Below are positions 1 to 64,000 of a stretch of DNA of 64,000 nt, piece by piece. The stretch covers positions 48,298,001 through 48,362,000 of the forward strand of contig OX597817.1 in assembly GCA_951406725.2 (NCBI GenBank). The letters run 5' to 3'. The translations under genes and the position numbers were made by a program. Origin of the DNA: Octopus vulgaris (lineage: Eukaryota). How positions within the stretch are numbered: position 1 is the stretch's first letter; each line of letters begins with the position of its first letter. The notes under the pieces are model-generated. The model was given only the letters and a program-made list of their open reading frames with translations, was not told where the DNA came from and did no database searches.

Positions 1-28580: not shown

Positions 28581-30028
28581 ACTCTTTTACTCTTTTACTT
28601 GTTTCAGCCATCCGGCTGAGGCCATGCTGGGGCACCGCCCTTGTTGCTACCCTCTCTAAGTCCAGTTTGCCGTGGCTGGCCACTGATCTAAGAGAGAGTT
28701 TGTAGCTGCTGCCCTTAGGTTACCTTCGTACCTTGCAGTGGGTTCATCTGGGATCCCGGAAAGCAGCTTGTCTAGATGTTTTTTGAAAATGTCCACATCC
28801 GCATCATGTAGATCTCTTAGTTTTCTTGGCAGTTTGTTGAAAAGCTGAGGGCCCCTGAACCCCAGGCTATTACAGTATCTGCTCCTTACTCTGGATGTGG
28901 AAGACGGGACCTTTGGCACCACACAGTGACGTCCTGTACGGGGATTGGAACAGCTCTCAATTCCAAAATTTGGTGCTAGTCCCTCCAGGATTTTCCATAT
29001 GTATATCACTGCATATCTCTCTCGTCTTCGTTCCAAGGAGTACAAATTGAGTTCCCTAAGCCTCTCCCAATAGTTCTTTTCTTTCATGGTGGAAATCCTC
29101 TTGGTGAAATGTCTTTGGATTGTCTCAAGCTCTGTGGTTAGTTTGACACTATGCGGTGACCACAGTTGGGAGCAGTAGTCCAGGCGGCTTAGGACAAATG
29201 TCCTCCATAGTGTCAACATGGTCTCGCAGTCTCTTGTCCGGAATGTCCTCAGGATCCAGCCAGTGAGTCGTCTGCACATTGTCGCCACCTTCGCGATGTG
29301 TGAAGAAAAAGATGCATCGTCACTCATGTCTATCCCCAGGTCCCGTATTGATTTCGATACTGGGATTTCGATCCCTCCTGGACCAGTATAGTTGTGTTGT
29401 AATGTATATGTGTTTACAGCTTGATATTGTAAGGCTTGAAATTTACCAGCATTAAATTGCATGTTGTTGTCTTCAGCCCATTTGTATATGGCATCCAGAT
29501 CTTGTTGTAAAAGGTCAGCATCAGCTGGGTTTTTGATTGCCTGTGCTACCTTTGTGTCATCAGCATAGCTAGTGAGGGATGTTGTTTGTGCTACCAAGGG
29601 CATGTCAGAGAGCGCCACCAAAAACAGCAAGGGTCCCAATACTGTGCCCTGTGGCACCCCGCTTGCTATTGGTGTCTTTCCCGAGAGGGCTCCATTGGCT
29701 GCAACCATCTGGCTTCTGTCCTTCAGGAAGTCATGTATCCACTCACCTACTTTTCCTGTTATGCCGAGTCTGAGTAATTTGTGACATATCACTCCGTGGT
29801 CGACTTTGTCAAAGGCCTTCGCAAAGTCGAGATATACCACATCCACCAGTGAGCGATCCAGTAGTTGTTTCAGTACCCAGTCGTAGTGTTGTAACAGCTG
29901 CGTAAGGCAGCTTCTTCCTGGGCGAAAGCCATGCTGTGTGTCAGTGAGACGGTTAGTTTCTTCGAGGAACGTGATCAGTTTTTTTCTGATGATTCGTTCC
30001 ATGACCTTACTTATGTGTGACCTTACTT

Positions 30029-30030
<2 letters not shown>
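28581..30030 (-). mobile_element. 5'-truncated CR1/L2-group LINE, family F4 (tail GTAAAAGA), with an uninterrupted RT frame
   Basis: 448-aa RT ORF 28656-30002 without stops. The 3' tail matches the SINE at 785. Confidence 0.93.
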
Positions 30031-30067
<37 letters not shown>

Positions 30068-30070
30068 TAT

Positions 30071-30105
<35 letters not shown>

Positions 30106-30198
30106 CACATATATACATATATATATATACACATATATATATACATATATATACATATATATATATACATATATATATATACATATATACATATGTAC

Positions 30199-30230
<32 letters not shown>

Positions 30231-32318
30231 ACATACCCACTCGAAACGCCATCATTTGCCGATATTCTCTTTGCCATAGATTATGCACTGATAGAGACTG
30301 CAAATTCACCCATTTACCTGGAACAAAACGCTCTGTACCCCACAAACTACAACAGGAATCACCATAATACATACTCTATTACAACACCACCACAACCACC
30401 AATATCTCAAACAAGGAATCCCCAAAACTGCCGCTATTCCCAGCAAGACAGATTTTGTTTGCACAGGGATTGCCCCTTTACCCATCTCGCGGGGACTCGT
30501 CAGACAAATGACAATATAAATAAAAATAAAAGCAAAAATACCCACGACTCATATAGAAATAACCACTCATATAAAAATAACCACAACCACAGTCACCTAC
30601 AATTCCCTAGACAGGAAACTTCTTCCTCTTTTTTAGCCATAATGAATCTAGCAAAAGAACTGGAAAAAAACATCCGAGCTATCACCCACCACCATCCACC
30701 ACTATTACCCCACTGCACATGCCATTAAAAAGCAAACAAATAAGCAAAACACCAAAACAATTAAAACCATCCACTCTCACTTCAACGTTTTTGCTTAACG
30801 CCCAAGGCATCAGCCCTTCCACCAATACTCAAAAATTGAAAATAAAATTCCTGGAGGACTGGGTTGATGCCCATCCAAACCACATCCCTTTCTTCGTCCT
30901 CACCGAAACCCATCATAGTAACCTCCACTTGGAAGCCGAGGTAAAAGCTAAAAATTTCAAAGCCATTCGTGCTGATCGTGCTGACAGAAGAAAGGGACTG
31001 CCATTTATGTTTATGATTCTTTCTCAACAGAGGCTATGAACATATTTTCCAATGGATACTGCGAAGCAGTCGCTGTATTCAGTCAAACCAACAACTTAAG
31101 AGTAGTTGGGCTCTACAGACCACCCCAAATGCCCCTACCATGCTTCAAGGAATGCCTCAATAACATAAAGTGTTTCATTCAGCAGTATCAATCTGACAAC
31201 ATCTTAATGATGGGGGACTTCAATCTCCCTGGATTTGACTGGTCTACAAACATTCTGCCGCCAGGTTCTTCCGTCTCAACCCCTGACAGGGAGGCAGTTG
31301 AATCGCTTCATGATTTCATGGATAATTTCTTCCTGTCCCAACTGGTACTCGAACCAACGAGATGTCACAAAAGCTGTCCTAGACTTAATCTTCAGCAATC
31401 ACACTGATACTATCCACAATATTGCAGTGGAGAAAACCGGCCAAAATGCAAAACAAATGTCATCCCTCCTGTCCATCCATTTGACACTATGGATTTCCAC
31501 AATGCAAACTGGGAAGCGATCAATAATGATCTTGCACAAGTCGATTGGTCCTTCACGCACACATACACACCCACTAACATCAAAAACATCAAAAAGTCCT
31601 GGCAGTCATTTGTAGACACCATTACGAACATATGTACAAAACACACCCCATTAAGATCTGCAAACAAATCTAAGTGCAGAATCCCTAGAAATAGAAAAAC
31701 TGTTATCAGGAAAATTAAAAGAATTAACAAAAATTCAACAAGCTGAAATACTGTCAACAGCAACACACCAACCTGACTGCCATCACGTCACTAGAGATTA
31801 AAAAACATAGCCTCCAAAACAACATAATGTCTATCATCAAAAGTCAGCGAAGAGCTGAAGAGGCCTGGGCCATTGAGAAGATCAAACGTAATCCCAAAGT
31901 GTTCTTTTCATTTGCAAAAAAACACAAAGTTACTGGCTCTACTGTTGGCCCTCTGATTGATGAAAATTGTACTCTTCAAGACAATGCCAAAACCATGGGA
32001 GAGATGTTGCAGAAACAATACTGCTCTGTTTTCACCAATCCTGATATGGCTGATCTGGGCTGTATCAGTGATGTTACTCCCCAATACACTTTATCGGACA
32101 TAACCTTTGGCGCTCCTGATGTCTTAGTAGCAATAAAGGAAATGAAGCATAATTCAGCAGTAGGTCCCGATAGGTTCCCTGCTTGTGTCTTGAAGATGTG
32201 TCAAAACCAACTTGCACTCCCTCTAGCCAATCTGTGGCGGAACTCACTGGATGCTGGATATATACCAGAAAACCTTCTATCCCAGTCTGTTGTCCCAGTT
32301 TTCAAAAAAGGAAACAAA
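30231..32318 (+). mobile_element. Family F3b LINE internal fragment (CCCH ORF1 end, APE endonuclease, start of RT), lacking both ends
   Basis: [39 protein letters not shown]. Stops at FKKGNK. Confidence 0.88.
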
Positions 32319-32414
32319 TTAATGTATTTGAGAGAGTGTATATATGTATATATATATCTACACATATATACATATGTATATATATATACATATATATATA
32401 CATATATATATATG

Positions 32415-32446
<32 letters not shown>

Positions 32447-32473
32447 CATATATACATATGTATATATATATAT

Positions 32474-32519
<46 letters not shown>

Positions 32520-32552
32520 ATATACATATACATATTATACATATATACATAT

Positions 32553-35500
32553 GTAACTTAGAATAACTTAGAAAGGTTTTGGCCAGTATTGGCCCAGGCC
32601 ATGTCTAACTTAATAGCACCACCTGGCGAAGTCTTTCAATTCAGGATTTGGGCACCAAGGCCCATTCGAGCAGAGAGTTATTGTTTTCCGGAGACATATC
32701 CGGGTGTGGGTGGTTTGTCCGGGACTGTTTGAAGGAATTTGTCCAAAGACTTCTTGAATTTTGTGTGATCAGTTTCTTTTTTGACGTGTCCTGGTGTAAT
32801 GTTGAAGAGAGTTGGTCCAATTGAGGTGAAATAGTTGTGCCGTATTGTCGTTATGTGATGCGATTTAGATTTTTGTTGTGGACGGATGGCACGTGGTCCA
32901 AGCCTTGGATGTATTTTGAAGGTGATGCCAACATCATTCGGACAGTGCTGATGGAATATTTTCCACATCATACAGATAATGTAGCGTTCACGGCGTCGTT
33001 GGAGTGAATACAGTTTCAGCTTCTCAAGTCTACCCCAGTAGTCAAGGTCTGACATACCATCTATCTTTTTTGTGATTGACTTTGGGGAGCTTCAGTTCTC
33101 ATAATATTTTGTTTTGTGTAGGGAGACCACAGTGGACAGCAGTATTCAAGGTGGGGTCGGACAAAAGTGGAGAAGAGAAGGATAATAGTGTGGGAATCTC
33201 TCGACTGGAAGGTTCTGAGAATCCAGGAACACATTCTGCGGGCCATGTCAACATTGCTGCTTATATGTGTAGCCCAGCTTATGTTGTTGCCCACTGTTAC
33301 TCCCAAGTCTCTGATGTTGTTGGATGCCATTAGAATTTCTCCAGAAGGAAGGGAGTATGGGAGTTTCAGAGCGTCCTCCCTTCCAAAGTGGATCAGTTCG
33401 AATTTGTCTTCGTTTAGCAACATGTTATTCTTTTCCGCCCATTGGACAACAGCCAGTAGGTCTGACTGAAGGCTTATTTGGTCGTCCACGCCATTGATGA
33501 CCTTCTGGAGCTTGGAATCATCAGCGAAGGTTCTGATGTTACTGTGTTTGATGGTGTCAGTAATATCATTTATGTAGATGATGAAGAGAAGTGGGCCCAA
33601 CACAGTGCCTTGTGGGACACCACTGCTGACTTTCGATGGGCTGGATTTGACTCCTTTGACTACAACATGTTGGGTTCTGTTAGACAGGAAGCACTGTAGC
33701 AGCTTTCCAGTGACACCAATATTGGACAGCTTTCTCAGAAGGATCTTATGATCAACCCTGTCAAAGGCCTTGCTGAAATCAAGGTAGATGACATCAGTGT
33801 TGGAACCCTCTCCCAAGGCTCTCAAAATGTGATCAAAATGATGCAGTAGCTGCGTCAGGCAATCTCTCCCATTACGGAATCCATGCTGGTTGGAGTTCAG
33901 GATATTATGACTCTCAAGGAAGTGAGTCATACGCGATCTCAGCACTCTCTCAAATGCCTTAATGATATGAGAGGTGAGTGAGATTGGACGGTAGTTCACG
34001 GCAAGCGATTTGTTTCCTTTTTTGAAAACTGGGACAACAGACTGGGATAGGTTTTCTGGTATATATCCAGCATCCAGTGAGTTCCGCCACAGATTGGCTA
34101 GAGGGAGTGCAAGTTGGTTTTGACACATCTTCAAGACACAAGCAGGGAACCTATCGGGACCTACTGCTGAATTATGCTTCATTTCCTTTATTGCTACTAA
34201 GACATCAGGAGCGCCAAAGGTTATGTCTGATAAAGTGTATTGGGGTGTAACATCACTGATACAGTCCAGATAAGTCATATCAGGATTGCTGAAAACAGAG
34301 CAATATTGTTTCTGCAATATCTCTCCCATGGTTTTGGCATTGTCTTGAAGAGTACCATTTTCATCAATCAGAGGGCCAACAGTAGAACCAGTGACTCTGT
34401 GTTTTTTTGCAAATGAAAAGAACACTTTGGGATTGAGTTTGATCTTCTCAATGGCCCAGGCCTCTTCAGCTCTTCGCTGACTATTGATGATAGACATCAT
34501 GTTGTTTTGGAGTTTATGTTTTTTAATCACTAGTGACGAGATGGCAGTCAGGTTGGTGTGTTGCTGTTGATAGTATTTCAGCTTGTTGATTTTTTTGTTA
34601 ATTCTTTTAATTTTCCTGATGAGAGATTTTCTATTTCTAGGGATTCGACACTAAGATTTGTTTGCAGATCTTAATGGGGTGTGTTTTGCACATATGTTCG
34701 TAATGGTGTCTACAAATGACTGCCAGGACTTTTTGATGTTAGTGAGTGTGTATGTGTGCGTGAAGGACCAATCGACTTGTGCAAGATCATTATTGATCGC
34801 TTCCCAGTTTGCATTGTGGAAATCCATAGTGTCAAATGGATGAACAGGAGGGATGACATTTGTTTTGCATTTTGGCCGGTGAAATCTCAGATCACAGAGA
34901 ACCATGTCATGATCAGAGAGTAGAGTTTTCTCCACTGCAAGACTTTTTATGACATCTCGTTGGTTCGAGTACCAGTTGGGACAGGAAGAAATCATCCATG
35001 AAGTCAAGAAGCGATTCAACTTTCTCCCTGTCAAGGGTTGAGAGAGAAGAACCTGGCGGCAGAATGTTTGTAGACCAGTCAACCCCGGGAAGGTTGAAGT
35101 CTCCCATCATTAAAATGTTGTCAGGTTGACACTGCTGAATGAAACACTTTATGTTGTTGAGGCATTCCTTGAAGCATGGTAGGGGCGTTTGGGGTGGTCT
35201 GTAGAGCCCAACTACTCTTAAGTTGTTGGTTTGACTGAATACAGCGACTGCTTCGCAGTATCCATTGGAAAATATGTTCATAGCCTCTGTTGAGAATGAA
35301 TCATGAACATAAATGGCAGTCCCACCCTTTCTTCTGCCAGCACGATCAGCACGAATGGCTTTGAAATTTTTAACTTTCACCTCGGCTTCCAAGTGAAGGT
35401 TACCAAGTGAGGACAAAGAAAGGGATGTGGTTTGGATGGGCCTCGACCCAGTCCTCCAGGAATTCTATCTTCCATTTTTGAGTATTGGTGGAAGGGCTGA

Positions 35501-36924
35501 TGCCTTGGGCGTTAAGCAAAAACGTTGAAGCGAGAGTGGATGGTTTTAATTGTTTTGGTGATTTGTTTATTTGATTGCTTTTTAATGGCATGTGCAGTGG
35601 GGTAATAGTGGTGGATGGTGGTGGGTGATAGCTCGGATATTTTTTTCCAGTTCTTTTGCTAGATTCCTTATAGCTAAAAAAGAGGAAGAAGTTTCCTGTC
35701 TAGGGAACTGTAGGTGACTGTGGTTGTGGTTATTTTTATATGAGTGGTTATTTCTATATGAGTCGTGGATTTTTTTGCTTTTATTTTTATTTATAATGTC
35801 ATTGTCCGACGAGTCCCCGGGAGATGGGTAAAGGGGCAATCCCTGTGCAAACACAATCTGTCTCGCTGGGAATAGCGGCAGATTTGGGGATTCCTTGTTT
35901 GAGATATTGGTGGTTGTGGTGGTGTTGTAATAGAGTATGTATTATGGTGATTGCTGTTGTAGTTTGTGGGGATAGAGCGTTTTGTTCCAGGTAAATGGGT
36001 GAATTTGCAGTCTCTATCAGTGCATAATCTATGGCGAAGAGAATATCGGCAAATGATGGGGTTTCGAGTGGGTGTGTAGGTGCGTGTGTGAGTTGTGAGA
36101 ATTGTAGATGATAGTTTGTTGAGGTTTTGGCGACCTTTGTGACCTGTAGGAGGTAAATTCCTTGAGATAGCATTAGTAGTTGTAGTAGTAGTAGTAGGTA
36201 GAAGAGATGTTGACAGTGATGATGATTGAGGAGGTCGATTCCATGAGATAGCGGTAGACAAAGATGTTTGTGGATACATAGTGGGAGTAGTACTAGTAGT
36301 AGTAAGCAGAAGAGATGATGTTGACAGTGATGATGATGATTGAGCCGCTGGGGCAGTGAAAGGAAGGGGTGGTGCTTCCTGCTGTGTGACCCTGATGACT
36401 GTTGTGGGGTCAATCGTTTCGTTTAGCAAATCGGCCATTGTAGATGAATCAAGGAGTGGTTCATCCTGTTGTTGTTGCCGCTGAGGTGGTTGCTGCTGAA
36501 GTTGTTGTTGTTGCTGTATCTGTTGTTGTTGTTGCCGCTGAGTTTGTTGTTGAGGTTGTTGTTGTTGTTGTTGCCGCTGAGGTTGTTGCTGCTGAAGTTG
36601 TTGTTGTTGTTGCTGCAGCTATTGTTGTTGTTGTTGCCGCTGAGTTTGTTGTTGTTGTTGCGCCGGTGATGCGTTCGAAGAGAAAACACATCTCAGTTTA
36701 TCGAAGTGTTTATTTAATAATTTAAAAGCAACTTCGATTTGTTTTAATTTATTTTGTATCTGCTGTTCAGATCGAGTTTGCAAATGGTGAACTGTTCGTT
36801 TAGCAATTTCGTTCAGACACGAAGCAGCTATGCTCTCTGTTTGGGTAAGGTAATGCCATGTGTTGAAAAGAACGTCGATTTCATTATCAGACCAGTTTTT
36901 GTTGGATTTTTGGTGGCTAGCCAT
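32553..36924 (-). mobile_element. Near full-length family F3b LINE (tail TTCTAAGTTA), frameshifted
   Basis: ORF1 pieces 36924-35582, endonuclease 35591-34900, RT 34530-32640. Confidence 0.92.
35582..36924 (-). pseudogene. F3b ORF1: Myb/SANT-like N-terminus, low-complexity linker, two CCCH fingers (frameshifted)
   Basis: MASHQKSNKNWSDNEIDVLFNTW...RSEQQIQNKLKQI, then [19 protein letters not shown] and [19 protein letters not shown]. Confidence 0.65.
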
Positions 36925-36936
36925 ATATATATATAT

Positions 36937-37723
36937 GGTATTCACATGAGTATTCACATGAGTGATGACGCGACCTTTCATGTACATGTTGCTAAACTGA
37001 CAATGAAATGTAGACGGCTGGCTGGATGGATTCTTAGAACCTTTAGAACAAGAGAACAAGAAACCATGATGGTCCTCTGGAGGACACTTGTCCTAAGCCA
37101 CTTTGACTATTGCTCTCAGCTATGGTCACCATCCAGTGTCAAGTTGATCACAGAACTTGAGGCGATCCAACGAAGCTTCACGAAGAAGATAGCCTCTGTG
37201 CAGCATATGAGCTACTGGGAGAGACTCAAGAGATTAAAGCTCTATTCCCTGGAGCGTAGGCGAGAAAGATATGCCATAATATATATCTGAAAGATCCTGG
37301 AAGGTCTTGTCCCAGACTTTGGCATCGAGAGTCACACAAATGCCAGAACCGGACGCCACTGCGTAGTACCAAGGACTCCAAATTTGCCATCAAGATGTAG
37401 GACAAGATACTGTGATAGCCTGGGCTTTAGAGGCTCACGGCTCTTCAATATCCTCCCGAAGAACCTGAGGGACCTGCATGGTGTAGATGCGGATGTCTTT
37501 AAAGTAGGACTGAATCTCTTCCTGTCAGGTGTCCCGGATGAACCAACTTCACGGCAGGAGGTGCAGATGAGGGCAGCTGCATCGAACTCTCTCATGCATC
37601 AGATGGCGTTTGCTAAAAAGCATCCGTGAGGTAAAACCGTGTAGCAAACCAAATGGCGGTGCCCCAGCATGGCCACAGCTCATTAGCTGAAACTGGAAAA
37701 TCAAAATCAAAAATCAAAATCAA
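36937..37723 (+). mobile_element. 5'-truncated family F2 LINE
   Basis: RT C-terminus with an (AAATC)n tail. Confidence 0.9.
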
Positions 37724-37731
37724 ATATATAC

Positions 37732-37764
<33 letters not shown>

Positions 37765-37765
37765 C

Positions 37766-37810
<45 letters not shown>

Positions 37811-37823
37811 TATATATACACAC

Positions 37824-37869
<46 letters not shown>

Positions 37870-37989
37870 TATATACATATATATATATATACACATATAT
37901 ATAGATATATATATATATATATATATACATATATACATATATATATATACATACACACATATATATACATATATACATATATATATATA

Positions 37990-40455
37990 CTTTGATACTT
38001 TGATAGGTTTCGGCCATTATTGGCCCAGGCCATGTCTAACTTAATAGCACCACCTGGTGAAGTCTTTCAAGTCAGAATTTGGGCACTATGGCCCACTCAA
38101 GTAGAGAGTTATTGTTTACAGAGACATATCCGGGTGTAGGGGGTTTATCCGGGATTTCTTGAAGGAATCTGTCCAAAGACTTCTTGAACCCTATAGGGTC
38201 AGTTTCTGTTTTAATGTGTTTTGGTGTAATGTTAAAGAGAGCGGGGCCAATTGAGGTGAAATAATTGTGCCGTATTGTTGTTATGAGATGAGAGTGCGAT
38301 TTTTGTTTTGGGCGGATGGCACGGGGCCCAAGCCTTGGATGTACCTTAAAGGTGATGCCAACATCATTTGGGCAATGCTGATGGAATATTTTCCACATCA
38401 TGCAGATGATGTAGCGCTCACGACGACGTTGGAGAGAATAGAGTTTTAGCTTTTCTAGTCGACCCCAATAGTCGAGGCCTGTCATGCCATCTATCTTTTT
38501 TGTGATTGCCCTTTGAGGTGCTTCGACTTTTTTGATACCTTGTATTGTGTGGGGAGACCACAGTGGACAACAGTATTCAAGGTGGGGTCGGGCAAAAGTG
38601 GAGAAGAGAAGGATAATGGTGTGGATATCTCTCGACTGGAAAGTTCTGAGAATCCAGGAACACATTCTGCGGGCCATGTCAACTTTGGTGTTTATATGAG
38701 TGGCCCAGCTTACGTTGTTGTCCACAATTACTCCCAAGTCTCTGATGTTGTTGGACGCCGCGAGAGTTTCACCTGAAGGAAGGGAGTATGGGAGTTTCAG
38801 GGCATCCTCTTTTCCAAAGTGGATTAGCTCAAATTTATCCTCGTTCAGCAGCATATTGTTTTTTTCTGCCCATTGGATAACAGCCAGTAGATCTGACTGA
38901 AGGCATGTCCGGTCACTCGCCTCATTTATGACCTTCTGTAGCTTGGAGTCATCTGCAAAGATTTTTATGTTGCTGTGCTTGATGATGTCATTAATGTCAT
39001 TAATGTAAATGATGAAAAGAAGTGGGCCCAGCACAGTGCCTTGCGGAACGCCACTACTGACTTTGGCTGGGCTTGATTTTACCCCTTCAACTACAACATG
39101 TTGAGATCTGTCTGTCAGGAAACACTTAATCCATTTCAGTAACTTTCCAGAGACACCAATGTTGGATAGTTTTTTCAATAGGATCTTGTGATCGACCCTG
39201 TCGAAGGCCTTACTGAAATCAAGGTAGATGACATCGGTGTTGGAGCCCTCTCCCAAAGCTCTCAAAATGTCCTCAAAGTGATGCAGGAGCTGCGTTAGGC
39301 AGTCCCTTCCATTACGGAACCCATGTTGGTTGGAGATCAGCCGTCTGTTGCTTTCCAGAAATTAGGTTATTTGAGATCTCACCACCCTCTCAAATACCTT
39401 GATGATATGAGAGGTGAGTGAGATCGGACGGTAATTCACTGCAAGGGACTTGTTTCCCTTTTTGAAAACTGGGACAACAGACTGGGACAGAAGGTTTTTT
39501 GGAATATAGCCAGCATCCAGTGAGTTTCTCCACAGATTAGCAAGGGGAGATGCAAGTTGGTGTCGACACACCTTCAGGACACAAGCAGGGAACCTATCGG
39601 GGCCTACTGCTGAATTGTGTTTTATTTCGTTTATCGCCGCTAAGACATCAGGGGCACTAAACGTTATGTCCGATATAGTGTGTTGGGGGTTGACATCACT
39701 GATACAGCCCAGATCGGCCATATCAGGATTGCTGAAAACAGAGCAGTATTGTTTCTGCAGTATCTCGGCCATGGATTTGGCATTATCTTGGAGAGTGCCA
39801 GTTTCGTCAATTAGAGGGCCTACAGTGGAGACAGTGACCCTGCGTTTCCTCGCAAATGAAAAGAACACTTTGGGGTTGAGTTTGATTTTTTCAATGGCCC
39901 ACTTCTCCTCAGCTGATCTTTGGTTATTGATGAGGGACTTCATGCATTGTTGGAGGTTATATTTTTTGGATTCAAGCAGTGCGATAGCCGTCGAATGTGT
40001 GTGTTGCTGTTGGCAGTACTTTAGTTTGTTAATTTTTTTGTTTGTTCTTTTTATTTTTCTGATAATGGTTTTTCTGTTTTGGGGGATTCTGCACTTTTTG
40101 TTCACAGGTCTTGGTGGGGAGTGTTTTGCACATATGTCTGTGACGGTGTCTACAAAGATCTGCCAAGATGTTTTATGGTTGGTGGAGATGTGTGTATGTG
40201 TAAAGGACCAGTCAACATTTGATAGCTCGTTCCTGATTGCATCCCAGTTGGCTTTATGGAGATCCATGTTGTCAAATGGGTGGGCTGGAGGAAGGTCACT
40301 AGGATTAGCTTTCGGCTGGTGGAATTTCATGTTACAGAGAACCATGTCATGGTCTGAAAGAAGGGTTTTTTCCACTGTAACGTTATGTATAGTGTTAGTG
40401 TGGTTACTAAACACTAGGTCCAAAATGTTCTGATGTCTTGTTGGTGCAAGGACAA
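37990..40455 (-). mobile_element. 5'-truncated family F3 LINE
   Basis: ILDLVFSN...LLSDH through the complete RT. One stop near 39362. Confidence 0.93.
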
Positions 40456-40542
40456 TACATATATACATATATACATATATACATATATATATACACATAT
40501 ATATATACATATATATATATACATATACATACATATATATAC

Positions 40543-40573
<31 letters not shown>

Positions 40574-40791
40574 CATATATATCCATATACATATATATAT
40601 ATACATATATATCCATATACATATATATATATATACATATATATATACATATACATATATATATACATATATATATATACATACATATATATATATATAC
40701 ATACATATATATATATATACATACATATATATATATATATACATATACTTATATATATACATATATATATATACATATATATATACATGTA

Positions 40792-40823
<32 letters not shown>

Positions 40824-40920
40824 CATATATATGCATATATATATACATATATATATATACATATATATACATATATATGTATATGTATATATATATATAT
40901 GTATATATACATATATATAC

Positions 40921-40955
<35 letters not shown>

Positions 40956-41019
40956 CATATATATACATATATATATAGATACATATATATACATATATAT
41001 ATATACATATATATATACA

Positions 41020-41574
41020 TTTATATATAGAGGACATTATTATACATACATGCCTCACGCTAAGAGGGACATCAGTCATTTCTACCAAAAAATTTTACTA
41101 ATCATACCCAATGCAATTTTTCAAAGCAAGTCATTTAAAAAATGAATTTAGTCTTGTATCACCTGTGATTTCGCACTTACCGCAGAGTTGCGACCATGCT
41201 CATCAGCAAGACTGATTCTGAACATATCATAAATAAACGACCAGTACCGTCAAAGTCGAACAGCCATCTGCTCTATTCCAACGAAGCACATGGAGAAGTT
41301 TACATATCATACATCCGGTAAATAGCGGGCTTCTTCGAATTGCATTTCGAATAGGAAAAGTTTTTTCGGAATAAATTTAACAATTAAGGATAACTGCTTA
41401 ATAAGGAATCTTAACAAGAAATTATCAGGTAGATAGCGTGAAAAACCTCATAAGAGAAAAATTTCGAAAATAATTCTTTCTTATTGAACATATTAATTTA
41501 TATATAGAGGGCATTATTATACATACATGCCTCACGCTAAGAGGGACATCAGTCATTTCTACCAAAAAATTTTA
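41020..41574 (-). mobile_element. Non-coding hammerhead element with ~77-bp terminal direct repeats
   Basis: 41020-41097 recurs at 41497-41574. Both sides are TA tracts. Confidence 0.75.
41150..41213 (-). ncRNA. Type I hammerhead ribozyme (canonical core)
   Basis: agtcttg-CTGATGA-gcat...gtgc-GAAA-TCACAGGTGA-TA-caagact. Confidence 0.88.
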
Positions 41575-41664
41575 TCATATATATATACATATATATATAT
41601 ACATATATATATATACATACATATATATATACATATACATATACATACATGTATATATGTATTT

Positions 41665-42652
41665 TTTTATCTAGTTTCAGCTCACGAGCTGTGGCCATGC
41701 TGGGGCACCGCCATTTGTTGCTGCTACATGATTTTATTTCACGAATGCTTTTTAGCAACTGCCATTTGGTGCAAGAGAGAGTTCGATGCAGCTGCCCTCA
41801 TCTGCACCTCCTGTCGTGAAGTTGGTTCATCCGGGACACCTGACAGGAAGAGATCCAGTACTACTTTAAAAACATCCGCATCCACCCCATGCAGGTCCCT
41901 CAGGTTCTTCGGGAGGATATTGAAGAGCTGTGGGCCTCTGAAGCCCAGGCTATCACAGTATCTTGTCCTACATCTTGATGGCAAATATGGAGTCGTTGGC
42001 ACCACGCAGTGGCGCCCAGTTCTGGCATTTGTGTAACTCTCGATGCCAAAGTTTGGGACAAGTCCTTCCAGGATCTTCCAGATGTATATTATGGCATATC
42101 TTTCTCGCCTACGCTCCAAGGAATAGAGTTTTAATCTCTTGAGTCTTTCCCAGTAGCTTATATGCTGCACAGAGGCTATCTTCTTCGTGTAGCTTCGTTG
42201 GATCGCCTCAAGTTCTGTGATCAACTTGACACTGGATGGTGACCATAGCTGAGAGCAATAGTCAAAGTGGCTTAGGACAAGTGTCCTCCAGAGGACCATC
42301 GTGGTTTCTTGTTCTCTTGTTCTAAATGTTCAAAGAATCTATCCGGCCAACCGTTTACATTTCATTGCGAATTTAGCAACATGTACATGAAAGGTTGCGT
42401 CATCACTCATGTAAATACCCAGGTCACGCACTGATTGTGCCTCTGGGATTGCAATCCCTCCAAGTCCAGTGTATTCATTGGGTATTGCATTTAGTTTTGC
42501 ATGCTGATAGCATAAAGCTTGAAATTTTCAGCATTGAACTGCATGCTATACTTTTCAGCCCACTTGTATATTTTGTCCAGCTCACATTGCAGGTGCTTAG
42601 TGTCTTCAGGGTCCTGTATTGCCTGTGAAACTTTTGTATCATCTGCATAACT
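41665..42652 (-). mobile_element. 5'-truncated family F2 LINE
   Basis: Starts at SYADDTK. F2-type 3' end. Confidence 0.9.
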
Positions 42653-43272
42653 TATATACATATACATATATATATATACATATGCATATATATATATATA
42701 TATATATATACCTATGCATATATATATATATATACATATATATATACATACATATATACATATATATATGCACACACATATATATATACACACATATATA
42801 TATATAAATATATATATACATATATATACAGATATATATACATATATATATATACATATACATATATATATATACATATACATATATATACATTTATATA
42901 TATACATATACATACATATTTACACATATATATACATATATATATACATATATATATACATTTATACATATACATATACATATATACATATACATATATA
43001 TACATATATACCTATATATATATATACATATACATATATACATATATATATATATATGCATATACATATACATATATATATACATATACATATACATATA
43101 CATATATATATATATACATATATATATATACATATACATAATACATATATACACATATACATATACATATATACATATACATATATATATATACATATAT
43201 ACATATACATATATACATATACATATATATATACATATACATACATATATATATATACATATATAGCTATAC

Positions 43273-43327
<55 letters not shown>

Positions 43328-43375
43328 CATATATGAAAGAATGGAGTTGAACGACGAATTAACAAAATTCCTCTA

Positions 43376-43458
43376 TTTTCGACATATGTTTCGAAGGCTG
43401 CATATTCCTAATTGCGAAGGAATAAGGAGTATATTATGCCGCTTTCTCATCAGGAAAA
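43376..43458 (-). ncRNA. Type I hammerhead (mirror copy)
   Basis: ttttc-CTGATGA-gaa...ttc-GAAA-CATATG-TC-gaaaa on minus. Confidence 0.8.
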
Positions 43459-43611
43459 GCAAGGAACTTATGTCAACATCAAGATGCACAAAAAACTTTT
43501 AGATGACTGCTCACACGGAGCCCATTGTGATAATCATTATTACTATGGTCTCCATGTGAGCAGTCATCTAAAAGTCATTTGTGCATCTTGATGTTGACAT
43601 AAGTTCCTTGC

Positions 43612-43694
43612 TTTTCCTGATGAGAAAGCGGCATAATATACTCCTTATTCCTTCGCAATTAGGAATATGCAGCCTTCGAAACATATGTCGAAAA
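43612..43694 (+). ncRNA. Type I hammerhead ribozyme
   Basis: ttttc-CTGATGA-gaa...ttc-GAAA-CATATG-TC-gaaaa. Confidence 0.8.
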
Positions 43695-44074
43695 TAATGG
43701 AATTTTGATAATTCGTCGTTCAACTCCATTCTTCCATATATTTATATTTAAAAAAAAACATACAAATTTCCACACGAAAGCATGTAACTTCAAACGTGTC
43801 TTCTCTGATGTGAATTTGCTACCCAGGTATCGGTTAACCGAATTATCTATAACAAGGTAATTCATTCAACTGCTCAAATATACATATATACATATACATA
43901 TATATATACATATACATATATACATATACATATATATATACATATACATATACATATATATATATACATATATATATATACATATGCATATGCATATGCA
44001 TATATATATACATATATATATACATATATATACATGCATATATATACATGCATATATATATACATATATATATG

Positions 44075-44121
<47 letters not shown>

Positions 44122-44159
44122 GCACACACATATATTTATATACATATATACATATGTAC

Positions 44160-44320
44160 ATGTAACAACGTAATTCCTGGTTTTTCGTGAAGAGAAAGCT
44201 GCAATATGGTATCCTTATTTAATCAGAATTTGGAAAATTGTGGCCTTTGAAACATGTGTAGAATGTAATAAAAGGAATTCTGTACAATCTTCGTTCAACT
44301 CCATTTCTTCCATTCACTAA
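44160..44320 (+). mobile_element. Diverged relative of the 43.6-kb PLE repeat with a decayed hammerhead
   Basis: GTGAAGAGAAAG...GAAACATGTGTA...TCGTTCAACTCCATT. Confidence 0.55.
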
Positions 44321-44487
44321 TCATATATACATATATATATATATACACATATATATATAATATATATATATATATATACATATATATATACACACAAATA
44401 TATACATATATATATATACATATATATATACATATATATATATACATATATATATACATATACATATATATATACATATATATATAC

Positions 44488-44542
<55 letters not shown>

Positions 44543-44579
44543 TATACATATATATACATATATATATATGTATATATGG

Positions 44580-45063
44580 TAGACTAATCTTCGCCGAGAA
44601 AATCACATGAAGTTGGCTAAAAAGTATTTTTTACTTTTAAAGAATCATCAATATGTATCATGTTTGAAAGACTCTGCAAAGATTTTCTACAATCGTTTAA
44701 TCCTGCTTTTATAAAACATTGCTGAATTACTGTAAAATATATCCTCTGAGAGAGAAAGCATTTCTTTACTTCTGTGTCTGAAACGTGCAAGCGATAATTT
44801 TCTCTTTTAAATATACTTTGATAGATTTCCAAAGAGTATTTGCGACATCTTTAGATATTGGCATTGATCAATATTACTTCTTTCTCTCTCTGTCTCTTCA
44901 CGTCTCTCCCTCACGCCTTTGCTTGTCTCTTCATTACTCTCTTCTTATCTTCTTTCAGCTCTCAATCTCTCTTTAAATACATAGACGCTTTCTTTCTCTA
45001 TTTCTTCTCTACCCTCTATCGCACTATTAAATTAATATAAATTAATATAATTAGATAGATAGA
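44580..45063 (-). mobile_element. Possible degenerate non-autonomous Helitron
   Basis: Minus 5' end A|TCTATCTAATTATATTAA. The 3' end has an imperfect CTTC..GAAG hairpin and then TTAGTCTAC (CTAG expected). Confidence 0.35.
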
Positions 45064-45074
45064 TAAATAAAATA

Positions 45075-48000
45075 TCAAAAATGTCCAGAGCCTGGAAAAG
45101 TAATGAATTGGCGTTGTTCCTGAGAGCCTGGTAATGCCGACGGAGATAATCCGAACAACATAATTACAGCTGCGCTAAAGAGCAGTGGATATAAAAGATA
45201 GAGCAAAAAAAGCAGGCGTTTATACGCTCCTATGCACTCATAAGATCTCACAGTGGCACGCTTGATGCCATCTTTGACAACGAACAAAGTAAAGATGGCA
45301 AGGATGGAGACACGGGTGCTGATGAAAGATGTCACCCCCACTTGGTAAGCACCCAGGTAGAAGATTTAAGTGAGAAACCTTCACGGGAATTAAACCCAAG
45401 TGTAAGTGCTCCTACCAGCACCAAAAGCCATGGAGATAAAAGAGCCAAAAAAGAAACAGCCAAAGAAGGAAAAACTAAAACTCAAACAAAACCAAAAGAT
45501 GAAACAGCCAAGGATAGAAGCAAACCTGACTATCCATGTACCAAAAAGGATAGAAACAGACAGCGCACACGAATATGTAAATTCTACATGAAAGGTGTCT
45601 GCTGGCATGGAGAGGAAGGTGCAGACTGCCGTTTTGTACATCAAAGACCCTGCCACATAAAGTCGAAACAGGTCAGAAACCAACTACCAAAAGGAAAAGG
45701 AATGGACCCCGCACCACCTGCCCAAAATGGAGGTACGCAGATGTGGTGCGTGCTAAAACCGCCAACATGTTATTGAAAGGGCAGCTGCTGAACAAGAATC
45801 TTTTTTGTGCATGGCACAAAAGATTGTACAGCAGCTAACCTGACTCCATCAAACTCAAACTCGCAGATGGGACTATCCACAATATACAAGACAGCCACAG
45901 CAAATAGACCCAAGGTGGACACCGCCGGCAACAGCATACACCTCACCTCGATGCTCCTACTGAACATCAGAGGACTGCAAACACTCAGTAACAGGACAAA
46001 AATCCCGTTCTTGACAGACTTTGTTGCATGCAATCAAGCCTTATGCATAGCACTTACGGAAACACACCTGAAACCGAACATAGCAGATGCGGAATTACAC
46101 ATACCACAGTATGTTGTACTACGGACCGACAGAAACGAAAGGAGTCATGGAGGAGTTGCTATGTACATCAGTGAGGATCTCACACCCCAGGGCCATTTGT
46201 CATACTCAAACTCGGTGTGTGACACACTAATTGTTCATATAAGGCAACTTGGTGTAGTTGTGTGTGCTACATATCGCCCTCCAGATGCCCCAAGCCATGT
46301 AGGCAAGTTTGAAGACTGCCTTATAAAAATAGAAGAAGTTCTAGTCACATTAGAACAACACATAAGTGTACTTCTTATGGGAGACTTCAATCTACCCAAT
46401 GTCAGATGGCCCGAGGGCCTTTCTCTCCCAGGAATGACATGATGTGAACGAGGACAGGCGAGGTCTCTCCTGAACCTCATCAACACCCTGTACATGGAGC
46501 AAGTAATACTCCAACCAGCCAGGGCAGGAAACATACTGGATCTCTGCTTCACAAATAATATGGATCTCATCCATAATGTGAAAGTGACACCGACACTACT
46601 CTCGGATCACAACATGGTAGAGCTGACCATGTACGGGCCAAAGGAAAGCATGGACATGCAGCCTACAAGAAACTCTCAGAATCTTTCCAGCTTGAACTTC
46701 CATTAGGCAAACTGGAAACAAATTGAGAAAGAGATCCTCAAACAAAACTGGCCTGAATGTCTCTCCTCACCAGACATCGATATGAAACTCCAACAATTCA
46801 TGTATTTAATGCAAGCCATATGCTACAAATGTGTCCCAGAGAGAGAGGCCACTGTACACAAGAACGAAATCCCCAGAGAGAGGAAAATTCTAATGAGATG
46901 GCGTACAAAAGTTTCAAATCGCCTAAACAAACAAATTGAAAGCAGTGAAAAGTCCCGCCTGAAAATAAAACTGTTGGAAATTGAAAATTGTCTGCAACTC
47001 TCCCATGAAAAGGAAAGAGCAGACAAAGAAGCCTGGGCTATAGACAACATAAAATCTAACCTCAGAGCTTTCTACAGGTATGCCAAAGAAACAGCTACGG
47101 TGCACTGTAGGATAGGGCCACTCCTTGAAAAGGATGGCACACTCACAGGAAATCCAATTAGGGTAAGTGAAATACTAAATGAGTAATTCAAGAGTGTTTT
47201 CACTCCACCCCTTGGGCATTTCCAAATCAGCAATCCAACTGACTTCTTTACCACTGCAGATATAGAATCAGAGGCAGCGATGATTGATTACATCAATATA
47301 AAGGAAGACGATGTAATAAAGGCTATAGATGAAATGAAAACAAACTCAGCTACTGGCCCCGATGGATTCCCGGCAATCCTCCTAAAAGTATGTAAGAGAG
47401 TCCTAGAAAGACCACTGCAGTTCCTCTTTCAGAGCTTACTTGCAGCTGGCAAACTTCCAAGAAAACTGAAGGAAGGTAAAATATGCCCTATTCATAAAGG
47501 AGGTAGCAGAGCGGAGGCCAAGAACTACAGACCTATCTCTCTCACCTCACACATCAGCAAGGTCATGGAACGAATAGTCAGAAGGAAACTAATCACCTTC
47601 CTTGAAGAAAATGACTTGCTGCCTGACACCCAACATGGTTTCCGACCAGGAAGAAGCTGCTTAACTCAGCTCCTACAACACTATGACTGGGTGCTGAAAC
47701 GACTGCTCAACCACTCAAATGTGGAAGTGATATATCTCGACTTTGCAAAGGCCTTTGATAAAGTCGATCATGGAATGATGTCACAAACTGCGTGATCTTG
47801 GCATAGTTGGAAAATTGGGAGGATGGCTTCATGACTTTCTGAAGGATAAAATTCAGGTGGTAGTAGCCATTGAGGCCACTTCCATTAACACGCAAATAGT
47901 GAGCGGTGTTCCACAGGGCACTGTTTTGGGACCACTACTGCTCATAATGGCCCTCTCAGACATGCCCCCAGCCTCGTAGAGAGCCACGATCAAAAGTTAT

Positions 48001-48985
48001 GCAGATGATACAAAAGTTTCACAGGCAATACAGAACCCTGAAGACATTAAGCACCTGCAATGTGAGCTGGACAAAATATACAAGTGGGCTGAAAAGAATA
48101 GCATGCAGTTCAATGCTGAAAAGTTTCAAACTTTATGCTATCAGCATGCAAGACTAAATGCAATACCCAATGAATACACTGGAGCTGGAGGGATTGCAAT
48201 CCCAGAGGCACAATCAGTGCGTGACCTGGGTATTTACATGAGTGATGACGCAACCTTTCATGTACATGTTGCTAAATTCGCAATGAAATGTAAACGGTTG
48301 GCCGGATGGATTCTTTGAACATTTAGAACAAGAGAACAAGAAACCACGATGGTCCTCTGGAGGACACTTGTCCTAAGCCACTTTGACTATTGCTCTCAGC
48401 TATGGTCACCATCCAGTGTCAAGTTGATCACAGAACTTGAGGCGATCCAATGAAGCTAAACGAAGAAGATAGCTTCTGTGCGGCATGTAAGCTACTGGGA
48501 AAGACTCAAGAGATTAAAACTCTATTCCTTGGAGCGTAGGCCAGTAAGATATGCCATAATATACATCTGGAAGATCCTGGAAGGACTTGTCCCAAACTTT
48601 GGCATCGAAAGTTACACAAATGCCAGAACTGGGCGCCACTGCGTGGTGCCAACGACTCCAAATTTGCCATCAAGATGTAGGACAAGATACTGTGATAGCC
48701 TGGGCTTCAGAGGCCCACAGCTCTTCAATATCCTCCCGAAGAACCTGAGGGACCTGCATGGGTTGGATGCGGATGTCTTTAAAGTAGTACTGGATCTCTT
48801 CCTGTCAGGTGTCTCGGATGAACCAACTTCTCGGCAGGAGGTGCAGATGAGGGCAGCTGCATCGAACTCTCTCTTGCACCAAATGGCAGTTGCTAAAAAG
48901 CATTCGTGAAGTAAAATCATGTAGCAAACCAAATGGCGGTGCCCCAGCATGGCCACAGCTCGTGAGCTGAAACTAGATAAAATAT
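45075..48985 (+). mobile_element. Near full-length family F2 LINE, disrupted by stops and frameshifts
   Basis: Basic ORF1 with a CCCH finger (CKFYMKGVCWHGEEGADCRFVH), APE endonuclease (LNIRGL, LTETHL, YRPP, GDFNLP, LSDH), RT and F2 tail. The 5' boundary is approximate. Confidence 0.9.
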
Positions 48986-49227
48986 AAAAAATTATAAAAA
49001 TACATATATATATACATACACACATATATATATACATATATATATATATACACACATATATATACATATATATATACACACATATATATATACATACATA
49101 TATACATATATATATATACACATATATATATACATACATATATACATATATATATATACACATATATATATATACATATATATATATACATATATATATA
49201 TATACACATATACATACATATACATAC

Positions 49228-49262
<35 letters not shown>

Positions 49263-49287
49263 CATATATACATATACATATACATAC

Positions 49288-49318
<31 letters not shown>

Positions 49319-49384
49319 CATATACATATATATATTTTTATATATTTACACACATATATACATATATACACACACATATATATA

Positions 49385-49417
<33 letters not shown>

Positions 49418-49440
49418 ACTAGCATTAAAGACCCGTCGTT

Positions 49441-49598
49441 GCTGGGTCATAGTGCTAGTGCACGTATATATGTGTATATATATGTGTACATCTATATATA
49501 TACATCTACACATAAAATGCTGGGTCATAGTGCTAGTGCACGTATATATGTGTATATATATGTGTACATCTATATATATACATCTACACATAAAATGC
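49441..49598. repeat. 78-bp tandem duplication inside the Helitron
   Basis: GCTGGGTCATAGTGCTAG... at 49441 and 49519. Confidence 0.95.
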
Positions 49599-49649
49599 AA
49601 AATACAAGGTTATATCTTGATATCGCTATTGATAACAATACTCAAAATA

Positions 49650-49665
49650 TATAACAGACTGGAAT
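49650..49665. repeat. 16-bp target-site duplication of Tx1 element A (second copy 54851-54866)
   Basis: TATAACAGACTGGAAT is exact at both ends. Confidence 0.85.
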
Positions 49666-49904
49666 TGTTTTATTATTACTCACAAGGGGCGAACATAGAG
49701 GGGACAATACAATCTGATGTGGGGACAGATATACGAATGGGTTTACAAAAAAGGCGAATTTAAAAATTTACAAAAATTACAAAAATAGAAAAAATCGAAT
49801 GGGGAACAGACCGGAAGACATTACGGATGGAGTGGGGGCGGGTTTAGCTCGGACCCCACGAGCCCCGCTCCCCACTGATACTTTGGTTTCGTCTAGTTTT
49901 ACAT

Positions 49905-52900
49905 TTATGTGGTATCATCCACTCGCAACTTTCGTGCTACATCTTTCCATCGTTCTTCATACACTCTCTTTGTCAGGCATTTTCTCTCCAGCCATATCTT
50001 CCTTTTCAGGTGAAAGATGAAGTAATTCATCAAACCAGGGCCGGAGATGAACTTGCCTGACCGTAAACTTTTCATTCTCGTCTTCCATATCACCTCTTTC
50101 GCAATTGCTACTACAACGAGAAAACAATTCTTACCTTCTTTCGCGAGGAAATCTGGTGGGTCAATTTTTGTAATAGACTCAGTCGACAGCTGTACTCTTC
50201 GTGTGCTTGACAACAGCTGTTCGGCATAAACCCACACCTCAGACACGACCGAACAATGAACAATAGCGTGCGGGACGGTTTCCCTATCCCGCTCGCATCT
50301 TGGACATATCGGACTGTCTTGGCCACCGTGCCTTGCGAGTTTATCCCGAACAGGTAGAGCTCCTCTGTAGCATTGCCATGCCAGAGACTTCTGGAAGTTG
50401 TCCAGTGTCTTCGGCTCGAACGTACGTCGGAACAGACTGGCCAGCTGATTATCGTCGAGACCTAGGGTTTCCCCCAAGGTATCTTCACATTCCGCCTCTA
50501 CCAACCCTCTATAGAAGAATGTGGTGGAACCCCCACCGCAGGCGTTGCCCGAGCGACGGGATAGCAGGAGAGCCTTGCGACACTCCGTGTACCATGTGCC
50601 CAGTTTCGATCTACGGTTCAGCCAGGTTTCCCATCCACCGAAACTAGTGAACTTGGGAAACATCAGTTTTGCTAGCGGAGACCACACCCGTTCACCATCC
50701 AGGTAGAGCCACAGATGTCTTAACCTCAGCGCATGTCTGCGCATCATCAGCCAAGGCATCCCTAGCCCACCCTTTAACGATTGTTGACAGCAAGTAGAGC
50801 GTTTCACAAGTGGTTTCCCGCCCTTCCACAAGAAGTAGAAGAGCTGTCTTTCCAACTTGATCAACCACGAATCAGGGCAAGGAACGACGGAAAGGCGGTA
50901 GGTGATAACCGATGCGATAAACACATTGGCTACCTCCGCCCTCCCTTTCAGGGATAGCCACCGCCAAGACCAGGTCTTGGTTACTGCAGCCACCCTGCTC
51001 GATACCTCGCCCCAATTCTTCTCTATTTGGAGGTCAGGACCGAACCAAACCCCTAGCAACTTAATCGGACCCTCCGTCCAACGTCCTACGACGCTGTCAG
51101 GAGGCATCGACTTGCCTCTCCAGGTGCCGAGTTGCAAGCCGACTGACTTTTCACGATTAACTTTTGCTCCTGTCACCGTCTCGTAAACCTGTATGGCCTT
51201 GCCTACTTTACGTAGGTGATCCATTTCGGTTACGATGATGGTGATGTCATCCGCGTACGCTGACACCGATTTTCCACTACCTGGCTGTCTCGGGATGCCG
51301 CTCAGTTTTCGCAGTAATGGCTCAAGAGTCATCACGTACAAAAGCGGGGAGAGCGGACACCCTTGACGAACCGAGCGCTTGATGTTGAACGGCTTCGACA
51401 AGAAGCCGTTCACCCGAACTACCGAGTCGATGTTGTCGTAAATTTGGATAATCCACCTGAGGAAGCCAAGGCCCAGCCCGAACTGTGCCAGGGCAGATAC
51501 CAGGTAGCGATGGTCGACCCTATCGAATGCTTTAGATTGGTCTAAATGGACCAGTGCCCCACCCTTGCCAGAATCACTATTAAACCCCTCTATAGTGTAC
51601 CGCATAAGATGGAGATTATCCTGAATGGTTCTGCCGGGAACGGCACATGTCTGCCTCCCCGATCAAACCATCCGCGACACGCGCCAATCTTTTCGATAAC
51701 ACTCTGGCCAAAATCTTCAACTCTGTGTTTAGCAGAGTGATGGGCCTGAAATTATCAATGCACTCCTCCTTGCTCGGGTCCTTTCTGACGAGTGTCACTA
51801 CTCCCCGGCGCACAGATCTGGGTATGAACCCGTTCTGCTTCCAGTTCGCATAGACCTCCGCCAGTAGGTGCCCGAACAAGTCTGGCATACTCTTATATAA
51901 CTTATAGGGTAGACCATCTAAACCCGGCGCCTTGCCCGCGCCGCAGTCCGCCATCGCCTCAACCACCTCCCCAGGCGTGATTGGCCCTTCACAGCCCTCC
52001 GCATCTCGCCCCGATAAGCGCGGCAGCCCGTCGAGGAGGTCCGTAAAGGCCCTCCTCCTATTCAGTCCGCCGCACTCACCGAAAAGCTGAGCGAAGTGCT
52101 CCTGAAAGGCCTCATACATCTCTTCGGGCTCGTTTATCAACTCACCTTGTTGGTTCGTCATAGATCGAATCGTGGCGTCGTTACCACGCTGAGCTTCCAC
52201 CACTCGGGCCCATCTCACGGCGTTGATTCCTTCACAACCCATTGCGCGGATCCTAACCCTGACAATGCAGCCCATGTGTTTGGCCTCGAGGTGCTGGTTT
52301 AACGCAAGTCTCTTGGCCGCCACCTGAACCGCAGAGCCAGATTTCAAGGCTTCCTCTAATTCCCTAACTAGAGTAGATTCCCTCCTAGCCTCTCTAGCCA
52401 CTAATCCTATGCTATATCTAATAGACTCGAATTTGATGGCTCGCTTGAGGGCATACCACCATTTGTTATTAATGATGGCACCAGATAGTGCCCTCTGAAT
52501 TATAGTCCTAATCCGGTCTCTGTACTCCTTAATCGCCAAAAGGGACGTATTAAGTTTCCAGTAACCGGAGCCTCTATTTTTAACCTTATCTATGTCAAGC
52601 TTACAGGTGACCATTTTATGATCACTGTAGCTGACCAGGTAAAACTGTGGACACTTAGCTATTTTTCTGTCTACTTTTCTAATTAGTATCCTATCTATGT
52701 ATGACCTGGAAGATCCGTCGCTGTTTGACCATGTCCACAATGGAGCGTTCGGAAATTCCAACCTATAAGGATCTGCTAGCTCAAAGCGGCTTAGCAGTTC
52801 CAGGAAGCCAATGTTACCTTTTCTATCTGGACGCAAGCCAACACAATCTACATCCGTTTTGCAAATTGTGTTAAAGTCTCCTAGCATAACTAATGAATGC

Positions 52901-53298
52901 GAAGTACCAAGAAAGTTTTCCAGTTCTCGAAAATAATCACTTTGCCCTTTTTGGTTAGGTGCGTAAATTGCATCCAGTCTGATAACTTTACCGTTACTGA
53001 ACGTCAAATCCATGACGACCAGCCTACCTTCTGGGTCTGAAAAAATTAACTTTTTCTCAAAAACCCGGTTTCTTTTTAATAGGACCAACACCCCACCCCC
53101 GCCTGTAGGACTGGCCGGAGAGAAAAAACTCTCGTAGCCGTCAAACAGCGGGAGTAGACCTTTTGGCCCCTCTAACCGGGTTTCTGTAGCAACAATAACA
53201 TCCAAATTACGCGACCTGATATCATTAAGGAAGCGACCTTGCTTCCAGCTTGATCCCAGGCCGCGCACATTTAAACAACCAACAAAAATGCAATCCAT
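49905..53298 (-). CDS. Tx1 ORF2 (APE endonuclease, RT, C-terminal zinc finger) with one frameshift at ~51650
   Basis: CLNVRGL, TET, GDFN, YIDR, SDH; KAPGLDGLP, FRPITLLN, KAFDRV, RQGCPLSP, YADD; CPRC...HAIVHC. Confidence 0.92.
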
Positions 53299-53306
53299 GA
53301 CTTACC

Positions 53307-54580
53307 TTATATCAGTGGTTCGACTTGTTCGACTTGTTTTTCTTCTTCTTCACTTTTATTTTTTTCCTGGGCTCGTGGGGGAGTCCGACGCAGGCCCTCG
53401 TATAAATATGGAGATATATCCAATCTCAGAGGGCCCACGTCGTGAAAGAATTCGGATTTTATCCGTCCGTAATCCTTCCCGCCTATTCTATAAACAATAC
53501 AGTCTTTTGTTTTTTTAATTTTCTCCACCTTGGCCATGGCTGCCAAAACGTTAATTAGCCTGTTGTTGGCAGCCTTAATGGCCATAAATGTATTCGTCGC
53601 TTCTTTCCTCTTTTTTTGGCTCTCTTTCTGAGGGGTGGTTTCTGTTTTCCGTTTTTTTTTTTGGTAATTTTTGACCACCCCTCCTCTTTTTCCTTTTCTT
53701 CGCCGCTTGTTGTTTCTGTTGCTTCTTTGGTTTCTGTAGTTTCTGGTGTTTTCTCTTCTGTTTTCTCTTTTCTTGTTTTTTCTTTTTCTGGCGGTGCTGC
53801 TTCCTGCGGTCTAGGTTGGCACTCCGCTCTCACGTGCCCCTTTTTACCGCAGCCGAAGCACCTCGGCTTTCTGCCCTCCACAAACACTATCACCCTCTCC
53901 TCCTCGCTGATCCTTAATGTCTCTGGAATTTCTTCCAATGTTTGTACTTCCGTTTGTATCACTATTGAAATGCATTGGCCTTGCCAATGCTCCTCCTCCT
54001 CTACTGTAGCCTGGAGGATATTGATTTTTTTCCTCCAGGCCTAACATGACTGCCGCCACCAGGCATGTGGCATCTGCCTCTGGGGGAATGTTTCTTATTT
54101 TGATTTTTGAGGTCCTTCTGCCTCTGTACAGGGGGAGGAGGACTATATTATCGGCTTTTAGTGGTTCAGTTGATAGCTTTTTAGCTATCTCTTCTGACCT
54201 GAACCTCACCTCTACCGTTCCAAATCTTCTTCCACGATTTATATAAGTTATTTCCTGCCATATTGTCTTTAGGCAACACTCGATTTTCTTTTCTTCCACT
54301 CTTTGAATGGACTTCGTTGTTGAGTTGTACGTTTTATAAATAATCCTTTTTTTTTCCACCTCTTCCATCTTACTGACGTCCGGCGTTACTGATACTTCTG
54401 TACCTTCCTTTTTAGACATGCTGTGTATTTTTCCAGGCTGCTTCTTTCTGTTTTAATTGTCTTCAGCTTCTTGCCCGCAACTTCAGAAAACTTCTTAGCT
54501 GGGGCTTCTTCTGCTTTCGGCGACACCGCCGGTGAGCTTTCTTCACCTGACACAGGTGAATAGGAGATGGGGGTATCCAT
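53307..54580 (-). pseudogene. Tx1 ORF1 (gag-like, single CCHC knuckle), frameshifted
   Basis: FGTVEVRF, IRNIPPE, VEGRKPRCFGCGKKGHVRAEC, spread over several frames. Confidence 0.85.
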
Positions 54581-54866
54581 CTCGAAAATGGCTTAATAAG
54601 CATTTCAATTGGCTTTCACAAGCCTTCAAAAAATTCAGGCTTCGCAAGCCTTTTGTGTAGATTTTTAAATGTGTTCCACACAAAATGTTCCACAATAATT
54701 CCCCTGCAGGGGGGAATTAAATACGTAGCCTTCGCGCGAAGGCTAATGACAGTCTTATACAAAAGACACAATATATCAATCAAAGTAACAGTAATTAAAT
54801 TAACAAACCGGTATTAACAAAGTAGCAGCAAATGACAAAACAGACTGGCGTATAACAGACTGGAAT

Positions 54867-56639
54867 GATTTTATTACTACCCACAAGGGCGAACATAGAG
54901 GGGACAATACAATCGGGGAACTTAAAATAAGAAAGCGAATGACAAGAAAAGGAAAAAATAAAAGTAATAATGGCATATGAAAGAATATTTACAATGAGAT
55001 GTAAATGTCCACTCGATCCCCGGAATCAAGAGGTTACATTTTCGTCAGTTTTATCACATATATTTCACCAAATTTTTTCTTTTTTTTTTTCCTCTCACAA
55101 TTTTACATATATTCTATGATTTTTTCTACTCCTCTGAAGTCCATCACTGAATCCTCAGGCAGCCGCTCTCTTACTCGAACCTTCGTGTAAAATATTACAT
55201 TTTCCCCAGCAGCTCTGAGGAACTCAGCGGCACTTTCTTCGGGGATTAGAGCAGTCTCCTGCCACCGGTCGGTCATCCTGTTGACCCATATATGTCCCTC
55301 CGTTTTACTTGTCAAGTCATTCATTACAGGGCAGAAATGGTAGGTTACTAACTTGTAGTAATAGTAATCTTGTTTCCACCCTGCGTTTTCCTTCATCTTC
55401 CTTTTCGGGCTTATTTCTTCCTTGTTCTCCTCTCTTTGTTTCTCTCTTTCTCTCTTTTTGCCTTCTTTTCTTTCTCCTTCCTTCTCTTGTCTTTTTGGCT
55501 CTTTGTCTGTTTTCTCTTTCTCTCGTGCTTTATGTTCCTTTCCTGTATTTTCTTTTTCCTTTTGTATGCCGTCTTTTCTTTTCGTTTGATTCTGATCTCT
55601 CTCTTGTTTTTTTCCTATTGTTTCTTTTTCCTTTTTTTTTTCCTGACTCTGTTTTGGTTCTATTTCTTTTTTTCTATTATTTCTTTCTCCTTCATTGACT
55701 TATTATTTCCTTTCTCTTGTTGTTTTGTTTCCTTTTCTATGCTTTCTTTCTCATTTATAGTATTCTTCTTTTCTTCAAGTTCCTGCTCGCACACCGCTAC
55801 AAATTCATATAACGGGCACTCTTTTTTAATGTACCCCCTTGTCCCACACAAGTAACAGTTTGGTTTTCTCCCCTCTACAATTACGCTGAGGGTTTTTTCC
55901 TCTTCAATTTCAATTCTGTAGGGAAACCTTTCAATATCCTCTTTTGTGACCATAAGCCACAATTCTAACCCATATCCTCTCCAGTTTACCGCGTTGGACT
56001 CCTTAATTGATTCCACCTCCACTTCCTCTTCTGCTGCTCCTAGAATAGCTGTTGCCAGCCATTCTATTTTCACTTCTGGGGGTATATTCGGGATTTTAAC
56101 CCGGACCCCTCTTCTTCCCTTATATGAGGACCACATTGTGAATTTTTCGGCTCTTAGTACGGTGGTAGCCAGTGAGGCCGCAATTTCCTCCGTTGCACAT
56201 CTCACCTCCACCGTACCAAACTCACGTAGGTTATTTTCCCCATTATGTCTCCCAGACATTTCTCAATTTCGTCTATCTCTACTCTTGCCAGTTTCTTCGT
56301 ATTCTTGTCTTGGGTTCTATATGTCACCGTCTTGCTTTCTTTATCCTCTTTTGCTTTCGCGGGGGGGATTAGCTTCACGCTATCACCCTCCCTTTTGAAA
56401 AGCTTTTCATATTCTTTGAGTTTCTCCTTCTCAAAGAACACCTCCCTTACAATTATCGACGAATCGTTATTTTTTCCGGTTCCCCCGCGTAAGTCGCCAT
56501 GACTAGAGGGTCAATACACCTTCTTCGGAAGGTTTCCACACGTGGAGGCAAACGCCTCGCGCGATATCAAATCAATTTACACAGAAAAAATTCACCGTCT
56601 GGTCACAACTAACAACACACACTCGATTAAGACTGCAAT
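54867..56639 (-). mobile_element. ORF1-only non-autonomous Tx1-type element B
   Basis: ORF1 (ATG 56500 to ~55103, frameshifted) with VEGRKPNCYLCGTRGYIKKEC. No EN or RT. 3' end shared with A. Confidence 0.85.
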
Positions 56640-58589
56640 GATTTTATTACTACCCACAAGGGGCGAACATAGAGGGGACAGTACAATCGGAGAAAAAAAA
56701 AATAATGAAATATGAAATATGTATAAATGTGGTGTAATGCCCCAACCAATCCCCGAAATCAGGTGGTTACATTTCGTCGTTTTTAATTACATTTTATAAT
56801 GTTTTCAAAAGTAACAAATTCATTTTTCAGCATTTCGCAATACATTTCAATACATTTCAAAGTATAATTTCAAAATACATTATCAATTACAAAAAATTGT
56901 TTTCACAAATTCACATATAAAGCTTTCGCAATACATCTTTAAGATTTCAAAATACATTTGAAATAAACAAAAGTCTTTCCAAATTCTCTTTTTCTTTTTT
57001 TTTTTCTTATAATTTTAAATTAGTTCCATTACCTTTTTTAGGTCATTGTAATTTTCCATCTCACGTGGGTACCTTAGCAGTCGGCACTTCGTGTGTCTTG
57101 TTACGTTCATACCAGCGGCCTCGATAAACGCATCGGCGTTGTCTTCATGGACCAGTGCACCCGTTTCCTTCCACTCCGTGCCCATCCTGACCCATGAATA
57201 ACCCTCCGTTTCACTAATTAATTCCTCCATCTCCCCACAGTGTCTATATTGTACCAATGTTCCGTAAAATTTGTATCTTTTATTTGACCCTATGTTTTCT
57301 TTAGTTTTCCTCTTCGGACTTACTTCTTCTTTACCTTCCTCTCTCGGTTTTTCTCTTTCTCTCTTTTTGCTTTCCTTTTCTTTTTCCTTCTCTTGTCTTT
57401 TTGGTTCTTTGCCTGTCGTATGTTCTTTTCCTGTTTTTTCTTTTTCTTTTTGTGTAGCAGCCTTTCCTTTCTCTTGATTCTGTTCCTTCTCTTGTTTTTT
57501 TTTCTGTTTTTTCTCATTCCTTTATTTTACTTACTTTTTCTTTCTCTATTACCTGTGACTTTTGTTCTTTTTCTATTAATTTCTTCCCTTTGCTTTCATT
57601 TTCCTTCTGTGTATTGTTATTTCCTTTTACCGTTGTTTCCTTTTCCTTGCTTTCTTTCTCCTTTAGAGTATTGTTCCCTTCTTCGGTTTCTTTTTCTTTC
57701 TCTTTTTTGTTTTCCTCTGCTTTTTCACACTCCGCCACGAATTCGTATAGCGGACATTCTTTTTGAATGTGAGCTCTTGTCCCACATAAATGACAGTTGG
57801 GTTTCCTCCCCTCAACGATTACGGAGAGGGTTCTACCATCTTCTACTTCTATTTGGAAGGGAATTCTATCTATATCGCTGTTTGTGGTCGTCAGCCACAT
57901 CTCTACTCCGAATCCCTTCCATTTCATTGTGCTAGTCTCCTTTATCGATCCAATTTCTATATCTTCCTCAGCTGATCCTAGGATGGCTGTTACCAGCCAT
58001 TCTGGTTTTAAATCTGGGGGTATATTTGGGATTTTAACCCGTACCCCTCTTTTCCCTTGTAGGTAGGCTACATGACGAAGTTTTCGGTTCTGAGTACGGT
58101 GGTAGCTAGCGAGGCCGCAACTTCTTTTGTTGCGTACCTCACCTCCACCGTACCATATTTCTTGCCTCTGCACACAAAGGTAGCCTTTTTCATAACGTCG
58201 TCCAGACATTTTTCTATGTCTTCTATTGCTATTCTTGATAGCTTTCGTGTGGTCGTGTCCTGTGTCCTATAAATTATAGTTTTGTCCTCTTTTTCCTCCT
58301 TTGCTTCAGCAGGGGGGGGGGGACCAGCTTCACTCTGTCACCCTCCCTTTCAATGAATTTCTCAAATTCCTCTAGCTGTTCTTTTTTAAAGAACACCTCT
58401 CTTACTGTCAGCGGCGTATCGCTTTTCATTGCGGCGACCCCCGCGTAAGTCTCCATGACTTGAGGGTCGGCGCACTTTCTACAAAAAGTTTCTAACGCGC
58501 AGCGGCAAATGCCTCGCGCGATTCAAATTTTTTTCAATTTCTATATACAAAATTAACAATTACTTAACACACGCGATTAAAACTGCGAT
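56640..58589 (-). mobile_element. ORF1-only non-autonomous Tx1-type element C
   Basis: ORF1 (ATG 58456 to ~57015, frameshifted) with VEGRKPNCHLCGTRAHIQKEC. No EN or RT. 3' end shared with A. Confidence 0.85.
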
Positions 58590-58939
58590 TGTCAGCTCTT
58601 CTTTTTTCTCTACATTGTATGCTTTATAGACAATAGTCTTTTCTTTAATTTAATTTTTGATTATCCATCTGGACTATTCCATTTCTGCACGCTAATTATA
58701 TTTTTAATTTCTTCCCATTCATGTGAAACCACTTATTCAAGTTCAAATCATTGATGCAATTTTATACCAATTGCTATTTTTACTTTTGTATGTTACGATT
58801 ATAATATACTTTAGTTTGATTTAAATTATTTCCTACTACATATAATTAAATTGTTATTATTATTTTTATTGTTAAAGTGAAAGCATCTGACATAAAATAG
58901 AGAAATATTTTTGTTTCACTTTTAACACGTAATACTGAA

Positions 58940-59228
58940 ATAGTGGAAAAGATATAATATTGCTATAGGCTCGCTCTAGACAAGAATTTGAACTTTTTTC
59001 TTGCCCATGAAACTACATGGACCCTAAGTAAGGCATGTGTAATATTTGAATGAAATTGGTTGTCTAGTTCTCAAGTTTTAGGGAATCGTAGTGGAGAAGA
59101 TATGATATTGCTGTGGGCTCGCCCGAGGCAAAAAATAAAAAAATTGCCGATGACACTCCCCGGACCCTAAGTAAGGCATGTGTAAAATTTGAATGAAATT
59201 GGTTGTGTAGTTCTCAAGTTTTAGGGAA
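58940..59228. repeat. ~145-bp imperfect tandem duplication near the Helitron 5' end
   Basis: GGACCCTAAGTAAGGCATGTGTAA at 59019 and 59162. Confidence 0.9.
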
Positions 59229-59287
59229 ACACACAGACACACATTCTCAATTTTATATATATAAAGATATATATATATACTTATATT

Positions 59288-59600
59288 ATCATCATGATCA
59301 TCATCATCATCATTTAACGTCCGTTGTCCATACTGGCATAGGTTGGACGGTTTGACTGGGCTGGCATGCTAAAAGGCTGTGCCAGGCTCCAGTTTAATTT
59401 AGCTTGGTTTACTTCAGTTGAATTCCCTTCCTAATGCCAACCACTCTAAGAGCGTAATGAGTGCCTTTATGTGCCACCGGCTGTTTGCCATTTGCATGAC
59501 AATGACATCAGCCACAACTGCAATTTTGCTCAGTTTCATGGGTCTCTTCTCAAGCATGACATAAGGCCAAAGGTCTTGGTCATTGCCTCCGTGAGGCCCA
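59288..59600 (-). mobile_element. RTE LINE 3' fragment
   Basis: (CAT)n followed by TTTAACGTCCG...GGTTGGACGG, as at 13815. Confidence 0.8.
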
Positions 59601-60119
59601 ACACTCGAAAGGAACTCGGCTACTTTGCCTCCATGAGGCCCAACACTCGAAATTAACTAAGCTACCTCGCCTCTGTGAGGCTCAACACTCAAAAGGAACT
59701 CGGCTACTTTGCCTCCGTGAGGCCCAACACTCGAAAGGAACTCGGCCACTTTGCCTCCATGAGGCCAAATGCTCGAAATGAACTCAGCCACTTTGCCTCC
59801 ATGAGGCCCAACACTCGAAAGGAACTAAGCTACCTCGCCTCTGTGAGGCCCAACACTTGAAAGGAACTCAGCTACTTTGCCTCCATGAGGCCCAACACTC
59901 GAAAGGAACTAAGCCACCTCGCCTCTGTGAGGCCCAACACTCGAAAGGAACTTGGCTACTTTGCCTCCATGAGGCCCAACACTCAAAAGGAACTCGGCCA
60001 CTTTGCCTCCATGAGGCCCAACACTCGAAATGAACTAATCCACCTCGCCTCTGTGAGGCCCAACACTTGAAAGGAACCACCTTGCCTCCATCAGGCTCAA
60101 TGCTAAAATGGAACTCAGC

Positions 60120-60120
<1 letters not shown>
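59583..60120. repeat. 42-bp minisatellite, ~12 units
   Basis: Unit TTGCCTCCRTGAGGCCCAACACTCGAAAGGAACTCRGCYACT. Confidence 0.95.
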
Positions 60121-60151
<31 letters not shown>

Positions 60152-60159
60152 AGCAGATA

Positions 60160-60580
60160 TAAAATTATAATTTAGGGTATCTAAGAGATACCACCAAGCT
60201 TGAAATAGCAGCCAAAAATTGACTCTAAAACCACATTAAAAGTTCAAATATGTTCTATGCTGTGTATATTCCGCTGATGAGGCAAAGCATTTCTTATGCA
60301 AAGTCAGAAATCCGGGATCTGGAATTATCTAGTAATTTTTTTGCTAGTTTATTTTGTCTTTTTTTTCTTCTCTCCTGGTGCTGTACAAACTTTTAATGTG
60401 GTTTTAGAGTCAAGTTTTGGCTGCTATTTCAAGCGTGGTGGTATCTCTTAGATACACTAAATTATAATTTTAATAATAATTATTACCTTTGAAGGTTTTT
60501 ATTCCCATACTGTCCACTTGATAAGTTTGATATTTAAATAACGATCTTATCCTTATTTATATAAATTTATAGGCACATAT
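60160..60580 (+). mobile_element. PLE-type unit with ~84-bp inverted arms around a hammerhead
   Basis: 60161-60244 is the reverse complement of 60388-60471. Confidence 0.7.
60268..60325 (+). ncRNA. Type I hammerhead motif
   Basis: attccg-CTGATGA-ggc...gtca-GAAA-TCCGGGA-TC-tggaat. Confidence 0.75.
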
Positions 60581-60719
60581 ACATATGATATATAATATAT
60601 TGTTCACACACACATATATATAAAGGTTTCTAAGCTTCTTTCCTTTTTCCTTTGTAAGAAGCTGTTCATCTTCCTTATTTTACTTATATCCCTGTGTTTT
60701 TTCTATCTTGCGAGTTTCA

Positions 60720-60937
60720 CAGCAACTTCACTAGTGCCTGTGCCATGGCAAAAGCACCCAGCACATTCTGTTAAGTGGTTGGCATTAGGAAGGACCATCA
60801 AAGCCATACCAGAGCTGGCACTGAAGATTCAAGTGGCCTTGTAGCTCACTGGAATCTGACAAATGATCGAACAATCCAACTCTTGCCAGCATGGGAAGCA
60901 AACATTAAATGATGATGGTTATAATGATGGTGATGGT
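60720..60937 (+). mobile_element. Old RTE-tailed fragment (SINE or LINE 3' end)
   Basis: AAAGCACCCAG...GTGGTTGGCATTAGGAAGG...CATTAAATGATGATG. Confidence 0.65.
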
Positions 60938-60969
60938 ATACTGTCTTCATTCTCCTGTGAATCTGTTAT

Positions 60970-61240
60970 CTTTTTTCTTTAACTCGTTTGAGTCGTTATA
61001 CTGTGGCCATGCTGGTGCACCGTCTTGAAGGATTTTTAGTCGAATGAATTGATCCCAGTATTTAATTTTTGCTAAGCCTTGTACTTATTTTATCATTCAC
61101 TTTTACTAAACCACTAAGTTACAAGGATGTAAACACACCAACAGCAATTGTCAAGTGGTGGTGGGGGACAAACTGAGTCACAAACACAAACACATACATA
61201 TCTATGACAGGCTTCTTTCAGTTTCCATCTACCAAGGCTT
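60970..61240 (-). mobile_element. Diverged partial copy of the SINE at 785-1194
   Basis: CTGTGGCCATGCTGGTGCAC...GTAAACACACCA...CTTTCAGTTTCC. Confidence 0.75.
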
Positions 61241-61610
61241 TGGCAACGATCACGCTCGGATGGTGCTTTTGGCACCCTACTAGCATGGGCACAAGTGCCA
61301 GTAAGGCGACGCTGGTAACAGTCACACTCGAATGGTGCCTTTTATGTGCCACTGGCACGGAAGCCAGTTAGCTGCTCTGGCAACGATCATGCTCGGATGG
61401 TGCTCTTGGCACCCTACTAGCATGGGCACAAGTGCCAGTAAGGCGACGCTGGTAACGGTCACACTCAAATGGTGCCTTTTATGTGCCACTGGCACGGAAG
61501 CCAGTTAGCGGCTCTGGCAACGATCACACTCGTATGGTGCTCTTTGCACTCTGCTAGCACGGATGCCAGTCATCGAATTTGATTTCACTTGCCTCAACAA
61601 GTCTTTGTAA
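61240..61610 (-). mobile_element. RTE 3'-UTR repeat fragment with a tandem duplication
   Basis: Repeated GATGGTGC...GTGCCACTGGCACGGAAGCCAGT units, as at 14000-14250. Confidence 0.7.
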
Positions 61611-62853
61611 GCAAACCTCTGCAATTAAAAATATCATCTTACTTGAAAACAGATAACGGTTATCAACAAGAGCATCTGGCCATAAATATCCTGCTTCACG
61701 TAAATCCTTGTCCAAACCCTTAAAAGCATTGAAAACATGGTAAAAACAAACAAGTGACATTTGTGAGAGATTGTCTTACCAAATAAGCACAATGAAATGA
61801 AGCAATACAGACAAGTGTTGAAGTAAATTATAAAACAATAACTTTAATTTTCCGAAGAAACTTATAGAAAATACATTTTGAAAGTTATAAAAATACATTT
61901 TGAAGGTTAAAAAAATACATTGAGAAAATTATAAAAAATATTTCTTGAATTATAACAGCTTTTTGTTGAGGAGCTAAAGAATAACAACAACTATAAGGAA
62001 GTAAAAAAAAAAACCTTTTTAAACAGATATTTTGATATTTTTTCCATTAACTCTGTAACCATACTTGTTTCTATTATCTTTCAAATTATTTAGTAAGTTA
62101 CCATAAACAGATATTTTTTTGTACTAGCAAATACCAGTAATTATTATGGAGGTTTAAGCTCTGCCAATCATTTCTCCTAGTTGCACTTGTATGACATAAA
62201 GGATTATGGGGACTCATTGCTGTCATCATTAATTATCACAGGTAATTTACTTATATTAATTCAATCCACACATGCCCTATTCCCGGTAATTTTTCTCTCC
62301 AAGAAGGAAAAATTATTATTAGTATCCTGAGTAAAGTTAGTGATCGTGAGCCTTTCCCAAACATATTAGTAGTGTTAGCAAAAGTGAAACGGCTTCATTG
62401 AATAATCAAGAGCTGTTAAAGGATTTTCCCCTTGGAAACTTAAGTATTTGTTTACATTTACAGCATTCATCACAGCAAATTATTAGGTTCTCAGATAAAT
62501 TTGTTTCCCTTTTCTTCCATTTATTTCAATCCTTTCCAATGTTATTTGAATAAACACAAATTGTTTATATTATAATGTTATATGCCTTTTATTTGTTATT
62601 TTTGTTTTGTAGCTTTACTCTTTCTCAACAACTTTTCGTTTATCGTTATAGAAGTTTGAATGAATCTTACTTCGTTTCAGACATGTAGCATTGAATTACC
62701 AAGTAGGAGAAACAAAAACAAAACAATTTCATCTGACAACCAAATAGTATAAATTTGTGGCAGAAATTCTATTGAGAGAAAGTATGGTACAATGATGTAT
62801 AAGAAAATAGAGAAAATGTTGTTATAATGACTCAAAGGACACAAAAATGTTGC

Positions 62854-62997
62854 CTAAGAACCATTGCTGATTTTGTACATATCTGAAACTTGTTGCTGAA
62901 AAGTTTTCAATAATTGGAATCGTTTATTCTTCAGTGTCGCTGAAATGAGACCATTTTCAATTCCGAATGGGACCGAAGTGATAGTGATAGCCTTTAC
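62854..62997 (-). CDS. ACSL: Terminal coding exon of a long-chain acyl-CoA synthetase (ACSL1/5/6-like)
   Basis: Acceptor TTTTTTTCTGTTTCAG|, then VKAITITSVPFGIENGLISATLKNKRFQLLKTFQQQVSDMY...*. This matches the ACSL C-terminal F.IENGLLTPTLK.KR.....F...I..LY pattern. Confidence 0.85.
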   Translation of the reverse strand, partial: VKAITITSVPFGIENGLISATLKNKRFQLLKTFQQQVSDMYKISNGS

Positions 62998-63117
62998 CTG
63001 AAACAGAAAAAAAAAATTTTTTTTTCTTTTTTGCACACAGGTAGAATATTATAGATTTTATGAAAAAGAAGATACAAAGTGAGTGACTTGATCTGAGATC
63101 GTGTGCTGGAACGAAAA

Positions 63118-63298
63118 CAATTGCAGCGTGGAAGGTGTTTATAAGCCATTTAAGATGCAGCACGAAGTTTTGTCAGTGAACAGGTCGCAGTTTCAAAGTG
63201 ACGAAAATATTTTGACAAATTAAATTTAAATGTTGAAGTGAATCTAACGGTTTTTGTGCGTTTCTCAAATGGCTTATAAACACCTTCCATGTAGCAAG
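63118..63298 (+). mobile_element. ~180-bp inverted-repeat element enclosing a hammerhead-like motif
   Basis: TGGAAGGTGTTTATAAGCCATTT ... AAATGGCTTATAAACACCTTCCA. Confidence 0.65.
63169..63219 (+). ncRNA. Type I hammerhead motif (G3-C8 core)
   Basis: tttgtca-GTGAACA-g-gtcgc...gtgac-GAAA-ATAT-TT-tgacaaa. Confidence 0.65.
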
Positions 63299-63349
63299 AT
63301 ACAAAGTTATGTAGAGTTAATGCAATGTAAAGTTAATTTAATATTTGAT

Positions 63350-63535
63350 TACAATTTTTGGCACAAGGCCTGCAATTTCTGGGGAGGGGACTAGTCGATT
63401 ACATACTATATTTTATTAACCTTAAAAGGATAAAAGGCAAAGTCGACCCGGGTGGCATTTGAACTCAGAATGTAAAAGCGGAAGAAATGCCACAAAGTAT
63501 TTTTTCCCAGTGCAGTAACAGTTCTGCCAGCTCAC
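63350..63535 (-). mobile_element. tRNA-derived SINE with a Meta-like central domain
   Basis: Minus strand GAGCTGGCAGAAC...GAGTTCAAATGCC (B box)...GGTCGACTTTGCCTTTTATCC. Confidence 0.7.
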
Positions 63536-63569
63536 TACTGTATGGTAATCCAGTCATCATCATCATCAT

Positions 63570-64000
63570 TGGCAACAAAAGACTCTCTCTCTCAGAGTGA
63601 AAAGTAGACTGTATGATGTTTGTGCATGAATGGCTATATTCCATGGTACTGAGACATGGGCTCTGAATGCAGAAGATATGCACAGACTGGAGTGAAATGA
63701 AGGTCGTATGCTCCATTGGCTGTGCAACATCAGTGTGCATGTATGACAAAGTGCAAATGTATTGAGAGAAAAGTTGTGTGTAAGAGGAGCCAAATGTAGC
63801 ATGCAAGAGAGAAGACTACATTGGTTTGGACATGTGACGCATATGAATGAGGAAAGCTGCATAAAGAAGTGCCAATCACTGAAAGTGGATGGTACCTGCA
63901 GAAGAGGGGAGACCCAAGAAGACATCGGATGAAGTGGTGAGGAGAAATCCCAGGATGTTGGGCCTCACAGAGGAAATGACAATAAACCAAGATATCTGAC
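63570..64000 (+). mobile_element. Degenerate RTE ORF C-terminal fragment
   Basis: Homologous to 14583-15047 (LRVKSRLYD...RRLHWFGHV). Confidence 0.8.

Follow-up and report, generated by a model that had tools for sequence, protein, structure and literature searches.

We consider it probable (about 70%) that a two-ORF LINE and its ORF1-only partners insert by TPRT into a non-autonomous Helitron of the octopus genome, at a target made up of two parts, and that the resulting arrays grow 5'-ward. The first part of this target would be a putative determinant located upstream of -7 in the 5' arm of the Helitron, either a DNA motif (A-tract/AAGA) that ORF2 might read or a host factor bound there. The second part would be a lineage-specific 2-5 nt just past the nick, which is predicted to follow a pyrimidine. 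Each insertion would duplicate about 10-20 bp, restoring the arm-target junction upstream of the new element, and only this rebuilt junction would be reused; arrays would therefore grow at their 5' side and record the order of insertion.

The window (the whole 64-kb stretch of DNA that was analysed) contains three elements, A, B and C. We confirmed in the sequence that they lie head-to-tail on the minus strand, without spacer and without poly(A), as an earlier sequence-only reading had described. It had also recognised one autonomous and two ORF1-only units, and indeed A carries an APE endonuclease, RT and zf-RVT, while B and C carry ORF1 only. The features are the following:

49419..49665, minus strand: Helitron 3' arm, with the downstream target copy (49665-49650), a subterminal hairpin and the CTAG/T end at 49419
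49666..49715, minus strand: ~50-nt 3' tail common to A, B and C, with AATAAA and 3 further nt at its end, without poly(A)
49666..54850, minus strand: element A, two-ORF LINE of the L1/Tx1 group; ORF1 ~54580-53307, ORF2 (APE-RT-zf) 53298-49905, frame-broken in the window copy
54851..54866, minus strand: upstream copy of the 16-bp target-site duplication, an exact repeat
54867..56629, minus strand: element B, ORF1-only, non-autonomous; ORF1 ~56500-55103, broken here
56630..56639, minus strand: drifted target-duplication copy ATTGCAGTCT; the same junction precedes B at C4:93.97 Mb
56640..58579, minus strand: element C, ORF1-only, non-autonomous; ORF1 ~58456-57015, broken here; relatives in arrays at other loci
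58580..58589, minus strand: arm-proximal drifted target-duplication copy ATCGCAGTTT, a junction sequence
58590..59267, minus strand: Helitron 5' arm, short variant, with the A/TC start at 59267; ends ...AAGA-GCTGACA

The motif ATT[CG]CAGTCT occurs three times in the 64-kb window, always on the minus strand and each time adjoining an element 3' end. It starts after AATAAAACA at 49666 and after AATAAAATC at 54867 and 56640. The 16-bp duplication ATTCCAGTCTGTTATA brackets A (54866-54851 and 49665-49650), and the 5' ends read CGCCAGTCTG (A), ATTGCAGTCT (B) and ATCGCAGTTT (C), all as previously given. The 3' tails of A, B and C are 92-95% identical to one another, and the fold of this common tail was no more stable than that of shuffled sequences (z 0.65 to -0.82). 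The repeat finder output for the whole window was dominated by TA microsatellites.

The host of the array had been overlooked. We observed that a small non-autonomous Helitron (window 59267-49419) encloses the array between its arms; it has a 5' TC and a 3' CTRR and is inserted between A and T without duplication. Empty copies of ~710-880 bp with A/TC..CTAG/T ends are present in hundreds in the genome; of 15 empty loci, 12 had both ends, mostly as A/TC..CTAG/T with single-base variants. The last 42 nt form a GC-rich subterminal hairpin (z=-4.87, matched by 0 of 200 shuffles). The GCTGACA end of the 5' arm is a captured piece of a related ORF1, and the captured piece in a long variant of the Helitron resembles ORF1 with an E of 2.5e-6. 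The two variants are equally old (arm divergence 4.0% for the short and 4.1% for the long, from 15 short arms and the 24 of 30 long arms that were usable).

Element A shows the layout of the L1/Tx1 group, that is, an ORF1 followed by an ORF2 with an N-terminal APE endonuclease, an RT and a C-terminal zinc domain. In the window copy the ORF2 frame is broken once, near residue 550, and the ORF1 frame several times; among the 36 ORF2 starts examined, 8 had an open frame of 1131-1132 aa. The closest solved relative of the A ORF2 was human L1 ORF2 (E 1e-64), with R2 at E 2e-26. The RT matches, named by label and not by tree, were an octopod protein (63%), turtle proteins (37-42%) and a coral protein labelled 'Transposon TX1' (37%), and appear consistent with the Tx1 clade. 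An ORF1 with a CCHC zinc knuckle is a feature of this clade; zf-CCHC was detected in the B ORF1 (E 9e-5) and, below the cut-off, in an A ORF1 (E 0.07). A protein-atlas search returned generic APE-RT clusters only.

No match to ORF2 was obtained for B or C at E<=1. The two share 70% identity, and what they have in common with A is only ~50 nt of 3' end. Intact relatives of B encode a 467-aa ORF1 with a CCHC knuckle, and this ORF1 is kept under selection (dN/dS between B copies 0.19-0.23, four pairs). As the ORF1s of A and B are only 34% identical, B is an old sister lineage sharing the 50-nt tail and not a recent deletion derivative of A. From the common 3' tail, the common sites and a dispersed B copy with a 17-bp duplication (L203), we infer that B and C are probably mobilised in trans by ORF2. 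The partner set comprises B, C and at least one more ORF1-only type sharing the 50-nt tail of A.

The claim of site-specific repeated insertion was borne out. When 3' ends were classed by eye among the first 100 listed of 358, 78 lay at site-1 or site-2 junctions, 4 at a second host and 18 at unrelated places. A preference for a multicopy target is called when >20% of flanks lie in one multicopy sequence (Kojima, PMC4494074), and by eye the share here was ~78 of the 100 listed. The empty allele that had been predicted was found in 124 exact copies (site 1, short variant). Site 2 (ACATGG) is used in the long variant, is commoner than site 1 and is empty in 367 copies. Both sites lie 7 nt after the AAGA of the 5' arm.

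The motif had been taken as a sufficient target. However, the identical site-1 sequence also occurs in the long-variant Helitrons, where 0 of 508 copies were filled (484 exact and 24 variant; 15 of the latter were read out and the other 9 are plain indels). In the short variant ~22 of 149 were filled (22 of 31 matches being filled junctions, against 127 empty). This difference is significant (Fisher p=2e-15; p=3e-10 when the count is limited to the 14 filled copies supported by read sequence or by a 3' end close by), and therefore the motif alone is insufficient as a target. Timing was ruled out as the cause, since the two variants are equal in age. Array position seems to be set by the 5' arm of the host and not just by the short motif. 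The short and long variants already differ at -8, so that the upstream dependence may be one of position or of a longer sequence motif; either fits.

A TCAGT initiator does not hold as the general target, as site 2 (ACATGG) and two sites in the second host repeat lack TCAGT. Nor do the elements bring the motif as their own 5' end, since the same B family follows ACGTGTC.. or ACAGCG.. in site-2 arrays. Since B is preceded by other sequences there, the motif-like 5' ends of B and C represent copies of the target duplication that are drifting. The A 5' end begins within a CAGTCTG copy, as it does at one dispersed insertion (L194), and transcription may start inside the duplication or upstream of it. 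Within the family we counted four or more targets, spread over two host repeats and used by lineages that differ by under ~12%.

Could the filled copies have spread with the Helitron? One or two chance insertions multiplied by Helitron transposition, in arrays enlarged by unequal crossing-over, would fit the location of the entire array within intact Helitron ends, the same A 5' junction at four site-1 loci, and the near-identical units of the C7 array and of L066/L067. Against this, divergence between elements is as little as a tenth of that between their host arms (0.4 vs 4.0% for L075/L084; 1.5 vs 7.1% for the window and L003), and the element-arm divergence correlation is r=0.11 at site 1 and -0.26 at site 2. 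Different elements abut one site, including 5'-truncated ones with duplications of their own (L233; L075/L076), and array neighbours are up to 7.5% apart, yet 0.2% from units on other chromosomes. Filled 3' arms were as divergent as empty ones (5.55% among 15 filled, 5.99% among 26 empty, 5.80% between them). On the arm tree, where filled arms are interspersed with empty ones, the filled/empty label changes 14 times, against 12.5 when shuffled. This tree is star-like with only two starred branches and does not formally reject a single origin of the filled arms by itself; it is the contrast in divergence that bears the argument. For site 1 the means are 3.9% for elements and 3.6% for arms (measured on the short 3' arm), so element divergence is not lower there; together with the near-identical L066/L067, this suggests that some copies may have travelled with the Helitron or by duplication. 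We conclude that insertion is recurrent and independent across Helitron copies. Carriage by the Helitron as the main cause is very improbable, being largely refuted by the contrast between element and arm divergence, and is left as a contributor only.

Head-to-tail stacking proved to be general across the other arrays, which reach 20 or more ORF1-only units. We observed that the distance to an outgroup climbs in the 5' direction (net 128 of 201 pairs in six arrays, p=0.0002; 40 of 48 pairs without the longest array), and arrays thus grow at their arm-proximal (5') end. The order proposed for the window, A, then B, then C, fits this growth, and C is presumably the youngest there, judged by its position. 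Frequently, a unit diverges less from units on other chromosomes than from its own neighbours (0.2% vs 1.6%; 0.2% vs 7.5%), and the junction sequences drift (ACAGCG.., ACGTGT.., ATCGCA..) but remain in use. Plain tandem duplication as the main cause was rejected for the arrays at C1:64, C1:118, C3:85 and C1:115 Mb, the near-identical C7 block excepted. In the longest array many 5' units are only 0.0-0.1% apart, and for these unequal crossing-over or assembly error fits as well as insertion. A two-unit array at a non-Helitron site (C3:117.26 Mb) has a local 16-bp duplication at all three junctions; as it lies outside the Helitron, stacking is possible without the arm. A single burst, with the RT jumping between RNAs or re-priming at an unsealed nick to lay down several units at once, would also fit that array, which lies at a unique site, and the runs of adjacent units that are nearly identical. 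We regard this as unlikely, since it does not account for the age gradient common to arrays on different chromosomes. Overall, then, repeated site-specific insertion, the empty allele, stacking and the order of insertion survive from the earlier interpretation, while the sufficiency of the motif, its supply by the elements and the initiator do not.

Dispersed copies keep the prefix of their lineage: ATT was present in 10 of 12 copies of the site-1 lineage and 0 of 8 of the site-2 lineage (p=7e-4), and AC in 0 of 12 and 8 of 8, respectively (p=8e-6), the prefixes (2-5 nt) being assigned by hand. This retention could reflect a target memory in the RNA, where a transcript that includes downstream flank of its donor pairs with nicked DNA and so passes the target to its daughters; the endonuclease would need only a pyrimidine step and may act alongside the arm determinant. 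With AATAAA placed 3 nt from the end of the element, the transcript would include 10-20 nt of donor flank. B has no endonuclease, yet its site-1 copies form their own clade (100/100). At L008 the downstream target copy has the lineage's A and the upstream copy a G, and 5' leaders contain pieces of earlier targets, which suggests that flanks travel in RNA. For R2Ol, excerpts of PMC6530143 likewise describe increased insertion through annealing of read-through RNA. However, annealing alone predicts that the 508 long-variant site-1 copies should be filled, and none is; it also predicts no polarity, which is observed. A single RNA-templated mismatch was seen, L064 and L194 allow no simple fit, and the endonuclease loops differ between target lineages and would explain the prefixes equally well. 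We hold this RNA-based memory to be possible, at less than even odds.

The endonuclease could also act alone, each lineage's APE domain reading from about -18 to +6 and residue changes having shifted the target among at least four sites. That the target is mainly set by the endonuclease is also the statement of Kojima in excerpts of PMC4494074. The lineage substitutions cluster after the NVRGL, YAPN and GDFN motifs, aligned with surface segments of the L1 endonuclease, and the A tree divides by site (100/99). The dN/dS of the endonuclease is 0.28-0.45 between most target lineages, against 0.12-0.2 for the RT. An endonuclease evolving faster than its RT is common, however, and positive selection was rejected, dN/dS being <1 in all pairs. 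Furthermore, dispersed sites as they were before insertion have little in common with the arm except the pyrimidine at -1, strongly drifted junctions are reused, and at L138 a 3' end of the site-2 clade adjoins a junction of the site-1 type. The endonuclease acting alone is thus a credible candidate that we would still not favour. We put forward, tentatively and with more doubt than either, that the target of this LINE is inherited epigenetically via RNA, the donor flank on the transcript picking among nicks licensed by the upstream host anchor. If so, a target could be switched in one step without protein change, and the arrays would be an ordered, dated record of active LINE lineages, extended at one end in the manner of a CRISPR array or a HeT-A telomere, but inside a mobile element.

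That Tx1 elements target DNA transposons and stack in tandem is already known. Excerpts of PMC4494074 describe Tx1L in Tx1D (Xenopus) and, in crocodilians, Tx1-Mar with SINEU-3 in Mariner-N4_AMi and Tx1-9_AMi in Harbinger, where, as in octopus, a Tx1-type LINE and a non-autonomous partner favour one site in a non-autonomous DNA transposon, with sequential tandem insertions that sandwich the target duplication. Hitch-hiking needed excluding there too, and transcription from host flanks was suggested. Compared with the systems in those excerpts, the octopus case differs in its Helitron host (and second repeat), ORF1-coding partners instead of SINEs, arrays of 20+ units with age polarity, an identical motif unused out of context, and at least four targets in one family with lineages under ~12% apart. 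B and C resemble HAL1 (half-L1), which excerpts of PMC5753468 describe as a non-autonomous derivative of mammalian L1 coding ORF1 only, although B is an old sister lineage of A. B and C both have ORF1 without ORF2, selection on ORF1 having been measured for B alone.

HeT-A/TART/TAHRE are a mix of gag-only and autonomous members that add to chromosome ends, with poly(A), and belong to another clade than the octopus elements; R2 encodes a restriction-like endonuclease and inserts at a fixed rDNA target. The HeT-A/TART/TAHRE telomeric arrays also run in one direction, head-to-tail, and grow at the 5' side (excerpts of PMC5537684). The octopus arrays, however, are interstitial, flanked by target duplications and without poly(A), so a HeT-A-type telomeric identity was rejected. 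TRE5/TRE3 of Dictyostelium likewise insert at a fixed distance from a host feature, there a tRNA gene (PMC5006619), in place of a Helitron arm with a short lineage-specific sequence. In R2, a read-through RNA flank can anneal to the target and helps priming (excerpts of PMC6530143), as proposed here for the octopus LINE. Our literature search, with Repbase and subscription journals outside its scope and earlier deposition possible, found no report of a Helitron host, a bipartite positional target or polarised ORF1-only arrays.

The ways in which APE-type LINEs acquire a target specificity or change it are usually studied by comparing distant families. In octopus a single young family has four or more targets, in two host repeats, and intact ORF2 copies in several lineages, and the genome holds a natural control, an identical motif that is occupied in one of the Helitron variants but in no copy of the other. 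The shares of the endonuclease, the RNA flank and the upstream anchor are therefore directly testable, and separating them bears on the design of site-specific insertion tools. The polarised arrays are a dated record of element lineages, in which a LINE uses the copies of another transposon as renewable safe sites.

We observed that the junctions in the window lie where the sequence-only reading had placed them, with three elements following one another on the minus strand:

58579-56640, minus strand, element C
56629-54867, minus strand, element B
54850-49666, minus strand, element A

The sequence ATT(C/G)CAGTCT directly follows each of the three 3' ends and has no further match in the window, and an exact 16-bp duplication lies on both sides of A. 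Element A encodes an APE endonuclease, RT and zf-RVT, both ORFs of the window copy being frame-broken. Its best named RT relative is an octopod protein (63%), and from domain order, the CCHC ORF1 and database labels, rather than from a reference tree, it would belong to the Tx1 clade. ORF1 is the sole ORF in B and in C, and about 50 nt of 3' end are common to all three. The B ORF1 is 467 aa long in intact copies, with a CCHC knuckle; it is 34% identical to that of A and under purifying selection (dN/dS 0.19-0.23). The target-like motifs ahead of B and C had been taken for their own 5' ends. This proved wrong, since the sequence ahead of the same B family varies with the array: one array has ACGTGTCGGAAAT before eight units and a second has ACAGCGAGGAAAT before five. 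All of these sequences derive from the local duplication, whose copies drift.

Many of the 29 other loci with the 3' end of A had a downstream flank in common over hundreds of bases. With a hairpin and CTAG^T at the far end of this flank and A^TC at the start of the upstream one, the array host is a non-autonomous Helitron (window 59267-49419). A search for the empty allele of the target (site 1), which had been proposed, gave 124 exact empty copies in a short Helitron variant. Site 1 was empty at 15 of 15 short-variant loci checked, both Helitron ends being located in 12. A long variant has a captured ORF1-like piece of about 300 extra bases; in this variant a second site, TTTGAAC^ACATGG (site 2), was empty in 367 copies. 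The captured piece derives from an ORF1 related to those of A/B/C (seen at locus L169, in other long variants and at window 58650-58590), and both target sites lie in it or at its edge. Just upstream of the window Helitron is a minisatellite (about 59560-60130, unit about 40-44 bp). A degraded, unrelated APE-RT LINE lies at 45867-48500 on the plus strand, with inverted-repeat copies of parts of it at 26533, 36944 and 41722.

A pattern search located 358 element 3' ends. Judged by eye, 78 of the first 100 listed were Helitron or array junctions, in line with the proposed site specificity, 18 were at unrelated sites and 4 were junctions with a second host repeat. Loci at which this repeat was noted:

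L121, L124, L129, L130, L199, L206, L207 and L211 (loci elsewhere in the genome), second host repeat

In this repeat, two insertion sites, ATCGATACTC.. and AACTGAATACTC.., are separated by about 25 bp; an octamer-like motif, ATTTGCAT, precedes them, and what looks, from its motif, like a mariner fragment follows.

Have elements been targeted to the Helitron, or have they hitch-hiked with it? In a tree of 3' arms (the Helitron half downstream of the site; 26 of 30 empty loci usable, plus 15 filled), filled arms were scattered among empty ones with equal divergence, the tree being star-like with weak support. The divergence contrast is the stronger test. Elements in different Helitron copies were 0.4, 1.2, 1.4 and 1.7% apart, while the matching arms were 4.0, 4.5, 4.8 and 7.2% apart; for the window A and L003, the values were 1.5% and 7.1%. 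Mean divergence at site 2 (9 loci) was 3.5% between elements, against 5.2% between arms. At site 1 (11 loci) it was 3.9% and 3.6%, so that on average site 1 makes a weaker case for targeting. Different elements, full-length as well as truncated, adjoin the same site. From these three observations we conclude that insertion was repeated and largely independent, after the spread of the Helitron.

In the long Helitron the entire site-1 sequence persists, 300 bp beyond the arm in the downstream direction, and none of its 484 exact and 24 variant copies was filled. The 31 short-variant matches comprised 22 filled junctions (8 recognised by their junction sequence only, 14 with support from read sequence or from a 3' end close by), 3 empty variants and 6 unrelated. 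Filling of the short variant (22 against 127 empty, approximately 15%, as the search patterns for empty and filled copies differ slightly) thus differs from that of the long variant at p=2e-15 (3e-10 if the filled copies are limited to the 14). The two variants are equal in age. The terminal AAGA of the arm stands 7 nt before the used site of each variant, and an A-tract lies 9-18 nt before both second-host sites. Together with the unfilled site 1 of the long variant, this spacing leads us to regard the target as bipartite; either ORF2 or a host factor would recognise its upstream part. The AAGA context is missing from the element's own 3' end, which accounts for the polarity of the arrays.

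Head-to-tail stacking, as in the window, was found in more arrays, ten in one set and two in another, which mix A-type, B and C-type units with a further ORF1-only family, X. One array has 10 units and another at least 20.

C7:100091500-100126200 (L213-L216), 20 or more B units, all ORF1-only and 0-2% apart, over at least about 35 kb, extending past both ends read
C3:117253000-117265500 (L151, L152), two different A elements outside any Helitron
L041 region upstream of A (C31:1.35 Mb), L013, L030 and C4:92.78 Mb, family X

The family X ORF1 is 36% identical to that of A, and its 3' tail is a variant ending AAAGAATC/AAAGAAATA. At L004 (C12:42.85 Mb) and L119, a tandem duplication at the 3' end covers the last 340-360 bases of A. 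About 450-1250 bp past the 3' end of A at L014 lies an older ORF1-type element in opposite orientation; what stands upstream of this element is similar to the upstream portion of the second host repeat.

B units often resembled units from other chromosomes more closely than their own array neighbours. Across six arrays, B units were the farther from the site-1 B clade the nearer they lay to the 5' end (a net count of 128 out of 201 pairs, or 40 of 48 once the longest array is removed). The p-value of 0.0002 is the lowest that 5000 permutations can give, and it is optimistic, as units are not independent. We read this gradient as addition of new units at the arm-proximal junction, which gives the insertion order A, B, C for the window, as had been proposed. 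In the longest array, many of the units toward the 5' end differ by only 0.0-0.1% and may have arisen by crossover or through faulty assembly; this array may be a satellite in the making or, in part, an artefact of assembly. The C3 stack counts against an arm-based reading. It has a local 16-bp duplication at all three junctions, and its downstream A begins with a piece of Helitron arm and a site-2 junction. Stacking can thus occur without the arm, perhaps through double insertion.

In a tree of the A 3' region (48 rows), site-1 and site-2 groups were split at 100/99 and a site-3 subclade was present, L138 being the one clear exception. Duplications at dispersed copies measured about 13-22 bp, and the base before them was C or T in 21/21 copies with a credible duplication; rows with no dispersed-site duplication (11/25 in one set, 14/20 loci in another) were left out. 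These copies start with a lineage prefix, ATT in 10/12 of the site-1 lineage and AC in 8/8 of the site-2 lineage, as assigned by hand from 3' UTR markers, setting aside marker-less short inserts and two other lineages; among them, L030 has a site-2-like junction 22 bp away and L068 lies within a local duplication. Two causes would fit the prefixes, each of which we hold only tentatively. One is the endonuclease, whose loops differ from lineage to lineage. The other is that the transcript would pass AATAAA into the donor flank and prime by annealing. By analogy, passages on R2Ol (PMC6530143) report annealing of read-through flank to prime. The 5' leaders of our elements include fragments of the Helitron arm and of targets used earlier, which shows that flanks do enter element RNA on the 5' side. 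Many very short inserts (about 22-28 nt of 3' tail) have clean 13-21 bp duplications and are useful for nick mapping:

L073, L097, L114, L115, L127, L133, L134, L137 and L210, very short inserts

Passages of Kojima 2015 (PMC4494074) describe Tx1L in Tx1D, Tx1-9_AMi in Harbinger, and sequential tandem insertions of Tx1-Mar and SINEU-3 around a duplication in a Mariner. As far as the sections consulted go, HAL1 (PMC5753468) is ORF1-only like B and C, HeT-A (PMC5537684) forms arrays and TRE elements (PMC5006619) are position-specific, so that they cover separate features of the A/B/C system. An octopus repeat annotation (PMC13282606) counts recent L1-Tx1 and Helitron families, its passages seen here making no mention of nesting, and the literature searched, Repbase being outside its reach, gave no report of Tx1 inside a Helitron. 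We conclude that the A/B/C arrays in the Helitron are a real, recurrently targeted system. It is distinctive in its Helitron host, in a bipartite target that depends on context and for which the unfilled site 1 of the long variant is a natural negative control, in long polarised arrays of ORF1-only partners, and in target switching inside one young family.

Follow-up and report, generated by a model that had tools for sequence, protein, structure and literature searches.

Two units that encode only an ORF1 protein lie head to tail with a complete LINE inside a Helitron-like element of Octopus vulgaris, in the stretch of 64,000 nucleotides analysed here (contig OX597817.1, positions 48,298,001 to 48,362,000; the window). 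As a whole, these units, B and C, are best explained as dead copies of old ORF1-only sister families whose copying relied in trans on a complete LINE, with its ORF2 protein acting by way of their 3′ tail, a reading to which we assign a probability of about 0.8. On the minus strand of the window, read 5′ to 3′, the order is C (58571-56640), B (56621-54867), and the complete LINE A (54850-49666). B and C are ORF1-present non-autonomous LINEs: they encode ORF1p only, have fixed ends, occur in many copies, show in copies of B and of a related family, D, the marks of target-primed reverse transcription, and are under purifying selection.

Element B (54867..56621, minus strand) measures 1.77 kb including its junction word, and element C (56640..58571, minus strand) 1.95 kb. 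The ORF1 of B (55103..56500, minus strand) has its ATG at 56500, a CCHC motif at 55857, a K/E-rich linker, and a C-terminal domain (55106..55372). That of C (57015..58456, minus strand) has its ATG at 58456, two predicted RNA-binding domains, a CCHC motif at 57795, the K/E linker, and a C-terminal domain (57018..57284) for which a structure model predicts a ferredoxin-like alpha/beta fold. The sole Pfam match on ORF1 was zf-CCHC, and sequence searches of both units gave no match to an endonuclease (EN) or a reverse transcriptase (RT). The sizes, CCHC ORF1, K/E-rich linker, C-terminal domain, and lack of EN and RT described in an earlier note on this DNA were all found, and the peptide motifs it had quoted from the two C-terminal domains are present in both translations. 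Both window copies are dead. B carries three frameshifts compared with an intact copy (its intact relative L024 encodes 469 aa), and in C the reading frame shifts three times and is interrupted by one or more in-frame stops, while L038, L034, L037, and L042 are intact relatives of its ORF1.

At the DNA level, B and C are 70% identical over 1273 columns. With A they share only the last ~60 nt (89-94% identical), plus low-complexity matches of 24-80 nt in the linker. The N-terminal halves of their ORF1s are 31-46% identical to that of A by tblastn, as expected from the claim that these proteins are homologous to, yet diverged from, ORF1 of A. We rejected a derivation of the C-terminal domain from the end of ORF2 through a fusing deletion, as tblastn with ORF2 matched nothing over B or C. 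Each 3′ UTR contains a hairpin conserved across relatives (55009..55033 in B; 56742..56766 in C, with a G-rich loop and mutated in the window copy). The 3′ tail of B (54867..54920) is A-type and discordant with its body in identity comparisons, and the tail of C (56640..56694) is common to B and A by DNA comparison. Hairpins with G-rich loops but different stems occur 100-200 nt before the tail in A (49846-49866), in B/C/D (55009-55033 in B), and in family G (L199).

Element A (49666..54850, minus strand) is a complete L1/Tx1-type LINE, with ORF1 running from 54580 to about 53370 and ORF2 from 53298 to 49908, both frameshifted. Pfam recognises APE endonuclease, RT, and zf-RVT domains; A thus combines an APE endonuclease, an RT, and a C-terminal zinc region with an ORF1 of the RNA-binding/CCHC type, and its closest solved relative is human L1 ORF2p (E 3e-63). 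We use the label "Tx1" for A provisionally, on anatomy and target preference rather than on a tree against named references. The target preference of A-type elements appears as two recurring 3′ flanks, present in 19/126 and 10/126 distinct tail flanks. Several complete LINE families share the A-type tail and site. A second complete family, A2 (L119), inserts about 10 bp upstream of the site of A in the same Helitron. The complete LINE also occurs in apparent tandem runs of its own, with a period of about 5.3 kb as judged from match spacing (G000:C27:32956079-32988053, C22:14180304-14241478, and C30:10431501-10447549). A further recurring target outside the Helitron is seen in the 3′ flanks of L012, L013, L048, L066, and L137, beside a motif similar to the ends of Penelope-like elements.

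Non-autonomous Helitrons begin with TC, end with CTAG after a subterminal hairpin, and insert between A and T. The element that encloses the train extends from 59267 to 49419 and has all of these features. Its 5′ arm (58591..59267, minus strand) starts with TC at 59267 after an A, is conserved in 45 blastn rows (fetched loci, duplicates included), and terminates in a decayed ORF1-like scrap; its 3′ arm (49419..49665, minus strand) contains a subterminal hairpin and ends in CTAG at 49419 before a T. The same flanks, with the TC start, the hairpin and CTAG end, and the A/T insertion point, recur at many loci. The host of the train is therefore a non-autonomous Helitron-like element. Empty copies of it make up 5/19 rows; they too contain the decayed ORF1 scrap, and the insertion target lies within that scrap. 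In the window, A is bounded by a 16-bp target-site duplication (5′ copy 54851..54866, identical 3′ copy 49650-49665). A junction word lies between C and B (56622..56639), and the word between the Helitron arm and C (58572..58590) is an altered copy of the target word, so that window C has no clean target duplication around it but a match of 5 nt only. The adjacency of C, B, and A is best read as serial insertion at one site inside a Helitron, and both the host and this mode of assembly had been overlooked in the earlier note.

Elsewhere in the window lie a 42-bp minisatellite of 12.9 copies (59583-60119) and a decayed LINE of another type on the plus strand (45195-48930). Inverted copies of this other type occur at 26533-27240, 36944-37646, and 41722-42528, with several 3′ fragments 93-97% identical. 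Repeat finding over the whole window was dominated by microsatellites.

Neither unit is single-copy, a state that the earlier note had named as one that would refute its reading. For B, at least 34 other near-full-length matches (86-95% identity) were found among the best 24 of 647 candidates scored, and for C at least 10 (83-96%) among the best 40 of 646. The genome search with C (best 40 of 646 candidates scored) also revealed a third family, D, at 71-75% identity, and the arrays that hold B, C, and D contain further ORF1-only families, E, F, and G. Intact frames (465 aa or longer) persist in 3/52 B, 4/13 C, and 5/20 D extracted copies, which were collapsed by exact sequence only, so that one locus may count twice. 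Between intact copies, dN/dS was 0.23 (0.16-0.31) for B-C, 0.18 for B-D, and 0.20 for C-D; it was 0.16 within C (between subfamilies) and 0.21 within D, with all bootstrap intervals below 0.4. For the C-terminal domain alone, the corresponding values were 0.41 for B-C, 0.12-0.17 within C, and 1.0 within D, the last being uninformative. Intact copies elsewhere and dN/dS values of 0.16-0.23 bear out the selection proposed previously; ORF1 of B and C is under purifying selection.

Most B copies are nevertheless frameshifted, and one particular -1 change, at a C run around base 144 of ORF1, recurs in 28/62 B rows. This change may be an inherited frameshift, slippage, or an assembly error. Therefore, some B elements may have spread without an intact ORF1, or else DNA-level copying or assembly error may be responsible. 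Frameshifts in B lie near homopolymer runs in 96/149 cases, against a background of 16%. Private A>G changes, considered as a candidate mark of RNA editing, exceed T>C changes in all three families (63/22 in B, 65/41 in C, and 34/13 in D), counts that are not normalised and come from an A-rich strand; in copy L166, 7 of 10 private changes on the same A-rich strand are A>G. The named protein relatives of B are all labelled Octopus vulgaris. Since contigs under three other organism labels (X9, X16, and X17) cover B and C, the families are probably present in related species. Contigs of runs guessed to be RNA also cover both units, an observation given no weight here as a sign of expression.

The phylogeny of ORF1 places B, C, D, and their older relatives in one clade of 27 rows (support 100/100) with zero autonomous rows, and A in a separate clade. 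This tree was built from 50 N-terminal regions taken from 143 rows, after rows cut by a locus end were dropped and the rest collapsed at 92%; the A clade includes a single row with an ORF1-only label, and E/F and G carry long-branch warnings. None of 49 non-redundant C-terminal domains of the B/C/D type leads into ORF2 without an intervening tail, and an ORF2 match within 900 bp was seen for one of the 49, with a tail in between. The same search over family G gave 0/43. In these sampled members, then, the full-length element with a deleted ORF2 that would have reduced B and C to simple derivatives did not appear. Members down to 33% domain identity follow a single 3′ UTR plan, which contains no remnant of ORF2. 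Its hairpin is 94% paired across members, with two-sided changes at 4/10 pairs, although relatedness can inflate this figure. The oldest B/C/D subgroup is linked to family G by profile (probability 92-95%, 0/25 shuffles). Because the clade is single and without an autonomous row, no domain is joined to ORF2, and the 3′ UTR plan is common, B and C appear as sisters in one old ORF1-only lineage; on the sequences, they are neither deletion derivatives of A nor of independent origin. Of the earlier proposal of independent lineages under selection, the selection and the exclusion of deletion from A or of a recent duplication have held, but the independence has given way to sister families of one old clade.

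That B and C are instead recent, separate internal deletions of autonomous families still to be found, with a signature of selection that dates from the autonomous phase, is in our judgement highly improbable. The genome searches leave some room for it, as only the best 150/249, 150/1035, and 150/13016 candidates were scored and a rare autonomous element with a B/C-type ORF1 could exist. Against this, the remnant-free 3′ UTR plan is shared by all sampled members, however distant, and selection persists between ORF1-only C subfamilies at dS 0.4. Mobility of the ORF1-only RNA is indicated by copies outside the arrays. Solo 5′-truncated D copies are flanked by target duplications of 17, 12, and 7 bp at three loci, and a solo near-full B copy by one of 7 bp at one locus; no solo C copy with a clean target duplication was found among the solo loci examined. 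Since these D and B copies bear the marks of target-primed reverse transcription (5′ truncation and target duplications), the ORF1-only RNA has been retrotransposed, and since B, C, and D encode no ORF2, the enzyme must come from a partner. The tail and insertion site that A has in common with them suggest A as the donor in trans. The solo copies of B and D also end at their own tails, which is difficult to reconcile with a passive ride in cis, where transcripts reading through a whole train would be reverse-transcribed from the 3′-most complete LINE. Such a ride, which we consider very unlikely, would fit the complete LINE at the end of 16/21 arrays and the units of L055 and L057, which sit at non-Helitron sites yet begin with a few bases that resemble the Helitron. 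However, 5/21 arrays hold ORF1-only units alone, and at L057 a 17-bp duplication of local sequence lies between two units, which hence represent two insertions.

These counts come from arrays with a visible 3′ Helitron arm, a non-random sample of 21 found by searches with B, C, and A. In 11/21 arrays, the sequences on the two sides of the 5′-most unit match over at least 12 nt, compared with 1.4 (maximum 6) in shuffled pairings; the match is shorter in the other 10/21, window C included. The sequence of the empty site is retained at the last junction, and the inner junctions vary, a pattern that fits growth at the 5′ end. It is unlikely that spread occurred mainly as DNA, with units formed once in the Helitron and then multiplied by rolling-circle copying and unequal exchange. 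Most sampled arrays do lie inside the same Helitron arms, some include 5-8 consecutive B units that have junction words in common and are up to 99.8% identical, and the frameshift common to many B rows could have been copied in this way. But the order and content of the arrays differ, empty Helitrons exist, solo truncated copies with duplications lie outside the Helitron, and dN/dS within families is well below 1. Given the identity between array neighbours, tandem duplication probably adds copies, and DNA-level copying in general probably does so too, but it cannot account for the families. Near tail-only insertions (~55 nt) lie between some units (L099+100:6343-6413 and L101+102:6097-6162) and are possible intermediates of tail exchange. 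At L014, L091+092, and L119+120, the junction word is changed, and the border between Helitron and word is, by eye, often more palindromic than the empty site, which could be due to template switching during integration.

Tail sharing alone proves little, as every related LINE seen carries the tail motif. More telling is the discordance between tail and body, here in comparisons over short windows of hand-picked copies. Between window B and its older relative L151, identity is 87% for the domain and 96% for the upstream UTR but falls to 79% over the last ~42 nt. Over those last ~42 nt, window B is 95-98% identical to two A copies, 92% to a third, and 92-100% to C. The tail of another older relative of B, L142, is 86% identical to the complete family A2 versus 68-71% to A. 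In family G, two copies are 97% alike in the domain and 96% in the UTR, but 62% in the last 30 nt. Exchange of the tail is the simplest reading of this discordance, and it appears to have happened more than once; fast convergent change in a short hairpin may be another source. The borrowed 3′ end postulated earlier is thereby supported for B and for family G, whose tails seem acquired rather than simply inherited. An abundant SINE-like repeat of ~185 bp, often in tandem (L145:552-952, L162:306-891, and L136:3345-3530; depth spike at 56651-56853 in the window), ends in the A/B/C tail, and the same LINE group may therefore mobilise it as well.

The C-terminal domain of B and C spans ~90 aa. It had been described as their own and as not evident in A. 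For sequence, this description stands, in that profile-profile comparison (hhalign) of the B/C/D and A domains gave no link (E 0.59; 23/30 shuffles scored as high), nor was there an indirect profile link via families G, A2, or E/F. Yet A carries, after a frameshift, a domain of ~75 aa (about 53394..53606, minus strand) at the same position and with the same predicted topology, and this domain was conserved in all 150 A-type ORF1s scored (best 150/383 candidates). A weak match between the B/C/D and E/F domains (E 0.003, 0/30 shuffles) is a lead only. Pfam on 40 C-terminal domain sequences gave nothing above cut-off, ESM Atlas gave no usable match, and Foldseek against PDB gave none at E<=0.001 with either domain model. 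A profile of the domain retrieved 5 proteins from 1.84 billion representatives, all labelled Octopus vulgaris, which gives no taxonomic range because eukaryotic repeats are poorly annotated there. The fold check proposed earlier gave the B/C/D domain a ferredoxin-like alpha/beta model (beta-alpha-beta-beta-alpha-beta, pLDDT 80), but a like topology was predicted for A (beta-alpha-beta-beta-alpha with a poorly predicted end, pLDDT 64, which is weak). Both models match ferredoxin-like sandwiches at Z 5-7, a range that reflects a common fold, and have 17 of the top 50 structural matches in common. As to a relation with the RRM, the best structural match of the B/C/D domain is an unrelated ferredoxin-like domain (Z 7.1, rmsd 2.4, 70 aligned). 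The shared position and predicted topology suggest common descent with fast divergence, which we favour with some reserve; since the ferredoxin-like fold is common, separate acquisition of the domains is the less favoured alternative.

Under trans-copying, a complete LINE such as A likely supplies the ORF2 protein that copies B and C, and this protein probably recognises the ~45-55 nt 3′ tail. New units would land at the 5′-most junction and duplicate up to ~17 bp, so that trains would grow at one end and the complete LINE would usually be kept at the 3′ end. A change of partner would need replacement of the terminal tail only, for which template switching or recombination among adjacent units of a train would be the simplest route. 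ORF1p may be retained for packaging its own RNA in cis, and the C-terminal domain would be this lineage's own, rapidly diverging form of a small ferredoxin-like domain that is also predicted in ORF1 of A. Tentatively, and with considerable doubt, the families might be an ancient radiation of ORF1-only parasites that outlived its autonomous ancestors by repeated capture of the ~45-nt address tail of active LINEs, with Helitron trains as the place of exchange and the C-terminal domain as a module for recognition of self or partner.

Several known systems resemble parts of this arrangement. In mammals, HAL1 (half-L1) elements are non-autonomous, encode ORF1p only, and arose more than once (PMC5753468, PMC5786205), and B and C are like them in the first two respects. 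However, HAL1 derives from mammalian L1, whose ORF1 has a coiled coil-RRM-CTD organisation (PMC5203782), whereas ORF1 of B and C is of the RNA-binding plus CCHC type, with zf-CCHC and no Transposase_22-type match in Pfam. Besides, B and C end in a defined tail, not poly(A), and their insertion is site-preferring and serial. Under a strict definition, B and C are not HAL1 elements. In Drosophila, HeT-A and further telomeric Jockey elements that have ORF1 alone, about 40% of the telomeric families in one study, form head-to-tail arrays with complete partners (PMC13534243, PMC5786205), as B and C do; in contrast to these elements of chromosome ends, the B/C arrays are interstitial, spread over many contigs, placed inside a Helitron, and separated by short inter-unit duplications. 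Ag-Sponge, of the CR1 clade, is likewise an ORF1-present non-autonomous LINE (PMC5786205) but belongs to a different clade from B and C. Site preference within a DNA transposon and tandem insertions with a duplication in between have been reported for Tx1L in Tx1D of Xenopus and for Tx1-Mar and SINEU in Mariner-N4_AMi of crocodilians (PMC4494074). A and its passengers share both properties, although those passengers are SINEs without coding capacity, in a piggyBac or Mariner host, whereas B and C code for ORF1p and lie in a Helitron-like element. Tandem dimers have been explained by double insertion, where site preference and target duplication preserve the site so that tandems can expand (bioRxiv 10.1101/158386); those dimers are mostly of the same family, while the trains described here mix several families and have polarity.

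In PMC5786205, the passage on sources of ORF1-present elements lists Jockey, L1, and CR1 but makes no mention of Tx1. The repeat annotation of O. vulgaris includes L1-Tx1 and Helitron families, and the terms "ORF1" and "non-autonomous" are absent from its main text; the repeat library of PMC13282606 may hold the present families under automatic names. In literature outside Repbase, Dfam, and subscription journals, we found no ORF1-only LINE derivatives from Tx1-type elements, nor any stacked in a Helitron. While ORF1-only derivatives are thus already known from the L1, Jockey, and CR1 clades, those from a Tx1-type source and those stacked in a Helitron would be new. These families offer natural variants for two questions. 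One is how few 3′ bases suffice for the enzyme of a LINE to take up a foreign RNA and insert it at a chosen target, a point of relevance to tools for site-specific insertion; the other is why a passenger goes on paying for ORF1p. If true, tail exchange would account for the survival of coding yet non-autonomous elements while their partners turn over.
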